64,000 nucleotides of DNA. It comes from a virus. Its lineage: Duplodnaviria > Caudoviricetes. The number at the start of each line of letters is the position of its first letter. Within the stretch, counting starts at the first letter, position 1. Positions 1 through 64,000 of the stretch are shown here, piece after piece. The translations under genes and the position numbers were made by a program. The stretch is taken from the IMG/VR virus record IMGVR_UViG_3300030376_007544, positions 64,361 through 128,360 of that record; one strand, 5' to 3'. The notes below the pieces were generated by a model. That model saw only the letters and a list, made by a program, of their open reading frames with translations, searched no databases and was not told the DNA's origin.

Positions 1-735
1 ATGATAGATCGGAAAGATATCCAAAAGCGAGCAAAAGAAGCATTAAACAGCAGAATTGCTCGCAAAGGTGGACTCGGAAACTGGATACCAGTCAAAGTGG
101 ACACTGGATTACCTTTAACCTTAAACGTACAAGGAGCAATCGGTAAAAAGCGAGTTGCATCAAACGTAGGTAGAAACCCACGAAGGATACAAAGACTGCT
201 GACTGATCCTGAAAGACGAATCTTTGATAAGAAGGTAAAGGCTCAAGGAGGCGTAGTGCTGATTGACGTATCAGGCTCCATGTCTTTATCAAAAGATCAG
301 GTAAAAGATATGATGATGGCAGCCCCCGGTTGTACCGTCATCGCTTACTCTTGTGGCTGGGATACAGATGACTTTAACACTTTTATCCTCGCTGACAAAG
401 GTAAAGTGTTTGGTGGTTCGCTACCACGATTCTTCAATGGCAACGGAAACGACTTGCCAGCGATAGAGTACGCTGTTAGCAAACGCCAAACTATAGGAGC
501 GCCAGTTGTATGGATAACTGACGGAATGGTTTACCGACCTTCCGGTGCAAGTTCCTACGACGAGCGTGAGTGTGCATTGTACGCAAAGAAGTTCAATGTA
601 CACATGGAGTATGAACCTGAAGGAGCCATTGAATATCTCAAAGGCTTGCAGAGGGGACAAAAGCCTAGCCCTAGAATCTTGGAACGCTGGGAAGAAAAAC
701 TATCCGGCGTAGTTAAACCAAGTCAAAGGAGTTAA
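1..735 (+). CDS. von Willebrand factor A (vWA) domain protein, CobT/VWA-peptidase-like; may extend upstream of the window
   Basis: MIDAS motif VVLIDVSGSMS plus downstream VVWITDG. Confidence 0.75.
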   Translation: MIDRKDIQKRAKEALNSRIARKGGLGNWIPVKVDTGLPLTLNVQGAIGKKRVASNVGRNPRRIQRLLTDPERRIFDKKVKAQGGVVLIDVSGSMSLSKDQVKDMMMAAPGCTVIAYSCGWDTDDFNTFILADKGKVFGGSLPRFFNGNGNDLPAIEYAVSKRQTIGAPVVWITDGMVYRPSGASSYDERECALYAKKFNVHMEYEPEGAIEYLKGLQRGQKPSPRILERWEEKLSGVVKPSQRS

Positions 736-737
736 GC

Positions 738-776
738 AAAAGGGCTGGAGGTGTATCTCTACTACCCTCCAGCCCT
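738..776. terminator. Stem-loop (AGGGCTGGAGG/CCTCCAGCCCT) just after the vWA gene
   Basis: Perfect 11-bp inverted repeat with an A-run on the left side; acting strand uncertain. Confidence 0.55.
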
Positions 777-852
777 AACTCTGAATGGCTAACCCATTAA
801 CCGTTCAAATCATTACACTAACAAAAAATTAACTAAACCATAGGAGGTTTAA

Positions 853-1059
853 ATGGAATACACAATAGAAATAGAAATTAAAAGAGTAGTATCGCTCAAT
901 CTAGACGAGGAAGATATCACTTGCCCACAAGAAGCTTTGGATAGAGGCGAAGGTATGGTAGATGATATTGACAGTGACTTGTTCTGGGAAGAGACTACTA
1001 TCAAGGTATTAGACAAAGACGGCCAGCAGGTCGGTATAAATCAGGTGGTGACACAATAA
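853..1059 (+). CDS. Small acidic hypothetical protein
   Basis: AGGAGG RBS before the ATG; TAATG coupling to the next gene. Confidence 0.8.
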   Translation: MEYTIEIEIKRVVSLNLDEEDITCPQEALDRGEGMVDDIDSDLFWEETTIKVLDKDGQQVGINQVVTQ

Positions 1060-1199
1060 TGGCAACATACAACGTAAGTTTTATCCACGAACACGGTATA
1101 CAAGTGTTCAGAGTTGAAGCAGATGATCCAGAAATGGCGGAAGCCACAGTAGATATGACACTGGGTACCCTTATTGATATCGAAACGGAGGAGATATAA
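1059..1199 (+). CDS. 46-aa hypothetical protein (MATYNVSFIHEHG...), not in the ORF track
   Basis: TAATG overlaps at both ends; fills the gap exactly. Confidence 0.75.
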   Translation: MATYNVSFIHEHGIQVFRVEADDPEMAEATVDMTLGTLIDIETEEI

Positions 1200-1396
1200 T
1201 GCATATGAAATACAACATAGTAGATAATACTGTCAAGTTATTCCTTACACAGGAAGATGCTAGGCTGATACATACTGCTTTGAATATCGTGGAGGTTCAA
1301 GCGTTAGACAATGATGATGAGATGCATCATTTGACTGCGGAACTAGAACGAGTTAATCTAAAGATAGTAAATGCAATTCACACAAGCGAGGCCTAA
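1199..1396 (+). CDS. Hypothetical protein
   Basis: GGAGGAG RBS; TAATG coupling on both sides. Confidence 0.75.
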   Translation: MHMKYNIVDNTVKLFLTQEDARLIHTALNIVEVQALDNDDEMHHLTAELERVNLKIVNAIHTSEA

Positions 1397-1731
1397 TGGA
1401 TAATGAAACACTCTTTGATATAGAGAGTCCGCTAGAGGAACTGTTTGAATACTGGAAAGATACCTTTAACAAAAGATCATCTACAGTTTTTGACGAGGCT
1501 CGGCGCAAAAAGCTCGGTGTTGCATTACGACACTACTCTATGGAGGAGTGCAAGCAGGCTATCAAAGGGTGTTCGCTATCTGCATGGCACAACGGACAGA
1601 ACCCAACCAATAAGAAGTACCACGATCTAAGTCTCATCTTCCGCAACGCAGAGAAGGTAGAATATTTCTTAGACATCTACGCTACTCACACGAAGGGTGA
1701 GGAGGAGATGGAAGAGTGGTTAAATAGTTAG
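1396..1731 (+). CDS. Stand-alone domain resembling the C-terminus of phage replication initiators/replisome organisers
   Basis: ELFEYW...RRKKL...YSMEECKQAIKGC..S.WHNGQN...KY.DL.LIFR pattern, recognised by eye. Confidence 0.55.
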   Translation: MDNETLFDIESPLEELFEYWKDTFNKRSSTVFDEARRKKLGVALRHYSMEECKQAIKGCSLSAWHNGQNPTNKKYHDLSLIFRNAEKVEYFLDIYATHTKGEEEMEEWLNS

Positions 1732-1748
1732 ATCCTTGTGTGGGTTCT

Positions 1749-2090
1749 TCAGTGAACACAGATGTCACAAGCATGACAAAACTCGTAGTCTCCAAGTACT
1801 TTAACTTGATCAGGATCGTAGTCGCACGGAAAAGGTTCGCCACAAGGACCTATGAGCTTGCTGGTCCCTTCGACATAACTTCTTAACACATCACTCACCG
1901 TAGGTATCGAAGCAACGGGGGGCTTTCTAATGATGCCAATGGTGTCCCTAGCGCTCTCCTCTAACTTGTGAGCACAGTACTGGGAAGTACTCATCTCTTC
2001 TTTTTGAGCAGCATCAACTAAAAGCTCTTTTAACCAAAAAGGAACCGAAATGTGCAACTTTGTCAGTTTATTCTTCTGATCCAAAATCAT
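1749..2090 (-). CDS. Ribbon-helix-helix-like protein with C-terminal Cys cluster
   Basis: KLHISVPFWLKELL...EEMSTSQY RHH-like pattern; C..C...CHAC..C tail. Confidence 0.55.
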   Translation of the reverse strand: MILDQKNKLTKLHISVPFWLKELLVDAAQKEEMSTSQYCAHKLEESARDTIGIIRKPPVASIPTVSDVLRSYVEGTSKLIGPCGEPFPCDYDPDQVKVLGDYEFCHACDICVH

Positions 2091-2289
2091 CCAAACTTTC
2101 CAACCCTGCCTCTTTTAAGGCCATGGTCAAAAGAAGTTCGGTTATCGTAATATCGTAGCCCTCAGAAATCTCAAGTAAAAGATTCTTTAATTTAGGATCA
2201 ACCTTAAACGACATTCCAATTTTATGCTCAGAAAGGTCTGCCTTTTTAGGCGGTCTTCCCGTTCTCATAACGTGAAAAGAATCTCTCAT
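2068..2289 (-). CDS. AT-hook (GRPPK) plus RHH-like DNA-binding protein
   Basis: TGRPPKK followed by MSFKVDPKLKNLL...ITITELL; GAGGT RBS. Confidence 0.6.
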   Translation of the reverse strand: MRDSFHVMRTGRPPKKADLSEHKIGMSFKVDPKLKNLLLEISEGYDITITELLLTMALKEAGLESLDDFGSEE

Positions 2290-2307
2290 TGTTACACCTC
2301 TTTATAT

Positions 2308-2352
2308 ATAGTAGCCCGCATACAGCTCGTTTGCAAGCAGCTCGTTTGTAAG
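2308..2352 (-). promoter_or_regulatory. Sigma70-type promoter TTGCAA-17-TACTAT overlapped by a 15-bp tandem repeat (CAGCTCGTTTGYAAG x2), candidate operator
   Basis: Hexamers at 2331-2336 and 2308-2313; repeat at 2323-2352. Confidence 0.55.
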
Positions 2353-2550
2353 CGGGACTAACCTACCTTTATATTCTATCGGGGCTTCCTAACCTTCTAT
2401 TCCACCTCAATGGTGTTCCTACGGCAGGCCACAATGTTTCAGCCATGTTAAAACTACCAAACGTGTCAAAGGACACAGGCTATTTACTAGACAAGAATCT
2501 CTAGATGTTATACATTAGATACTGGAGTTAAACGGAAGAGGTGAAACTAA

Positions 2551-2697
2551 ATGAAAAACTTACGAAAAGCAATCGACAAACAACGGGAAAACTCAAGAAA
2601 GCGTCGATTCAATCGACAATTCGATGACATCAACGTCCCCGAACGTAGAATGTGGACCGATTCTCTCGAAAGAGAACTACTTCGATCCCGCTTCTAA
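2551..2697 (+). CDS. 48-aa basic hypothetical protein (MKNLRKAIDKQRENSRKRRF...), not in the ORF track
   Basis: GAGGTG RBS; upstream TAGACA-17-TACATT promoter at 2488-2516. Confidence 0.6.
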   Translation: MKNLRKAIDKQRENSRKRRFNRQFDDINVPERRMWTDSLERELLRSRF

Positions 2698-2711
2698 AAG
2701 TAAAAGTCGAT

Positions 2712-3070
2712 AAAACTTTCAAAAACGTCAGATTTTTGCCGCATTTACGGGAAGCCGCGGGCCACTCAGCACGGGGCCCATCCCAAATGTTTGCAAAAGC
2801 TGGCGTTTTTTGCATTTTCTAAGAATGCTGATCCACTTCCTCAGCGGCAATAGCAGCGCAAAACTTTAAAAAACCACAACTTTTCACCATTTTACGGGGC
2901 CAACCAGGAGACGGGAGCTCCGGCCCCCAGGAAAGCTCTCGAAAACTGCACCTTTCTGCAACTTTCTTCAGATTCTTCGAAGAGTAGAAAGTTACCTAAG
3001 GTTTTTGACAGGCCAGCTGCAGCTGAGCTGAAAACTTTCAAAAACTACAACTTTTGGCCGTTTACAAGAA
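2712..3070. repeat. Three degenerate ~40-bp repeats (AAAACTTTMAAAAAC..CA..TTTT...C..TTTAC) in a non-coding A-tract region
   Basis: Copies start at 2712, 2860 and 3031. Confidence 0.6.
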
Positions 3071-3406
3071 GACCGATCCAGGGTTTCAAGAAAATCCCGC
3101 GAAAAGGTTGCAAATGTCTCACCCCCGTGATAGAGTGGAACTACGTTAAAAATCACGAAGAAAAACGGGAACGGGTGAAATCCAAAATCCGAAAAAATAA
3201 ACTTGGCCCTCCCCTGGGCGAAATTAAGTAGAAAACTTACCCAGTCTAGAAAGACAATCCATCCCCGCCTCAGAACCCACACCGATAAATTCCGAAGCTC
3301 ACACCAGCCCGCCAACCACTAACGGGACTAATCCACCAAGTTTCCTAAGTTCAAAACTAGCTCAATGGCATCCCTATGGTATCCCTACCGCAGGGCAACC
3401 GCACCG

Positions 3407-3733
3407 CTAGCGCATTCGAGTACCGCACTTCAGACAAAACTCTGACCAAGGATAAACTTGACGATCATCCAACGGATGTGTACAAGAAAAGATTTCACGC
3501 CATCTTGTATCAGCCATCTGACGAAGCCACTCAGAAACAGAACAACTATCTGCTTCAGCAGCTGCCGCCCACTGGTCACGCTGAGTTTCAGAAACCCTAA
3601 TTAAAACTTGTTTATCACGGGATTCTTCAATTAACTCCTCAGGTTCGCTAAGCTCTTCAAGCAAAGCTGCCTCAATATTAGATTTCTTCACTTCATCTGA
3701 GCGAAGAACTTCCTTCATATACTCAGTAGTCAT
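3407..3733 (-). CDS. RHH-like protein with C-terminal C/H zinc-ribbon-like motif
   Basis: QVLIRVSETQRDQWAAAA...SVSEWLR; CTHP...CLKCG. Confidence 0.6.
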   Translation of the reverse strand: MTTEYMKEVLRSDEVKKSNIEAALLEELSEPEELIEESRDKQVLIRVSETQRDQWAAAAEADSCSVSEWLRQMADTRWREIFSCTHPLDDRQVYPWSEFCLKCGTRMR

Positions 3734-3735
3734 AA

Positions 3736-4425
3736 CTACCCTTCCTCTTCATCAATGGTTACATCGATAGTAACATCAACGATCTCAACATCTTTGACGG
3801 GACTATCTGTCCCATCGTCTTCCTCTATAACACCCAATGGCGTCCCTACGGCTTCCTCCGAAACTTCATCTAAGATATTCGAAACAACTTCTTGATCCAA
3901 GACACCAGAAGAGGCCATTAACTCTAATAAAGCCAAAGACTCATCCTTAGCTGCATCCTTATTGCCAACTTCTTTCACTTGACCAACCAACGAAGATTGT
4001 ACCTCAATAACCTCCTGAGAATCAAGCCCAGAGATAGCAACCTCAGTACGCTCCACGTTCATGCCCAGTAACTTCGACCTGCGATCCATGATACCTAATA
4101 CAGTACGCACTGCATTCTGATCAGGTTCCACCATTATCTCAGTACCGTCGTCCAACGTCTCCCGTCGAAACTGGGTCAAAGGCCATAAAGACTTCTGCAT
4201 TTCATCAAGACGTTCTAATTCTAACCTAAGAACTTCTGGGTAAGAAAGGAACGCCTCAGAGTTAAGCCTACCTAACACTCTACGAGAAGCAGCTGCTACT
4301 GCTGCAGCCGACATGTTAAACCGTTTACCGATATCAACATTCGACAAGCCAGACTTCTTTAGCGAGAAAATCCGCAAATCCCTCTCAGCGAGGAACTCTC
4401 TTGAAAGCTTGTTAGACTCAACCAT
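3736..4425 (-). CDS. HTH protein, probable terminase small subunit
   Basis: N-terminal HTH (GLSNVDIGKRFNMS) plus LELERLD...LWP...AVRTVLGIMDRRSKLLG pattern; acidic tail; leaderless start. Confidence 0.55.
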   Translation of the reverse strand: MVESNKLSREFLAERDLRIFSLKKSGLSNVDIGKRFNMSAAAVAAASRRVLGRLNSEAFLSYPEVLRLELERLDEMQKSLWPLTQFRRETLDDGTEIMVEPDQNAVRTVLGIMDRRSKLLGMNVERTEVAISGLDSQEVIEVQSSLVGQVKEVGNKDAAKDESLALLELMASSGVLDQEVVSNILDEVSEEAVGTPLGVIEEDDGTDSPVKDVEIVDVTIDVTIDEEEG

Positions 4426-4461
4426 AATACTTATTGTATAGTGCCGTGCTATACATCGTCA

Positions 4462-4848
4462 TCAACTCCGATTTAAATACGACCAAATCTGCGCTAATGT
4501 GAAACGCTCTGCCTTAACACCACGACGTTGAGCTTCAGCAGCCAACTGACGGGGAGTCAAACCAGCCCAAACTCCGTGAAGGTCTGATGGGGGAAAACTG
4601 AGGGCATAATCGAGACATTCTTTACGTACATCACACTGTCTACACATACGTCTAGCCTCTGATATATAGGACAGGTCTTTGTGTTCTTTGGGGAACATCT
4701 TGTCCGATTTACCTTTGCAAAGTGCTTCTTGTGACCAGTGTTGAGTGGGTTCTGGTGGGTTATTGTGGGGTGAAGTGGGATCGTTTTCGGAGGGGTGTGG
4801 TTGTATAGTAGTCTTTGTGGTTTTGGTTATTTTGTGTAGTTTATTCAT
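4462..4848 (-). CDS. whiB: WhiB-family [4Fe-4S] transcription factor
   Basis: W...ALC, CRQC, C spacing and GVWAG turn (variant of G[IV]WGG). Confidence 0.92.
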   Translation of the reverse strand: MNKLHKITKTTKTTIQPHPSENDPTSPHNNPPEPTQHWSQEALCKGKSDKMFPKEHKDLSYISEARRMCRQCDVRKECLDYALSFPPSDLHGVWAGLTPRQLAAEAQRRGVKAERFTLAQIWSYLNRS

Positions 4849-4909
4849 GAGTCTTATCCGTTTCAGGGTTATGTTGTGGATAGTAGACTCTTTATGTTGT
4901 TATATTTCT

Positions 4910-4938
4910 ATGTTACATTAGTGTGACAAAGAAGTCAA
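4910..4938 (-). promoter_or_regulatory. Promoter for whiB, TTGACT-17-TAACAT
   Basis: Near-consensus hexamers with a 17-bp spacer. Confidence 0.7.
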
Positions 4939-5211
4939 GGAGTGTGATTTAAAGATTGTGAAGGATGTAATCTAGTAACGCTATCAGCAATAATATGGTA
5001 AACCAGATGATTAGGTTGGTTATCATTTTCGTATAATCAGGTCTGTTATAAGCATAAAGCATACTAAAGAAAGGGTTAAAGCTATCGGTGTTATCATTAT
5101 AGGTGTATCCTTATATAGGTGTATTAGTGTATCTGTGTCTATGGGATTTAGTACATATTGGTGATCGTGGGGGTGTTTTGCGCCGCTTTTAATCAGAGGT
5201 GGTTACTATTT

Positions 5212-5535
5212 TTAGCAGAAACTTTGACCACATCCACAGGTTTTCTTGGCCCTATTATTGGATATTTTGAACCCTGATTCACCTAATCCGTCATGGTAAT
5301 CTAGGCTTGCTCCTTCTAATAGGTCTGCACTTACTGGGTCTGTTACTACCTTTACTTCTCCGAATAGTTGTTCTATATCTTCTTCTGTGATGTCTGATTC
5401 AAAGTGCATTTCGTAATTCATGCCTGCACACCCGCCGGGTCGAACTCCTACCCTTAAGGCTTTAAGGGTTTTATCTTCTTCAGCAGCTAGTAATTCAGCT
5501 ACTTTAGTTGATGCTTTTTCTGTTAAAGTTATCAT
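5212..5535 (-). CDS. iscA: A-type Fe-S cluster carrier (IscA/ErpA/HesB family)
   Basis: ITLTEKA...LRVGVRPGGCAG...CGCGQSF signature. Confidence 0.95.
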   Translation of the reverse strand: MITLTEKASTKVAELLAAEEDKTLKALRVGVRPGGCAGMNYEMHFESDITEEDIEQLFGEVKVVTDPVSADLLEGASLDYHDGLGESGFKISNNRAKKTCGCGQSFC

Positions 5536-5665
5536 GTTTTGCTCCTTTTTCGCCAGAGGGCCGGTTTCGTCAAACGGAAAGTTTGCCGTTTCTTACGTTT
5601 TTCAGCCTTTTTCTCCCAGCGTGATTCGAGTTCATTACGGTAGATTATCTTCCAAAATAGATCAG

Positions 5666-5875
5666 TCATCGTATTCTTTTCCTGTTTAGGAATCGTGGAA
5701 GTGTGTCGTGAGTGGTGGAAGTACCTACAAATTTACTCTTTATCCTTCTATCCCACTCTACGCCTACTGCTATTGGTACGAGTATCCCAAAAGCCCACCA
5801 CTGCTTATACATAACTGCATGCACGGTGGATACTATAAATACTACTACAAATAGAACTTTACCTAGTATTTTCAT
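5666..5875 (-). CDS. Small two-TM membrane protein
   Basis: Two hydrophobic segments; TAATG coupling. Confidence 0.65.
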   Translation of the reverse strand: MKILGKVLFVVVFIVSTVHAVMYKQWWAFGILVPIAVGVEWDRRIKSKFVGTSTTHDTLPRFLNRKRIR

Positions 5876-5982
5876 TAATATTTACTTGTCCCGAATGCAC
5901 GAGATGCAATAATATATCCAGCAATAACCACCGCAGTTGTGGTAGCTAATGCCCATAGTGTGCGTTTAACCGGCTTTGTCAT
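5875..5982 (-). CDS. 35-aa single-TM peptide (MTKPVKRTLWALATTTAVVIAGYIIASRAFGTSKY), not in the ORF track
   Basis: GAGGGG RBS; TAATG overlap with the downstream gene. Confidence 0.6.
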   Translation of the reverse strand: MTKPVKRTLWALATTTAVVIAGYIIASRAFGTSKY

Positions 5983-6292
5983 TAGAATTCCCCTCTAAAT
6001 GTAAGCCCCAAATGATGTTTACTCCATGTCTGTCATGTCTCATTGGGGGTAATTTTTCTGATTTCTCTGTATCAACAGGAGGGGAAACGGCAATCATTGC
6101 ATACGTTCCTTCATATGCTGCTATTCTAAAATCTTCCAATTGAGAAAGTTGCCCTAAATCATAGGATTCTTTAACGTAACGCTTATCCGTGTCACTGGTT
6201 ATTTTTACATAATTATGCAGGATATTCACTTTCCAGTGCTGTTCTCCTGCATAAAAGTCATAATCAAAATCTTTTATTTCCGTTTTATGCAT
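5966..6292 (-). CDS. Hypothetical protein
   Basis: TAATG coupling within the operon. Confidence 0.7.
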   Translation of the reverse strand: MHKTEIKDFDYDFYAGEQHWKVNILHNYVKITSDTDKRYVKESYDLGQLSQLEDFRIAAYEGTYAMIAVSPPVDTEKSEKLPPMRHDRHGVNIIWGLHLEGNSNDKAG

Positions 6293-6618
6293 TATTTATC
6301 CACTTCTTCGTTTGGTATATACGCTTTTTCGTATGATTCTGACGTAAGTGTCTTATTTAGAGTTTTGTTTATTTCATACCCTCTGTAGTGTATATACTCA
6401 GCAATAGCGTCATCTGGCCTCTTGTTCCACTCAATTGAATGGACTAAAGCGTCAGCATGTGTTATTAAAGTAAGTATTGTATCCCTCGCCATTAATAAAT
6501 CTTTGGAGAGAGTGGAATAGTTTAAATCACGGAAGAATTCCTCTGCATGCTCTAGGTTGTCAACAACCCTTGCAGGTGTTTCTAGTCCCTTAGAAATACG
6601 CAGAGTAAATTCCTCCAT
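6292..6618 (-). CDS. Hypothetical protein
   Basis: Tightly packed in the operon. Confidence 0.7.
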   Translation of the reverse strand: MEEFTLRISKGLETPARVVDNLEHAEEFFRDLNYSTLSKDLLMARDTILTLITHADALVHSIEWNKRPDDAIAEYIHYRGYEINKTLNKTLTSESYEKAYIPNEEVDK

Positions 6619-6622
6619 GACT

Positions 6623-6772
6623 CTACTCTTGAAGCTGTGAAGCTAAACTATGTAGATCTAAAAGGTCATTCTGTAGTTCATCAGCAGAAAACAGCGATCT
6701 TTTAGGATCAGCCGTTAATTTTAACATATCCTCAAGTTGGGATATCATCTGCTCTACAACTTCTTTGTCCAT
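6623..6772 (-). CDS. 49-aa helical hypothetical protein (MDKEVVEQMISQLED...), not in the ORF track
   Basis: AGGAGAG RBS; fills the gap between hsp20 and the next gene. Confidence 0.7.
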   Translation of the reverse strand: MDKEVVEQMISQLEDMLKLTADPKRSLFSADELQNDLLDLHSLASQLQE

Positions 6773-6781
6773 ATATCTCTC

Positions 6782-7201
6782 CTACGATATCTCTATTGTA
6801 CGAAGTTTCTCGTACTCTGGAATGATTCTTTCCAAATTTATACTCAATAAACCGTCAGAAAGATCTGCGGACTTTACTTCTACGTTGTCTGCAAGCCTAA
6901 ACTGCTTTCTGAAATGCCTGTGAGATATCCCACGATGCAAAACAGTTCGGTTATCTTCTGCTTGTTTCGTAGAAATAATCAGGATACCGTTTTCTACTGT
7001 CATGTTTAAGTCTTCTTTGTTGAATCCAGCGACAGCAAGCTCGATAACAAAGTTTTCCTCGTCCACTTGGACAAGGTTATACGGTGGGTAAGCATGATAT
7101 GACTCATTGTACTCCAACAGTGACTCAAAATGGTCAAAGAGGGAGTCAAACCCAATACTAAAAGGCCGTAGCCTGTTTAAGACACTAATATCTGTGCCCA
7201 T
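6782..7201 (-). CDS. hsp20: Small heat shock protein, IbpA-type Hsp20
   Basis: IGFD..F, YPPYNL, IELAVAGF, LHRGIS.R.F...F.LA, A.L.DGLL.I.L motifs. Confidence 0.95.
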   Translation of the reverse strand: MGTDISVLNRLRPFSIGFDSLFDHFESLLEYNESYHAYPPYNLVQVDEENFVIELAVAGFNKEDLNMTVENGILIISTKQAEDNRTVLHRGISHRHFRKQFRLADNVEVKSADLSDGLLSINLERIIPEYEKLRTIEIS

Positions 7202-7267
7202 AATAACCTCCTAAATAGCAAAGTTAAATTAATTTTTTACAAAGACCCAATTGGCATCTTCTGTAAA
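7199..7267 (-). promoter_or_regulatory. ROSE-like RNA thermometer in the hsp20 5' UTR
   Basis: AACUUUGCU-AUUU-AGGAGGUU hairpin pairs UUGCU with the SD leaving a bulged G; a second hairpin lies upstream. Confidence 0.7.
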
Positions 7268-7268
7268 T

Positions 7269-7296
7269 ATTATAGCGCTTTATAGATACAAGTCAA
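7269..7296 (-). promoter_or_regulatory. Promoter for hsp20, TTGACT-16-TATAAT
   Basis: Consensus hexamers. Confidence 0.7.
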
Positions 7297-7299
7297 ATA

Positions 7300-8232
7300 T
7301 TAAAAGTCAGGGTTTTCTTCACTAAATACCCATGCGATACCAGAAGAGGGGTGCCGAAGCCTAGCAATTGCTTTTGCTTCTAACTGGCGTATACGCTCAC
7401 GAGTTAAACCCATTACTTCACCTATCTCCTGTAGAGTCATAGGGTTGCCTATATTGCTTAATCCGTGGTGCATTGTGAGTACTTGGAACTCACGCTCTGG
7501 TAGAATGGATAGTGCTTTTAGAATATCTTGGGCAAAACTTTGTCTAATACCAAGCTCATCAACCTCAATCTGGTTTGGATCTGCTAACGTATCCGCATGA
7601 GAAACATAACTATCATCAGAAAGGGGTATGTCTAACGACTCTAAACGAGTGTTTTCCATATGTGACCAGATATCATCAAACTTATCGGTATCCCAATCTA
7701 AATACTCTGCTAATTCGTGTCGAGAATACTCCCCTGCGCCGTATGTAGACTCAAACTCCTCAAGGGTTGCCGCCAACTTGCGCACATCTGCTTCTACATG
7801 CATAGGAAGGCGTATGGCACGACCAGCATTAGCGATTGCTCTTTGGCAGGCTTGGCGACACCACCACGTGGCGTATGTTGAGAACTTGAAACCTTTATCG
7901 GGATCAAACTTATCTACAGCACGCATCAAGCCAATTGTTGCTTCTTGAATTAGATCTTCGTACTCCATACGAGACTGCGAACGAGCGTACTTTGCTGCCG
8001 TGTCCATTGCTAGTCGTAAATTATGCTCAACAAAGTTATCTTTGGCACGTTGTCCTTCACGAACTGCCGCATTTAATGCTCTTCTTTCGGGAAACTCTAA
8101 AGTTATTCCCTCAATAAAACAAGTATTTAACTTTTTTGAGGCCTTTTGCCCTTCTATTACAGCCCTGCCCAGAACAATTTCTTCTTCTCTGGTAAGTATT
8201 CTATGTTTAGAACTATTAACGTAACCAGCCAT
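7300..8232 (-). CDS. Phage sigma70-family factor, RpoD/SigA-like (regions 1.2-4)
   Basis: ILTREEE, NLRL, DLIQEA.IGLMRAVDKFDPDKGFKFSTYATWW, TLQEIG...LTRERIRQLE.KA..RLRHPS. Confidence 0.95.
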   Translation of the reverse strand: MAGYVNSSKHRILTREEEIVLGRAVIEGQKASKKLNTCFIEGITLEFPERRALNAAVREGQRAKDNFVEHNLRLAMDTAAKYARSQSRMEYEDLIQEATIGLMRAVDKFDPDKGFKFSTYATWWCRQACQRAIANAGRAIRLPMHVEADVRKLAATLEEFESTYGAGEYSRHELAEYLDWDTDKFDDIWSHMENTRLESLDIPLSDDSYVSHADTLADPNQIEVDELGIRQSFAQDILKALSILPEREFQVLTMHHGLSNIGNPMTLQEIGEVMGLTRERIRQLEAKAIARLRHPSSGIAWVFSEENPDF

Positions 8233-8354
8233 TATTTGTCCTCCTCGGTGTTTGTTTGGCTAGATGGGTGGCGAAGTTTAGCCTCTTCCCTATCGAGCTC
8301 TTCAAGTTTATCATTCATTGCCTGTTGAAGCAATGCATCTAAGTAAATTTTCAT
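8232..8354 (-). CDS. 40-aa peptide with a sigma region-4 tail motif (MKIYLDALLQQAMNDKLEELDREEAKLRHPSSQTNTEEDK), not in the ORF track
   Basis: GAGGAG RBS; own promoter upstream; TAATG overlap with the sigma start. Confidence 0.8.
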   Translation of the reverse strand: MKIYLDALLQQAMNDKLEELDREEAKLRHPSSQTNTEEDK

Positions 8355-8404
8355 ATATACGCTCCTCGCTGTTCGATGTGTAATTTTTGAGTTACTGTGG
8401 TATC

Positions 8405-8433
8405 ACTTTAGCACATAAAAGTACCAAAGTCAA
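8405..8433 (-). promoter_or_regulatory. Promoter for the peptide-sigma operon, TTGACT-17-TAAAGT with extended TGn
   Basis: Hexamers and spacer counted by hand. Confidence 0.7.
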
Positions 8434-8506
8434 GGCTAAAACGGAACTTTTGTCAGTAAGATGTAAGTTTTGTATCTATGTTGATACTTTTGTATTTAAT
8501 TATGGC

Positions 8507-10438
8507 CTAAAATTCTGTACTAACTCGGTTAAAAAGGTGGTCTTTGAGAGATTTATCGCCATACTTGTTTCGATCTTCATCACTAAGGTCAACAACACAG
8601 TGTTCGTCCTCTGTATATAACGTTCCCCATGAGTCACCACCTAGATCAGGTTCAGATGTAATGTGTACATCTTTAAGTATCATTTCCATTGTAACGCCTG
8701 CATGACGGCATAATTCTTCTGCATCTTCCTTAGGGAAACTAAATAAGATCTCATCATGTATAGGTAGTAATGCATACTCCCACAACCCAGCCTCTTGGAC
8801 CTTTATCATGGCTCTACCTAGAACATCTCTTGCCGTGGACTGTATGCAATAGTTTAGGGCAGCATATGGGCGCTCTTTATCTACAGGAAGTTTCCTGCCT
8901 GTATGGGTTATCACGTAATTTCTTTGCCCACGTTTAACTGGGGCTGCCAATTGGTGAGAATACTTTGTCACTCCCTGATATGTGGAATCAAACAAGTCGC
9001 ATACTTTTTGCGCTTCCTCAACAGATAATCCAGATTGTCTCGCTAGAGTTTTAGGTCCAGCTCCATAAACTTTACCAAAATTAACAGTTTTTGCAATTTT
9101 TCTTGTAACTCCTGTGTTGTCAGCAGTTGCTTGATGTAAATCATCATTTTTACTAAAAATATCTAACATTACAGGATCTTGGGATAGTGCTGCAAGGACT
9201 CTCAACTCTACACCAGAAAAGTCAATTGACGCCATAGAACAGCCTTCTTCCGCTAAAAACATACGGCGTATAGCATCTTGACCAGCAGGTAATTGCTGTA
9301 AAGGAGGATTACTTATTGACATTCTACCTGTTCTAGCCTGAAGACTGTTTATGCTAGGGTGAACTCTACCGTGCGCATCCATACTGTCTATGCATGCAAT
9401 AACATAAGCATCTCTCCATTTAGCATTGTTTTTCGCTGCCATTACCGACTTTGCCAGCATGGCCGCATTTCCCAATGAGTCATCATTTGCTATGTTAGTT
9501 AGTATTGTTTTATCAACTTTTAACGCACCAGAATTCGTAGTTTCTATAAGTTTAGCCCCTAATGATTGAAGAGCCTCCGCTACTTGCTTAGTGGCGTTAT
9601 GGTTTTCAACCCCAAAAGAACTAATTATACCAAGGTGGCGTTCTTCCTCCTTAGTCATCTCTTCAGCAAGGTTTCTAGCGTAGTCAACATCAAGACGAAT
9701 ACCACGTCTTTGCATGTCCACGACAAGCCTAGATATAGTATGCTCGTATTTAACTAGATGTTCCATTGTCTTACGCTTAACTTCGTCCCTTAACTTAGGA
9801 AAAAGTCTAGCAGTTAAGATAACATCTGTACCTGCGTAATGAACAAGAGTGGGGTGTGACGCAGGAATGTTCTTCCAGCCTTCTTGAATACTCCAGCCCT
9901 GTTTCTTAAATATGTCTTTAAGTGCCGAGTCAGAGTCAGGTGCTGACGGATCAACGTGGAATGTTGAGAGCATCTTTAGCCCGTGTCCTACACCACCTTC
10001 AGATCTACTCCTAGGATCTGCTAAATGAGCAAGTATCTTTGTGTCATACGTTCGCTCTAGCATCTCTATAGCATCAACGTGCCCATGCCTATCAAGTCCT
10101 AACGTATCATAAGCTGCGTTATGCGCTAGAAGCCTGTAGTCTGTGTCATTCATGACTATATCGATTGACTTCTGGAACCAAGGCTCTGTCCACAAAAATA
10201 CGTAGGCAGTGTCCTTGTCGCCCCATTGAATGCTTTTAATCTCCCACTCTGGTGAGAAAATGTCTAAACCAGTTGCTTCGATGTCATATGCCAACGGACG
10301 CTTTCTCTCAAAAAGCCAGTCTCTAAAGTCAGCAAATTGATCGTCTGACCTTACGAGAATAACCTCGCCTAATGAATTGTCTGCTGTATATGTATCGTGT
10401 AACCAGTCGTCTAATAGTGTTATCGGTGCATCTGTCAT
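8507..10438 (-). CDS. polA: Family A DNA polymerase (3'-5' exonuclease plus polymerase; Phe at the 762-equivalent position)
   Basis: YDIEATG ExoI, ARTGRMS, DFSGVELR motif A, AKTVNFG..YG motif B, IHDE motif C. Confidence 0.96.
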   Translation of the reverse strand: MTDAPITLLDDWLHDTYTADNSLGEVILVRSDDQFADFRDWLFERKRPLAYDIEATGLDIFSPEWEIKSIQWGDKDTAYVFLWTEPWFQKSIDIVMNDTDYRLLAHNAAYDTLGLDRHGHVDAIEMLERTYDTKILAHLADPRSRSEGGVGHGLKMLSTFHVDPSAPDSDSALKDIFKKQGWSIQEGWKNIPASHPTLVHYAGTDVILTARLFPKLRDEVKRKTMEHLVKYEHTISRLVVDMQRRGIRLDVDYARNLAEEMTKEEERHLGIISSFGVENHNATKQVAEALQSLGAKLIETTNSGALKVDKTILTNIANDDSLGNAAMLAKSVMAAKNNAKWRDAYVIACIDSMDAHGRVHPSINSLQARTGRMSISNPPLQQLPAGQDAIRRMFLAEEGCSMASIDFSGVELRVLAALSQDPVMLDIFSKNDDLHQATADNTGVTRKIAKTVNFGKVYGAGPKTLARQSGLSVEEAQKVCDLFDSTYQGVTKYSHQLAAPVKRGQRNYVITHTGRKLPVDKERPYAALNYCIQSTARDVLGRAMIKVQEAGLWEYALLPIHDEILFSFPKEDAEELCRHAGVTMEMILKDVHITSEPDLGGDSWGTLYTEDEHCVVDLSDEDRNKYGDKSLKDHLFNRVSTEF

Positions 10439-10448
10439 AAATTGTGGT

Positions 10449-11228
10449 CTACGGAACTATTTCCGGCCTTTCTATCTTCTCAGCCAATCTTGTTCTACTG
10501 TATGACTTACAGTCATTACATTGGTGTGTTTGGTACGTCGCCGACTGCGTTGTGCGCTTGCCACGTTTCTGTAGATTGTCTGAACCACATGTCGGGCAAG
10601 ATGCCCCACCAGTGTATACGTTTAAGTTCGGGTGATTAGTCATCCATGGGCGTAGTTTCATGTATACGTCTCTTAAAAGCGCTACGTCCTGTCGTGCGTA
10701 CTTTATCATTGTTCTCCATGCCTTTTTGTCGCCACGCATACAACCAGCCCAAGTCTCAAACCCACCAGTAGAGACTTTACGTCCTACTCCAAGATAGTTA
10801 CCTAGATGGTCTAATTTATTGCTGTTAAACATAAAATATTTACGAGCAACTTTAAGTGTGTCAACTTGGCGAACTGGGGACACTGGACCTAATCCGTGTG
10901 CCACAAATCTAGCGTTAGCCTTTCTCATGTCAAACCGATCTCCATTATGAGCAATAACTATGTCCGCTTTGTTAAAAAGTTCATGGAGCTTTTTAACTAC
11001 GTGTAGATCGTTTTCGGGATCTTGCTTGTATGAGTCAGGGAAATCTACAAGTGAACACACATGTGTCTTTTTTTCATTTTCCCATCGGTAAGAAACGCAT
11101 AACATGTACCACTCTCTGTCATGATCAATAACGTTCTGCTCGTATTGACCCCACACATAACTCAAGTTAGGTGCAGTCTCAATATCGTAGTACAATATGT
11201 TTGCTTTTGTCTTTGTCTGTTTACTCAT
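10449..11228 (-). CDS. DnaQ/RNase H-like (YprB-type) exonuclease with C-terminal zinc ribbon
   Basis: YDIET, AHNGDRFD, YARQDV; CPTCGS...CNDC. Confidence 0.85.
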   Translation of the reverse strand: MSKQTKTKANILYYDIETAPNLSYVWGQYEQNVIDHDREWYMLCVSYRWENEKKTHVCSLVDFPDSYKQDPENDLHVVKKLHELFNKADIVIAHNGDRFDMRKANARFVAHGLGPVSPVRQVDTLKVARKYFMFNSNKLDHLGNYLGVGRKVSTGGFETWAGCMRGDKKAWRTMIKYARQDVALLRDVYMKLRPWMTNHPNLNVYTGGASCPTCGSDNLQKRGKRTTQSATYQTHQCNDCKSYSRTRLAEKIERPEIVP

Positions 11229-11512
11229 AATGTTGTGCTTTCTCTATTGTCTAAGTGTAGCATACTCTCGCCGTCAATGCAAGCATATAGCCGTTTAATG
11301 TCTTCTAATTGGTAAAAACCAGTGTCTGCCTTAAAAAATGTTCTTCGATCTCTTCGTTCTTTTTTTAGAATACCTTCCTTAACTAGGCGATCTAAAGACC
11401 TCCAAACATGCTGGTAATGCATTCCCAAAAGCCTACTTATTTGTCTTTGATTCATAGTAGGGTTCTCTAAAACCGCAAGAAGAACCTTTGTATTATTTGT
11501 CAGAATCCTCAT
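11225..11512 (-). CDS. Winged-helix (MarR-like) DNA-binding protein
   Basis: LTN..KVL.AVLENP.MNQRQISRLLG...VWRSLDRLVKEG. Confidence 0.75.
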   Translation of the reverse strand: MRILTNNTKVLLAVLENPTMNQRQISRLLGMHYQHVWRSLDRLVKEGILKKERRDRRTFFKADTGFYQLEDIKRLYACIDGESMLHLDNRESTTL

Positions 11513-12002
11513 CGAATGTTATTGACTCCATTACAGACAAAGATAAATCCATCTCTGCTAGTTTCGCTTCTAAGGCATGTGTTTTTTCAAGAGCAATTCC
11601 TAATTTTCCAAAAGTGTCAGAAACGACAGATGTAAGGTATATTAGTTTTTCATCTGTAGAAGTAATAGAATTTAAGTGTTGCATTACTTCTGATTCAGCA
11701 ACATCATATTCATTGAGTTTCTTTTGAATAAGTGATCTGTAGCTTACGAGCGTTGGTGTAAAGTTAGTGTTTTCTGAAATAACATGCAACAAAAACTCTT
11801 CAAAGTTTTCTCCAATTGATAAACAAGTACCATCTTGGTTAACATACCCCTCTTTGATTAAGAGTCGTAAAGAATCATGCACCCATTTCTCGCTTGTGCG
11901 AAAAACTCCATCTTTTGCGATAAGTAAATCTAAGGCTCTGATTGTGTCTTTAGTGGAGTCTAGACGTATTGTTTCGGTAATTGCGTGTGTAACTTTTTTC
12001 AT
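11493..12002 (-). CDS. Hypothetical protein with C-terminal coiled coil
   Basis: Leaderless start behind TTGACA-17-TATCAT (12009-12037). Confidence 0.75.
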   Translation of the reverse strand: MKKVTHAITETIRLDSTKDTIRALDLLIAKDGVFRTSEKWVHDSLRLLIKEGYVNQDGTCLSIGENFEEFLLHVISENTNFTPTLVSYRSLIQKKLNEYDVAESEVMQHLNSITSTDEKLIYLTSVVSDTFGKLGIALEKTHALEAKLAEMDLSLSVMESITFDEDSDK

Positions 12003-12039
12003 AAAACTATGATACTAGCAAAATGGGAACCTGTCAAGG

Positions 12040-12399
12040 TTATCTTTTTCCACCAAAGTATTCAGTTGCGTGGCCATTTTCAAGTAAATCGTCATTTAAG
12101 CACTTATTCCGTTCTTCATCAAGGAAAATGTTGCCTAATATTCTTCCATATTTACCTCCAGCATCTTTAAATGTTTGAATGTAAAAATGGTCACTTTGAC
12201 TCAACCAGTTTTGGACAAAAGACTTAGCTTTTAAGCCCAACTCCTTTTCCTCTAAATCACGTGTTCTTGTTTCTGGTGTATTCACACCATATAAGCGTAC
12301 TCTAGCCTTATGTAAGACATCAAAACCCAAGTCAATTACAACATCAACTGTGTCGCCGTCTACAACTCGATCTAAAGTAACCTTATAAAAGTATCTCAT
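12040..12399 (-). CDS. Thermonuclease (SNase-like)
   Basis: VVDGDT, RVRLYGVNTPE, GKYGRILG. Confidence 0.9.
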   Translation of the reverse strand: MRYFYKVTLDRVVDGDTVDVVIDLGFDVLHKARVRLYGVNTPETRTRDLEEKELGLKAKSFVQNWLSQSDHFYIQTFKDAGGKYGRILGNIFLDEERNKCLNDDLLENGHATEYFGGKR

Positions 12400-12427
12400 A
12401 CCTCTATTCTACCGAAATATGTAGAAA

Positions 12428-13222
12428 TTAGCACCAACTGCCACTCATGTACCACGGTTGCCATCTGCACCCATAGTGCCGATCAGCAAAATCTGAGATA
12501 ATTTTTGCTTGTGTTAGGTTTATTGCAGGATCTAAAAGGTCTTCTCTAGATATACCTTGACTAGATAACCTATCTCCATGTGCTGCCCAATTAACTTGGG
12601 TAAGCCCATAGTCCTCTGTGGCGCTGATGGCATCAGATTGGCAACGTGTTTCTGCCCACATGATTGATCCAAGTTGTAGGAGGTCTGATTCTTGCCACCC
12701 TACAGAGCGTGCTGTGTCCCACCACTCTGTACATCGTGGTGTAATGGCGTAGGACGGTACGCTTGGGACATTAGTGCTGTCTAGCCCTACTGCTTCGAGT
12801 TCCTTAATATGTGCCTCTCTCGTCATGTGCCCATACACCCCATCATCTTCTACGCCTATGATTCCTTGTAAAATTTTAACCCTCGCACTAGTTTCATTCC
12901 ATTGATAGTCTGTTGTGAGGGCAAACATGGCTACACCTTGCTCTAATTCCGCAATTGAAGGTTCTTGTAGTATTGTGACCTCTGGTTCCGCTTGCACTGC
13001 TAACGGAGTTGAGACTGGAATTTCACTAACAAGTGTAACTTCGTCTGCTATTGACTCACTCAAGGGTGCGTAGGGTGTTTTTTCTTCATAGCTGCTTAAT
13101 TCGATTATTGATACAATCCCATCTTCTTTTGGAACGGTACCTTCAGGAGAGGTTGTATTCGCTACAACAGCCGCACCCATAAAGCCAAGAAAAATTAAGC
13201 CAAGAAGTTTATCTGTATTCAT
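12428..13222 (-). CDS. Secreted/anchored protein with a PG-binding-like segment and a C-terminal lytic-transglycosylase (SLT)-like domain
   Basis: N-terminal hydrophobic signal; VKILQ..IGVEDDGVYG..T; MWAETRC...DYGLTQVN; promoter TTGACA-17-TAAAGT at 13256-13284. Confidence 0.7.
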   Translation of the reverse strand: MNTDKLLGLIFLGFMGAAVVANTTSPEGTVPKEDGIVSIIELSSYEEKTPYAPLSESIADEVTLVSEIPVSTPLAVQAEPEVTILQEPSIAELEQGVAMFALTTDYQWNETSARVKILQGIIGVEDDGVYGHMTREAHIKELEAVGLDSTNVPSVPSYAITPRCTEWWDTARSVGWQESDLLQLGSIMWAETRCQSDAISATEDYGLTQVNWAAHGDRLSSQGISREDLLDPAINLTQAKIISDFADRHYGCRWQPWYMSGSWC

Positions 13223-13315
13223 AGTAATTAACGTCCTTTCATAAAGATAGTAGATACTTTAACACAAGGTCATAAATTTGTCAAATTAATAGCAAAAACC
13301 TGTAAAAGACTTTCT

Positions 13316-14506
13316 CTAAGCAGATTCTAACGCTTCTACTTTGTCTGCCAGTTTTTGAATTGCTTGAAGCATCATAGGCACAAGAACGCTGTATCTAATG
13401 TTTTTAATACCGTCTTGATCTGTTTTTACTAAACCGGGAATATGTTTTTCAGTTTCCTGAGCGATCAAACCCAGTAACTTTGGACCCGGAGTAGTTGCAT
13501 CAATAATAGAAAATTCTCGTGTACTTTCAATAGGTTCTCCCGTATCGTTATAGTCGTAGGTTATCCTTACAGACTTGTCAAAATTGAAGTTTTTAACCTC
13601 AAGTTTACGAAGATCAGCATAATAATCTCTAGGATTTTCAATATTTGTTTTCAAACGCTCATCTGAAAGACCAGTATACGAGTTGTTTGTGTTCTGTACA
13701 TCTCCGTCTGCTTCAACCTGAAAATGCTTTGTGCCCGTTGAGGTGACATCAGACAATAAATATATGCAGTCATGCGTAGAAGTAGAAGTTGTTCTATAAA
13801 ACGCCGCAGCAATAGTATTTGCTTTAACAGAAAAGAATCCATCAGTGCCCGGAAAATCAGCGCCACCTGTTGACCCAACATAAACATAGCCAGCAGATCC
13901 AGTAATATACAATCTAGATGTTTCGTTCGTAGCAAGAGTCAATCCTCGTGCGGCAGAGTTGTGTCCAACCCACATCATAGAACCATCTCCTGCAATACCA
14001 CCTGTATATCCACTAAACGCAATACTAAGTTGTCCGTCCCAGTTGGCATCAGGGGTAACATTTGTGCTAGCATTTACATAAAATTCATCACACTTTACCT
14101 GAAATAAATCTAATTTAGCGTTGTTACCCATATACACTTTTCCACCCTCAGTCTGCAAATGCAAATCACCCGCAGTCGTAGCGTCACTCTTAGACATTAT
14201 CTCATTAGCATCAATCGCTAAATGCTGACCTGTGCCATCTCCGCCAGTAATTAAACAACCAGACACAGCATCTAAATCGGCGTCATCAGTATTCTTTAAA
14301 AGTAAACGTGTGCCATCAAAACAGAAATCAGCGTCACCAGCAAAAGCACTAGAACTATTTTTGAACTGTACCTGCGTATCTGAACCCGCAGGAGCTAAGG
14401 CTGTGGCGACAGTAAGTTTCCAAACTGTACCGTCCCAAATCCATGTTAAATCGCCTTGTGTGACAGTATCGTTCGTAGAAGGGCTGTCAGGAAAATTTAT
14501 AGCCAT
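13316..14506 (-). CDS. Tail fibre with C-terminal intramolecular chaperone (peptidase S74)
   Basis: SDERLKTNI...GLIAQE...YSVLVP...AIQKL. Confidence 0.85.
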   Translation of the reverse strand: MAINFPDSPSTNDTVTQGDLTWIWDGTVWKLTVATALAPAGSDTQVQFKNSSSAFAGDADFCFDGTRLLLKNTDDADLDAVSGCLITGGDGTGQHLAIDANEIMSKSDATTAGDLHLQTEGGKVYMGNNAKLDLFQVKCDEFYVNASTNVTPDANWDGQLSIAFSGYTGGIAGDGSMMWVGHNSAARGLTLATNETSRLYITGSAGYVYVGSTGGADFPGTDGFFSVKANTIAAAFYRTTSTSTHDCIYLLSDVTSTGTKHFQVEADGDVQNTNNSYTGLSDERLKTNIENPRDYYADLRKLEVKNFNFDKSVRITYDYNDTGEPIESTREFSIIDATTPGPKLLGLIAQETEKHIPGLVKTDQDGIKNIRYSVLVPMMLQAIQKLADKVEALESA

Positions 14507-17397
14507 TATGCACTCTCCAATGCTTCTAAGCGAGTAGTTAGTTCTTGTACCGCTTTAACTAGCGGAGCAATAATTTCTGTGTATCGTAAAGATTGACGTG
14601 GTTCGTTATCAACCTCAGTTTTTTGAGGTATATCGTTCTCATCTGTAATAGGGCGCATAACTTTCGTTCCCTCTTTAACAGTGTTTAACCCCCACATAGA
14701 CTGTTCTGCGGAATCGGCTTGAGCGTCTAAAACTGTTTTAACTTCTTGAGCGATAAAGCCTTGATGCTTCCTAGAGCCGTCTTTCCATTTGTATTCAACA
14801 GGTCGTAAAGCCTTAATGAAGTTAAGTCCTAACGTGGCATCAGAAATGTCTTTTTTGAGGTTTACGTCTGATGTTTGGATAGTTCCGTTGGTTGCATAAA
14901 CATCGTCCCAGCGAGTACTGCTAGACCCTAAATCAAAAGTGTTATCTGAATAAGGGAGAAAGCCGGTAGTGGAATTATTTGTTGTATAAAATTTCCAAGT
15001 TCCACCAGCAGCCATATAAAGATATCCATTAGAAGCACTGCCTCTTAGATGCAAGTCATCGTTACCCGGCGAACCCACATAACTCATCGTATTGGAATCA
15101 CTGTCGTAGAATATTATGTACATACCTTCATTAGTAGCAGCGCCGTAATATGCTGCGTAAGAACCAGCACTTATATAATATTTGTTTGTTCCTGAATTTT
15201 TCCAAGTATGTGAATACGCATTGTAAAGCATGTGGGCGTAACTAGTTTTATCGCCAGTGGCATGCGCTCTTAACTCAGGATAGTTATTTAACCCACTATC
15301 CCCGATACTTATTTCTCTGTTTTGAGCCTTAACAGTTAAGTTTTGCTCAGGAGCCGAAGTACCAATACCAACCTTACCGTCACTTAAAATAGTCATTCTC
15401 TCAGTGTCGTTAGATATAAACCTAACCCTATGCGCTGAACTAGTTCCAAACAGTGCAGTATTAGAACTATCAGAACCTATATAAGTAGTAGCCGTACCAT
15501 TCAACGATCTAAAGTACGCAGCACCAGACGTTGCAACTACATCTAACCTACCTTCTGACTCATCCCATAAAAGATGATCGCCAGCACCGGCACCATAAAA
15601 CTTAACATCATGGCCAGTGTCATCAACCCCAACCGTCAAAGTGCCGGTCATTGTAGAGTTGCCTGAAATTTTTAAATCAACTATATAGGCTTCTGACCAC
15701 TCTTTTGACGAAGATCCAAGTTTATAGCCCTCATCGGCATAAGGCTCAAGTCCAGTTGAAGAAAAGTTTACTTCATACTCACCCTCTGCCCTAATAGCAA
15801 TAGAACCTTCAGATTCAATGAACATATTACCTGAAGTAAGGTTTTTCATATACCAGTTAGTATTAGCACTAAAACCAAAATATCCCAACTGGGTTCCATC
15901 ATCATCTACAAAATCAACCCTACTACCTTTGTTTGCTTGATTATGCCAAATCTCAAGTGCTGCTGCATCAGTATTTGCAGTGCCTCCCCGAACAACTACC
16001 TTTCTGACTGGGGAAGTTTGGTCAGAAGGGGTAACCCAAAACTCTATATCAGACGGAGTATAGTTATCAGAATAAAAGTACTCTCCTACTAAAGTCTTAA
16101 TTGCAGCAGCATGATGGTATCCATTGCTGGCTGTCTGCCCATAAAAATCTATTTGCCCATAAACGGCATCTTTGTCAAGCCTTCCAGCGCCAGCAGCCTC
16201 AGACTTATAAAAAGCGATATTACCAGAATGTGCTTCAGTATCGCTGGCTACATCTAGTTTAATTCCTGTGTTGGCACCGCTTTTTGTCATGGTAATTAAG
16301 GAAGATCCATCGTAAACAAAGTTGGCGTTTCCTGCTAAAGAACCAGAACTATTGTACTGAACTTGAGTATTGGCTCCACCAGTAGCGGCAGACGCTCCAC
16401 CAACCTCAACCCACTGATTGCTAGAACCATCACCATAATAAATAAAAGTTTTACCAGTATCAGACTCGAACCAAAGGTTACCAGCCGAAGGGCTACCCGG
16501 AGCGCTGTCAGCAATCGTGACACTAGCGCCACCACCCCCAGAAGCATCTTCCCAAGCAACACCACTTCCTGTTGAAGTTAAAACCTGTCCATCAGAACCC
16601 TGACCACCATTAACTTTGAAATTGACAGCATCTACAGTGTCTTTAACAATCAAAGCGTCTGCTGATTCATCCCACAGCATGTATTTACTAGCAGTAGCTC
16701 CAAAGAACTTCACATCATAACCTGTGTCATCAACACCAACATTTAATGTGGCATCTAATTGTAATGTTTTGTGAATTGTTGTTTGTACAGATCCACCATC
16801 TACAGTAATATATGCTGTTTCTCCACCACTTCCATCGTCTGAACTCAATACGATATCACCATCTGTATTGTAATTAGTTATCTGGATATTACCAGTAGTT
16901 TCACTTATTTGTAAATTACTTCCGGTATGTTTTATGTTCCCGTCTCCACCTGCCTTACTACCGAGACATATTTTTACATTATCTACTAATACTAGAGAGT
17001 CTTCACTTTCATCCCATTCCATGTACCTTCCAGATGTTGCACCAAAAAACTTAACGTCTACGCCAGTGTCATTAACACCAAAGGTGGTAGCGCCATCTAT
17101 TTGAACGGTTCCGTCAATATCAACATCGTCAAGGTTGGTTGTGCCGTCAATGTCAGCATTCCCAGAAATATCCAAACTCGCAGCAACAAAACCATCATCA
17201 GTTTTAAGAACATTTGCAGCGTTTCGATACAGCGTAGTATCACCAGCGCTAGACCCGCCAGCACCCCAAGTGATTTTACCGCCAGCATCAATAAGAACCC
17301 TATTTTGTGAATCGCCGTCAACTTTGATAGAAAGTGCTTGTGAGGATGCAGAAGCAAGTCCGTCAAAAGAAATAGCGGTTCTAAAGCTTTGTGCCAT
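14506..17397 (-). CDS. Long tail fibre with S74 chaperone (start probably MAQSF at 17397)
   Basis: TSDVNLKKDI...GFIAQEV...LRYTEIIAPLVKAVQEL; repeated GVDDTG.DVKF.GA modules. Confidence 0.85.
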   Translation of the reverse strand: MAQSFRTAISFDGLASASSQALSIKVDGDSQNRVLIDAGGKITWGAGGSSAGDTTLYRNAANVLKTDDGFVAASLDISGNADIDGTTNLDDVDIDGTVQIDGATTFGVNDTGVDVKFFGATSGRYMEWDESEDSLVLVDNVKICLGSKAGGDGNIKHTGSNLQISETTGNIQITNYNTDGDIVLSSDDGSGGETAYITVDGGSVQTTIHKTLQLDATLNVGVDDTGYDVKFFGATASKYMLWDESADALIVKDTVDAVNFKVNGGQGSDGQVLTSTGSGVAWEDASGGGGASVTIADSAPGSPSAGNLWFESDTGKTFIYYGDGSSNQWVEVGGASAATGGANTQVQYNSSGSLAGNANFVYDGSSLITMTKSGANTGIKLDVASDTEAHSGNIAFYKSEAAGAGRLDKDAVYGQIDFYGQTASNGYHHAAAIKTLVGEYFYSDNYTPSDIEFWVTPSDQTSPVRKVVVRGGTANTDAAALEIWHNQANKGSRVDFVDDDGTQLGYFGFSANTNWYMKNLTSGNMFIESEGSIAIRAEGEYEVNFSSTGLEPYADEGYKLGSSSKEWSEAYIVDLKISGNSTMTGTLTVGVDDTGHDVKFYGAGAGDHLLWDESEGRLDVVATSGAAYFRSLNGTATTYIGSDSSNTALFGTSSAHRVRFISNDTERMTILSDGKVGIGTSAPEQNLTVKAQNREISIGDSGLNNYPELRAHATGDKTSYAHMLYNAYSHTWKNSGTNKYYISAGSYAAYYGAATNEGMYIIFYDSDSNTMSYVGSPGNDDLHLRGSASNGYLYMAAGGTWKFYTTNNSTTGFLPYSDNTFDLGSSSTRWDDVYATNGTIQTSDVNLKKDISDATLGLNFIKALRPVEYKWKDGSRKHQGFIAQEVKTVLDAQADSAEQSMWGLNTVKEGTKVMRPITDENDIPQKTEVDNEPRQSLRYTEIIAPLVKAVQELTTRLEALESA

Positions 17398-17479
17398 GGC
17401 CTCAACCAATCATGTATAGGGGCGTCCTCAAACGCATTTACACATATTATAGCACATTAAGTATTGTGTACTCCAGAGG

Positions 17480-19477
17480 TTATCCGGTTACAACAATGCG
17501 ATAATCTCCAGCCGATATAGTTCCAAGTAGTGTAACTGTGACTGTGTTTGTGTCTGTTCTTACAATATCGCCTTGTACTTCAGCGTATGAAGAAGCGTCA
17601 TAAACCTGAACAAGTACGTCACGAGTTCCGAAGTTGTGTGTAACAGTAGTAGTGCTTGTACCTGAAGAATCAGCGGAACAATCTTTACCAGCAACTCTTG
17701 CTAGAGTTGTGCCTGACAAACCGCTACCTGTTGCAGCAAGATTGTCACGAGCATCGCCAGCAGATGAAGCACCAGTACCACCATAGGCTACACCAATATC
17801 GGTTGCCTGCCATGTACCAGTAGCAATCGTACCAATTGCTGTAATATTAGTTTGAGACGCAGTGAGAATCGTACCAGTCAGGTTACCAGTCACATTACCT
17901 GTCAAGTTACCTGTGACAGAAGTAGTTGTTAGAACTCCCGTACTTGGGTTGTAATTAAGACCTGTGTCTGTTTCGATGCCTTGATCTCCAGTGGCTCCAT
18001 CAACAAAGGTTAAGTACACTGTTTCATCAGTTGAGTTATTTGCAGTGGCTGTAACGTTCGTCGCAAGAGATGCTGTACCAGTTAGATCACCTGTTACGTT
18101 ACCAGTTACTGCACCTTCAAGTGTTCCAACAACAAGTGTAGCAGCAGCATACCCAGTTCCGCCAGTGTTTACTGTCGTAGTAGGCTCGACCTGTAGATCT
18201 TTGAAGAGTTTGAACTTACCGCTGTCGTTAGCATCACGGAAAAGACCAGCGTAAAGATCTTGCGAACCGCTTGTGTCATACAAACCGTAGAAACCAATGT
18301 CTACAGAGTCGGCAGCATTGTTTCCATTTGCCAAAATGATAAGCGGATCTTCAACTGATAGCGTAGCAGTGTTAACAGTAGTTGTGTCACCATTAACTGT
18401 AAGGTTACCAGAAATCGTTACGTTGTTAGGAAGCCCAACAGTTACTGCACCAGTTGAAGCATCAACCTCAACCTCATTGGCTGTGCCAGTAAGAGAGTTG
18501 ACCGTTGTTGCCGCAATTCTATCATTGATAGAAGCAGAAGTCATTAAAGACGTATCGTTATCAGCAAAGGCTTCGCCACTTGATTGAACTGTGGTTAGCG
18601 CCACGCTGTCAAATGTAAATGTGTCAGTGGCTTGAATGGTTATGCCACCATTAGCAGTGATCAAGCCTGCTACAGTCAAGTCGGCAAGTGTGCCAACACT
18701 CGTAAGAGATGATGCTGTAACGCCAGAAGCAAGGGTATTCGTTGTTAGTGTGTTAGCAGCAGCAGTAACTGTAATATTGCCAGTGCCATCAAATGACTCA
18801 CCGTTAATTTCTCTCGCAGTTGCCAATGCAGTCGCTGTTGCGGCATTACCAGTAATATCACTGTCTAAGTGAGCAACTGTACCAGTAGCGTTCTGGAACG
18901 TAATTGTTCTATCGGCGGTAGGATCGGTGATTGCAAACGTGGTTTCGTGAGCGTCCGCAGTAGCACCTTCGAATACAAGAGGGCTAGCAGAACTAAAAGT
19001 AGCAGTTGCTATGGAGATATTAGTATCTAAGTTAAGAGTAACGTCACCTGAGGCTCCACCACCATTTAAGTTGGTACCAGCAGTAACGCTTGTAACGTCA
19101 CCCTGTGGTGCTAAGTTAGCAATAGCCTGTGCTGTAACAGTTTTTGGGTTGTCGCTGTCATTTGTATCAGCGATGATTACTTTATCGTCTGCAGCAACGG
19201 TAACAGCAGAAAGACCAGAGGGGGCAAAGTTTACTGTAACTGCACCAGATGTCCCACCACCAGAAAGACCTGTACCAGCCGTAACACCTGTTATATCGCC
19301 TTGTTCTTGTAGGCTTATCCAACCAGATCCGTTGTAAATATAGAGTTCATTGTCGCTGGTGTTAAAGTAAATTTGACCAGTCGCTGGCGAACCCGGAGCG
19401 GTTCCTAAGTTCTGAACTTTAGCGTTCTGCAACTCATTTTTATTTAGATCTATATTAGTTAAAAACTTTTGAGCCAT
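17480..19477 (-). CDS. Thr/Gly-rich virion structural or fibre protein
   Basis: Fibre-like repeats (GNVTG, AGTGLSGGG); position in the tail module. Confidence 0.7.
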   Translation of the reverse strand: MAQKFLTNIDLNKNELQNAKVQNLGTAPGSPATGQIYFNTSDNELYIYNGSGWISLQEQGDITGVTAGTGLSGGGTSGAVTVNFAPSGLSAVTVAADDKVIIADTNDSDNPKTVTAQAIANLAPQGDVTSVTAGTNLNGGGASGDVTLNLDTNISIATATFSSASPLVFEGATADAHETTFAITDPTADRTITFQNATGTVAHLDSDITGNAATATALATAREINGESFDGTGNITVTAAANTLTTNTLASGVTASSLTSVGTLADLTVAGLITANGGITIQATDTFTFDSVALTTVQSSGEAFADNDTSLMTSASINDRIAATTVNSLTGTANEVEVDASTGAVTVGLPNNVTISGNLTVNGDTTTVNTATLSVEDPLIILANGNNAADSVDIGFYGLYDTSGSQDLYAGLFRDANDSGKFKLFKDLQVEPTTTVNTGGTGYAAATLVVGTLEGAVTGNVTGDLTGTASLATNVTATANNSTDETVYLTFVDGATGDQGIETDTGLNYNPSTGVLTTTSVTGNLTGNVTGNLTGTILTASQTNITAIGTIATGTWQATDIGVAYGGTGASSAGDARDNLAATGSGLSGTTLARVAGKDCSADSSGTSTTTVTHNFGTRDVLVQVYDASSYAEVQGDIVRTDTNTVTVTLLGTISAGDYRIVVTG

Positions 19478-19490
19478 GTTTTCTCCACAC

Positions 19491-19967
19491 TTAAGTTAAA
19501 TACGCTTTACCGGAAAACGCAGATTCAAATGAAACTGTAACACTACTTGTACTATTATATGATACCTCACCAACTACTACTGTCCCAGCAGAATCAACAA
19601 CAGTTACAGAAGGAAAACCATCTAGAGTATGACTAATTGTCCATGAAGAAGAAGTTGTAGACTGGGTGTGTGTAAAACGCTTTGGTATCAAAGGTAACGG
19701 ATCAGAACCCCAAGAAGTGTTGCCTTTGGGTCCCCAAAGTTTACCTCCAGATGTATCGATGTAAAAGTCACCAGCAGAACCCAAACTATCTAATGGAGAA
19801 CCTGTAGAATACAACAAATTTGAAGAAGCTCCAGCATCATTCACGAACGTTGCCGCTACCACTGAAACAGTATTCGAAGTAGTTTCTGAAACGCTAACTG
19901 AATTAATTATGTCTTGAGCTGTTACGGCATTAGTCGTTTCTGTTACATTAACTGTGTAATCTGACAT
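19491..19967 (-). CDS. Virion structural protein
   Basis: G..GDFYIDT...LWGPK and WTISH.L...PSVTVVD motifs. Confidence 0.6.
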   Translation of the reverse strand: MSDYTVNVTETTNAVTAQDIINSVSVSETTSNTVSVVAATFVNDAGASSNLLYSTGSPLDSLGSAGDFYIDTSGGKLWGPKGNTSWGSDPLPLIPKRFTHTQSTTSSSWTISHTLDGFPSVTVVDSAGTVVVGEVSYNSTSSVTVSFESAFSGKAYLT

Positions 19968-19968
19968 A

Positions 19969-20310
19969 TTAACCTACCGTAAAATTCCCTTGAACCAATC
20001 GAACCACACCTGGTCGCCCACCATTGCTCACTAACTCTAAATCGTATACATGTGTACCTGTCGGCAGATTTGTCGTTTCTGACGAAGATAAACTTAATAC
20101 TATTTTACCACTAGAAGCGTCATGTGTAATCCTACCATTGCTGTTCGTTAGTTCAATTAAGTAAGATGACGAAGATTTTAGTTCACGCACTTGCATGCGG
20201 GAGTCCCAATAAGTTAAAGAAGCAACTGAATCGTTAGGATTTGTTATAAAAATATTGTAGGTAAAAGTTTGTCCTTTTGTACATGAAAGATCTAACGGTC
20301 CAGCAGTCAT
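19969..20310 (-). CDS. Small beta-rich tail-associated protein, paralog of 29126-29470
   Basis: G.TF...RMQVR...LIELT..NGRI...VYDLE shared with the paralog. Confidence 0.7.
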   Translation of the reverse strand: MTAGPLDLSCTKGQTFTYNIFITNPNDSVASLTYWDSRMQVRELKSSSSYLIELTNSNGRITHDASSGKIVLSLSSSETTNLPTGTHVYDLELVSNGGRPGVVRLVQGNFTVG

Positions 20311-20660
20311 TATTCCATCTCCTCATCAAAATGCATGGGAGGGAGTTGTGGACCGTGGGCAATGTACTCGTCGGCAAGTTTTATCATTCCACGTGCAATC
20401 CACTCAGGTAAGTTGTCTGACGTTACCACCATTAAATTGGCTTGACCTTCTTCGTCTATTATCTCACCAATAAGAACAAAGTTTCCAATAATACCTACGT
20501 CTTCGCCTCTAGATTCAAAAACATCATCAAGTATCTTACCAACCACGTCCTGCCCGCTTGTTTCTGACTCTCCTTGAACAGCATCAGACAGCATCGCAAT
20601 CAAATCGTCAACGCTGTCGTCATCTGCACGCTCACTCCACGGCACAAAGTCATCAGCCAT
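20310..20660 (-). CDS. Acidic hypothetical protein
   Basis: Coupled ORF in the operon. Confidence 0.7.
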   Translation of the reverse strand: MADDFVPWSERADDDSVDDLIAMLSDAVQGESETSGQDVVGKILDDVFESRGEDVGIIGNFVLIGEIIDEEGQANLMVVTSDNLPEWIARGMIKLADEYIAHGPQLPPMHFDEEME

Positions 20661-20661
20661 T

Positions 20662-20964
20662 TTAATTGTCCTGTGACTTATATGATTGAAGCTCTTCCAT
20701 CAGCTCATCATTTTTCTTTTCAAGTTGATCAATTTCTTCTTGCAAGTGGTGCGTGATATAGCGAAGTCTATTATTCTCTTTCCTTTGTAATGCGTATTCT
20801 ATTCTACTCTGTCTCACGAGATCTAACCAAACTTCATCCTGTGCCGCCCCAACATCAAAATCTAATTTTTGTTTCTTAATTCTATTTGATAATAGGATTC
20901 CGGCAAATGTAACAACTGAACCAACGAGGGCAGGCACCGTCATGTTTATAAATTCACTCCACAT
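20662..20964 (-). CDS. Single-TM plus coiled-coil protein (possible lysis accessory); ATG start at 20964 preferred
   Basis: GGAGG RBS before MWSEF; TM segment then heptads. Confidence 0.6.
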   Translation of the reverse strand: MWSEFINMTVPALVGSVVTFAGILLSNRIKKQKLDFDVGAAQDEVWLDLVRQSRIEYALQRKENNRLRYITHHLQEEIDQLEKKNDELMEELQSYKSQDN

Positions 20965-21018
20965 GTGTCTGTCCTCCAACTATATTGTATGTATACCCCC
21001 TAAGGGAAAATAGTAATT

Positions 21019-21837
21019 TTATGAATAATCTAACTCAACTGTAATCGTAGGTCCCAGTGGTGCGGTGGAATAAAACGCATTATATGGATAATATAAAAAA
21101 TAGTCCGTATCAAAAGATGATCCATAATTGTTAAGCCCACCGCTACCAGTGCCTGTATCTGTTTTGTTTGCTATAACTAAAGGCTTTTCAGTTGCAGCAT
21201 GATCTAACAAGGCTTTGGCTGTTGCGTTACTTTGAGACTCTAAATTAATAATTGCTTGCTGATTTAAATCTAGCGCATTATTTGGTCTACCCGCATAGTT
21301 CTTAGTTGCATAATTTGAAAAACTAATTTTAGTAGGTGTTGGTGATGTATCCGTTATTGTGCCAGAGTATGTTCCAATGTTTATATTTCCCCAGCCTCCA
21401 CCACTGCCCCAAAATCCATATTGGTAACTATGTCTGAACAAACTTAACGTGGCTGATACCACAACGGGTCTTTCATCAAGAGCGTCTTCTAAGGTTACAG
21501 CCCCACTTGTGTCATACTTGAATGTTGCTAGTCCAAACCATCTATAGTAACTATCTGTGCCAGTGGGGTAACTTCCAGCCCATCTTCCTTGCCTAAGCCC
21601 ATTTATACCTCCGCCATCAGCACCTGACCATAGCCACTGTGTACCACGTGCAGATTTTGAGTTGTTAGCAACAAACGTGTATGTTTGTGGATCAGAACCA
21701 GTGTAAATTGGGTCCCACCCAGACCCCGTGCTGCGGTAGGCTTTCTTCACCGTCTTCCACTCGGAGCCATCAGACGCTTTTAAGTCTCCGCTGGCTACTG
21801 GTTGCCAACCGCTGCCGTTACTTCCATAGATAGCCAT
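21019..21837 (-). CDS. Tail tip / receptor-binding accessory protein
   Basis: N-terminal G.GW repeats; follows a fibre gene. Confidence 0.55.
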   Translation of the reverse strand: MAIYGSNGSGWQPVASGDLKASDGSEWKTVKKAYRSTGSGWDPIYTGSDPQTYTFVANNSKSARGTQWLWSGADGGGINGLRQGRWAGSYPTGTDSYYRWFGLATFKYDTSGAVTLEDALDERPVVVSATLSLFRHSYQYGFWGSGGGWGNINIGTYSGTITDTSPTPTKISFSNYATKNYAGRPNNALDLNQQAIINLESQSNATAKALLDHAATEKPLVIANKTDTGTGSGGLNNYGSSFDTDYFLYYPYNAFYSTAPLGPTITVELDYS

Positions 21838-21846
21838 AGCGTTCCC

Positions 21847-23271
21847 TTAAATCTGGAACCATAGGTTGCCCGAAGCACCGTAAGAAGGAGTGCCTGACTG
21901 AACGAAAATTCTACGCCCATCAGTAGCGCTAGAATCACCGTAGGTATCATCCTTATGCAAGAACCGGCCATCAAGGTCACGGGTACCTATAGCAGTAACA
22001 TGGCCACGGGAGTCAACAGTAAAATCTTCGATAACAACACCGTTATTACTGCCGCCGTAGATTCCGCTTAACGTAGAGGTATCGGCGTGAGTTACAGTCA
22101 CTGAAGAAGTCTCGGTATCGTTAGATGACACGTCGATACTCGTCCCAGCAATAATTCGCCGAACATACGCACCCGAAGTTTGCGTTCCTAGAGTTACAGC
22201 GTTGCCATCAATCTTGTCATTAGTGATAGCGTCGCTGGCAATCTGATCAGTATCAATCGTACCAGTAATTTTAGTGGCAGCAAGAGAAATAATTTTAGCG
22301 TCTTCAATGCTACCAGCCAACTGAGCGTTTGTCACCTTATCAAAAGTAAGATTGCCAGTAGTTCTACCAAGAACAGTATTTTCAGTATTGGCTACTATTT
22401 GAGTAAGGTTAGCAGGAGTACTACCAACACGACCCAAAATAGCGTGCCCAGAAACCTGTTGCATCTGCTCAACATCAACTGCATTAGCAGTAATATTATC
22501 TGTATCAATTTTAGCAAATTCAAGAGAAGTGCCGTTTCTAAGAAGCACCTCATTATCATTGCCAGCAGTAATGTCTGCTACAACACCGCCAGAACTTGCA
22601 GAACGACCAATCACAGACAAGCCAGCAGAATCCTCAATCTTTTCATGAGTTACTGCACTAGTAGCAATCCTAGCGATAGGTAAAGTTCCGGCTGTGATCT
22701 TACCAGCATCAATATCTGAGCCAAGTTTAGCGTTTAAAATAGTACCAGCACCAATCCTGCCCACGTCAAGAGTACCAGTTGTCATCTTTGAAATATCAAG
22801 ACCAGAGGCAGCGAGTTTATCATTTGTCACATGAGCGTTAGTTATCTTTATCGTAGTTACAGCATTATCAGCCAACTCATCAGTGTTAATAGCATTATCA
22901 GCCATCATTGCATTCGTAATAGTGTTATTTGAAATACTATGCTTGTGATCTGCACGTGCAACGAGCGTGGAAGAGCCGTCTGCTAAAGTTCCATCAATCG
23001 CTACAGCACTACCAGGTTTTCCTATCTCGAACCAAGCCGCCCCATTGCAATAAGACAGCGTTCCAGTATCAGTGTTTGAAGTGGAATAGTGAAAAAATCC
23101 TTTATACTTAGCAATAGCTTTAGCCGTTGGAACCGTTGATCCAGCTTGATCAAATCCAGCGCCCAACGCCTCTAACTTGTCGTGAGACGTGTTCATTTGA
23201 GTACGGGTAAACGTATCAGCACCCGAACTCCAAGTGAAAATTTCTAAACGATCTGTTTGTGAAGCAGCCAT
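21847..23271 (-). CDS. Tail fibre protein
   Basis: ARADHKH motif, AVT..K[IL] repeats, C-terminal G..GNLWFQ. Confidence 0.7.
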   Translation of the reverse strand: MAASQTDRLEIFTWSSGADTFTRTQMNTSHDKLEALGAGFDQAGSTVPTAKAIAKYKGFFHYSTSNTDTGTLSYCNGAAWFEIGKPGSAVAIDGTLADGSSTLVARADHKHSISNNTITNAMMADNAINTDELADNAVTTIKITNAHVTNDKLAASGLDISKMTTGTLDVGRIGAGTILNAKLGSDIDAGKITAGTLPIARIATSAVTHEKIEDSAGLSVIGRSASSGGVVADITAGNDNEVLLRNGTSLEFAKIDTDNITANAVDVEQMQQVSGHAILGRVGSTPANLTQIVANTENTVLGRTTGNLTFDKVTNAQLAGSIEDAKIISLAATKITGTIDTDQIASDAITNDKIDGNAVTLGTQTSGAYVRRIIAGTSIDVSSNDTETSSVTVTHADTSTLSGIYGGSNNGVVIEDFTVDSRGHVTAIGTRDLDGRFLHKDDTYGDSSATDGRRIFVQSGTPSYGASGNLWFQI

Positions 23272-23298
23272 GATAATCCTTTCCTATGGCTTATTGTA

Positions 23299-26200
23299 CT
23301 AGGTTATTTGTGAATTCATTAGTGTAATTTCTGCATCAGACAGCCTTCTGTTGAAGTAAGCAAACTGTGCTAAACCAAACCGTGCATTCCATGCTCCCGC
23401 TGCACCTTCCCCAAAAGAAGCCAAAGATGTAGCAGAAGAAAAAGTTTTCGTTATAGCTGCTGCAACAGTAGACTGTTCAGTTCCATTAATAACTAAACTA
23501 AAACCAATAGTTGGATCTCTGCGCACAACAACCTCATGCCATGATCCGTATGTTGGGGATTCAGTCCAAGTCACAGTCTCAGTGTCTGTGCCATCTGTAA
23601 ATGTGGCTTTTATTGCAGGACCATCATAATAGATATGTAATCCCTGATTTGCGGCATTTAATAATTTAAATATTGTGTAGTCTGTGCCAGCAGAAGCCGT
23701 CCAAAAACGCCTAACTTGCATCGCTACAGAAAACGGGTGATACGCCTCAAGTTCAGGAGGGTTATACATAGTGAGCGTTCCCTCATACGCATGAATCGAC
23801 TCTTTGTTTATCAACTGACTAGGAGCATATGCAACTGACGATGCAGGAAAGTTTCTTGTTAGCGTCCACGTGTGACTTGCATCAACGGAGTCTGCCCCTG
23901 TTGTTGCACCAGTCCCAATTGTTGTGGGTAAAAACTTAGCAAGGTTTGTTCCAGAAGGTCCTGTTCCGTTTGCTTGAATAGTTATTTGATTTAAAGTTAA
24001 TCCACTAAAGGTGTTAGAAGTTGACGCCTCATAAACGGTAGCAGGGGTTAATGTTAAAACACCCGAACCATTTGTGGTTACGGAGTTTACTTTGTTTGTT
24101 GCCCCACCTGTTGTTGTGTTTACAACTCGTGTTACAACATCGTATGCTGTTGAGTTGCTTAAACCATTTATTGTTAGCGTGTCTCCACCTGAAGCAGCGT
24201 GCCCAAAGTACCATGTGTCTGTGGTCCCACCAATTCTCCGCATAGCAAGAACATCAAAATCTTTATCTCCAGCAGCTGCGCCATCAACATCAACTGTCAC
24301 CGTAGATGTTGCGCTGTCTGGAAGGCTAGCATTAAAACTTGTACTGTATACCGATACACCGCTTAAGTCAACATCAACACTTGGGGAATACGTAAACTTT
24401 CCGTAAGTTTTTGTTGCGTCCCCGTCAATGTAAGCATGATTATTCGTCGAAGTGTCACTATCGCCAGTAAATGTTAGCGGAGTTTTAAAGATCATAAACC
24501 TTTTTACCCCACAAGAAAGTGGGTTAGCATCTGCCCAATTGTCTGAAGCATCTAGTTTTCCTAAAACTTGTAAGCGTGCATGGGCGTTGCCCGCAGAAGA
24601 TGAGGCAGGAGTAATTGTTGCTGTGCCGATCTTGTTTCCCTCCCAGTCATCATATAAAGATGATTGGGCATAAAACGTAACTGAAGCAGTTCCGCTAACG
24701 GCACCACGCTTTACTCTTAAAACTATATCTCCCTTGTTTCCTACTGTAGAAAAATCAATAGGATCAGAAGCGGCATAGTTAGTCGCCCCAACAGCGTTAT
24801 ACCCTTCAACAAGTAGCATTCTTGTATCATTATCAATTGCTGCTGTAGCACCAGACACTAAATATAGTGCCCAGTCATTATCGCCTTGACTATCACTATC
24901 CACACCACAAGCAATTAAGCGCTTTTCTCTATAGAGCCAGTCCGATGGAGTGTTTCCTCCGCTTCCTGCACTATCCACACTTGCTGTAGGAGCAGTAACA
25001 TCAGTCAAAATCGCAACCAAATCGAACCCAGCAGTATTTCCGCCTATGTCCGCATAAGTTGTAGAAGCCGTTGTTAAACTTCCAAAAGTTGTAGCCGTCT
25101 TTTTGCCAAAATAATACTCTGAACCAGTTGAATGATGAGCGTATCCAACCCCACCACCAACTTCAGTTAATGGTACTGACACAGAAGAGTTTAATAAAAT
25201 ATTTCTAGCAAACCCATCTTTATCAGCAATCAAACTAGGTCCATACGTAACGACACCTCCACCGCCACTGTTCGAAACAGTAGCTGGATAAAAAACATCT
25301 GTAAAACTATATGTGCCATTACCGCTATCTATAACTTGCCCCACCTTTGTAGCAAACGCTCCAGCAGAAAGACCATGGTTCACAGCGTCAACAACAAGAG
25401 AACCTGAAGCATCAGGGTCCGAATCGGGGTCAACAAGAACTTCAACTAAAAACGGATTCTCTTTATCATTATTGTTTACATTAACTGCATCTGTTGAGGG
25501 CGTAGCGCTTGCAAGCATTGTTCTAACAAAAGCCTCAACGGTGTCTGGTCTTCCAGCGTGTATTCCTGTAAACCCAGTACGAATCTGATCCCTGAAAGAC
25601 TGAACCGTATCGAAAAAGTCTGGATCAGCGGCCTGAAGTGCAAGCCAATCAGAAAAAGACTCAATGTCGGTCCACTCGCCTGGATCGCTTCCTGCGTCAC
25701 CACCGTCATAGGACTCTATAGCACTCCATGGGGTAAAGCCTGAACTCGAAACTAGCAGAGTTGTTGCTGTCACTGAAGCCAACCATGCCAAATAAGAAGC
25801 AGCAGCGGTGTCAGGATCTGTAAGTTTTGATTTGATTTCAGTCCCTTCTTCGGGTCTAGTGTAATCAAACTGGGCTGCTTCGTCAGCGATTTTGTCAGCG
25901 TATGATGCAAGTGACTCTAAATACCTTCGTAGTGGTAAATTGAGTTGATCTTGTCCAAGTATGTTATGTATTTTTTCGTCATCTAATCGCATGAAAGCCG
26001 GAAGGCCCGTGTATGCTCGATGAGAAATTCTACCTATCTTATTTAAAGAGTCTTCGCAGATAACGGGATCATAGAAAAATCCACCGTCTTCACTTGCTAA
26101 GTTTCCCCCAGATCCACCGGATATTTTAAAAACCATTCTAACATACTTATCAGACGCTCTAGCAGTAAAATCTTTAAAAAGCCTAGAAACAGTTGTTTCT

Positions 26201-26601
26201 GTTGCAAAAGTAATTGTTGTAGGTGCAGACAAAGAAGAATCTGTAGCGTATGTATCACCAGTCCCACTGTTTGTGCTATTGAACTCCATGTCTAGCGTAA
26301 CATCAGCATCTCCCTTTCCTTGAAAGTAGAAAAGGGAAGCCATGTAACGTTGAGAACTTTCAATGGGTATCCAATCAGATTTAATAGTAATATCGTTAGT
26401 TCCGTTAGAAATCCAAGCCATTATACGACCTGGAAAGTCGTTAGTATTTGGATTGTATTTATTATAAAACCAAGTATCGTCTACTCGAACTATAGCACCA
26501 GTTGGAGAAGAAACTAATTCCCAACCAGAAAGATTCGTTCCGCCCTCAGCACCAAAATTAGCTTGATTTGCAGAAAAAAGATTAACATCTCGAACTGACA
26601 C
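23299..26601 (-). CDS. Large baseplate wedge/tail protein with a probable C-terminal LamG-like domain
   Basis: LP.FMR.DD...DPDTA...YL.WLA (P2 gpI-like); WH.VVVRR...LVING...YFNRRLS.AEI; follows baseplate J. Confidence 0.65.
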   Translation of the reverse strand: MSVRDVNLFSANQANFGAEGGTNLSGWELVSSPTGAIVRVDDTWFYNKYNPNTNDFPGRIMAWISNGTNDITIKSDWIPIESSQRYMASLFYFQGKGDADVTLDMEFNSTNSGTGDTYATDSSLSAPTTITFATETTVSRLFKDFTARASDKYVRMVFKISGGSGGNLASEDGGFFYDPVICEDSLNKIGRISHRAYTGLPAFMRLDDEKIHNILGQDQLNLPLRRYLESLASYADKIADEAAQFDYTRPEEGTEIKSKLTDPDTAAASYLAWLASVTATTLLVSSSGFTPWSAIESYDGGDAGSDPGEWTDIESFSDWLALQAADPDFFDTVQSFRDQIRTGFTGIHAGRPDTVEAFVRTMLASATPSTDAVNVNNNDKENPFLVEVLVDPDSDPDASGSLVVDAVNHGLSAGAFATKVGQVIDSGNGTYSFTDVFYPATVSNSGGGGVVTYGPSLIADKDGFARNILLNSSVSVPLTEVGGGVGYAHHSTGSEYYFGKKTATTFGSLTTASTTYADIGGNTAGFDLVAILTDVTAPTASVDSAGSGGNTPSDWLYREKRLIACGVDSDSQGDNDWALYLVSGATAAIDNDTRMLLVEGYNAVGATNYAASDPIDFSTVGNKGDIVLRVKRGAVSGTASVTFYAQSSLYDDWEGNKIGTATITPASSSAGNAHARLQVLGKLDASDNWADANPLSCGVKRFMIFKTPLTFTGDSDTSTNNHAYIDGDATKTYGKFTYSPSVDVDLSGVSVYSTSFNASLPDSATSTVTVDVDGAAAGDKDFDVLAMRRIGGTTDTWYFGHAASGGDTLTINGLSNSTAYDVVTRVVNTTTGGATNKVNSVTTNGSGVLTLTPATVYEASTSNTFSGLTLNQITIQANGTGPSGTNLAKFLPTTIGTGATTGADSVDASHTWTLTRNFPASSVAYAPSQLINKESIHAYEGTLTMYNPPELEAYHPFSVAMQVRRFWTASAGTDYTIFKLLNAANQGLHIYYDGPAIKATFTDGTDTETVTWTESPTYGSWHEVVVRRDPTIGFSLVINGTEQSTVAAAITKTFSSATSLASFGEGAAGAWNARFGLAQFAYFNRRLSDAEITLMNSQIT

Positions 26602-26616
26602 GTTACGCTCCTAATC

Positions 26617-28221
26617 CTACGACACTGTGATAGTTAGAGTTCCAGCAGTAACTAAAGTTCCTAAATTGGGTAAAACAATATCTGTGCTCACAGCCCCAGA
26701 ACCACTTAAGGCAACAAACTGATTGGCGCTAGAACTTCCTCCAGTTATCGCACTTGTTGAAGCAAACGTGACGTTTGCGTGGGTGGAACCAGCCCAATCT
26801 CCGGCAACAGGCGTCCATGCTGTTGTACTTGCTGGAATGTTTCCACCGTTGTTGGCGTCATTGTAAGCTATTCCATTATCAACAGCCGTGTATGTTACGC
26901 CAGTTTTAGCCCCACCACTCAGTGTAAATGCCTCATTAGAGAATTGATACACAGTTGGGACTGCGGTTGAACTTGAAGAGTCAACATAGTAAATTGAAGC
27001 TTCCCCAGCAGCATAACTGCCAGAACTTGCAGCATTAGCAACATTTACAGTAAAACTTGAGTTTGATCCAGTTGTTGATAAGTATCCAACATTGCTTGTT
27101 CCTACTAGTGGGGTTCCGTCCATTGTTAACGTGTCTACATAGTCAACCCCAGAAACAGAGTCAATAACAGATATTATTTCATTTCTTCTAACATACTGCT
27201 GTGACCAATCCCAAGTATTAGCATTTAAGTATGCTTTCAATGCTGTTTCAATGTTTGTTTTAACTGTTGACGCAGTTTCACCTGATTTCATAACAACAGA
27301 AGATGTTATATTAATTGACGCCAGTTCTGCTGACATAACATCAACCGACAAGCCACTAGGAACCCTAGCGGATAGCGAAGTGTAAAGATCAGATAGATTT
27401 GAATTTGCAACAGGTAGTTCGAGCGCTGCAGATGCAGGCGTGTTTATAGTGCCAGCCACGGCAACTAAAACGCTACCATCGTGGGTGGAGTAGGAGGTTG
27501 CTAAAGTGTTTCGATCTCGATATCTCCTGCGATTGAAAACTTCAACCCTATTTGCATACGATTTGTTAGCAGAAATATAATACTTTATCTGAGATGTGCT
27601 TGTTGAAGCAGATGTGTAACTTGCTAAAAGGTTAATGGCTCTAGCAAAATACCTTTCATCTGATTCAGCGTCTGTACCACCAGAAGGACTTATGCTGAAG
27701 GTAGCAGAAGAGAAAAAAGACGAAGGAGTAAGAAGCGACAAACTTGCTGTGTCGGCTGAAATATTATAAGTCGATCCCACCGCTTGTGCGCTAACAGTTG
27801 CTGTTCCAGACAATGAGCCGTCAAGACTAAAGGCTGAATCTAAAACAAATACATACGAAGTGCTAGTCGCCGTGTCTGTGTACAAAAATCTTGTACCAGC
27901 AGGAAGTGACCTAGCCACCGTATCGGAGTCAGCAAATGTAATTGTTAAGGTTGCAGTCGCTTTAGTACCACTGCTCCTTGTAAGGCCAAAAAGTTGTAAA
28001 AGCACTTCAGCAGTTGCTGAAGGAAGCCTGTTTATTCCACCAGCCAACTCTGATGATCTTGTAGCAAAGGATTCTGCCAGTGCAACCTCAATCTGACCAA
28101 CTTCTGGCATCCAATTTGGTAACAAACCTCTAGCAGAAGTAAGAATGCTGTTTAGTACGGTAACTGGATTATCATCAAAAACTGTTAAGTCTACATATTT
28201 TGAAACATCAGGAGAAGACAT
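26617..28221 (-). CDS. Baseplate J-like protein
   Basis: LFGLTR..GT.AT..LT, LPAGTRF, GGTDAESD..Y..R, I.SVSGVDYV. Confidence 0.85.
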   Translation of the reverse strand: MSSPDVSKYVDLTVFDDNPVTVLNSILTSARGLLPNWMPEVGQIEVALAESFATRSSELAGGINRLPSATAEVLLQLFGLTRSSGTKATATLTITFADSDTVARSLPAGTRFLYTDTATSTSYVFVLDSAFSLDGSLSGTATVSAQAVGSTYNISADTASLSLLTPSSFFSSATFSISPSGGTDAESDERYFARAINLLASYTSASTSTSQIKYYISANKSYANRVEVFNRRRYRDRNTLATSYSTHDGSVLVAVAGTINTPASAALELPVANSNLSDLYTSLSARVPSGLSVDVMSAELASINITSSVVMKSGETASTVKTNIETALKAYLNANTWDWSQQYVRRNEIISVIDSVSGVDYVDTLTMDGTPLVGTSNVGYLSTTGSNSSFTVNVANAASSGSYAAGEASIYYVDSSSSTAVPTVYQFSNEAFTLSGGAKTGVTYTAVDNGIAYNDANNGGNIPASTTAWTPVAGDWAGSTHANVTFASTSAITGGSSSANQFVALSGSGAVSTDIVLPNLGTLVTAGTLTITVS

Positions 28222-28228
28222 TATACCC

Positions 28229-28534
28229 TCACTTAAAATTAATCTCTACATTGGTTAATGCGCCTTCTGACTGCACAAGCCCAATTTCCACAATATCGAT
28301 ATTATCCGTAGTGTAAAAGTCACTAAATGAATCGTAAAACTGACCAGAGTCAAAAGTATTAAAAGTTGGCTCTTCAATGCCAAAATTTGGAAATATACTA
28401 CGTTCGGTAGTTTCTGTTCGAACAAAAGCTTTAACTTGTTGTGCTTTGTACGTGTCTGTACCAGTCAGCACCACATCTGCTCTTCTATTGTTGTTGCTCA
28501 TCCTAAATGGATATGAAAGAACATACTCAGCCAT
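28229..28534 (-). CDS. gp25/gpW-like baseplate wedge protein (start probably MAEYV)
   Basis: LSYPFR...T...ER..FP.FG; adjacent to baseplate J. Confidence 0.65.
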   Translation of the reverse strand: MAEYVLSYPFRMSNNNRRADVVLTGTDTYKAQQVKAFVRTETTERSIFPNFGIEEPTFNTFDSGQFYDSFSDFYTTDNIDIVEIGLVQSEGALTNVEINFK

Positions 28535-28596
28535 TAGATTCTCCAAAAAATACCTACATATACATTCTACCTAAATTTCAGGGGGTACTACCACTA

Positions 28597-28935
28597 CTAG
28601 GAAGTTTCATCTGTTATAGATTTATACCATTCATTAAAATTTGGGTCATCTACAGGTATTACCTTAAGATCAACTAAGTCAACTTCCCATTTACTTCCAG
28701 ACATTGCCCATGCAATTTCCAGTGAGGGTTGGGCAGGTGCAACTCCTGTGTTTACCTCTAATCCATAGGTGTTTACAAAATAATTAACTACACAGGACTG
28801 TATGCCTTCATGGTAACATGGGGCATCTTCTGATGCTCCATATGGGCAAATGTTTGGAGTTACGTCTATTTCTGTGTTATTAACGTTGATAAGTATCCGA
28901 TGCCCATCAACATTCCAAGAAAGTTCTTTAATCAT
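28597..28935 (-). CDS. Hypothetical protein
   Basis: ATGA coupling. Confidence 0.7.
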   Translation of the reverse strand: MIKELSWNVDGHRILINVNNTEIDVTPNICPYGASEDAPCYHEGIQSCVVNYFVNTYGLEVNTGVAPAQPSLEIAWAMSGSKWEVDLVDLKVIPVDDPNFNEWYKSITDETS

Positions 28936-29126
28936 TTTTTCTTAGTGGGCGTGGTTTCTTCCTCATCGGCTGGAGGGTTAGAAAGTTCTTCAATCTGGGC
29001 AGAAAGCGTTGCGACAACTTGCTCGGCAACAAAAAGTTTTGCTTTTAGGTATATTATTTCTTTTTGTAACTCAACTGCATGTGTCCAAGTCGTATCTGCA
29101 ATTAGCCCATCGTCTGCTTCAAACAT
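28932..29126 (-). CDS. Small coiled-coil hypothetical protein
   Basis: TAATG coupling. Confidence 0.65.
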   Translation of the reverse strand: MFEADDGLIADTTWTHAVELQKEIIYLKAKLFVAEQVVATLSAQIEELSNPPADEEETTPTKKK

Positions 29127-29470
29127 TATCGTGTAACCTCTAAATCTAGGTAAAAGTTTCCTTCAACTACTCTTTCAACTGTTCCATCAGAAGCAATTAT
29201 TTCCAAATCGTACACGCCACTCTCTGCTAGCGATGCAGTATCTGAGGCGGAAATCGACAAAGCAATCTCCCCACTACTGTTCAAGGAAATACGCCCATTA
29301 GTAGTAGTAAGCTCAATAAGTGTGCTTGAAGACGAAACTAAGCGTCTTACCTGCATGCGTGCAGTATAACCGCTTAAGTTCCTAGCATTGCCACTACTGT
29401 CTTTAACTGTTAAAGTTCTGCTAAATGTAGCGCCTTGTTCACAAGTAATATCGTATGCTCCGGCAGACAT
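29126..29470 (-). CDS. Small beta-rich tail-associated protein, paralog of 19969-20310
   Basis: YDITCEQGATF...ARMQVR...GVYDLEI; AAGGAGG RBS. Confidence 0.75.
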   Translation of the reverse strand: MSAGAYDITCEQGATFSRTLTVKDSSGNARNLSGYTARMQVRRLVSSSSTLIELTTTNGRISLNSSGEIALSISASDTASLAESGVYDLEIIASDGTVERVVEGNFYLDLEVTR

Positions 29471-29504
29471 AACTAAACCTCCTTGGTAGTTATATTATAC
29501 CTAA

Positions 29505-29708
29505 TTACTTACTACTTTTGGACTCTTTCGCAGGGGCTTCTTCAACTGGCTCTGGAGCATTTGCTAGGGCTTGCGCCTCAGTAATAGCTTGATTTAGAGC
29601 CGCCCGAAGAGTGGCGTTTTCCGCTGTAAGTGTTTTAATTTGCTCAAGCAAATTCTCCATCACGGCATTAGGGTCAATATTAATTGAGTTATTTGATGTA
29701 TCAGTCAT
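29505..29708 (-). CDS. Small coiled-coil hypothetical protein
   Basis: Leaderless start behind TTGACA-17-TAGTAT (29716-29744). Confidence 0.7.
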   Translation of the reverse strand: MTDTSNNSINIDPNAVMENLLEQIKTLTAENATLRAALNQAITEAQALANAPEPVEEAPAKESKSSK

Positions 29709-29744
29709 AATACCTATACTACTAAATATTTATATGGTTGTCAA

Positions 29745-29813
29745 CTATAACATTGCTCCAGCACCGATGCACCAGAGAATTCCCCCTATTAGTAGGAGCC
29801 ACCCAAGTCCCAT
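29745..29813 (-). CDS. 22-aa hydrophobic peptide (MGLGWLLLIGGILWCIGAGAML), not in the ORF track
   Basis: Starts 1 nt after the upstream stop and fills the gap. Confidence 0.45.
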   Translation of the reverse strand: MGLGWLLLIGGILWCIGAGAML

Positions 29814-29814
29814 A

Positions 29815-30024
29815 CTACCTACGTCTCATTTCAGTATTCAAGTAACGAAGGTTGTCGCTTGTGTCAGTTTTAAACAAAAATGGAAATATGGCATGAATAA
29901 TACCTAAACATGCTGTCCAGATCAACAAAACTGCGGTGCTAATAGCAAAAGCAAAATGTTGCAAATAGGTCATATTATTTGACTTCGGGTGATTTATGAA
30001 TGCCCCCTGAAGTTTCTTCAGCAT
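29815..30024 (-). CDS. DUF6356-like small membrane protein (start MLKKL)
   Basis: F..HP.S..MTY.QH..FA...IIHAIFPFLF..T.S pattern. Confidence 0.65.
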   Translation of the reverse strand: MLKKLQGAFINHPKSNNMTYLQHFAFAISTAVLLIWTACLGIIHAIFPFLFKTDTSDNLRYLNTEMRRR

Positions 30025-30145
30025 TCTTTCCCCTTTCAACTTCTTCAACTTTCTTTGGTTTTTTCAGAGCTTTTCTAATTATCTCAGCATATGGTGGTTT
30101 TTCACCATACGACTCAATTGGTACAGAATCCCACATATCTGGCAT
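29975..30145 (-). CDS. Small hypothetical protein (MPDMWD...)
   Basis: AGGAAG before the ATG, directly after trx; overlaps the next gene by 50 nt. Confidence 0.5.
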   Translation of the reverse strand: MPDMWDSVPIESYGEKPPYAEIIRKALKKPKKVEEVERGKNAEETSGGIHKSPEVK

Positions 30146-30146
30146 T

Positions 30147-30533
30147 TTATGCTTCCTTTGTTTTAACCTCTGTAAAAGATGCAAGATCTTTTTCTAGGTT
30201 GTCCAAAGATCTAGCACCAACTAAGCGTTCTTGTTCTTTACCATCAACAAAAACTAACATTGTTGGTATGTTTACGATATCAAAGCGCTCTTGTAGGAGT
30301 GGTGCTTTATCAACTTCAACTTTAATAACCTGAACTTCATCAGCATATTTAGCGGCAAAGTCATCAAGAATGGGGGCCTGCATGTCACATGGACCACACC
30401 ACGATGCCCAAAAGTCCACTACAACTGGTTTCGATGCTGTTGTGATTAGTTGATCGAAATGCTTTTCCTCAACTGGCAACGCAAAGCCTTCGGCAAGGAC
30501 TACTCTTTTTACTGTGTTTTGTTTACGAGTCAT
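30147..30533 (-). CDS. trxA: Thioredoxin
   Basis: VVVDFWASWCGPC and IPT motifs; leaderless promoter TTGATT-17-TATCAT. Confidence 0.95.
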   Translation of the reverse strand: MTRKQNTVKRVVLAEGFALPVEEKHFDQLITTASKPVVVDFWASWCGPCDMQAPILDDFAAKYADEVQVIKVEVDKAPLLQERFDIVNIPTMLVFVDGKEQERLVGARSLDNLEKDLASFTEVKTKEA

Positions 30534-30568
30534 GTATCTATGATACCATCATAAATACACTAAATCAA

Positions 30569-30643
30569 TTACTCTTCCCAGCAACAACATCCACAGTTGC
30601 AGTCTTGGGTACACACACAAGCTTCACACTCACATTCTTTCAT
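30569..30643 (-). CDS. 24-aa Cys-rich metallothionein-like peptide (MKECECEACVCTQDCNCGCCCWEE), not in the ORF track
   Basis: GAGGGGG RBS; 9 Cys in CxC/CC arrangement. Confidence 0.7.
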   Translation of the reverse strand: MKECECEACVCTQDCNCGCCCWEE

Positions 30644-30653
30644 TAAGCCCCCT

Positions 30654-31274
30654 CTATGTTTCTTGTTCTATAAAAGTTGTAATAATTGTTTTATGACCAC
30701 TCAAAGGAATTTCTCCTCTATGCGGATACAGCCAATGGACAGGGAAAATTAAAACTCTTCCAGCCTTCGGTTCAACACTTAACCCATGCTTAGTGAACGT
30801 TGTTTCGCCACCAACTTCTACATCATTCAAATACAAAAGAACCGCTAAAAAACGATCCTTTGTTGAATTAAAAGGCCCGCCATCTACATGCTCTGCATAA
30901 AAACCGTGACCTTCTTCATAGCGTTGAACTTGGAATCCTGTATCACGCAGAGGCCATGCCAACTGAGCCAAACCGTCATATTTACTGACATAGTAGTTAA
31001 GCGCTTTGCTAATACTTTTGTGAAGTTCATCCTCGAACCATCCCAAACTGTATAAACCTTCGCCCATTTCTGAAGATAATGCCATATCTGAAGAATTTTT
31101 TATTCTGGTATCAACTCCTAGCATGGATTTACCTTCTGACAAAACATTGGAATCCCACAAGACATCCCAATGCTCAGTCAATGTAGCATCAACTTTGCCG
31201 CAAATATCAGGATCAACGAACCCATCGCAAACACCTACGCCTGCCCACTTGCCTAGCGGGAAATCTATATTCAT
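30654..31274 (-). CDS. 2OG-Fe(II) oxygenase, prolyl-hydroxylase-like (start MNIDF)
   Basis: HVD...LYLNDVEVGGET.F...PKAG..LIFP...HRG...K; ATGA coupling. Confidence 0.9.
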   Translation of the reverse strand: MNIDFPLGKWAGVGVCDGFVDPDICGKVDATLTEHWDVLWDSNVLSEGKSMLGVDTRIKNSSDMALSSEMGEGLYSLGWFEDELHKSISKALNYYVSKYDGLAQLAWPLRDTGFQVQRYEEGHGFYAEHVDGGPFNSTKDRFLAVLLYLNDVEVGGETTFTKHGLSVEPKAGRVLIFPVHWLYPHRGEIPLSGHKTIITTFIEQET

Positions 31275-32023
31275 GAGCCTGTAGGCATGAAGCCTATTAA
31301 TGATGTTTTTTGTATTAAAGGAAGAAGCCATTCTTCAACTATAGTCCCAGAAATATCAGGAGGATCATCTGCTACCTGAGCGTCAGTTTTACCTTCCAAA
31401 TACTTCTGAACTTTATTAGCAGGAACGTTTGTCCAAATCCATTCTCTAACATCGTCTGGCATTTCTAAACGTGTAAGCATGTTTTTACAAACATCAACCA
31501 TAGGTTCAGTGGAATCAAAGTCAGAACCTGCAACTTCCCATTCCATCATTAAGCGTAAGAGTTCCTGTATCGTTCTTGTTCCAGCAGAATGACGACCAGC
31601 AACTACTCTATTTTCTGCTTCGGTATCAGACGACTCAATATAAATGACTAACCCACCGCACTCTGGGCTACCGAAAACTGCGCTTAAATACTCTAATTCA
31701 TTAAAAGGAAGATCGTGATTACCTGTTAAAGAATGTGGAGCAGTATCTGCTCCACAATTACATTTCTTAGCCGTATCGTCCCAAACATGAAATGCTCTAG
31801 GACCATACTGATTCTTGCCAGAATCGCAGCGTCTATGCATTTCCCCATCTGAACCAAGTTCTTCATCTTCATCTATATCAGGGACCAAAGGTACAAAAGC
31901 GAAAAAGCCTTTAGTGTTATCTATAGTCCAAGTAGAACCATCTTCAGTGATAGTCCTAGTAGGCAACTTATTGTAATAACCTACACCACCAAGATGTTGA
32001 GGTTCTTCAGCGAACGTACCCAT
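31271..32023 (-). CDS. Hypothetical protein downstream of the fibre/spike gene
   Basis: GGAGG RBS; long ORF. Confidence 0.8.
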   Translation of the reverse strand: MGTFAEEPQHLGGVGYYNKLPTRTITEDGSTWTIDNTKGFFAFVPLVPDIDEDEELGSDGEMHRRCDSGKNQYGPRAFHVWDDTAKKCNCGADTAPHSLTGNHDLPFNELEYLSAVFGSPECGGLVIYIESSDTEAENRVVAGRHSAGTRTIQELLRLMMEWEVAGSDFDSTEPMVDVCKNMLTRLEMPDDVREWIWTNVPANKVQKYLEGKTDAQVADDPPDISGTIVEEWLLPLIQKTSLIGFMPTGS

Positions 32024-32034
32024 AATTTCCTCCG

Positions 32035-33747
32035 TTACGTTTTAATAATGAAACCAAATGGTTCCACATTTACAGTGGTGCTTATAGTGGACGAAGACAA
32101 AGAGTGGTTATGGTCCGCAGAGTTATCGCCGACAGTAACGTTGTGCGTATGCGCTCCAGTATTCCCAGTAGCAAAATTGTGCGAATGCGATCCAGCGTTG
32201 CCTAAATTATGTCCGTGGTTAGCATTAGTACTCATGTTGCCAGAAGTGGAGGTAGTTTGGCTACCAGAGTTACTCTTGCTGTAAGTATGCGTGTGGGCAA
32301 TATTGGCACTGTTCATATTGTGGGCATGGCTTCCAGCATTGCCTGTATTAGCGTTATGGCTATGGTTCCCATACTCATTCGTGTTTCCAGTATGTGAATG
32401 GTCAGCAGACTGGTTACCTAAACCTAAAGCGTCTAAAGCAGAAGAACCAGCCAACGTGGTAGCAGACGGAGTGGTGCTTAAAGCAATACCCATCGCCAAC
32501 CTATCAACAGGGTTAGGCAAATTAAATGTAGAAGAACCATCGCCAGTTCCATAACGAGTACCTATAATCGCAAACAAAGCAGAGTACGTCGTTCTTGAAA
32601 CTGCTGAACCATCACACTCAAGCCAGCCAGTAGGAGCAGAAGACCCAGACCACATGACAACTGCACCTGTAGGGGGAGATTGATCTTCCCATGCTACTCC
32701 GCTTCCTGTTGAAGTTAGAACTTGCCCATCAGAACCTTGACCGCCATTAATTTTATAATTAACTGCGTCTACAGTGTCTTTGACAATTAAAGCGTCTGCT
32801 GATTCGTCCCACAGCATGTATTTCCCAGAAGTCGCTCCGAAAAACTTAACATCTACGCCAGTGTCATCAACACCTACAGTTAAAGCACCATCTATTTGAA
32901 TAGTGCCAGCGACTTCCAAACCAGTGCCATTTATAAGCTTTAGAGCATCTGATGTAAAACGAGCAGAAATATTATTTGAACCCGCTTTCTGATGGGCTAT
33001 CTCAATAATACCATCTTCAGAACCATCCGAAGCATCATCAATCTTACCAGTTATCTTCGCATACATAACTTTCTGATCATTATCATTCTCACCTTGAAAC
33101 TTTATCTGACCTATATAGTCGGCATCAGCAGCGCTAGCACTGTTTCTGTATAATTCTAAAATCGGAGCAGCAGCAGAGCCAGCGTCAGTGTCAGTTAGTG
33201 TAACTGTAGATGTTCCATCAAATGTAAAGTTAGCAGAGCCTGCAAAAGAGCCAGAGTTGTTGTACTGTATTTGGCTTGTTGACCCACCCGGACTTGCTGA
33301 AGCAAGGTTAGCAATAGACTGAGCAGTAACATGCTTAGGGTTATCGCTATCGCTTGTGTCTGCAATAACAACCTTGTCATCCGTAGCAACAGTTACAGAG
33401 GAAAGTTCTGACGGGGCAAAGTTAACCGTAACATCACCCGAAGTGCCACCACCACTCAAAGCTGTGCCAGCAATAACAGATTCAATGTCCCCAGTGTTTG
33501 TGTCATCGCTCGTGAATGCCACAGGGTTTCCAGTGTTTCCTTCAATAAAACCAACAAACACATCGTCAGAAACAGACGGCGTGGGTCCTACAACAGGTAC
33601 ATTTTCATAAATGTTATCAAGACCTAATCTAGGAATTTTAACGTTTATCAAAGATCCATTTATAGAAGCAACCGTAGCCCTATAAATACCTCTAGGATTA
33701 ATACCTAATCCAGAATAATTGTTATTTCTAGAAGATCTTCTACTCAT
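32035..33747 (-). CDS. Central spike/fibre: gpV/gp5-like OB N-terminus, fibre modules, tail-collar domain and HxH needle
   Basis: GIYRATV...VKIPRL...P..SDDVFVGFIEG; PTGAVVMW...PTGWLECDG.AVSRTTYSALFA; 8 HxH motifs. Confidence 0.8.
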   Translation of the reverse strand: MSRRSSRNNNYSGLGINPRGIYRATVASINGSLINVKIPRLGLDNIYENVPVVGPTPSVSDDVFVGFIEGNTGNPVAFTSDDTNTGDIESVIAGTALSGGGTSGDVTVNFAPSELSSVTVATDDKVVIADTSDSDNPKHVTAQSIANLASASPGGSTSQIQYNNSGSFAGSANFTFDGTSTVTLTDTDAGSAAAPILELYRNSASAADADYIGQIKFQGENDNDQKVMYAKITGKIDDASDGSEDGIIEIAHQKAGSNNISARFTSDALKLINGTGLEVAGTIQIDGALTVGVDDTGVDVKFFGATSGKYMLWDESADALIVKDTVDAVNYKINGGQGSDGQVLTSTGSGVAWEDQSPPTGAVVMWSGSSAPTGWLECDGSAVSRTTYSALFAIIGTRYGTGDGSSTFNLPNPVDRLAMGIALSTTPSATTLAGSSALDALGLGNQSADHSHTGNTNEYGNHSHNANTGNAGSHAHNMNSANIAHTHTYSKSNSGSQTTSTSGNMSTNANHGHNLGNAGSHSHNFATGNTGAHTHNVTVGDNSADHNHSLSSSTISTTVNVEPFGFIIKT

Positions 33748-34781
33748 TCTACTATTCCCATGATCTTATCCCATGTCAAAGGACCTACTATTCCATCTGC
33801 TGTTAATCCATTGGCGGATTGGTACTTTATAACAGCAGCTTTAGTCAATGGACCAAAGTCTCCATCACTTGTCACCCCAACCGCTATTTGTATTCTCTTT
33901 ACACACTCGCCTTTAGATCCCTGTTGAAAGTTCTCTAAAGCGCAAGCCATGTCATCTGAATCTAGAACATTTGTCCCACTCACACTCACTATTGAAGTTG
34001 GTCCTGCTTGAAAAGTTACTCGATCAACCATATACTTACCCTCATAATGTGGTACGCCTTTTATTTCAAAAGAAGCGCCTGGGTAGATTGATAAAGTTGA
34101 AGAATTTTGAATTAGAGACAACTGTGCTGTCGATGCCTTTTTTGTATCAGTTGATCTTTTTAATGCAACCCTTGAACCAAAATATGCATCCGTAGAATCA
34201 GAAGGTATGTTAATAGTAAAAGAATCTGTGTTTGAAACAATAAACTCTTCTGATGCGAAATATAGTACTCCCTTTGCTTCAAAAAACCTAAAATCTAAAG
34301 CATTAGCCAACCTTCTTAAAACATCAAAAGTTGACTCATCTTTTTTATCATTATGTTCCCTAATAATTGCACCATCAACCGACGTGTCTTCCATAAACTT
34401 ATCTAAACCAAACTTATCTGCCATTAAAGAAGCAAACGTTGATGGTGATATCTGCCCCCAAGACATTGGTCCTCTGTCTCTTCGCATCGCTTGAGTTGCT
34501 TGAAGCCTTGCGGTAAAGTTTACACTATCCGTGTTTCCATGAACTAGGTCTACATCAGATATTTCAAAAAGTTGTGATAAGTATTCAACAGTACGTCCAA
34601 TCATAAAATAGTTGTTTCTGTACATTTCAAAATCAGCGTCATGCACGCTCACGGTAATTTGACTCACCATACTAGCAGATAAGTCGTATGAAAGTCTGGT
34701 GGTGGACTCATGTATCTCAACAATCTTATCGCCAATTTCACCTATTTTCAAAGAGTCAACAGAAGTTGTTACAGTAACCAT
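33744..34781 (-). CDS. Baseplate hub (gpD/gp27-like) with C-terminal peptidoglycan-binding domain
   Basis: ESTFDVLRRLA..LDFRFFE..GVLYF; GSKG..VKRIQ...DGDFGP.T..AV..YQ..NGL..DGIVGP.TW. Confidence 0.75.
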   Translation of the reverse strand: MVTVTTSVDSLKIGEIGDKIVEIHESTTRLSYDLSASMVSQITVSVHDADFEMYRNNYFMIGRTVEYLSQLFEISDVDLVHGNTDSVNFTARLQATQAMRRDRGPMSWGQISPSTFASLMADKFGLDKFMEDTSVDGAIIREHNDKKDESTFDVLRRLANALDFRFFEAKGVLYFASEEFIVSNTDSFTINIPSDSTDAYFGSRVALKRSTDTKKASTAQLSLIQNSSTLSIYPGASFEIKGVPHYEGKYMVDRVTFQAGPTSIVSVSGTNVLDSDDMACALENFQQGSKGECVKRIQIAVGVTSDGDFGPLTKAAVIKYQSANGLTADGIVGPLTWDKIMGIVE

Positions 34782-34816
34782 ACTGTTATTGTACCATTCC
34801 TATGCCTTGATTACAA

Positions 34817-35596
34817 TTAAGGCATTAAAGTGTCTTCAAAGGATTGATCATACAACTCAGCCAACAATGAAGTATATCGTTGAGCTTGGGCGAAGTTTGT
34901 TATCGAGTCTGGATCAGGTAATTCGCCCCTACGCCTTGCTCGCTGAATAAGTTGTTGATATCGTACAGGCTGTTGCATTGATGACCACAGTATCTCCAAC
35001 GCCTCGTCTTCAGGATCCGTTGGAGGCGGTGGTGGAATTGCCTTCGTGTATGTTGGGGTTCTATAAACAGCCAAAAGTTCTGCAATCTCTTGATTTATAC
35101 TAGGTAATTCAGTTAATTGAAAACTGGCTTCCGCCCTTGTTGGCTCACCAGAAGTATTCCTATACTGAACAGCATAACTAAATTTAGTTATAGCAACAAA
35201 AAAAGATAACGACGTGTGTCCATAAACAAACTTGCAACTATACCCATTTTCTGCTATTTTTGTCAGGTCATCTAAAAGGTCTACAACTGGTAAAACTCCA
35301 CCACTTTCCTTATCGGCAATAACCGCCTTAAAAGTAACAGTGCTTAATTGCTGGTTCTGCTTTGCTAAAATTGGCTTTTTACCTGGTCTAGCAATCTGAA
35401 CAAACTTAGTTTCAAGAGTGTCATAACTTATATCTCGTGGTCCAAAAGGAAAAGCTACTTCAATATCAGCATTTTCACCTTCATCATTTTGAACCCCTGT
35501 CGTCCTCAAGACAGCACGCTCAGGATTTACTGTTCTAATTACAGGTGGTGATCCAGTAGGTAAATCAGTTACCCATGTTGTTGTTACAAAAGGCAT
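34817..35596 (-). CDS. Tail tube initiator/baseplate (gpU-like) protein
   Basis: Directly after the tape measure; FPFGP..ISY...QIARPGKKP motif. Confidence 0.55.
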   Translation of the reverse strand: MPFVTTTWVTDLPTGSPPVIRTVNPERAVLRTTGVQNDEGENADIEVAFPFGPRDISYDTLETKFVQIARPGKKPILAKQNQQLSTVTFKAVIADKESGGVLPVVDLLDDLTKIAENGYSCKFVYGHTSLSFFVAITKFSYAVQYRNTSGEPTRAEASFQLTELPSINQEIAELLAVYRTPTYTKAIPPPPPTDPEDEALEILWSSMQQPVRYQQLIQRARRRGELPDPDSITNFAQAQRYTSLLAELYDQSFEDTLMP

Positions 35597-38500
35597 TAGT
35601 TATTATCCTCTGCTTCCGCTGCCACAGCTGCGTTTACTTCAGTACGTATTTCAAGCATTACCGTGTCAACTCCACGACCCTCAACTGTTTCAGCATTAAC
35701 AATAACTTGAGTCCCCAAGGCTGTGTTGTCAGCAATTGTCTTCAGCCAGTCATTTTGATCCTGAGTGTACTGACCAGTTTCCGTCATGAAATTAAGTAGC
35801 ATTTGCTGTGATGCCTCTTGACCGATAACGGCTTCAATTCCAGCAAGATCACCACTCATTATAGCGTCAATGTAGCCTTGATTGTCACGGTTTCTCATGA
35901 AGTCCCTGTTGTCCTCATGGTGCATTACGTATTGACCAAACGCCTTTGAGTCAAACCCTTCAAGCATGTCTGGGGTTAACTCAGATATGCCTCTGTCTCC
36001 AAAGAAGACACCCTTATATATGTCTCTATTTTTATCCACTTGCTTTAGCGCTGCATCAATTTCATTAGGTGACATGCCTTCCAGTTGAGATACGGGAATT
36101 CCAGAATTATCGGAAATTAACTCCAGTTGTCTCTCTTGCTGTCCAATTATATCAAAGTTGCCAACAACATCAACATCACCAAATGCTCCCTCCGCTTGCA
36201 AGTTTCTTATGGATTGAAGTACGGAATAACCAGCCAAGTCAGCGCTTCCACCCATAGCAACTTCTGCGATGGCTGCTGATTCAATGAAGTCCATAAGCAA
36301 ACTTTCATCCATCATACCACTTTCTTTAAATGCGTTTAAAGCAGCATTAGCCGAAGCAGATCTATTCGTCATACCAACCATACTGGTACTAAAGTCTATA
36401 TCGCCAACAAAAGATCTTCCTCTGTCGATAGGATCAAGATTAAAAAGATTCATTAACACACCGACAGCAGACTCGTTAAAGTCTGTATAAGCATCAAGAT
36501 TAAGGGCGGTCATAAAGCCTTCAATCTGCTCTGCTGTCGCTCCAGTTATTTCCGCAACAGCATTCATCTGCCTAAAATAAAGATCTTCTGCTTCTAATAA
36601 GTTAGCTTCAAGTTCATCAAGTAGCCCTGATTCCAATAAAATACCAAAAAGATTGTCCTGATGAACTGACTCAGGGGCTATGCCGAAGTTATTAACTAAA
36701 AACTTACCAAAGTCAGCAGTGTCACCTTCAAACGAACCATCCTCTTCTATTTTCATTCGTCCATATTCATCTTGACCAGCCAGTATAGCCGCTTGCCAAT
36801 CTTCGTGTATCGATGCTTGTTGTTGGTATGCTTCGAAGCCTGAACCCGCCTCAAAAGATGTGACGGTGTCCATTATTCTGTCACCTTGTTTCACTGCTTC
36901 TTTTTTTATTTTTTCTTGACCTTTTCCGGCGGCAATCCATTCACCAACACCACCAACAATAGCACCTAATATACCACCGACCAGTGGACCAATGAGAGGT
37001 ACCACTTGTCCGATCATTGCGCCTGCCATGGCTCCGTGAAGCGCACCGCCAAATCCCATGTCTCCAGTTTGGGCTGCATTCCCCCAAGTGTCTGCTACCG
37101 ACATACCTGAAAAAACTGCACCAACACCTGGAAGTGCTTTACCTCCTGCAAATTTACCAAACTTGGAAATCCCTTGACCAAGCCTTGATCCGCCAATAGC
37201 TCTACCAAGATTAGACGTACGCTCGTAACCACTATAAAGCATGTTCCCTGTACCACGTATACCACGTTGGGCGTACTCTCTTGGCAATCCCCACCTGCTA
37301 CCGGCAAGATTCACCCTTTGAGACATCATTCTATCTACTGTGCCTCCAGTTCCTGTCCAAGCGCGCTGAGTTGCAGTCATTCCACGACCCCAAGCAGCTC
37401 TAGCGCCTGTCCTAACTCCATTAGCTGCAGTCGCACCTGGAACAAACGTTCCTCCTGCTCTAGCAGCAGCTGTGCCAGCCTTAGCCATGGCACGACCCTT
37501 ACCAAATATTCCTAACTTTCGACCACCCATATACATGGCACCCACCGCTAGGAGGCTTCCTAAGCCATTATCGCCACCTATAGAGTTTATCAAGCCAGCT
37601 ATCTGTACAACAGCAGACACAAGAGATGACACAACAGGCGCAAGGTAATTCAATACAGTAGCCAAGGTATTAAGAGCATCAGGTAGTTCTTCAAGGATAG
37701 GAAAAATAGTATTAAACAAATTAAACATGGCAGGAATAACATTATTTGCTAACGAGTTCAAAACGTTGTTAATTAAAGGAAGTTTATCAAAGAATCCTGT
37801 CTGGCCATTAGACAAGCGATCAAACAAAGAACCTATAACGTTACCAATGGCTTCACCAAACTTAATAAAGTTATCGGCATTACCCGTCATAAGTTGCCTA
37901 AACTCTGCGAAAAGACCTCTACCTCCAGCGGCACTACCCATTGCTTTAAACATGTCTAACAATAAGTTGGCTGCAGGCTCAAACTTATTAAACCATGCAC
38001 CCATGGATTCAAAGAAGTCTCTAACTCCTACAAAGAAGTCAACGAAACTTTTTCCCATTTCTTCAATTCGATCAATGTCTTCCAAAACATTTTCTCGAAC
38101 CCAACCAGAGATAGCTCTAATAGTGGTAACCAATGTAGGAGCAAACGAACCTTCACCAAATTTTTGAATTATCGAAGCCATAGCGATAATATCGTTTTTG
38201 ATAATGTTAGATATTTCTAAAAATGTATCTCGGAATGGACCAAGAAGAGGCTCGCCTAAGTCAGCAAACAATCCCTTTTGACTAGCAAACTGAGTTTTTG
38301 CGGTTCCTATTAACGTACCACCCATGTTTTGAGATAGCCCTTGATAACTTGAAGCAGTTGCTGCGCCAGAACTAACAGCGCCAATAAGACCAGCCATAGT
38401 GGTGACTCCGCCTAAAGAACCTTTGTTAAAGCCTTGTGCGCCTTGAACTGCTGTTTTAGCATCAGCAAAGCTTCTAGATCCAATAGCAGCAGCCAATGAA

Positions 38501-39147
38501 GTTACCGCTTTAGCGTCACCACCAGTAACATTAAACATACCAGTAATTAATGCATTGGCTTGAGGCCCTCGAATTCCAGATCTAGCAAGTTGGTTTATAA
38601 TAGCAGTGTTTGCTTCACCGCCAAGCAAACCCATATTTCTACTGCTAATTCCCGCAGTGAATCCTCTCGCCTTTTCCATGCCTACCCTACCACCGCCTAA
38701 CAATGGTGCTAATTGCGCTTCTTGAAACTCTCGCATAGCAGCAGCAGCCACAGCCAAAGTTGTCGCTAAAGCTGCAGCGGTAACAGTTAAACCTTTTAAT
38801 GCAACATCATATAACTTAACAGCAGCACGACCAGTTATCAAAGCCGCCTTAGCTGCTAACAATCCAGCCGTAACTAAAGCAATGTGTCCAGCAAGGGCAA
38901 TAAAAGAAAACTTTCCCATCAGTTTAACAAAATTAAGAAAAGCTCTACTGAACCCCTTAAGAACATTGGTCATTTTACTAAAGCGACTTGTGAGTTTATT
39001 CGTAGTTCTATCTAAGTCACGATTAGTTTTGTTAAACTTTTTCGTGGTGGCATCTAGGTTTTTTATGCGTCGTTCAATAGCGTTAAGATCATTTGTGATG
39101 TCAGAATCAATCTCGACCTTAATTATTACTTTTTCTTCAACAGCCAT
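35596..39147 (-). CDS. Tape measure protein
   Basis: 1183 aa, Ala/Gly-rich helical sequence after the chaperone genes. Confidence 0.88.
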   Translation of the reverse strand: MAVEEKVIIKVEIDSDITNDLNAIERRIKNLDATTKKFNKTNRDLDRTTNKLTSRFSKMTNVLKGFSRAFLNFVKLMGKFSFIALAGHIALVTAGLLAAKAALITGRAAVKLYDVALKGLTVTAAALATTLAVAAAAMREFQEAQLAPLLGGGRVGMEKARGFTAGISSRNMGLLGGEANTAIINQLARSGIRGPQANALITGMFNVTGGDAKAVTSLAAAIGSRSFADAKTAVQGAQGFNKGSLGGVTTMAGLIGAVSSGAATASSYQGLSQNMGGTLIGTAKTQFASQKGLFADLGEPLLGPFRDTFLEISNIIKNDIIAMASIIQKFGEGSFAPTLVTTIRAISGWVRENVLEDIDRIEEMGKSFVDFFVGVRDFFESMGAWFNKFEPAANLLLDMFKAMGSAAGGRGLFAEFRQLMTGNADNFIKFGEAIGNVIGSLFDRLSNGQTGFFDKLPLINNVLNSLANNVIPAMFNLFNTIFPILEELPDALNTLATVLNYLAPVVSSLVSAVVQIAGLINSIGGDNGLGSLLAVGAMYMGGRKLGIFGKGRAMAKAGTAAARAGGTFVPGATAANGVRTGARAAWGRGMTATQRAWTGTGGTVDRMMSQRVNLAGSRWGLPREYAQRGIRGTGNMLYSGYERTSNLGRAIGGSRLGQGISKFGKFAGGKALPGVGAVFSGMSVADTWGNAAQTGDMGFGGALHGAMAGAMIGQVVPLIGPLVGGILGAIVGGVGEWIAAGKGQEKIKKEAVKQGDRIMDTVTSFEAGSGFEAYQQQASIHEDWQAAILAGQDEYGRMKIEEDGSFEGDTADFGKFLVNNFGIAPESVHQDNLFGILLESGLLDELEANLLEAEDLYFRQMNAVAEITGATAEQIEGFMTALNLDAYTDFNESAVGVLMNLFNLDPIDRGRSFVGDIDFSTSMVGMTNRSASANAALNAFKESGMMDESLLMDFIESAAIAEVAMGGSADLAGYSVLQSIRNLQAEGAFGDVDVVGNFDIIGQQERQLELISDNSGIPVSQLEGMSPNEIDAALKQVDKNRDIYKGVFFGDRGISELTPDMLEGFDSKAFGQYVMHHEDNRDFMRNRDNQGYIDAIMSGDLAGIEAVIGQEASQQMLLNFMTETGQYTQDQNDWLKTIADNTALGTQVIVNAETVEGRGVDTVMLEIRTEVNAAVAAEAEDNN

Positions 39148-39163
39148 TGCTACCTCAAAACAG

Positions 39164-39206
39164 AAAAACTGGGAACCTTTGTAGTTATTCTACAAAAATT
39201 CCCAGT
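39164..39206 (-). terminator. Terminator-like hairpin with U-tract between the chaperone and tape measure genes, containing a TAGAAT -10 hexamer
   Basis: ACTGGGAA..TTTGTAG/CTACAAA..TTCCCAGT followed by TTTT on the minus strand. Confidence 0.55.
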
Positions 39207-39209
39207 ATG

Positions 39210-39422
39210 TTATCCGTAACCACCTGTAGTATTGTTGCGTTTTCTTTCCCTTTCAGCATGATCGCTTGCAAGGGCTTTGGCAACAGCCAAGCGTATTAAC
39301 CACTCATCATAATCAGCATTTAGAATTTGAATAGGATCAGTATGAAATGCTTCGGCTAGTCGTGCCGCTGATCTGATCCTTATATCCCCGGCTAATTCTT
39401 CAACTAGCCCAGCGTAGGGTCC
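39210..39422 (-). CDS. -1 frame extension of the tail assembly chaperone (gpGT-like C-terminal part)
   Basis: 70-codon open frame with no suitable start codon, overlapping the chaperone end at GGACCCT. Confidence 0.7.
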   Translation of the reverse strand, partial: GPYAGLVEELAGDIRIRSAARLAEAFHTDPIQILNADYDEWLIRLAVAKALASDHAERERKRNNTTGGYG

Positions 39423-39928
39423 TCTGCGTCGATATCATCACCGTAACCTGCATAATCAAGTATCTTGAGTGCTACAGATTCTAAGTGAGGGTCAACGGCA
39501 TAAAATGCACGAATTGCGTCAGGTAATGGACGATCAGTATTAGTCATCTCCATGATTACAGGAGAAGCAAAGGTAATCTCGTTACCCTCGTCGTCCAAAA
39601 CAATTTCATCATTGAAATAAATTCCACTAACAGTCTGACCTACAACGTAACAAGAAAACTTAATAGAATCAAGTTCTTCTGTTTTACGGTTTGTAGCATT
39701 TCGTCGCCAAGATTTTAGTTGTTCATTTGTAATGTTTGGAGAAAACCTCACCGTGACGCCTTTGCGCTCTGGCACTGGAATTTCAATGTCAGGACGAGTA
39801 ACCTCTTTAGAGATTTCTTCCTTTAATTGATCCAAAACTGTCAAACGAGCAGTTTTTTTCTTAGCAGCAGGTGCATCAGTCTCAGCAGATGCAACTTCAA
39901 TTTCTTCAGTATTTTTATCAGTACTCAT
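39404..39928 (-). CDS. Tail assembly chaperone
   Basis: Lies between tube/lysin and tape measure; ends in DPT; leaderless promoter TTGACA-17-TAACAT at 39935-39963. Confidence 0.75.
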   Translation of the reverse strand: MSTDKNTEEIEVASAETDAPAAKKKTARLTVLDQLKEEISKEVTRPDIEIPVPERKGVTVRFSPNITNEQLKSWRRNATNRKTEELDSIKFSCYVVGQTVSGIYFNDEIVLDDEGNEITFASPVIMEMTNTDRPLPDAIRAFYAVDPHLESVALKILDYAGYGDDIDAEDPTLG

Positions 39929-39963
39929 ATTGCTATGTTACCTCTTTCCGCTAGGTGTGTCAA

Positions 39964-40698
39964 CTAGTCGATGAGTCTGCCCCAAGTATTGGGACCAACT
40001 ATACCATCAACAACTAGACCTTCATCTTTTTGAAACTGGCGAACAGCACGATCAGTCATTTTACCGAAATCACCGTCTACGCCAGAATATTTTTTAGGAC
40101 GATTTGAAAGTTTGTACCCATTCTTATCTAAAAGTTTTTGTAAAAACTCTACAACTGGGCCCTTTGCACCTTTACGTAGTGTAGTTTTAATCGCTTCACC
40201 AATAAATGCAAACACATCTTCTTGTTCTTTCTTAACAGAAGCAGCTTTAGGTAACTTCTTTTCCTTGCCTACAGGGAACCAATCCATTTTTGCTCCACTG
40301 ACACGGCAAGGCTGGTGGTGCCACCACTCAGAAGCTACGGTTTTTTGAATACCGTATTCTTTGGCGATAGCATTTACCTGTGTGGTGGTAAGCCCTTTGC
40401 CCACGATTCTAAAGTCTACTGCGTACCCATAGCCTTGAAATTTAGGTTGGCTCATATGGTATGAGCCTTGGAACCCTGCGCTATTTACTCGATCTGGGTT
40501 GGCCGCTAGATTGAACCCCGGACGGCGACTCTTGTACCCATCATACAGGTACTTCTGCTGTTGGTACGTGCGTACTCCAGAAACAACGGATACTTTTCCT
40601 TTGATTCGTGGATCTGCAAAGAACGCTTCAAGTCTTTGTTTGAATTTAGGGTGTAAGTCTTTGATGTTTACACTGCTTGATACTGTTGGGATTGCCAT
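39964..40698 (-). CDS. Endolysin: M15-type zinc peptidase plus peptidoglycan-binding domain
   Basis: SGVRTYQQQ..LY, SYH...GYAVD, EWWH; DGDFG..T..AV..FQ...GL.VDGIVGPNTW; promoter TTGACC-17-TATTAT at 40738-40766. Confidence 0.85.
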   Translation of the reverse strand: MAIPTVSSSVNIKDLHPKFKQRLEAFFADPRIKGKVSVVSGVRTYQQQKYLYDGYKSRRPGFNLAANPDRVNSAGFQGSYHMSQPKFQGYGYAVDFRIVGKGLTTTQVNAIAKEYGIQKTVASEWWHHQPCRVSGAKMDWFPVGKEKKLPKAASVKKEQEDVFAFIGEAIKTTLRKGAKGPVVEFLQKLLDKNGYKLSNRPKKYSGVDGDFGKMTDRAVRQFQKDEGLVVDGIVGPNTWGRLID

Positions 40699-40776
40699 AG
40701 TTTTTCCTTATATTCATGTGCGATCAACTTCATAAATATAATAGTAAAATTTGCTAAGGTGGTCAAGTAGATACAC

Positions 40777-40805
40777 AAAGAAAAGACACCACTCAAGGTG
40801 GTGCC
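40777..40805 (-). terminator. Intrinsic terminator after the tube gene
   Basis: GGCACCAC-CTTGA-GTGGTGTC then TTTTCTTT. Confidence 0.7.
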
Positions 40806-40834
40806 AGTTCTAAAAGAAAAGTTTATTTAACTTT

Positions 40835-41281
40835 TTATATTGCTGCAACTGAACTTACTGAGAATGTCAGTGAGTATGCTGAAGGAGCACCAGATGATGC
40901 ATCACCATCAGGCTCCGAAAGGCCAACAAGTAGGCACTTAGCGTATGTACGCTCAGAGCCTGGTTCTTTAAGGTCGCAGTTTAGGGTCATGATAACAACA
41001 TCGTAATAAGCCATTCCAACTATTTGTCGAAGTTGATTCAACTTGGTTGTATCAATCTCTGGATCGTAGAATTTGCTTACAGTTATGTCGCCAATTTCAG
41101 ACGGTGCGCATAGAACCTCTGGAAAAGTGCTGTTTCCATCATATACCTTTTCCACAGAAGCGCTAATCTCGCCACCGCTTACAGTTGCAAAGTACTTGTC
41201 AAACAATGGACCCTTGGTGTGCCCTGGAAGCTCAACTGGATGTATCTCTGCAACGATTTGTCTCTGTGTTGCTTTAGCCAT
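40835..41281 (-). CDS. Tail tube protein
   Basis: 148 aa directly after the sheath gene; beta-rich. Confidence 0.8.
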   Translation of the reverse strand: MAKATQRQIVAEIHPVELPGHTKGPLFDKYFATVSGGEISASVEKVYDGNSTFPEVLCAPSEIGDITVSKFYDPEIDTTKLNQLRQIVGMAYYDVVIMTLNCDLKEPGSERTYAKCLLVGLSEPDGDASSGAPSAYSLTFSVSSVAAI

Positions 41282-41293
41282 TTACCTTACTCC

Positions 41294-42805
41294 TTATATA
41301 AGTGGGGCTGATAGATTGCTCTTAGTAATTACTATATCAATTAAGTCTGCGACTCCAGAAACCCTTACTCCGACTTGAGCCTTAACTAAGCCAGTAGCGA
41401 GTTGAGTAGCAGGATTAATTGTTCCATCAACAATGACGTTGTAACCCGGATCTATCAATTGCCCGTTTACATCGTATGCTTCATACAAACCGCCTGCAAT
41501 GCGGATTGGCTCAAGGAATGCCTTGATTGATCCACGAATACGTCCAAACAAGTTACCACTACCATCAATGGTTTCGAAAACGTATTCTTCCATACGGCCC
41601 TCAATTCCAAGAGTAATGTAATTCATTGTATCACGCATTGTTATATAGCGCCAGTTTGCTTCATCGTTAGAAACTGATCTTGCACCGTAAACACGGATTT
41701 GATCACCAATCTTACGTATGGCATTAACTCTAGCATTGTCAAGTGCGTCTCCCGTTGCTGGGGTAACATCTGAAGCCAAGTCTTTAACAGTTTTCGCAGA
41801 AGATATTTGACCAGCGCCTGCACGCCATGGACCGCCGACTTCAGCAATTGCTTTAGCACGAGCTCCAGCAGCGTAACATACAGGATCAATTGTAAGAGTT
41901 GATCCAGCAAGTGAAGATGTTCCTGTTGCTAACTCTGAAGAGTTTGGAACTGGAACTTTAATCTCTGGCCAATAGAAAGCCATGTATGATGCTTTTGAAT
42001 CAGCATAATATGCGGACGCTTCTGTCTTAGCGGTACCTGCAGCGGTTCCGCTGTTGAAACCAAGAAGAGCAATACGATTGTTTGCTTCAGCATGATCTCT
42101 CAAAGCAGTCCATATAGCATCTGCTGATGCTCCCTTACCTCGACCTGGGGCAGCAATGGCACCAGACTTAAGGTTAGGACTTAATTTCGTTGTATCTGTA
42201 GCAAGTGCTGCAACAATGTCGGCATCTGAAACAGCATTACCGTTCGATCCACCGGATAATGCGGTGGAAGCAACAGTGGCAGGGTTGCCAGTTGCTGTAG
42301 TGTTGTCACTTGCAGTGATAAGATGGGCAACCGCAGAAGTGTTAATTACATTAACACCGTCTGTAACGCTCGTGAGGTCACGAGTTGTTAATAGGGTTTC
42401 CCCATCTAAAACAATTTGTAGTCTGAAACCAGAAACGTCTGCAGCAAGAACTTGAACTTTCAAGTTATCAGCCCATGCGCCAACATTTTTGGCAGTGATG
42501 TCCATTGTAGCGGAACCACTTGAGTTATTTAGGGTAATGCTACCTGCGGCAGAACTACCTCCAGCCACACGCATAACATAGCAACGTGCGCCTCCTTCGT
42601 CAAAGTATGTCTTTACATGTGCGTAAAGGCTCCCTGACTGATAATTTCCGTAGTAGGTTGTGTAGTCACTGAAGGATCTTAAAAGTGTGGGTTCATCTGT
42701 AGGCCCACGCTCGGCTTCTCCAACAACAAACAACTGACCTGCTTCAACGTCGTTAGTCCCAACAGGGCCACTACGTACCGCAGTTGTTACGTTTACTCCC
42801 GGCAT
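41294..42805 (-). CDS. Contractile tail sheath protein
   Basis: MPGV.V, VGEAERGP...P, YFDEGG..CYVMRV, VNAIR...IRVYGARS...WRYI. Confidence 0.95.
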   Translation of the reverse strand: MPGVNVTTAVRSGPVGTNDVEAGQLFVVGEAERGPTDEPTLLRSFSDYTTYYGNYQSGSLYAHVKTYFDEGGARCYVMRVAGGSSAAGSITLNNSSGSATMDITAKNVGAWADNLKVQVLAADVSGFRLQIVLDGETLLTTRDLTSVTDGVNVINTSAVAHLITASDNTTATGNPATVASTALSGGSNGNAVSDADIVAALATDTTKLSPNLKSGAIAAPGRGKGASADAIWTALRDHAEANNRIALLGFNSGTAAGTAKTEASAYYADSKASYMAFYWPEIKVPVPNSSELATGTSSLAGSTLTIDPVCYAAGARAKAIAEVGGPWRAGAGQISSAKTVKDLASDVTPATGDALDNARVNAIRKIGDQIRVYGARSVSNDEANWRYITMRDTMNYITLGIEGRMEEYVFETIDGSGNLFGRIRGSIKAFLEPIRIAGGLYEAYDVNGQLIDPGYNVIVDGTINPATQLATGLVKAQVGVRVSGVADLIDIVITKSNLSAPLI

Positions 42806-42892
42806 TTTAAGCCTCCATATTCCTTATTAGATGTATACAATACCAGTATCGAACATGCCTAATGGCAAAACGCCTAAGCGTCTGCTCTATTC

Positions 42893-42935
42893 TTTATTAT
42901 ACTACCACCGAGTGTCTAGAAATCGTTGGAACTAT
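42893..42935 (-). promoter_or_regulatory. Candidate late promoter of the sheath operon
   Basis: 29/43 ungapped identity to the capsid upstream element at 51410-51452. Confidence 0.65.
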
Positions 42936-42943
42936 AAATATCA

Positions 42944-43816
42944 TCAAGCAGATGGTGTAACAGATAAACTATTTGCTGAATAAGCACCAGTACCTGCTGC
43001 GTTTATTGCACCAACCCTAAATAAATATTTATTTCCGTTAGTTAATCCAGTAATCGTCTTTGCGGTATCAGTAGATCCCGTATCAGCGACAGACGTACTC
43101 CATGTAGAGCCACCATCTGTGCTTTGTTGAATCTGATACCCCGTTATCTCATAAACTCCACCACTCCATGTTGAGGTGGTCCAAGCCAATGTAACTTGCG
43201 CATTGCCAGCCACTGCAATAACATTCGTGGGGGAATTTGCAGTAACTGCAATTTTTGAAACAGTGTTCTCATGCGTTTGCATAATACCTACTGGGGTATG
43301 ATCAATTATTTCTTCAAGAGATAGATCGTATGCTACATACGATCCTGCTAAAAGACGCTCTCCCTTTATAAGGGTTAAATCAGAGAATTCTTCCCTAATT
43401 GTCGATTCGTTTATTTTTGGATAGCAAGGAACTGTGCTGTCATAAGATGAGAGCGAAGCTCCATCCATTAAGGACTCACGGACAACAGTCGTAAGGTTAT
43501 CTCGTTGTTCTGTGACCGTCTGCGCACCATTTGCTCTTGTCCACACATATGTCCGCATCTCGTATGTAACCCTAAAATTAGGGTCGTAATCGTATTCGTA
43601 CCCTTCACGATCAACTGATCTAGTATTTATAACTAAAGATATAAGTGTTGGCCACGTATCTAGCGCAAAAGGCTCGTATGTTAAAACCTTTCGTGGATCT
43701 GGCAATTGTGACTCGCTAAGATTCCAGTGGTTTCTGTATGTAATTAATCTGGGTGGCAAGTCGTTTGCAAGATAATTACTTACATACTGCTTCGCCAATC
43801 TGGGTCCTGACATCAT
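42944..43816 (-). CDS. Tail completion/terminator protein with C-terminal fibronectin type III domain
   Basis: Position before the sheath; PTNV.A.AGNAQVTLAW...ITGY...TITGLTNG..Y.FRV.A.N..G. Confidence 0.7.
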   Translation of the reverse strand: MMSGPRLAKQYVSNYLANDLPPRLITYRNHWNLSESQLPDPRKVLTYEPFALDTWPTLISLVINTRSVDREGYEYDYDPNFRVTYEMRTYVWTRANGAQTVTEQRDNLTTVVRESLMDGASLSSYDSTVPCYPKINESTIREEFSDLTLIKGERLLAGSYVAYDLSLEEIIDHTPVGIMQTHENTVSKIAVTANSPTNVIAVAGNAQVTLAWTTSTWSGGVYEITGYQIQQSTDGGSTWSTSVADTGSTDTAKTITGLTNGNKYLFRVGAINAAGTGAYSANSLSVTPSA

Positions 43817-43817
43817 T

Positions 43818-44327
43818 TTATTTCATAAACCCCTTACTAAGAAATGACTTAACTTCTCCAAGTGAACCGTGTAATATATACTCTCCAACAGCATGTCCAG
43901 TTCTATTGGCCATTAACTGTGGGACGAATAGTGGCTTTCTTTGTGCCATGTTTTGTGTGCCTGCTTGGTGAAACTGGGCGTAGCCAATCGTTGTGCCAAA
44001 GTGAGCCGTGCGTAAACCAAAGTCTCTAACAGCGCCTCTAGCGCTATTCAAAGTTAAACTGTCTTTTAAGTCTCCTGTTCTAACTAAGATTCCTTTTGCT
44101 CCATAGTTTTCTAACTTCCATGCAGCATACTGTGGATCTAATGGTTGCCACCTAAAACCAGACGAAACACCCTCATTTTTAAAATTGTCACGATGTGCTT
44201 CTTGCAACTGTTTCATCATCCATCTAAAAACAGGTTTAAAGTTTTGCGATCTTCTAGACATCGCATTAAATCTACGACGCAACCTACTGGTATCTACACT
44301 TGTAATCCTAACTCCATACGTACCCAT
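43818..44327 (-). CDS. Virion morphogenesis protein (Mu gpG / P2 gpS-like)
   Basis: NF..EG...WQPL.P.Y...ILVRTG.L..SL...GT...YA.FHQ.GT..M..R. Confidence 0.85.
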   Translation of the reverse strand: MGTYGVRITSVDTSRLRRRFNAMSRRSQNFKPVFRWMMKQLQEAHRDNFKNEGVSSGFRWQPLDPQYAAWKLENYGAKGILVRTGDLKDSLTLNSARGAVRDFGLRTAHFGTTIGYAQFHQAGTQNMAQRKPLFVPQLMANRTGHAVGEYILHGSLGEVKSFLSKGFMK

Positions 44328-44328
44328 G

Positions 44329-44970
44329 TTAGGACACCCTTACTCTGCGATACCTCTTAATGCTTGCTAATTCTCTTTCAGTGAAGCCTGTCTCTAGTGG
44401 GGCTATGTTTCTTGTAGTTAGATCTTTTAGGCCAACTGTATCATCATACATGTTTTGAACTTCTCTTGCGGTTGCTCTAAGTAGTAATGATTGAAAAGCT
44501 TTAATACCACCACCATTTAATCCAGCAACATATGTAACAGTAACATTGTCGTTGGCATACGCATTAAAAAGATCAATTCCATATTTTCTAGTAATGTAAT
44601 CTCTTTCAGCAACCTGTGCTGTGGCTGTAGCAGATGCAGATGCAGGAGTAATGGATACAGAAGTGACAGAAGCAACTGGGCTATTGTCTAAGTATAAAGT
44701 GTATGTAGGAGCGTAAATAATTCCTGGCGAAGTTAAAGTTGTTTCTGGGTTTGTTGGGTAGTTGTAATAATATTGTTGATTTACTACCCCACGACCTGTT
44801 TCTGGAATCCTATATGTTTCCGTAAAGGTACTTTGCTCAACTGGTCTGCGTAAATATGCTTCCAGTTCTGATTGCAATCCCTCTATCACCATCGTCACAG
44901 CATCTTCCTGTGTATTGGTGAACGAAATGTCCATATATGTTTCTACGTTTGAAACCGTTATCAACGCCAT
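44329..44970 (-). CDS. Head-tail adaptor (gp6/gp15-like)
   Basis: LIT...V..Y...E.YLRR...VTVTY.AG...YRRVRV. Confidence 0.75.
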   Translation of the reverse strand: MALITVSNVETYMDISFTNTQEDAVTMVIEGLQSELEAYLRRPVEQSTFTETYRIPETGRGVVNQQYYYNYPTNPETTLTSPGIIYAPTYTLYLDNSPVASVTSVSITPASASATATAQVAERDYITRKYGIDLFNAYANDNVTVTYVAGLNGGGIKAFQSLLLRATAREVQNMYDDTVGLKDLTTRNIAPLETGFTERELASIKRYRRVRVS

Positions 44971-44990
44971 AGTGCAACCTAAGTAATAGT

Positions 44991-45182
44991 TTACCGATTA
45001 CGGCGGGCACGATTAGCAGCCGCACGACGACCTAGGTTATCAGCACCTCGGTCTAATGCATCAGCGATTCGGTTTCTGATCCTATTGATTAGACCCGGAC
45101 GTCTACCTCTAGCATCTTCTCTACCTCTTCGACCACGACCACGACGGCGTTCCCTGTCTCGAAATAAAAATGGATCTGGCAT
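44991..45182 (-). CDS. 63-aa arginine-rich protein (start MPDPF)
   Basis: GAGGAG RBS; about one-third Arg. Confidence 0.7.
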   Translation of the reverse strand: MPDPFLFRDRERRRGRGRRGREDARGRRPGLINRIRNRIADALDRGADNLGRRAAANRARRNR

Positions 45183-45254
45183 CGTATATCTCCTCTTAAA
45201 GATGACTCTTAATATATGATACCGCAACTAAGTTGCCTCTCGTTTTTACTCGCT

Positions 45255-45731
45255 TTACTTAGAGCGAAGAGGGGTTAGGAACTCATTATTCATCCACATT
45301 AAGCCAATAACAGAATAACCTATTATGTCTAAATACGTATCAACAATTGATTCATTCCTAGCAGAGACTTGACTTTCCAAAAGGTTTTCAAGACGAGCAA
45401 CTTTGTCATGGAGTCTGATGATTAACCCCTTTTCTCCGAATCGAGCAATGTTGTTGGGACCATAGTCTCTTTGCTTGTTTGCAAGGACTTCAGAAACTTC
45501 ATAAGGATCAAACTCACCATTGCAGGTTAGAGCTAGCGCTCCTAGGTTTAACCAATACACCTCAGACGTTATATTTGTATTCCCGTCAAAGAACTGATCA
45601 ATCATGTTGTCTATTGTTCTTCGTATCTCCCCAATGGGATCGTGGAAATGAATGTCAGATGTTCTGTCCCAAATTTGAAAAACATACTTTTCAGCAATAT
45701 CTTCCCAACTTTCACACAAGGTTTCTGTCAT
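45255..45731 (-). CDS. DUF1599 / nucleotide-modification-associated domain 1 protein (start MTETL)
   Basis: K..DYG..N...G..G..IRL.DK..RL...ESI.DT..DI.GY. Confidence 0.8.
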   Translation of the reverse strand: MTETLCESWEDIAEKYVFQIWDRTSDIHFHDPIGEIRRTIDNMIDQFFDGNTNITSEVYWLNLGALALTCNGEFDPYEVSEVLANKQRDYGPNNIARFGEKGLIIRLHDKVARLENLLESQVSARNESIVDTYLDIIGYSVIGLMWMNNEFLTPLRSK

Positions 45732-46054
45732 TGTTGTTTTTCCTTGTGGTGTGTGATTCCAGCTTGTATTGAGGATTTGATTAACCAAATTACCCAAACT
45801 ATTACGGATATGAAAAAGGCATGAAAGTAGCCAATTGCAGGGGTGAATGCCTCAATTGCTGGCCAAGCCTTATTTATTACCATGTTTACCAACATTATAC
45901 CAATAGCAGATATACCACTAATTGTTGATAGTGATACTAGTCCGCTAAAAATATTTCCTGCTTTCATTGCAGCTCCATTCTGTTTATTGTTTTTTGAGAG
46001 GTTTGAAATTAAAGCCTCCCACTCAACATCGGTGTTTCTATTAAAGTTATTCAT
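45728..46054 (-). CDS. Two-TM membrane protein
   Basis: Two hydrophobic helices; ATGA coupling on both sides. Confidence 0.7.
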   Translation of the reverse strand: MNNFNRNTDVEWEALISNLSKNNKQNGAAMKAGNIFSGLVSLSTISGISAIGIMLVNMVINKAWPAIEAFTPAIGYFHAFFISVIVWVIWLIKSSIQAGITHHKEKQQ

Positions 46055-46431
46055 TGAGCGCTTCTAACTATTTGATGAATACGTTGCCTTGATAAGCCGT
46101 ACTCTTTGGCGATGCAAGATAAAGAGTCCCCCTTCTTGTACCTAGCCTTAATTACGGAGTTTCGCTCAATAACTATATCCCTTGATTTCGGTCCTGGTCT
46201 AACTGGTCCCCAATCCCATGATGGGATATGTTCTAAGAGGTTTATTCGCTCGTTTGATAAAGCATTCTGTCTGTATCTGGTTCTCATGTAACTGACCCAG
46301 TTGCCTAGGTTTATCTCTTCTCCAGATCCAACAAACTCAACATGGCCGCTTGGAACAAGTGCATCTCCATATCGTTCTGAGTACGTCACTAAAGCATCGT
46401 AGTGTTTTCTCCAGCGTGTATTATGATTCAT
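46051..46431 (-). CDS. Helicase-associated (HA) domain fused to an HTH (start MNHNT)
   Basis: W...Y..L..Y....G...VP...LG.WV...R......LS.ER..LL....W.W; SL..IA..YGLSRQRIHQI; leaderless promoter TTGACA-17-TATCAT at 46438-46466. Confidence 0.8.
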   Translation of the reverse strand: MNHNTRWRKHYDALVTYSERYGDALVPSGHVEFVGSGEEINLGNWVSYMRTRYRQNALSNERINLLEHIPSWDWGPVRPGPKSRDIVIERNSVIKARYKKGDSLSCIAKEYGLSRQRIHQIVRSAQ

Positions 46432-46484
46432 AGTTCTATGATACTGCAATTGTACAACTATGTCAAATGGACATTTAGAAAAAA

Positions 46485-46838
46485 TTAACTATGTTCTATT
46501 ACTTTCGCCAAATTCCTTATTCGCCTAATAGTCTCTTTTGCTCCTACGGCTTCCGACCAATAAACGATATCCTTTTCAACTTCTAGTTCGATGGATTCCC
46601 AGCAATATATGAACATAGGTGTATACATGCTTGGAACTTCCCCTAGTAGGTAATCAAAATCATCACTATAGCCGTTTTGATCTGCACCGCATAGCATTGC
46701 TATAGCAAAAGGTAAAGAAAGTCTTCCTTTTTTGTCTTTTGGTGAAGTCCTTGAAAGCCCAGAAAACTCAATTAATGAAGCTACTTGCCAAAGATAAAGG
46801 TTTACCTTATTTTTCTGTAATTCATTAAGACGTGTCAT
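46485..46838 (-). CDS. Hypothetical protein
   Basis: Leaderless start, TAGAAT-6-ATG. Confidence 0.7.
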   Translation of the reverse strand: MTRLNELQKNKVNLYLWQVASLIEFSGLSRTSPKDKKGRLSLPFAIAMLCGADQNGYSDDFDYLLGEVPSMYTPMFIYCWESIELEVEKDIVYWSEAVGAKETIRRIRNLAKVIEHS

Positions 46839-46855
46839 TTTCTTATTCTAACGAC

Positions 46856-46975
46856 AAAACGAGGTCCAGTTCAAGCCAGACCCCGTTCTGTAGATGTTGT
46901 GATTGTCATTCGGCTACCGGATTAACCGATAAAAACAATCTCCTCCTTTGGGGTTAGCCATATTCCGGTACAACA
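46856..46975 (-). ncRNA. Candidate small structured RNA ending in a terminator
   Basis: TACCGGA/TCCGGTA stem enclosing AAAGGAGGAG; 12-bp terminal hairpin plus TTT. Confidence 0.35.
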
Positions 46976-47032
46976 ATTACATTAATAGTCCAACTTGCAA
47001 CAACTTGCAACTCTTATAAATAATATAATTGG

Positions 47033-48988
47033 TTAGCGGATTGGGCATGCCCCAGTAGCACACTCTGCTTCAAACTCTTCATCTGTCATAAACGTAGAGC
47101 CAGAAAGTTTTTCTCCAAGGGGAGTTGTGGACTCAAGCATTGCTTGATACTCCTTTAATGATAGTTCTCCCATTGGCGCTTGATCAAAGCCATGCTCAGA
47201 GTGTAGTAAGAAAGAAACTGATTTCATTTCGTTCCAATATTGAGCAAGATACTTTTGGATTTCTCCAAGTTCTTCCATTTTGTAATAAACAGTCACAGAG
47301 ATTGCATTGTCTGCCCAAACTTTTTGAAGGGCACGAACCAAGTCCATTTGATCAATCGCAGACATTTCTTCTGCTAAAATGGTTCCCTCAGGGAAAGCGC
47401 ACGGAAATTCAATTACCACTGTTCTGTCGTCTTCAGAACCATCAAAGTTTCTTAAAGGTTCAACGTAGAATCCTTTGCTTTTGCAATAATCGACTAAAAC
47501 ATCGGACGAAGCCATACGCATTCTTTTAACAAAGTATTGGCTAAACGCAGGGTGGACACCAGGCGTAACACCTGGTAGTAGGCTAAGTGTGCCTGATGGC
47601 TTTATGGTTGTAAGTCTGACCGACTCTGGCCAACCTCTTTTAGAGGACCATTGTGCATCAAACTCACGAAGAGCCACATACGCTGTATCTAGCCATTTAA
47701 TTTTATCCATTGCTTGGGTAACTCCTGTTATCCCTAAGCCTAGTCTCATATTTTGTGAAGTGATTCGATCTGAGGCTGGATCAAGGTAAGACAAAGCTGC
47801 TGTGGCTTTTTGTACCTTATAAAGAAGTTTTGCAACATCAATTAACTCTTCTGGTGAATCTATCATGGGTAAGTACAACTCAGACAAGTTGCATGACTCT
47901 CTGTTTGCCAGTGGAATTTCAGCGCATGGGTTTACACCAACTATTGAGTGATCTGGTCTTTCCTCTCCCATTCGACCATATGTCTTGGAGGCCTCAAGGT
48001 TGAAGAAACCATAAGGCTCCCCATTGCCCTTATATCCTTCCCAAATGAGATCAGGCATATCTTTCATCTGATCTGGGGAAACAAATACTGTGTTGTTTGA
48101 CATCGCACGCTCAATAGGAATATCGCCTAAGTCCCATCGCTTTGCCATTAAGTAAGACTCATCATCAAGGCTTCCTACAGCAATCTCTGCTGAACGGCGT
48201 ACGTTTCCAGCAACCACAATCGAACCGATGATGTTCATGCAGTCAAGGACTTCAACAGATGTCATTGTTCTACCAACGGCACCATCTAAAACCTTACAAA
48301 TTTTTTCAACACCAGAAATAAGAATATCAGGTCCAGACGCCGTGCCACCAAATGTCTTAATTGGTACCCCAGCAGGACGAACAAGGTGTGTAGCATAAGT
48401 CATCTTGCGTGGGTTGTCGTCATCTCCTAAGTAGCATTCGAAAACTTTGCGTATGAGTTCACCCCAACCTTCCCGTGTGTCAGGAACAATAAAGTCAGAG
48501 TCGTTTGCATCATGGTGCTCAACCCACGCTGGGCGAACAGTGCCTAATCTTTCAGGCTGATCACATGAAAACCCTACGCCACCACCAAGCATTAAGCGCT
48601 CAACAGACCACGAAAAGTCAGTTGGCTTTGATATGTCTACAAACCAGCAGTTTACTAAACTGTCACCACCAAGCCTTGAATTGTTTTCAGTGCCAAGCTG
48701 CCAAAGCATTCTCCCAGCAACACAACCCTTAAGGTTGAACATGTAGTCGTATAATCTAAGTGCTTCATCTTCTGTTAATTCTGCCCCAATGTTTTGTGCT
48801 CCATTAACAACACGCTGTACAGTTTCGTGCCACTCTTCTGTCCTTGTTATAATGTTTGAGTCACCATCAAATATTGGTCGAGCGTATGTGCGTTTGTATG
48901 TTACGTAACCAAGCCCATTGAATCCCCATGGTGGTAGTTTGTCTTCATATGATTTTGTATGGTCATCTGAAATTAGAAACGACTTCAT
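47033..48988 (-). CDS. nrdJ: Class II (adenosylcobalamin-dependent) ribonucleotide reductase, monomeric RTPR type
   Basis: YKRTYAR, GRMLWQLG, VVAGNVRRSA, NPCAEI, TTIKPSGT, C-terminal C..G.CPIR; promoter TTGACT-17-TAATGT at 49108-49136. Confidence 0.93.
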   Translation of the reverse strand: MKSFLISDDHTKSYEDKLPPWGFNGLGYVTYKRTYARPIFDGDSNIITRTEEWHETVQRVVNGAQNIGAELTEDEALRLYDYMFNLKGCVAGRMLWQLGTENNSRLGGDSLVNCWFVDISKPTDFSWSVERLMLGGGVGFSCDQPERLGTVRPAWVEHHDANDSDFIVPDTREGWGELIRKVFECYLGDDDNPRKMTYATHLVRPAGVPIKTFGGTASGPDILISGVEKICKVLDGAVGRTMTSVEVLDCMNIIGSIVVAGNVRRSAEIAVGSLDDESYLMAKRWDLGDIPIERAMSNNTVFVSPDQMKDMPDLIWEGYKGNGEPYGFFNLEASKTYGRMGEERPDHSIVGVNPCAEIPLANRESCNLSELYLPMIDSPEELIDVAKLLYKVQKATAALSYLDPASDRITSQNMRLGLGITGVTQAMDKIKWLDTAYVALREFDAQWSSKRGWPESVRLTTIKPSGTLSLLPGVTPGVHPAFSQYFVKRMRMASSDVLVDYCKSKGFYVEPLRNFDGSEDDRTVVIEFPCAFPEGTILAEEMSAIDQMDLVRALQKVWADNAISVTVYYKMEELGEIQKYLAQYWNEMKSVSFLLHSEHGFDQAPMGELSLKEYQAMLESTTPLGEKLSGSTFMTDEEFEAECATGACPIR

Positions 48989-49132
48989 TTGTTTATTACT
49001 CCTTGTAGTTGAAAGGGACAGCGACCCTTCGCTGTTACGTGATTAAGATGGTTCTTGTATTCTAAACGGGTCTACAATAAACCAAATGTCAAATTGTTAT
49101 GATTTTCACATTACCACAAGTGTGGCTGTAAG

Positions 49133-49849
49133 TCAAATTGAAAGATGTGCTAATTGTACTGCGAGCTCGGATCTGTTAGACAAAAGTAAAAAAATTCCTG
49201 CTGCTGGTATTTCAATATTTATTTTTGCCTCTCCTGTTTCTAGTATCTCTGTTGATATCAAACCAACGTCACACATCTTTCTAACAAAGTCTACAAACTC
49301 TAGTTTGTCTGTAAATATTGTTGAAATATAATTGAATGTAGAACCTATTGTATCATGCAACAAGCCTCTAGTCAATATGCAAAATAAAAGTTCCGCTGCT
49401 AAATCTTCCCAGTATCCAAATAGCGATAACGCTGATCTTGTTACGGGATTTCTAAATATCGACATGTCGTCTTCTGATCGTATTAATGCTCCTTCAAGAG
49501 CAAGATCATCTTCTTCTTGTAAGGCTAGATACAGAATAGCATTATCACTAATTTCAATCATGGTTAAGTTTTGTTTTTCATATTGACAATTCACTAAACA
49601 AAACTCACTTGCAACGGAAATTAAAGAACCAACTTGATCAAATGAATATTGGTCTTTTAAAGAGTTTATAACAGAATGTAAAACAATTGAAATGTCTAGT
49701 TTATCTCTTTCAAAGGAACCGTCTTCGTTTATTAAAAAGTGCAATAACTCAACGATACCTATTGACCAAAAATGTTCAATGGACTCCAAGACTTCAACGT
49801 CTTTCGTCGTCCACAATGGGAATGGGAAGTCCTCACCATTATTAATCAT
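49133..49849 (-). CDS. Hypothetical protein (start MINNG)
   Basis: TATAAT-6-ATG leaderless start; the longer ORF-track start runs through a terminator. Confidence 0.75.
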   Translation of the reverse strand: MINNGEDFPFPLWTTKDVEVLESIEHFWSIGIVELLHFLINEDGSFERDKLDISIVLHSVINSLKDQYSFDQVGSLISVASEFCLVNCQYEKQNLTMIEISDNAILYLALQEEDDLALEGALIRSEDDMSIFRNPVTRSALSLFGYWEDLAAELLFCILTRGLLHDTIGSTFNYISTIFTDKLEFVDFVRKMCDVGLISTEILETGEAKINIEIPAAGIFLLLSNRSELAVQLAHLSI

Positions 49850-49863
49850 ATGCCTATTATAGC

Positions 49864-49935
49864 AAAGACTCCCCCACCGAAGCAGGGGAGTCCTCCTCAG
49901 GGGATGCACCGCCAAGATGCGTGTAACGCAACGCT
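49864..49935 (-). ncRNA. Candidate ~70-nt small RNA between two terminators
   Basis: TAAGAT -10 at 49942-49947 just after the capsid terminator; own UUCG-loop hairpin at 49864-49894. Confidence 0.35.
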
Positions 49936-49954
49936 ACTCTTATCTTACACCAGG

Positions 49955-49984
49955 AAAAAGCCCCCACCCCGAAGGGTGAGGGCT
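49955..49984 (-). terminator. Intrinsic terminator after the major capsid gene
   Basis: AGCCCTCACCC-TTCG-GGGTGGGGGCT then TTTT. Confidence 0.85.
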
Positions 49985-50036
49985 AGATCTTTATTTCGTT
50001 AGGTCACTAAGACTTAACTCTTTATTCCGCTAGGGA

Positions 50037-51323
50037 TTAAGGAGCAGCGTCGAAGGTAACTTTCACGAAGGACTCTGGTCGCTTAACTGCGAGGGCGAGA
50101 CGCTCTTCAGCAAGAATCACAATTGCGTTTCTTACGAAGAAGTCTGAATGCTGTTCCGAAATTCGGATTGTAGCAGCCTCACGGTCATACAACTGAGCAC
50201 CTGTACCGAAGGCACCGATAAGAGCAGTACCAGAAGCGATAGCAGGAGTGTCAATGACTGGAATTCTCCAGACACGTGACTCTGCGCCACCAGCTACTGA
50301 CATAGCAAGTAGGTAGGTACCTTGTGAGTTTTTGGTAAGTTCAATGTCTTCCCAGTCATTTGGGTTAACAATGATACCAGTTGGCTCGTAGTACGCAAGG
50401 TATGCGAGCGTTGCGGCACGACGGATTGCATCGGCTTTGGTGTCTTTCACCGGAGTGGTAGCACCTGCGGACCATGAATACGTTTGAATGCCTGTAGTGT
50501 TTAGAATACCAGTGAGGTCTTCACCTGTACCAGCACCTGAGAGGATTTGGTTGTCCTCTGTTAAACGCAGACCGTAGAGAAGTTCGTTGTCAACGATTGA
50601 CCGCAGTTGCGGTTCGTCAGCAAGAACGTTACGGTGAGCAGCTTCCCAGTGAGCGATGGTCCGAACCGGAGCTTGCTCGCCAACGAAAGTAAACGTTGAG
50701 TGAGGTTTTGCACCGAATGCGCTGGACGCATATTCAGGAACAACAGAAGCGTTGTTCGTGAAACCGCTTTGACGGAAGTACTCAATAACTGCTGAGTTAG
50801 TGCTACGTGATGGGAAAAGATCCCGTACACGGCTTCTACGTTGTGCGATTGGGACAATTCCGTCACGCTCAACAGCACCGAAAGAACCAGGTGTTCCAGA
50901 TGGCAAACCAGAATAAATATCTTTTTGCTCAAGTGTTTTTGCCTGATAAGGTGCAACCATGTTAACACCGGCTTTACCGCCCTGTAGTGACTTAAATTCT
51001 GGGGAGTCAAGGAATGCTTCACCTACGGAACCGTAGTGATTTGCAACCTCAGCCTCAACGCCAGCAGCAACTTCAGCAGCGACTGACTTGTAGTCAGACT
51101 CTGATGACCATACTGATACGTCACGAAGGGTTTCCATGTCTTCAATAAGACCTTTGATCTCTTTGATCTGGGCCATATTACCTTGAAATGCAGATTTCTT
51201 TTCATCATCTGCAATGAGGGTTTCACCCTCGAACTGCATCGAATCAGCGATCTCTTGCTGCTCTCCCATTTTACTGGTTAAAGCAGTTTTGAGTTCGTTG
51301 AGCCGACTCTCATCAAAACTCAT
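50037..51323 (-). CDS. HK97-fold major capsid protein with N-terminal delta domain
   Basis: VRDLF, VRTIAHW, ED.QIL.G.G.G..L.GIL, F.RN...ILAEERL.LAV.RP..FV. Confidence 0.95.
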   Translation of the reverse strand: MSFDESRLNELKTALTSKMGEQQEIADSMQFEGETLIADDEKKSAFQGNMAQIKEIKGLIEDMETLRDVSVWSSESDYKSVAAEVAAGVEAEVANHYGSVGEAFLDSPEFKSLQGGKAGVNMVAPYQAKTLEQKDIYSGLPSGTPGSFGAVERDGIVPIAQRRSRVRDLFPSRSTNSAVIEYFRQSGFTNNASVVPEYASSAFGAKPHSTFTFVGEQAPVRTIAHWEAAHRNVLADEPQLRSIVDNELLYGLRLTEDNQILSGAGTGEDLTGILNTTGIQTYSWSAGATTPVKDTKADAIRRAATLAYLAYYEPTGIIVNPNDWEDIELTKNSQGTYLLAMSVAGGAESRVWRIPVIDTPAIASGTALIGAFGTGAQLYDREAATIRISEQHSDFFVRNAIVILAEERLALAVKRPESFVKVTFDAAP

Positions 51324-51409
51324 GTTCAGTCTCCTTAAGATTGAATATGTTTATTTGTCAATGATAGGCGACCCAACAATAAAAAAAATTATGTGGTGAG
51401 CACCAGTCA

Positions 51410-51452
51410 TTTATTATGCTAGCACTGATGTAAAGAAAATCACGGGAACTAT
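51410..51452 (-). promoter_or_regulatory. Candidate late promoter of the capsid gene
   Basis: Shares ATAGTTCC-N3-GATTT-N8-TCRGTGS-TAGYATAATAAA with 42893-42935. Confidence 0.65.
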
Positions 51453-51510
51453 TCCAATAATCTCTTACAGCCCTACACGTGTCTATTGTAGTGTATATAC
51501 CAGTATGTGA

Positions 51511-52335
51511 TCAACTGGTTGACGTTTTGGAAGTTTTTGCTCTCTTTTTCCAAGATTTAGGAATCAAATCAAGTTTGCCTAAAGCACGGGCACGTTTTAT
51601 AATGTGCTTCTTTGTCTTTTCTTTATCTTTCCCTAGCCCATAAGCCTGAATTGCATTGTTTAAATCCCCAACGTTTCTAATTGGATAAGATCCGTCAGGA
51701 AGCGCCCAACCTCGTTTAGCGTACTCTGTTCGACGTTTACGTGTATAGAACCTTTTCTGATCAAGGTTAGAAAATTTCCGTTGGGTTCCTTTAGACGTGG
51801 TATATTCATCGTTTTTGCCCGAAACAAGACCACCGCCTGGTAAGGCTTCAATTCCACGAGGACCACGCCCTCTTAAGTTTTCCCAAACCCTACGATTAGT
51901 CACAACTCGTCTAGCAGGACGTTGTGCTCTTAGTATCCTAGATCTACCTGCACCAGCATTGCTTTGTGCAGCATTACGTTCTTCTGGGGTTCCGCAGGGT
52001 GCCCAAACGCCTTGCTTGACTTGGTGTGCTCCTTCGCACCCAATCTTAGCTGCTGACATTTCGGCTTCTTCACGAGTGTTAAAAAATCCTTTTTTGGATT
52101 TAGATTTCAAAGACATAAAATCTAAAATTGACTTTTTCTTTTTTTGTTTTGCTTTCCATTCACGAAATGCTGGATTGCCAACTTCAATCAATTTTTGTAA
52201 ATCCCTATCAGATTCGCATGGGCCCCAAGCATCGTCTCCCACTTTATGCGCCCCAGAACATCCCAACATAGCTGACAGCTTTTCTGCCATTTCTTTAGTT
52301 GGTACTGTTTCGCCAGCAAGAGGATCTTTAGCCAT
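51511..52335 (-). CDS. Basic head-module protein with two GC.GAH...W.PC motifs (DUF3721-like) and an ALPDGSYPI domain (DUF6582-like)
   Basis: Motifs visible in the translation. Confidence 0.65.
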   Translation of the reverse strand: MAKDPLAGETVPTKEMAEKLSAMLGCSGAHKVGDDAWGPCESDRDLQKLIEVGNPAFREWKAKQKKKKSILDFMSLKSKSKKGFFNTREEAEMSAAKIGCEGAHQVKQGVWAPCGTPEERNAAQSNAGAGRSRILRAQRPARRVVTNRRVWENLRGRGPRGIEALPGGGLVSGKNDEYTTSKGTQRKFSNLDQKRFYTRKRRTEYAKRGWALPDGSYPIRNVGDLNNAIQAYGLGKDKEKTKKHIIKRARALGKLDLIPKSWKKRAKTSKTSTS

Positions 52336-52343
52336 TGTATGTC

Positions 52344-52988
52344 TTAATTGTTATCCATGCTTCGAAGTTGTTCTTCAAAATTTTTCACGGTAGTAGATTT
52401 TGGTTTAACCATAGTTAATATCTCATTATCGGGTTCTACAGCGTCTCCAATAACTTCCAAGAGTGAAACAACCATACTATTATCTTTGGTCTTTTCAATT
52501 GATCTAAGTATTCCGTATAGTGCTTTAATGTTAGCTATCTCGTCTTCTTCTGATAAAATCGTATCACCTAGGGAATCGTCACTAGGGGATTTAACAATAT
52601 TCATTGCTGTACGAAGTTTTGCTAATTGTGAATAATTGACAAGCTTTGGATAGTTTGTTGGAAATAGCACAATATAGTCTTTAATCTCATCTAATGGAGT
52701 GTTGTCTATCTCGGCTAGCATTAGTCGTTGCTTTGCATTAAAATCTTCAATGTCTTCTATGGCTGACTCGTAAGCGCTTTTGTCAATATCTATCATATTT
52801 GGAAAGTAACCCTTAAGACGAATCTCTGTATATAGAGGGGTGTTGTACCCAATAAGAACTCGCAGATCTTCTTCGAAGAGTTTTACGTCGTCGTCCCAGC
52901 CCATTTTGGACTTAAACTCAGCAGTTCTTAAATCCTCGTTTATGTTGGCAACTATTGTGTTGTCTGGTCCTAACATATAGAATGCCAT
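52344..52988 (-). CDS. Hypothetical protein
   Basis: TAATG coupling. Confidence 0.75.
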   Translation of the reverse strand: MAFYMLGPDNTIVANINEDLRTAEFKSKMGWDDDVKLFEEDLRVLIGYNTPLYTEIRLKGYFPNMIDIDKSAYESAIEDIEDFNAKQRLMLAEIDNTPLDEIKDYIVLFPTNYPKLVNYSQLAKLRTAMNIVKSPSDDSLGDTILSEEDEIANIKALYGILRSIEKTKDNSMVVSLLEVIGDAVEPDNEILTMVKPKSTTVKNFEEQLRSMDNN

Positions 52989-53275
52989 TACTCTTCACCC
53001 TCTTCGTCGAAATCAATATTCCCATCGCCTCGGATTTCGTTACCTTCTTTATCAACTTCATAAATAATCTGTAAATTAAAGGGATTATTAGGAGGAGTTA
53101 ATAGTTCCTCAAGAGTTTTTGGTTTCTTTTCTTTGAGGGCGTCCAAAAACAAAACTTGGAATGTTGGGTTAATGAGATCCGCTTCAAACTTGCCGTCTTC
53201 TATGGTAAGTGTGCCTTGAAACTTATGGTAGTCGGTTGCGTTTATGTCGAAATTATAAATGTTGTATTTTGTCAT
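52988..53275 (-). CDS. Small acidic hypothetical protein, possible partner/immunity protein of the upstream kinase
   Basis: Own leaderless promoter TTGATT-17-TAAAAT at 53282-53310; function is inference. Confidence 0.65.
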   Translation of the reverse strand: MTKYNIYNFDINATDYHKFQGTLTIEDGKFEADLINPTFQVLFLDALKEKKPKTLEELLTPPNNPFNLQIIYEVDKEGNEIRGDGNIDFDEEGEE

Positions 53276-53292
53276 ATTATTATTTTACCATT

Positions 53293-56200
53293 CTATGATG
53301 CCCGAATCAATACATTTAACAACTCTTCAGGGTCGGCTGTTGCAACATAGTTGTACCTGTTCATTACAGTTTCCAAAACCGACTCAAACTCGTATGATAT
53401 TTCTCCTGCCCGTGTAGCGCCACTACCCTCATTCTTAATATGAGCATCCCTAACGTTTTCAACTATAGTTTCAATTTCAGTATTGATAGAGTCATCGTTG
53501 TTAGCTTTAATAACTTTTTGAATGTTTTTAACAATAAGTATAGCTTCTTCACGTTGTTCTGGTGTTCCATTGGCTAAGTCTCGTAATACACCCGTTCCCG
53601 ACTGCAAATACGGATACGACTCGTCTTCAGGCTTATTCGCTAAAAATGCTTCCTGTAACCCCCCACGTACGGCTGCGTCCATGTTTTCTTTGTCTGACCG
53701 CTCTGGGGCCCACCATGAACCGAAATGATCATTTCTCGCTCCAAGGAACCCTCCACCCATGTCAATAGGATAAAGACCGCCTGTTTCTCCGTCACCGCCA
53801 CTCCACATATAGTTATTGTCGTGTCTGTCATGGTTGCCTATTATTGCGTCCAACAGGAACAGGCGAACTCCTGCCTCTGTTGCGGGTCTGTTGCTAACTA
53901 AGTTACCAGCATCATCTCTAGTGGGTAGAGCATCTATTGGTCTGTTTGGTCCGTCATTGAATCTTGTTGGGTTATTAACAGGATCTCCCCTACGCATATC
54001 GCTGTTTACTCTTACACCGCCCTCAAATAACATGTCTCCCAACTCAAACAGTATAGGTCGGCTTCCGTTGTCGCCCTGACCGCCGCCAGGCAAGCCACTC
54101 CTACCACGCATATTGTCAGGAACTTCTCCAGCAAAACGATGGTTTCCTACAGCAAATCCCATTCTTTCTGCAATTATGCCTCCTACTAATTCGTTTGGAC
54201 CCTCATTTGAAAACCAGCTTCTTCCGTGTACATATTTAAGACCAAGAATGGCACCTGTTTCTTTATCTTCATAAAGGTAGATTTTATTAACGCCACCACG
54301 CTGAGTTATGTATTTAAATCTTCCTTGTTCAGTAATGTTACCAGCTGTATCCGTTTTTTCCATGTTGTTTCTTATTACGTTCATCAAATGATCGTCTGGC
54401 ACTTCTGCAAGAGAGCCACCGTTTTTAACGAAGTCGTTGGACGCTTCTTGGGTGTCTAGCCCATTGGCTCCCACTTCTACTATGTGAGGACCTGAATGTC
54501 CTTCAGGTTTAAGCGCTGGAGTATAATCCTGTTTAAATCCATGCTGATCTGGGGCTAGGACTCGTTGCCCTTGCCCTGCTTTCTTCTCTAAGAAATCCTT
54601 AGGATTGCCATCTCTAACACGCTCATCTATTTCGTCTTGCGCAGGGAGCTCAACATCGCTGATATCCCAATCACCTTCCGAAAAGCCAAGGCTGTTGTCA
54701 AGATCGTCTTCGTTGTCATCATAAGCGTAACCCCGATAGCCTCTGCCGCTAATGAAAGCTTTCTCTATCTCACTCTCTGGTACCCCATCTGCCAACATTT
54801 CATCTTTTAGACTTTGGCGCTCACCGCTATCCATCTGATCATCTAACTCGCGATTTCTCATTACATTGAAGAGAGGTGTATTCCTCTTTCGACCTGTTTC
54901 AACTGATGGGTCCATGGCAAGGCTATAGTCATGCAAACTAGGTTGTTCTGAAGGATCTAGGTTTTGTGCTTCATTGAACATTTGCTCAACTCTATTTGCG
55001 GTAGAACTATCTCCAATAAGTATTCTAGCCTGTATAAGTCTTTGGTTATTAATTGGCTGACCGCTTGCCTTGAGGCGCTCATACTCTCTGTAGTTGTCAA
55101 GCAAAGTGCCTATTGGTCCATTAACGCCGTTCAGTGCCTCTATGTCGTATTCCTCTTCCCTGAAGCCCTGTCTTGGCCATATCCCCTGTCCGTCGTCAAT
55201 AGCATCAACATGTACACGATCAAGGCCTAGTCCACGATAGTACATTAATGCGTTATTGTTGAATGTGTCTCCAAAGTTGCCTTGCTTAAAGTTTACTGAC
55301 TGTCCGTCAATCGTCCTAGTTTGGTTAATGCCAAAGTGAGCGTGGTAGACAAAGGGTTCATCGTAACCGTCACCTTTGAGTTTAATCGATCTACGGTAGC
55401 CACCGTGTATCCAATGTCCATTGTTTATGTGATCGTCTACAAGATTTCCGTCTTCATCGTATATTCTGAATCTAAAGTTCCCTTCGGTGATAACACCCTC
55501 TATGTTTCCACTGCTATCTCTAAATACATCGATATCTTGACCGTGGTTAGTGATTGTCTTTTTGTACGTTTTACCGTTTATTACTACAGTTCCTGCGTCC
55601 ATTTCTTTCTTGTGAAGAAACATCTTTCGAAAGTGCTCTCTAACCCTATCGTCGTCTGGACTGCCGTCTGCCTTCTTCCAACTGTTCAGTTCATCCACAT
55701 CAACAGCATATGGTCGTTCGCTTCCATGGAGCTCTACTGATCTTTGGATAGCAGCTTCTTGTCGTTGCTTCAACTTCTCTTTACGTCTTTGTCTCCAATC
55801 GTAATTAAGAAGTGATCGTACAGCCGCCACAGGGCTAGATGGGGTATTTGCTACCGCTTGTTGTACAGCACCGGCTGGAGAATCGGGTTCTATGGTTTCA
55901 ATCTGGACAGAACTTGAATCCGCTATACCAGCGTTTCTTTGACGGAATGCTGCTTGATCTAGAATATCTATAGCATTATTTATCCTGCGTCGGTCATCAG
56001 GTGATGCCTCCCACCCACCAGGAATATCATCAGATATCTCTAACACGTCCATAAGTTTAGCTATTGCCTCATCCCTTTGTGCAGGGGTTATCTCATCTAT
56101 TTCGGCACGAGAAAGACCTTCAATGTCACTCGCAAACACAATCCTGTTATTGATTTGCTCCTGATTCATATCCCTACGACTTCTCATGTTTCTTCTATTT

Positions 56201-59200
56201 CGATCATTTAAGAACCTTGGGATTATATCATTTGGATCACCATTAAAGGCATCTCTGGCTAGTCTACCTCTTCTTCGTTCACTCAAGAAGCGACCTTGAA
56301 GGAAGTCATATGTCGTATCGTCCATTCGCCAAAGTATAGGCGGTCCGTTTCCGTCTGGATCAGGTGTGGTCGTCAAGTACCGCACAAGGGCAAAAATATC
56401 CTCTTGACTTTCTAGCATGGCTATATCTTCAGGAGTTATGTCTGCGGGATCTGTCATCTCTGCCCATCTTGCTTCTGCTTCAGGAGATCGTGGACTTGTT
56501 CCGCCTTCGCCAAACGTAAGGAAGTCTGAAGCCTTAAACACGTCTACCCCATCTGGATCTCCTGCTTCTCTTAAGGCGCCCTCTCTACTTGCCTGACCAG
56601 GATCTCTTATTACATCTGGCTGGTTTCCATCAAATCGTTCAGGTACCCGAATGCCACGCCGTTCTAACTCTTGCTCCATCCATCCTGCTTCGTCTATTAA
56701 GAAGGCCCACTCGTTCTCATTAAATACATCGCTTACGTCTCTTCTATTAAACGCCCCCGCCTCTGGACTGTTTCTCCAATCTATGGCATGGTGTACTTCG
56801 TCAACGAATGACACAAGGTCACCATCGCTAAATTCTTCCCAATTCTCATCCCCATCACGATCTGCCCGTGCTAAGATGTTCTGTCGTTCGACTTCATTTA
56901 GACGACGACGATCAGGAAGCCCTCTCATTCGTCTTTCTTCATAAACAGCTTCAGCTGCAGCATCTATATTGCGGACATTATCAGCCGTTACGTTTCGTTG
57001 CATAATTTCAAATCGTGCATCTAACGCCATAATTGCTTCATCAGTTAGTTCATCCCCGTGGAAGTTCTCTCCCCTGTCTTCAAGGAAGATCTGCTCGGTG
57101 ATGAGGTTAACGAGGTCTTCATCGCTTTCTACAGCAAAAATTTGTTCTGGGGTTATGTCCCCTACTTTTCGTTCGTCGCCATCAAGTGGTCCAGCACCAT
57201 CTGCAAGTATGGCTGCAATAAGATCGCCTTCTTCCGCATCTGCTCGTCTAGAAGCCTGAACTACCTCAGGATCATCAGATGGACGTGGTGTAGCATCTGG
57301 AGCATCGTTGTTGTTATCTTCTCTACCATCAAAGCCAGTTTGAGGGCGCTCGTTACGACGTTCCCTTCTTCTGCCTTGACGTTGGTTAACACCAACTCTT
57401 CTTAAGAATGCTTCACGGCGATGAGGAGCAAGCCTTCCAATTCTATCCTCAAATTCATTATGCTCAGGATTTTGCTCATTAGCATTCATAATGGCATTAA
57501 GTTCGTTCCAGTCTCTATATCGCCTTTCCAAGAGTCTGCGTCTTTCTCGTGGTTGCCTCCGAATGTGTCTGCGCACATCTGCTTCTGAGAAGTCATTTCT
57601 GCCACCAACACCCAATTCTCGTGCCCAAAAGTCACTCAACTCATTAAACTGTTGCTGAGTTTCTCTATTAACGTTTCTTCGATCTCGTTGATTTAGATTA
57701 CGCAAAGGAGCCATTTCAACTGCTTCATTACGCCTTCTTATACCTAGGCGACGATTTCGTCTTGCTAGTTCATCCTGACCATCTGGGGTTACAACTCTTC
57801 TTCGCTCACCCCTTCTTCTCCTGTCTCCAGGTCGTACTACATCAGCAGCTCTACGTAAGCCTCGTTCTCCGGCTTCTTGTGCTCTCACACGAGGACCAGC
57901 ATCATCGCCTCGTACTCGTCGAGGTTGCCCTCTTCTACGGCGTCCACCTTCAGGTCGAACAGCATCGGCTGCTCTACGCAACCCTCGCTCCCCAGCCTCT
58001 TGTGCACGTACACGAGGGCCTGCGCCATCACGATCATCACGATCACGCCGTCCATCACCAGGGCGTATAATTTGTGCAAGTCTTCGCATGATTTTTTCAA
58101 TAATCTCTTGAATTGCCGCCATTATGCTTCGTTGTTGTGGAGTTCTAACTGGATTATCAGTCAATCTTCCAGCCTCAAGTTGGGCAGCCTCTTCAACCTG
58201 CTTAAACGCTTTTCTTACGTCAGAAATATCAGCATCATCAAAGTCACGCTCTTCCAAAACTCTTTGCATATTCTGCAAAGCGCCTTGCAAGTCTTTACCG
58301 TCTAATAAGCCCTTTTGTTCGGGGGTAAGTGCTGCTCTTCTCCGACGATCTGCAATAGTAGGACCAACATCTCCACGGTTACGATTTTCTGTAACCCTCA
58401 AAACATCAGCCAAACTTTTCATGACGTCTTTCAGTCTATCTTGAGCATTAGCAAGTTTCTCTCTATACGCATCGCCTAAACGCTGGCGTCTAGTGCCTCG
58501 CTCACCACGCTCTCGCCGTCTCTCCTCCATGCGATCTTCAATTCGAATGCCTGTATCAACCATGGCATTGACTAATCGACGAGGCAGACTAAAACCACAG
58601 GACCGACCCATTGGGTCAGTAAACTGCCCTGCATTACGAGTACCTGGTGGGCACCTGTGCATATTAATACCTGGATCAAAAATAGCCCGTGCTCTACCAG
58701 TAACGCCACCGCTACCACCACCTGGTGTTAAGGCCCTTGCAAGACCAGACCTGATAGGGCTTGTTATTGGAGAACGATCTCCTGGTGTTATAATGCTTGC
58801 GCCAGTCCCAGCTGCTTGACCAATACGACTACCACTTCCGACTAATCCACTCTTTTTAATCTCTAAAGTATCAGCAAAAGCAGCAACACGTAATTCAATT
58901 TTGTCATGGTATCTACCATCACCTCTAATTGCCTTATTTGCTACAGCCTTTGTTGATATTAGAAAAGGACTAGCTGATTTTTCCTCATTAACAATTTCAA
59001 ATATTTTGTCTCCTTTTGCACGTCTAGGTGCAGACCTAGACAAGAAGGTTTCGTATACCCAACGTGGTACCATTAAGACTTGATCGCCAGACTGAACTCT
59101 GATTCTTTCTTCTCTAGCATCTGTAACTTTATTGAACCTATTGTTCTTTAATTCTCCAAGCTCAACTTTAAATCTTCCGTTGGTAGAATCAACTAAATTG

Positions 59201-60597
59201 TAAATAGACGCAGAAGGATCAGGTAAATTCGCTGTTCTTCTTAAAGATGTTGGGTAAACTCTTTGAACAGCATCCATTTCTGAAGGCTTTAACTCTCCAC
59301 CAACACGGCTAACCTTAACCGCTACATTTGTATCAGGTATTCCAACATATACGTCTCTTAACCCAGCCCCAAATGCAGGGATTAAGTCTTTTCCTATTTG
59401 TCCCTTTGTGTACCTATCCACAAGGCTTCCATCAACCATATCATCGAACTCGTCCATTCCACCAAGTGCCTGTAAAGACACAACAGGTTCCAGAATAACT
59501 CCATCTCTTCGAACAAACCGAGTTCCAAAATCTTCATCTTTAATTCTATTAAGAACCAAATCTACAGAAGTTTGTCTACGGGTGGCGCTACCTTTTTTCG
59601 GTGCAACCGGAATTTGGGCTGCACGAATAATATCGTAAGCACTTCTATTCTTTCTAAGATCGCCAATTGATCTAACCAAGTCAGCACTTCTGGCTAACCT
59701 AGCAAGCGCCCTCTGCGCTCCTTCTGAAGGAGAGCCTGGACCAAATGAAGGTAAGCCCAATATTTGAGCACCACACGTACTAAATTCACGATTTGTAAAC
59801 GTTCCACCTTTTTGGAAACCAGGTGGGCACCTAAATTTATTTCTAGCACCACGCCCAGCACCACGCAGTAATCGACGAGCACTAGGAATCCTGTCTCGCC
59901 CACCACCTGGTGTAAGTGTTTCATATATTTGAGAACGAATTGGTCGTCTAAAGTCAGAAAGGTCACCTGGGAGTAAAAAGGACCCTACTCCTTGAGCTGT
60001 TTGTCCAACTCTATCACCACTGCCGATAAGACCACGCTTTTTAACTTCAATATGACCATGCACAGGTAACGGTGACGAGTACTCAACAAACATTGCAGTT
60101 TTAAGATTAACTACATTTTGACGACCCGCAATTGGCTGTACAAGCACACCGCCAATGTCCCTAGACTCTCTAACCGCTAGGCGCATTGCAGAAATTTCTA
60201 CTATGTCATTATCGAAGTCTAAAGACTTTTTCCTCCTACCGGCTTTCCTTACTCTTCTAACAAGTTTCCTACGTTTACGCTTTTTCTTCTTTTTGCGCCC
60301 TCGCTTATGATGGTTTCCCTCATTAGGCCACAGTCCAGTAGTTTCGTGATGAAGCCACGCACATATACGCTCCAAAGGGTAGAGTTCTGGGTGGTTAGCT
60401 AATATAACCAAACATCTACGAAACCCGCCAGGTTTCTTCATTATGGGGCGCCAGTAACGAAGTAACGATTCTAGGTTACCTCGCCGTGGTCCTCGTCCAC
60501 GTGTAATAGATGTAAGTCTCTCTTGGGGAAGGTCTAAAAGGATATCTTGCGGTCCCTTTATGTCGATATTAGTTTCCATCTGAGTCCCCGACTTCAT
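53293..60597 (-). CDS. Giant multidomain head-module protein with Arg-rich repeats, a GNAT-like domain and a C-terminal HipA/PI3-PI4-kinase-like domain (start may be 60579)
   Basis: GGVN...GLKY...NELVG...LLDAIIGNHDRHDNNY...LYPIDMG; YYRGLGLDRVHVDA..DG.GIWPRQGF. Confidence 0.75.
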   Translation of the reverse strand: MKSGTQMETNIDIKGPQDILLDLPQERLTSITRGRGPRRGNLESLLRYWRPIMKKPGGFRRCLVILANHPELYPLERICAWLHHETTGLWPNEGNHHKRGRKKKKKRKRRKLVRRVRKAGRRKKSLDFDNDIVEISAMRLAVRESRDIGGVLVQPIAGRQNVVNLKTAMFVEYSSPLPVHGHIEVKKRGLIGSGDRVGQTAQGVGSFLLPGDLSDFRRPIRSQIYETLTPGGGRDRIPSARRLLRGAGRGARNKFRCPPGFQKGGTFTNREFSTCGAQILGLPSFGPGSPSEGAQRALARLARSADLVRSIGDLRKNRSAYDIIRAAQIPVAPKKGSATRRQTSVDLVLNRIKDEDFGTRFVRRDGVILEPVVSLQALGGMDEFDDMVDGSLVDRYTKGQIGKDLIPAFGAGLRDVYVGIPDTNVAVKVSRVGGELKPSEMDAVQRVYPTSLRRTANLPDPSASIYNLVDSTNGRFKVELGELKNNRFNKVTDAREERIRVQSGDQVLMVPRWVYETFLSRSAPRRAKGDKIFEIVNEEKSASPFLISTKAVANKAIRGDGRYHDKIELRVAAFADTLEIKKSGLVGSGSRIGQAAGTGASIITPGDRSPITSPIRSGLARALTPGGGSGGVTGRARAIFDPGINMHRCPPGTRNAGQFTDPMGRSCGFSLPRRLVNAMVDTGIRIEDRMEERRRERGERGTRRQRLGDAYREKLANAQDRLKDVMKSLADVLRVTENRNRGDVGPTIADRRRRAALTPEQKGLLDGKDLQGALQNMQRVLEERDFDDADISDVRKAFKQVEEAAQLEAGRLTDNPVRTPQQRSIMAAIQEIIEKIMRRLAQIIRPGDGRRDRDDRDGAGPRVRAQEAGERGLRRAADAVRPEGGRRRRGQPRRVRGDDAGPRVRAQEAGERGLRRAADVVRPGDRRRRGERRRVVTPDGQDELARRNRRLGIRRRNEAVEMAPLRNLNQRDRRNVNRETQQQFNELSDFWARELGVGGRNDFSEADVRRHIRRQPRERRRLLERRYRDWNELNAIMNANEQNPEHNEFEDRIGRLAPHRREAFLRRVGVNQRQGRRRERRNERPQTGFDGREDNNNDAPDATPRPSDDPEVVQASRRADAEEGDLIAAILADGAGPLDGDERKVGDITPEQIFAVESDEDLVNLITEQIFLEDRGENFHGDELTDEAIMALDARFEIMQRNVTADNVRNIDAAAEAVYEERRMRGLPDRRRLNEVERQNILARADRDGDENWEEFSDGDLVSFVDEVHHAIDWRNSPEAGAFNRRDVSDVFNENEWAFLIDEAGWMEQELERRGIRVPERFDGNQPDVIRDPGQASREGALREAGDPDGVDVFKASDFLTFGEGGTSPRSPEAEARWAEMTDPADITPEDIAMLESQEDIFALVRYLTTTPDPDGNGPPILWRMDDTTYDFLQGRFLSERRRGRLARDAFNGDPNDIIPRFLNDRNRRNMRSRRDMNQEQINNRIVFASDIEGLSRAEIDEITPAQRDEAIAKLMDVLEISDDIPGGWEASPDDRRRINNAIDILDQAAFRQRNAGIADSSSVQIETIEPDSPAGAVQQAVANTPSSPVAAVRSLLNYDWRQRRKEKLKQRQEAAIQRSVELHGSERPYAVDVDELNSWKKADGSPDDDRVREHFRKMFLHKKEMDAGTVVINGKTYKKTITNHGQDIDVFRDSSGNIEGVITEGNFRFRIYDEDGNLVDDHINNGHWIHGGYRRSIKLKGDGYDEPFVYHAHFGINQTRTIDGQSVNFKQGNFGDTFNNNALMYYRGLGLDRVHVDAIDDGQGIWPRQGFREEEYDIEALNGVNGPIGTLLDNYREYERLKASGQPINNQRLIQARILIGDSSTANRVEQMFNEAQNLDPSEQPSLHDYSLAMDPSVETGRKRNTPLFNVMRNRELDDQMDSGERQSLKDEMLADGVPESEIEKAFISGRGYRGYAYDDNEDDLDNSLGFSEGDWDISDVELPAQDEIDERVRDGNPKDFLEKKAGQGQRVLAPDQHGFKQDYTPALKPEGHSGPHIVEVGANGLDTQEASNDFVKNGGSLAEVPDDHLMNVIRNNMEKTDTAGNITEQGRFKYITQRGGVNKIYLYEDKETGAILGLKYVHGRSWFSNEGPNELVGGIIAERMGFAVGNHRFAGEVPDNMRGRSGLPGGGQGDNGSRPILFELGDMLFEGGVRVNSDMRRGDPVNNPTRFNDGPNRPIDALPTRDDAGNLVSNRPATEAGVRLFLLDAIIGNHDRHDNNYMWSGGDGETGGLYPIDMGGGFLGARNDHFGSWWAPERSDKENMDAAVRGGLQEAFLANKPEDESYPYLQSGTGVLRDLANGTPEQREEAILIVKNIQKVIKANNDDSINTEIETIVENVRDAHIKNEGSGATRAGEISYEFESVLETVMNRYNYVATADPEELLNVLIRAS

Positions 60598-60748
60598 TTA
60601 GTGGAATATACTGGTGCAGAACACCATCGCTATCTACATATTCTACTTCGTCTTTTTCCCATATGGTACCAAGAAATCGACTTGCACCAAGTTCAAAGAG
60701 GGCTTCATTAGCAAGGCTAATCCGTTCCCCAATTATGTTGGCTTTCAT
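60569..60748 (-). CDS. 59-aa hypothetical protein (MKANIIGERISL...), not in the ORF track
   Basis: GGAGG RBS; fills the gap. Confidence 0.7.
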   Translation of the reverse strand: MKANIIGERISLANEALFELGASRFLGTIWEKDEVEYVDSDGVLHQYIPLNEVGDSDGN

Positions 60749-60765
60749 TTAAGCCTCCAAACTAA

Positions 60766-62571
60766 TTAGGAAAGCCCTTCCTCCAATTTCATACTCTGGA
60801 ACTCTTCAAGAGCACTCAAAATTTCTGAATCAAGAGCGGCTTTCTCTGCTCCAGCTTCGTCTACTTCTTCTTCAACCGTCTCTGAAACTTCTTCCGTCAT
60901 TCCTTCAGGAAGTAATTCTTCAAGACCCAACTCTTTCGCTCTCTTTATAATGTGCGCTGTGGTAGCTTGTGCATCAGCAGCACGTGGTAAGGCAGCGATA
61001 GCGTTTTCTAAGTCTGCTTGATCTGCGATTGGGAAAGATCCATCAGGAAGTGCTTCCCCAGATTCAGCCATTGCTTCACGTTGTTCACGGGAATACATGC
61101 GCTTAATTTCTAGTTCTGCTTCAAGCGCCTTTATCTCGTCTTCTTCGCTTATTTCAGTATCAAGTTCAACTTCATACTCGTCGTATCCAAGCATCTTTCC
61201 ATCAATTGAAACAAAGAAGTCAAAACTCTTTTGATCAGTTTCAACCTCAACAACATAAACGTCTTCATCAGCAAAAACGTCTACCATGACGCCCATTACT
61301 TTACCTTCAAGTTCAAGTTCTTGTACTGCTTTTTGCGCAACCTCTTCTGCGTCTGACTTAGAAACGATTTCAATTCCTTCAAGTGATTTCTCATCTAAAA
61401 GATCTTCATCAAGTCGTAGCCAGCCAAGTTCTTGTCCGTCTCCTGAAAGGAACACTTCAATTGCAGATCCATCAGCACGCTTAATGTCAACAACAAACAT
61501 GTCGTCTACATTGGAGTAACCAGATCCTATAATTTCAGATCCTTCATATGCTGACTTAACTGAAGCCTCAATGTCTCCCAAGCCTGGTAGTCCATCTTCT
61601 GGAGCGCAACCACCCCTGCATATGTCGCAAGGTTGTTGAACTGATTTGCGCTGTTGTCCGCATAAGAACTCTTCTGACTTTTCAGCATCAGCAGACACGA
61701 TTGCTTGATACTCTTCCATGGAGGCACATGGCATAAACTTGCCACCTTCATGTGCATGCGAGCCTTCACACCCAAGTGCAGTTGCTCGTTCTGCGGCCTC
61801 TTCAGCAGTGTCAAACATGTCTTTAACAGTTTCTACAGCTTCTTCAACTACTTCTTCTGTTTCTTTTCGTTCTCTATTGCGCTCTAATGGGCTAATTCGG
61901 CGATATCTGGTTCCCCAGCCTTTACCGGAAACTTCTTCAAATACCTCAATAGGCTCATATGCGCCTTTTGCGTCTTCATCTAGGTCATCATAGGCTAATG
62001 ATGTTATAATTGCGCCATCAGTTTCTGCCTCAAGAAGATCGGCTTCTTTAAACCAAAGTATAGGCATGTCTGTTTGATCTTCTTCCGAAGCCATTCTAGC
62101 CATAATGCTTGCAGCCTTACTTGAAACAGCGTCTTCTTCAGCAGATTTCTCTTCAGAGTCATCTTCAGAATCTTCAGCATCTTCATCTTCTTCAGCCTCT
62201 TCAACCTCTTCAACCTCTTCAACCTCTTCAGCTTCTTCGGCTTCTTCGGCTTCTTCGGCTTCTTCGGCTTCTTCTACTTCTTCAGCATCTCCTTCGTCAG
62301 ATTCGCCTTCGCTATCTTCAGATTCCGCCTCAGCGCTTTCGCCCTCATCATCGTCTGATGAAGCTTCTTCCGCCTCTTCTTCAACTTCAACCTCTGAATC
62401 ATCTTCGTCAGAAACAGTTTCACCTTCGTCACCGCTTTCACTTTCGACTACTTCTTCAGCCTCTTCTACTACTTCGCCCTCTTCTTCATCTGATTTAACT
62501 TCAGTTTCCTCACTGAGAATTTTCTCAAGTTCTTCAAACTTTTGAAGGTCTTCGTTAAGATTGTCGCTCAT
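60766..62571 (-). CDS. Very acidic head-module (scaffold-like) protein with a GC.G.H..PC motif, a Cys cluster, two PepSY-like repeats and an ALPDGSFPI domain
   Basis: Glu-rich N-terminus; A...A....G.V..V...VYVVEV...V..DG..L pattern, seen twice. Confidence 0.6.
   Translation of the reverse strand: MSDNLNEDLQKFEELEKILSEETEVKSDEEEGEVVEEAEEVVESESGDEGETVSDEDDSEVEVEEEAEEASSDDDEGESAEAESEDSEGESDEGDAEEVEEAEEAEEAEEAEEAEEVEEVEEVEEAEEDEDAEDSEDDSEEKSAEEDAVSSKAASIMARMASEEDQTDMPILWFKEADLLEAETDGAIITSLAYDDLDEDAKGAYEPIEVFEEVSGKGWGTRYRRISPLERNRERKETEEVVEEAVETVKDMFDTAEEAAERATALGCEGSHAHEGGKFMPCASMEEYQAIVSADAEKSEEFLCGQQRKSVQQPCDICRGGCAPEDGLPGLGDIEASVKSAYEGSEIIGSGYSNVDDMFVVDIKRADGSAIEVFLSGDGQELGWLRLDEDLLDEKSLEGIEIVSKSDAEEVAQKAVQELELEGKVMGVMVDVFADEDVYVVEVETDQKSFDFFVSIDGKMLGYDEYEVELDTEISEEDEIKALEAELEIKRMYSREQREAMAESGEALPDGSFPIADQADLENAIAALPRAADAQATTAHIIKRAKELGLEELLPEGMTEEVSETVEEEVDEAGAEKAALDSEILSALEEFQSMKLEEGLS
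62188..62286. repeat. 9-bp tandem repeats encoding (EEA)n(EEV)n
   Basis: GGCTTCTTC and AACCTCTTC runs on the plus strand. Confidence 0.85.
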
Positions 62572-62598
62572 TGTTACTCCTAATCCGCTAAGATTATC

Positions 62599-63999
62599 TT
62601 ACTGAACACCCTCGTCGGTGTCAACGCTTGTATTGTCTGTTATTGTAAATTGGGGATCAAACTCTAGAGAGGCTAAACCAAACGCTACCTTCTCTAATAG
62701 TTCGTCATGCGCAATTTTTGTTGAAAAATGTAGATCAACCCCTTCTTCGCTCTTAAACGAAAGGACTGATACCCCATTCATAGCATCAACAACATCAAGC
62801 GCTTGATTATCATTGCATTTTACATGCACAACAAAACCAGAAAGTGCCTTTTCACTATTTTCGGCAGATGCCGGATTTGATGTCAAAAACTCTTCAAGGG
62901 CATTGATTACGGCTAGTGTAGACTCTCGTAACTCACTTGCTCCTCTTACTGGAAGCATGGCATTGTACGCCATTAGGAGAAGAGCCATTGGATCTTCTTT
63001 CCAGTCTTTTTTGGCTTTCCTGTATCCTGAGTGACCGTGTACGCCACCTTTTTCTTCTGTTTCACAACCGCAAGCGCCTTTTTCGGATTCAGCATCTTTT
63101 GCTTCTTCCACCTCAACACCAGCAAGGTAATTGTTGTGTGCATTAAGGTTTGCATTTCCATCAAACTGCTTTAATGCTTTTTCGTATTCTTCATGGGTTG
63201 AACATGGTAAGTAACCACCACCATGTGAGTGGTATCCATCGCACCCGAACGTCTTTGACCAAGCTAATGCAATATCAGGGGTTGCCCATGTACCCTCTTC
63301 AGGGTTTGCATCTCTTAAACTCTCAGGAAGTTCAGTGTTGTCTTTTATCATCATTGATGGTGAATTTGAATCTCCAACAGGGGTGTAAGACACTGTTGGT
63401 TTAACACGTGTTGGCTTGCTAATTTGAATTTGTCCATTATCACGTGAGAATGTAGCCATCCATACTGAATCTTCACCTGCTTGGAATACTACAGAATTAT
63501 CCATAACTTGTAGAACTCTAACTGGCTTGCGAAGAGCCTGTGAAAGTGCTCTTCCAATCATAGAAGATACAGAATCAGCACTGTTCTGTGGACCATCCTT
63601 GTCGTCATCTTCCCAGTGTCCCTTTGCCATAATGCCTTCCTCGTCATCTTTAACTGAAATAGTTCCAGTTAGTTGATTTGCTCCGTGTAGTACAGGAGAA
63701 ACTTCGTATAATTCTACTTCTTTAAGCATGTTTGCTTGTTTTTCTGCGTTAAAATCAGCAGTAATTGTTTTGTAGCCGATTGACCACTCTTGTTCTTGTC
63801 CATAAAACGCAACGTTTGCAAAAGCCTCACGCCCACGTTCTGTGTTTAAATTAAACTGAACTTTAGCAAAAAGTCCACCAATGCCTGCTTTTCTCATTTT
63901 TTCAGGCAACCTAGGATCTGCTGGTCCAACTTCATACATTTCTAGAACCTTACCAATTGGTTGGTTCCAGTCGTGGCCCCAGACAACACGAGGTTTTCT
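62599..63999 (-). CDS. HK97-family prohead protease with C-terminal extension; 5' end lies beyond the window
   Basis: Frame open to the window edge: RKPRVVWGHDWNQPIGK...EWSIGY...LYEVSPVLHGAN. Confidence 0.92.
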   Translation of the reverse strand, partial: RKPRVVWGHDWNQPIGKVLEMYEVGPADPRLPEKMRKAGIGGLFAKVQFNLNTERGREAFANVAFYGQEQEWSIGYKTITADFNAEKQANMLKEVELYEVSPVLHGANQLTGTISVKDDEEGIMAKGHWEDDDKDGPQNSADSVSSMIGRALSQALRKPVRVLQVMDNSVVFQAGEDSVWMATFSRDNGQIQISKPTRVKPTVSYTPVGDSNSPSMMIKDNTELPESLRDANPEEGTWATPDIALAWSKTFGCDGYHSHGGGYLPCSTHEEYEKALKQFDGNANLNAHNNYLAGVEVEEAKDAESEKGACGCETEEKGGVHGHSGYRKAKKDWKEDPMALLLMAYNAMLPVRGASELRESTLAVINALEEFLTSNPASAENSEKALSGFVVHVKCNDNQALDVVDAMNGVSVLSFKSEEGVDLHFSTKIAHDELLEKVAFGLASLEFDPQFTITDNTSVDTDEGVQ

Positions 64000-64000
64000 T

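Follow-up and report, generated by a model that had tools for sequence, protein, structure and literature searches.

Directly 5' of the sigma factor gene of an uncultured marine phage lies a small open reading frame whose product carries a short segment resembling the C-terminal tail of that same sigma factor. The locus raises the question of whether this ORF is a genuine gene and, if so, what a free copy of a sigma tail could do for a phage. The window analysed here is the whole 64-kb stretch of DNA that forms the second half of a 128-kb viral record, which is 87% complete and carries two whiB genes. The host is most likely a marine actinobacterium, because the window DNA recurs across marine metagenomes and WhiB-like genes are restricted to Actinobacteria and their phages (bioRxiv 10.1101/2025.06.05.653497). 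The small-protein gene (8232..8354, minus strand; 40 aa plus stop) encodes MKIYLDALLQQAMNDKLEELDREEAKLRHPSSQTNTEEDK and stands in a series of minus-strand genes in the order polA (8507..10438), peptide, sigma factor (7300..8232), hsp20 (6782..7201), an A-type Fe-S carrier of the HesB/IscA family (5212..5535) and whiB (4462..4848); the carrier, beside whiB, is given for context only. In the whiB-hsp20 region, three minus-strand ORFs of 108–229 aa (3736..4425, 5966..6292 and 6292..6618) belong to no Pfam family.

A sequence-only reading of this DNA had described the small ORF as possessing its own promoter, a GAGGAG ribosome-binding site and a TAATG overlap with the sigma start. The ORF (8354..8232), the ribosome-binding site and the overlap were found as described. 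The GAGGAG site (8362..8367, minus strand) lies 7 nt 5' of the ATG, and AGGAG-type sites also precede the homologues. The peptide TAA (8234..8232) and the sigma ATG (8232..8230) have one base in common, resulting in TAATG at 8230..8234, and the sigma ribosome-binding site, GAGGAGG (8240..8246, minus strand), is embedded in the final codons of the peptide. As judged from these signals, the embedded site and the overlap give a predicted translational coupling of peptide and sigma. The promoter held up in part: a promoter-like site, TTGACT-17-TAAAGT with an upstream TG (extended -10), is present at 8405..8433 (minus strand) as a consensus match only. It falls in the 152-nt gap that follows polA, a gap of just ~21–24 nt in some relatives. 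A second promoter-like site, TTGACT-16-TATAAT (11/12 consensus; 7269..7296, minus strand), comes right after the sigma stop and before hsp20. Four metatranscriptome runs examined over 7250–8520 yielded a sole match, a 48-nt piece, less than 90% alike, in a conserved stretch of sigma.

The sigma factor is a group-1/2-like protein of 310 aa containing regions 1.2 (weak), 2 and 4, with Pfam Sigma70 r2 and r4 matches, and its C-terminal end reads ...EAKAIARLRHPSSGIAWVFSEENPDF. Its region 4.2 tail, ARLRHPSS (residues 290–297; 7342..7365, minus strand), is the counterpart that the peptide resembles: BLASTP of peptide against sigma aligned AKLRHPSS with ARLRHPSS (7/8 identical, E=0.001). The peptide had been read as ending in EEAKLRHPSS. 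The sigma-like motif is indeed there, but it occupies residues 25–32 and is internal, with 8 further residues C-terminal to it; the codons for residues 25–31, A-K-L-R-H-P-S, lie at 8262..8282 (minus strand). A six-frame search of the entire 64-kb window found RHP[STA] twice, in the peptide and in sigma, and nowhere else. A conserved ...IRHPSSA... reading runs antisense to polA in many relatives (for example at ~2108, minus strand, in L010); it arises from a conserved motif of PolA itself and does not occur in the window.

To place the peptide among its relatives, we gathered sigma homologues at 67–93% identity from viral contigs, metagenome contigs and public gene sets. A small ORF usually fills the slot between polA and sigma in these relatives, and public gene sets label the peptide homologues hypothetical proteins. 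In every family member examined the peptide stop overlaps or abuts the sigma start (-3 to +14 nt), and three of the most divergent members, when checked, had the order polA-peptide-sigma in 3/3 cases. Searches of 5.8 billion proteins and 1.84 billion cluster representatives returned matches only from this one family of small proteins (40–77 aa), which accounts for just 12 cluster representatives among the 1.84 billion clusters. No relative was found in Pfam, PHROGs or GenBank phages, the ESM Atlas gave no usable match, and a PDB sequence search with the family profile produced a chance match only, to an amine oxidase (E=0.39). A related-locus search with the peptide alignment matched 38 stretches, none of which passed tblastn, for which so short a query is poorly suited. 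A search for fused or longer forms of the peptide, a weak one, also found none. The peptide is a real gene family, conserved across relatives of this phage.

Conservation was counted over 44 distinct 18-residue cores from marine viral and metagenome contigs. The sequence-only reading had named conservation of His-Pro in homologues beforehand as a point on which it could fall, and R-H-P was present in 44/44 cores. The window peptide is thus one member of a phage family of 40–77 aa with an invariant R-H-P core, for which the pattern is [AS]-[KMIR]-x-R-H-P-[SA]. Numbering from the Arg, position -3 is Ala (32) or Ser (12) and position +3, after the Pro, is Ser (32) or Ala (12), with no other residue at either position. 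Position -2 is K in 21 cores, M in 17, I in 3 and R in 3. Ten different residues occur at position -1, positions -4 and -5 are free, and position -7 is Glu, Gln or Asp in 43/44 cores. Outside the core the protein has been remodelled repeatedly (40–77 aa), with extra helices either N-terminal or C-terminal to it. Peptides of the window clade form a single continuous helix of 40–47 aa, those of the crown group (~70 aa) have an amphipathic helix at the N-terminus and a long linker, and those of the basal groups have a short N-terminus and an additional C-terminal helix.

The pattern of conserved and free positions corresponds to one face of sigma. The C-terminal domain of M. tuberculosis SigA has been crystallized with WhiB1: His516 and Pro517 go into the [4Fe-4S] pocket, Lys513, Arg515, Ser518 and Ser520 form the rim of the interface, WhiB1 binding is lost in SigA H516A, H516F or P517A, and the enclosed pocket results in an oxygen-stable cluster (PMC6954389). 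In the WhiB3 complex, SigA Ser512 and Arg515 lie within a polar network and H516A abolishes binding (PMC10245118). All seven M. tuberculosis Wbl proteins engage SigA through an aromatic patch, at a site centred on His516-Pro517 (bioRxiv 10.1101/2025.06.05.653497). The statement of the sequence-only reading, given there as established, that WhiB1, WhiB3 and WhiB7 bind SigA through R515-H516-P517 is borne out for H516 and P517, whereas R515 sits at the interface yet is not needed for binding by WhiB1 or, in pull-down assays, by WhiB3. When RHP is aligned to R515-H516-P517, the peptide family keeps positions 512, (513), 515, 516, 517 and 518, and the position equivalent to 514 varies freely. SigA position 514 is a Leu that we take to face sigma's own core; because its equivalent is not conserved, the peptide probably does not imitate the flap-binding side of sigma. 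The conserved and free positions of the peptide match the WhiB-facing side of sigma-A region 4 in the published WhiB1 and WhiB3 complexes. Docking of sigma-A region 4 to Wbl proteins requires His-Pro at a helix C-cap (PMC6954389); all family cores contain His-Pro, and an AlphaFold2 model of the window peptide puts it directly after the end of a helix. The interface neighbours are likewise present: a small or small polar residue at 512, Arg515, Ser518 and, in part, a basic residue at 513.

The resemblance is confined to this element. The region 4.2 tail of sigma-70 proteins (SigA S512–S518 in M. tuberculosis; ARLRHPSS in the phage) and the peptide both have [A/S]-[K/R]-x-R-H-P-[S/A] at a helix C-cap. 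In contrast to sigma region 4, the peptide lacks a helix-turn-helix, -35 contacts and residues that bind core or flap, and is a free protein of 40–77 aa. It does not match the helix-turn-helix profile of sigma-70 region 4 (PF04545) or any other Pfam family. For the window peptide, AlphaFold2 predicted a helix over residues 2–28 that stops at Arg28, followed by H29-P30 and a flexible tail (pLDDT 80). The model of a 72-aa form showed disorder over most of its length, around a short helix that likewise stops at RHP. The modelled helix and disorder around RHP fit a motif that would fold on its partner.

Candidate partners are encoded by the phage itself. The sequence-only reading had placed a whiB gene at 4462..4848 (minus strand), and Pfam agrees (PF02467, E=1.4e-14). 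This WhiB-like protein is of a long type (128 aa), with a Pro/Thr-rich N-terminal extension and a basic C-terminus, and its four Cys (C44/C69/C72/C78) and the aromatic patch residues W38, M51-F52 and W94 vary little or not at all among 86 homologues. Among solved structures, Streptomyces WhiB in its RNA polymerase complex is the nearest to it, and it was also aligned to WhiB1. A second whiB paralogue, of a short type (~75 aa), is found outside the window at G000:C1:15660-15833; its patch residues are W, FF and W. Thus, both phage Wbl proteins carry the sigma-binding aromatic patch, and the phage sigma retains its RHP tail. Contigs that contain both sigma and the long WhiB (G000, G003, G011 and G012) are all peptide-positive, and the peptide-negative contigs end before the expected whiB position; in the peptide-negative G008, a marker gene that elsewhere lies 3–6 kb from whiB is 2 kb from the contig end. 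Three 200-aa proteins (P0042, P0044 and P0048) have an RNA polymerase alpha C-terminal domain (PF03118) joined to a WhiB domain closely akin to the window WhiB (68–74% identity).

By analogy with the SigA complexes, we tentatively favour, at a little under even probability, a reading in which the peptide displays the knob by which sigma docks Wbl proteins, detached from the remainder of sigma, and would thereby occupy the Wbl pocket as a decoy. That the peptide binds any Wbl, and which Wbl it binds, is the part of this decoy reading that we infer. The more general proposal, that a free phage copy of the sigma tail is a natural ligand of the WhiB-like [4Fe-4S] pocket and competes there with sigma region 4, is plausible on the same analogy, at a slightly lower probability. 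In a clade of uncultured marine actinobacterial phages, the small-protein gene would be co-translated with the phage sigma, and its product would be little more than an alpha-helix capped by Arg-His-Pro-Ser, copying the recognition helix of sigma region 4.2 in its last turn and C-cap, the knob that enters the [4Fe-4S] pocket of Wbl proteins. Occupation of the pocket would be competitive, holo-Wbl taking the peptide instead of sigma region 4. One outcome might be the withdrawal of Wbl proteins from sigma-RNA polymerase, either by draining host Wbls from host sigma (a decoy) or, for the two Wbls that the phage itself encodes, by acting as a timer or buffer relative to the phage sigma, which would come from the same mRNA as the peptide. 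Alternatively, the peptide might cap the oxygen-labile cluster of free Wbl, such as the phage's own WhiB, in oxic sea water. By such means the phage could switch Wbl-dependent transcription off or pass it to its own sigma. The decoy model requires specificity or timing, because blocking Wbl proteins in general would affect those of the phage too, along with their presumed pairing with the phage sigma.

How the gene is distributed relative to sigma was followed on a sigma tree built by FastTree and rooted on a 46%-identical outgroup. The peptide lies 5' of 38/52 scorable distinct sigmas (38/50 without two outgroup sigmas, both peptide-less). Since the clade's deepest branch has it and four separate subclades lack it, the peptide is, as read from this tree, ancestral to the clade and was lost at least 4 times. 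No copy was found elsewhere in five peptide-negative viral records, in a search for which the genome of the window served as positive control, and 58 more distant phage sigma loci (28–46% identity) had no upstream small ORF with RHP[SA] (0/58). Because it was lost at least 4 times while sigma and the short WhiB stayed, the peptide appears to be dispensable. One sigma subclade without an RHP peptide (L019, L020 and L105) has an acidic 71-aa ORF in the slot, reaching from 212 nt upstream of sigma to its start, which it overlaps. MAFFT placed SQTP of this ORF under RHPS and aligned its C-terminal helix to that of a sister-lineage peptide (L115); the idea that it is a decayed peptide homologue was dropped, having no support from hhalign or BLASTP.

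Where the peptide is retained, it has in places changed in the same way as its sigma. At the base of one clade both sigma and peptide went from RHPS to RHPA, with different Ala codons; as an exception within this clade, one subclade has a peptide with RHPS beside a sigma with RHPA. In L095-L110, the sigma tail reads ESKAIARLRHPAS and the peptide ...ESKARHPAF...; both carry two derived residues, S in place of A and A in place of S. The L095-L110 changes arose on neighbouring branches of the sigma tree, and codon identity between peptide and sigma shows no excess there. The parallel changes of peptide and sigma (RHPA; EAK to ESK), each one tree event, are suggestive.

These patterns bear on a different explanation, in which the phage sigma or RNA polymerase is itself what the peptide works with (as a cofactor, an anti-sigma, or an assembly factor made in fixed ratio with sigma) and its RHP contacts a non-Wbl partner such as a reader of the sigma 4.2 tail. 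The gene always lies directly 5' of sigma with its stop overlapping or abutting the sigma start, an arrangement typical for proteins acting together, yet such a role gives no reason for a protein that binds sigma to carry a copy of sigma's tail. The confinement of the family to this sigma clade and the changes that the peptide and the adjacent sigma made in parallel (RHPS to RHPA, EAK to ESK) also speak for a sigma partner, but in lineages without the peptide sigma is almost unchanged. Additionally, no partner class other than the Wbl family is known to need the His-Pro pair, and the unconserved equivalent of sigma's core-facing Leu argues that the flap-binding side is not what the peptide imitates. 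We consider this explanation unlikely.

Codon-level comparisons bear on a further explanation, that the sigma 3' end was once partly duplicated and the ORF is what is left, kept as a leader ORF that brings ribosomes to the sigma ribosome-binding site or opens it, with no function in trans. As first claimed, the codons of the shared motif differ between peptide and sigma (CGC/CGG, CCA/CCC, AGC/TCT), and the conclusion drawn from this, protein-level conservation and not a recent DNA duplication, was corroborated by synonymous sites near saturation. Among 70-aa forms of the peptide, the synonymous difference per site (pS) was 0.5–0.87, and dN/dS was 0.16–0.85 in 10/15 pairs, synonymous sites being saturated in the other 5. 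At residues common to both, a peptide and the sigma of its own genome had identical codons in 64/158 cases (0.405), compared with 0.391 for the sigmas of other genomes, indicating no recent duplication and no ongoing gene conversion. A reading of the locus as an RNA element was rejected, the conservation being at the amino-acid and not the nucleotide level. From these comparisons, selection is on the peptide as a protein and not on its DNA.

A leader ORF would account for the sigma ribosome-binding site in the final codons of the ORF and for the stop that overlaps the sigma ATG, and several losses of the ORF without loss of sigma agree with it. For a coupling device alone, however, the sequence of the peptide should not matter, yet all 44 cores have R-H-P and the A/S and S/A positions, and this core stayed fixed while synonymous sites became saturated and all else, length included, changed. 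EAK-LRHPS matches sigma EAKAIARLRHPS if a four-residue gap, or one helical turn, is allowed, so that EAK...LRHPS is readable as the sigma helix minus one turn; against a duplication, hhalign of the peptide family with the sigma alignment covered only 8 columns (the motif only) at a probability of 10%. The leader-ORF explanation is thus improbable. Least credible, and in our judgement very improbable indeed, is that the core is a cis-acting nascent-peptide signal that tunes sigma translation by ribosome pausing: the ORF is upstream, coupled and contains a short, invariant, proline-containing motif, but an arrest motif sits at a fixed distance from its stall site, whereas the Pro-to-stop distance in the family ranges over 7–33 residues with no fixed geometry between exit tunnel and stop or sigma ribosome-binding site, and RHPS is no arrest motif known to us.

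The reading of the peptide as a Wbl decoy has difficulties of its own. The conserved Glu at -7 has no in-register counterpart in sigma and is not accounted for by the sigma analogy. Additionally, the RHPA covariation is a single event, and one subclade breaks it.

Several known phage strategies resemble the proposed one. T4 AsiA and gp67 of S. aureus phage G1 are small early phage proteins that re-route transcription via the region 4 interface. Whereas AsiA and gp67 bind region 4, the peptide resembles region 4 and would bind its partners, and it has no sequence similarity to either. The phage DNA mimic Ocr is a cheap imitation of a host surface that soaks up the protein reading it; Ocr mimics DNA, while the peptide would mimic a protein helix cap, with an Fe-S transcription factor as its target. 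Mycobacteriophage TM4 WhiB is cited in bioRxiv 10.1101/2025.06.05.653497 as inhibiting host WhiB2 function. TM4 WhiB is alike in that a phage protein disturbs the Wbl-sigma axis of its actinobacterial host; there the protein is itself a homologue of Wbl proteins, whereas the peptide, on its inferred function, would imitate the sigma side. Literature searches for a sigma-tail decoy of Wbl proteins gave no such description, which does not in itself prove that there is none.

If the decoy reading is true, the peptide would be the first known decoy on the sigma side of the Wbl-sigma interface, and it would show that the sigma half of this interface, too, is a point at which phages attack or manage it. 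The peptide would then define the smallest sequence that the Wbl pocket accepts and would provide a ready-made probe or competitor for Wbl-sigma binding. Whether or not the target proves to be another, the peptide represents a new family of small proteins under strong selection, tied to the phage sigma, in abundant uncultured marine phages.

Follow-up and report, generated by a model that had tools for sequence, protein, structure and literature searches.

The window analysed here (the whole stretch of DNA under study, 64,000 nucleotides in length) is the final 64 kb of a 128,360-bp IMG/VR virus contig that is estimated to be 87% complete. Its minus strand carries one uninterrupted reading frame at positions 53293-60597, which begins with an ATG start codon and extends over 2,434 codons to encode protein P0001. 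A gene of about 2.4 kaa had been proposed at this location by a first-pass annotation made from the letters of the sequence, and the single 2434-aa open frame bears this out. A chance ORF is ruled out because more than 50 full-length homologues match at E = 0. The homologue P0002 begins at the position equivalent to Met7 (60579) of the giant gene, and a start at this codon would leave an 11-nt overlap with the upstream 59-aa ORF, as is found in other loci. Judging from this comparison, the true start of the giant gene may be Met7. The features of the locus are listed below, from high to low coordinates, with the parts of the giant protein placed beneath the gene itself.

62599..63999, minus strand: prohead serine protease that runs off the contig end (PHROGs phrog_80; Pfam Peptidase_S78 plus a DUF3721 motif)
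60766..62571, minus strand: very acidic DUF3721 protein of 601 aa, a scaffold candidate (Pfam, composition)
60569..60748, minus strand: conserved 59-aa ORF overlapping the start of the giant gene, a candidate coupled partner or chaperone (homologues)
53293..60597, minus strand: giant gene P0001, 2434 aa (ORF, homologues)
60313..60570, minus strand: small N-terminal helical domain, residues ~10-95, YWRPIMKKPGGFRRC...CAWLHHETTGxWPNEG (many columns invariant)
60223..60312, minus strand: Lys/Arg tract, residues 96-125 (sequence composition)
59746..60057, minus strand: module 1, residues 181-284, GSG...LTPGGG...RCPPG...G.FT...CG (near-invariant in the family, predicted disordered)
58993..59595, minus strand: ordered alpha/beta domain, residues 335-535, a fold without a match (pLDDT ~80-89)
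58591..58869, minus strand: module 2, residues 577-669, a diverged copy of module 1 (BLASTP, HMM)
58063..58500, minus strand: helical bundle, residues 700-845, which ends the family-wide conserved part (mapping, model)
57841..58020, minus strand: two copies of GPRVRAQEAGERGLRRAAD, at 57964-58020 and 57841-57897 (identical peptide, synonymous codons)
55918..58062, minus strand: low-complexity linker, Arg-rich over residues 846-1100 and then acidic over residues 1101-1560 (composition)
55153..55620, minus strand: putative GNAT-like domain, residues ~1660-1815, with the loop KQGNFG and ...WPRQGF (motif by eye, weak profile matches)
54613..55152, minus strand: helical subdomain 3' of the GNAT-like part, residues 1816-1995 (pLDDT mostly >85)
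53296..54510, minus strand: atypical protein-kinase-like domain, residues ~2030-2434, with K2121, E2136, D2257-R-H-x-x-N2262 and D2279 (alignments, model)
50037..51323, minus strand: major head protein (phrog_10, E 2e-63)
49959..49984, minus strand: strong terminator-like hairpin (11 pairs, 8 G-C, T-run) directly after the capsid gene (hairpin search)

The head module and its phage

The giant gene is a head-module gene. PHROGs and Pfam annotation of its neighbours places it between the protease and scaffold genes on one side and the capsid gene on the other, as the first-pass annotation had it. The 59-aa ORF upstream has homologues of 33-100% identity in all six of the other compared loci that cover its position. 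Downstream lie ORFs of 95, 214 and 274 aa, followed by the major head protein (MCP). The genes of the module are tightly packed, and the giant gene belongs to a long minus-strand run of structural genes in which the sole strong terminator of the head module, the hairpin at 49959..49984, lies after the MCP and likely represents the end of the head transcription unit. Two ideas about neighbouring elements were considered and set aside. The DUF3721 motif of the neighbours proved on comparison to be unrelated to the N-terminal domain of the giant protein, and the 214-aa ORF was rejected as a cargo-specific immunity gene because its homologues also flank giants of the sigma type and the short type. 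Locus comparison found the 95-aa ORF solely in the two nearest loci.

Further downstream are genes for RNR, tail sheath, tape measure, baseplate and fibre, and these identify the phage as a myovirus, with a genome of ~130-150 kb. The contig is circularly permuted relative to the head module, such that the portal gene (contig 1615-2589) and the MuF gene (479-751) are found at its start on the same strand. Two WhiB genes are present in the contig, and the closest capsid proteins are those of Gordonia and Brevibacterium phages (46-48% identity). Together, these sequence characteristics indicate that the host is probably an actinobacterium.

The N-terminal platform and its family

A word-indexed search recovered 52 giant homologues of 1,477-3,905 aa, all of them metagenomic and several from Tara samples, and neither megablast nor tblastn matched the giant gene to a named phage among 50,697 phage records. 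The homologues occupy the same head-module slot at all eight loci examined. Moreover, the six loci with long upstream flanks, which include giants of the kinase, NUDIX, sigma and short types, share one gene order: terminase, portal, (MuF), S78 protease, a ~600-aa protein, the 59-aa ORF, the giant, small ORFs, a DUF3721 protein, MCP and RNR. One of the loci (L015) shares 100% identity with the query locus in the upstream 59-aa ORF and 89% in the 601-aa gene. At another (L004) a giant of 1,602 aa is directly followed by an 857-aa DUF7178 gene, an arrangement that is probably a split form, with the DUF7178 gene read from its position alone.

BLASTP mapping reveals that residues ~26-845 are common to nearly all homologues at 43-78% identity, that the middle of the protein is variable, and that the linker joining this N-terminal platform to the C-terminal end differs among homologues in both length and sequence. 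The C-terminal 860 residues are 25-40% identical in many homologues and are replaced in others. One group carries a NUDIX domain at this end, and another carries sigma-70 region 4, HTH_3, and the head and RNA-binding domains of PolyA_pol. Variation of the C-termini among homologues had been proposed as a check by the first-pass annotation, and the kinase, NUDIX and sigma-70 region 4/HTH/PolyA_pol ends display precisely such variation. The difference in constraint is evident even among close relatives: the N-terminal 850 aa are 96, 91 and 89% identical to those of P0003, P0004 and P0005, whereas the C-terminal 695 aa are only 58, 55 and 41% identical, and therefore evolution or exchange proceeds far more quickly at the cargo end than in the platform.

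As judged by sequence comparison, the N-terminal ~845 aa appear to constitute a previously undescribed family that has no Pfam entry. Residues 1-850 gave no match in Pfam (E <= 1), NCBIfam or PDB sequence searches, and the sole PHROGs match within the platform is phrog_6439 (function not annotated) over residues 54-99. The structural model of the platform (pLDDT 61) predicts four ordered parts: a small helical domain (residues 40-90), the alpha/beta domain (335-535), the Cys-containing end of module 2, and the helical bundle (700-845). Module 1, which is nearly invariant across the family, is nonetheless predicted to be disordered. Structure searches with the platform model matched only a generic bundle. 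Neither a fold nor a family membership could be recognised that would connect the platform with a known packaged protein. In BFVD, the N-terminal model matches an uncharacterised 426-aa phage protein (E 2e-13) and is paired by Foldseek with a protein named 'prohead protease' (E 7e-6).

The first part of the platform also has a distribution of its own. Residues 10-130 recur as stand-alone proteins of ~200-220 aa in many large phage contigs (55-87% identity), and they are found inside an S78 protease fusion (P0228, residues 732-836) encoded immediately downstream of a portal-MuF gene. A prohead protease needs to enter the procapsid itself. Because the N-terminal domain is shared with such a protease, we infer that it is a reasonable candidate for a procapsid-targeting element.

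Duplication within the protein was likewise noted at first pass, and both of the repeats then described are present. The two modules correspond to residues 186-276 (60042-59770) and 581-670 (58857-58590), share 43% identity (BLASTP, E 1e-18), and are linked by a module-1 HMM that matches residues 577-669 at 1.2e-20. On this evidence, the two GSG-LTPGGG-RCPPG-CG modules are true paralogues. HMMs for the N-terminal domain, the modules, the alpha/beta domain and the bundle found no further copies elsewhere in the 128-kb contig. The Arg-rich repeat is an exact 19-mer, GPRVRAQEAGERGLRRAAD, located at residues 860-878 and 901-919 and restricted to the closest clade. Its two copies differ at 12 of 57 nucleotides and every one of the 12 differences is synonymous, which argues that the peptide is under selection and is not a fresh duplication. 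The long acidic region that had been pointed out is also evident, with 24-28 D+E per 100 residues over 1101-1400.

The kinase-like and GNAT-like domains

The kinase motifs reported in the first-pass annotation are found as GNHDRHDNN at residues 2254-2262 (53838-53812) and YPIDMGG at 2276-2282 (53772-53752). When the last 695 residues were used in a HMMER search of the whole library, 92 relatives were gathered, most of them aligned over ~2030-2290. The query scores 12.6 bits (E 0.13) against PF00454 PI3_PI4_kinase, below the gathering cutoff of 27.1 bits, whereas the short relatives P0071 and P0072 pass at 33.6 and 32.8 bits, and 11 of 23 diverse family members touch this Pfam family. We therefore consider the query a superfamily relative rather than a member as defined by Pfam. 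Across Pfam, NCBIfam and PADLOC the query lies below every Pfam cutoff, and these collections returned only the PF00454 match at E 0.13 and sub-threshold PDC-M03A matches on the catalytic loop. Nevertheless, K2121, E2136, D2257-R-H-D-N-N2262 and D2279 are all present in the query, and each is invariant or at least 90% conserved in alignments of 27-38 sequences. By these alignments, K2121 is the predicted ATP-binding lysine, E2136 the helix-C glutamate, and D2279 the metal-binding aspartate.

Structural evidence points in the same direction. A sequence profile search of the PDB gave weak matches that are all to atypical kinases at the catalytic loop (Fam20C, CtkA, PI4K-IIalpha and actin-fragmin kinase). 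An AlphaFold2 model of residues 1740-2434 (mean pLDDT 78.5) predicts a bilobal protein-kinase-like fold for the last ~400 residues. The first-pass annotation had staked its reading in part on whether this domain would model as a kinase, and it does. According to the model, the C-terminal domain has the fold of the PI3/4K-CotH-HipA-Fam20 group of kinases, with the catalytic residues intact. Sequence identity to CotH (5jda), PI4K-IIalpha (4pla), CtkA (3akj), HipA (4pu3) and Fam20C is 10-16%, and unlike these atypical kinases the query domain is fused to a phage head-module platform. Lipid and sugar kinases (PI4K-IIalpha, MavQ and Fam20 xylosylkinase) rank among its nearest structural matches along with protein kinases, and hence the substrate class must be drawn broadly (protein, lipid or sugar). 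No HipA N-terminal domain, HipA Pfam match or HipB partner was found in the query or its neighbours, which are head genes, and matches of relatives to HipA_2 or HipA_C are sub-threshold only. In BFVD, the same kinase fold ends proteins named as portal, head-morphogenesis (MuF) and ADP-ribosyltransferase proteins. A search for MuF or portal platforms by sequence found no such Pfam domain in nine mid-sized kinase relatives, and so the link between this kinase and portal or MuF platforms derives from the BFVD names alone.

A GNAT-like segment had been proposed at ~55150-55350. The motif stretch is present at residues 1770-1812 (55284-55162), but the assignment to GNAT did not gain significance in profile searches. 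The query has no Pfam Acetyltransf_1 match at E <= 1, and this family is touched by two of 23 relatives with a best E of 0.013. P0094 reaches E 0.036 in Pfam on the motif-A stretch. A PDB profile search returned no acetyltransferase, hhalign gave a probability of 0.9% against the ATPase-GNAT family of this phage, which is an atypical representative, and an atlas search produced GNAT-labelled clusters at ranks 4 and 26 only, which we regard as weak leads. The modelled order of strand 1766-69, helix 1774-89, strand 1794-98 and helix 1803-10 fits the beta4-[Q/R-x-x-G-x-G/A]-alpha3-beta5-alpha4 core of GNATs, in a slice that starts at residue 1740 and thus cuts off the first strands. The putative acetyl-CoA loop reads KQGNFG in the query, compared with a family consensus of xGGGxA and with RGSGMA in P0094. 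On balance, we lean slightly toward a GNAT fold for residues ~1660-1815, and acetyltransferase activity would be a less secure proposal than the fold itself.

The two domains also occur without the platform. P0094 (876 aa) carries the GNAT-like domain and the kinase together and occupies the corresponding slot: next come two small ORFs, then a DUF3721/DUF5824 protein, and lastly an ORF at the contig end, in the place expected for a capsid gene. The BFVD entry A0A6J5MJB0 (614 aa, E 4.5e-14) is a stand-alone phage protein with the same pair of domains. Giants of the sigma type retain the GNAT-like domain in the absence of the kinase, and from these architectures the GNAT-like domain appears to be an independent unit.

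A candidate for an effector carried in the capsid

We consider it fairly probable, by analogy with phage proteins of this kind, that the giant protein is a modular, virion-associated polyvalent protein, from a lineage of large marine actinobacterial myoviruses, that is packaged and delivered to the host with the DNA. In this scheme, the N-terminal ~845-aa platform would direct the protein to the procapsid interior, and there the prohead protease encoded upstream may cleave it. The Arg-rich and then acidic linker would join the platform to an exchangeable effector cassette formed by the C-terminal ~800 aa, which here is predicted to comprise the GNAT-like domain, the helical subdomain and an atypical kinase with intact catalytic residues. 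The protein or its fragments would then exit the capsid with the DNA, and phosphorylation of host targets by the kinase would take place at the outset of infection, ahead of phage gene expression. Packaging, processing, ejection, a protein substrate and acetyltransferase activity are thus steps that we infer. The established delivery scheme for T4 Alt, for MuF fusions and for polyvalent proteins (PMC5512222, PMC5576092) fits this gene because of its late-operon position, its constrained N-terminus and its fast-changing, exchangeable effector end.

A more ambitious and distinctly tentative proposal is that the 845-aa part represents a new, MuF-independent platform for capsid loading and ejection of exchangeable cargo in large marine actinophages, with the ~100-aa N-terminal domain as the capsid-targeting signal. 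What the host would then receive, ahead of gene expression, is an atypical kinase or NUDIX hydrolases, or else sigma-70 region 4 and HTH domains arrayed with a poly(A)-polymerase-like nucleotidyltransferase.

The alternative that competes most seriously, although we judge it unlikely, is that the giant is an assembly or internal-core protein that is not delivered. Its enzymatic end would act late, inside the cell that makes the phage or in the capsid as it matures, with capsid proteins, scaffold proteins or host factors as conceivable targets, and would never reach the next host or would be inert there. A position in the late operon between protease and scaffold-like genes and the MCP suits such a protein, and an enzyme from a late operon might just as well work in the cell where it is made. 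Furthermore, an N-terminal part that is far more conserved than the end is expected of a structural element, the invariance of module 1 despite its predicted disorder fits a segment that folds only against a shell partner, and the Lys/Arg-rich tracts could bind packaged DNA. However, the exchange of the C-terminus for NUDIX or for sigma region-4/HTH with a PolyA_pol-like NTase, together with its fast divergence, is hard to explain structurally, and the separate, very acidic 601-aa protein is already scaffold-like. Late synthesis of cargo that resembles transcription factors is easiest to understand if that cargo travels on to the next cell.

Two further alternatives concern the enzymatic end. 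Many actinobacteria make phosphatidylinositol, and for this reason a lipid kinase merits mention. A kinase for a lipid or small molecule (phosphatidylinositol, a sugar or a nucleotide) would remodel the envelope or a signalling molecule at entry, which we regard as improbable. Least probable is a decayed, non-catalytic module (pseudokinase or pseudo-GNAT) kept for binding or as a decoy: the divergent KQGNFG loop and the mere 25-58% identity of the C-terminal part among homologues would suit it, but the query has lost none of the catalytic positions of the kinase, which vary little or not at all over the 27-38 aligned sequences, a pattern that argues for activity of the kinase at least.

If delivery with the DNA does take place, the kinase could disable host defences or metabolism ahead of all phage gene expression; the T7 kinase, which is expressed early, was recently shown to have such a disabling role (PMC13645617). 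Phages would then possess a second, MuF-independent means of stocking the capsid with enzymes that act in the first seconds of infection. If the more ambitious proposal also holds, the platform would give phages an equivalent of polymorphic-toxin delivery, one that extends to delivered transcription factors. One platform with at least three cargo types would offer a ready natural experiment, and the N-terminal domain shared with protease fusions, at present without a Pfam family, is a testable candidate for a capsid-targeting tag. The presumptive hosts are abundant, uncultured marine actinobacteria, and to our knowledge almost nothing is known of phage takeover in these organisms.

Several known systems provide points of comparison. 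T4 Alt and the T4 internal proteins, like the N4 virion RNA polymerase gp50 (~3,500 aa), are produced late, enter the head and are injected with the DNA, and they act before phage gene expression. The giant protein is similarly huge to gp50, but no sequence or fold relation to Alt or gp50 was found, and its own loading and injection are proposals. The T7 kinase is small, early-expressed and not a virion component. This protein, gp0.7, disarms defences by broad phosphorylation early in infection (PMC13645617), and its likeness to the kinase described here is a functional analogy, in which the two presumably belong to different kinase clades.

Alt, MuF fusions and polyvalent proteins are all thought to be injected (PMC5512222, PMC5576092). 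The MuF polymorphic toxins (PMC5576092) and SPP1 gp7 resemble the giant protein in having a conserved head-associated N-terminus and a variable C-terminal effector, and in being encoded beside portal and protease genes. Kinases are absent from the cargo that Jamet et al. 2017 (PMC5576092) listed for these toxins in temperate phages. The first-pass annotation implied that the giant protein is itself of the MuF type, a claim that does not survive: the N-terminal part has no Phage_Mu_F match, and MuF is a separate gene in this contig (479-751). MuF (Phage_Mu_F, PF04233) is also a separate gene, of 200-270 aa, in loci L002, L003 and L015-L017.

A close parallel is with the polyvalent proteins of phages and conjugative elements (Iyer et al. 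2017; PMC5512222), which are predicted to be packaged and injected and include kinases and GNATs among their cargo classes. The giant protein shares with them its very large multi-domain form, a virion-gene neighbourhood, protein-modifying domains and a varying architecture. It carries two predicted effector-type domains (kinase and GNAT-like), its relatives differ in architecture, and it resides among virion genes, which are the features by which polyvalent proteins are recognized. The Pfam LPD (large polyvalent protein-associated) domains were not detected in the giant protein, and the kinases differ as well: those of polyvalent proteins form a truncated clade of the Ser/Thr/Tyr type (PMC5512222), whereas the kinase modelled here falls in the PI3/4K-CotH-HipA-Fam20 group and its C-lobe is complete. 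Taken together, these comparisons suggest by analogy that the giant protein works like a polyvalent or polymorphic phage effector, without being a MuF fusion. The general kind of phage effector is thus known, and what is new is the undescribed platform and the range of cargo that it carries.

Genes and signals around the giant gene

Immediately before the gene for the giant head-module protein lies a small reading frame that appears to travel with it.

60569-60748, (-), 59-aa ORF overlapping the start of the giant gene

This ORF is kept upstream of the giant-gene homologue at all six examined loci that include the position (6/6; identity 33-100%), and it is retained regardless of the cargo type of that homologue. 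Because of this conservation, the 59-aa ORF is probably a coupled partner of the giant gene. A giant-gene start at Met7 (60579) would give an 11-nt overlap between the two, as in other loci.

The region beyond the other end of the giant gene carries two further genes and candidate transcription signals.

52344-53275, (-), ORF95 and ORF214
53310-53282, promoter-like site TTGATT-17-TAAAAT with TG, overlapping the end of the giant gene
49959-49984, (-), strong terminator-like hairpin (11-bp stem with 8 G-C pairs, then a T-run)

ORF95 is found in the two closest loci only. Homologues of ORF214 adjoin giants of the kinase, sigma and short types, and thus ORF214 is a general head-module gene rather than an immunity protein tied to the kinase. 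Promoter-like sites in the ORF95/ORF214 region are no more frequent than expected by chance. The terminator-like hairpin directly follows the capsid gene, ahead of the RNR gene; transcription of the head unit probably stops here.

Repeated and shared peptide motifs

57841-58020, (-), duplicate 19-aa peptide GPRVRAQEAGERGLRRAAD in the giant protein, two protein-identical copies

The two copies differ at 11 of 19 codons, always synonymously, so that the encoded peptide is unchanged. This pattern in the sequence indicates strong selection on the peptide, which may therefore serve as a docking or protease-recognition site. The peptide is restricted to the nearest clade.

Another short motif, DUF3721 (G-C-x-G-x-H ... 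P-C), is common to three other head-module proteins.

62599-63999, (-), protease (motif in its C-terminal part)
60766-62571, (-), 601-aa protein
51511-52335, (-), 274-aa protein

The 601-aa and 274-aa proteins also have in common a C-terminal motif, LPDGS[FY]PI..DL.NAI. The gene for the 274-aa protein falls about 230 aa short of its homologues in related phages, which measure ~500 aa.

Relatives on other contigs, and a further gene of the phage

L003:10001-21229, giant homologue P0046
L004:10001-17384, short giant relative and adjoining DUF7178 gene
L006:1-9678, stand-alone N-terminal-domain protein P0177 and neighbours, on another Tara contig
G000:C1:34754-35875 (= L008:832-1953), (+), 373-aa ATPase-GNAT protein of the same phage, outside the window

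The last of these, encoded by a separate gene, has a bona fide GNAT domain (PF00583, 23.8 bits) together with an ABC-type ATPase-like part, and its metagenomic homologues number in the thousands.

P0177 (225 aa), a stand-alone version of the giant's N-terminal domain, comes after two huge ORFs of unassigned function (>3,128 aa and 1,164 aa), which suggests that an association of this domain with giant proteins may extend to further phage lineages. At L004 the giant gene encodes no more than 1,602 aa, and the very next gene is a DUF7178 gene of 857 aa; the pair is probably a split giant protein. P0044-P0049 (3,500-3,900 aa) join the same N-terminal platform to sigma-70 region 4, HTH_3, poly(A)-polymerase head and RNA-binding domains, ends that may act as delivered transcription or RNA-modifying factors.
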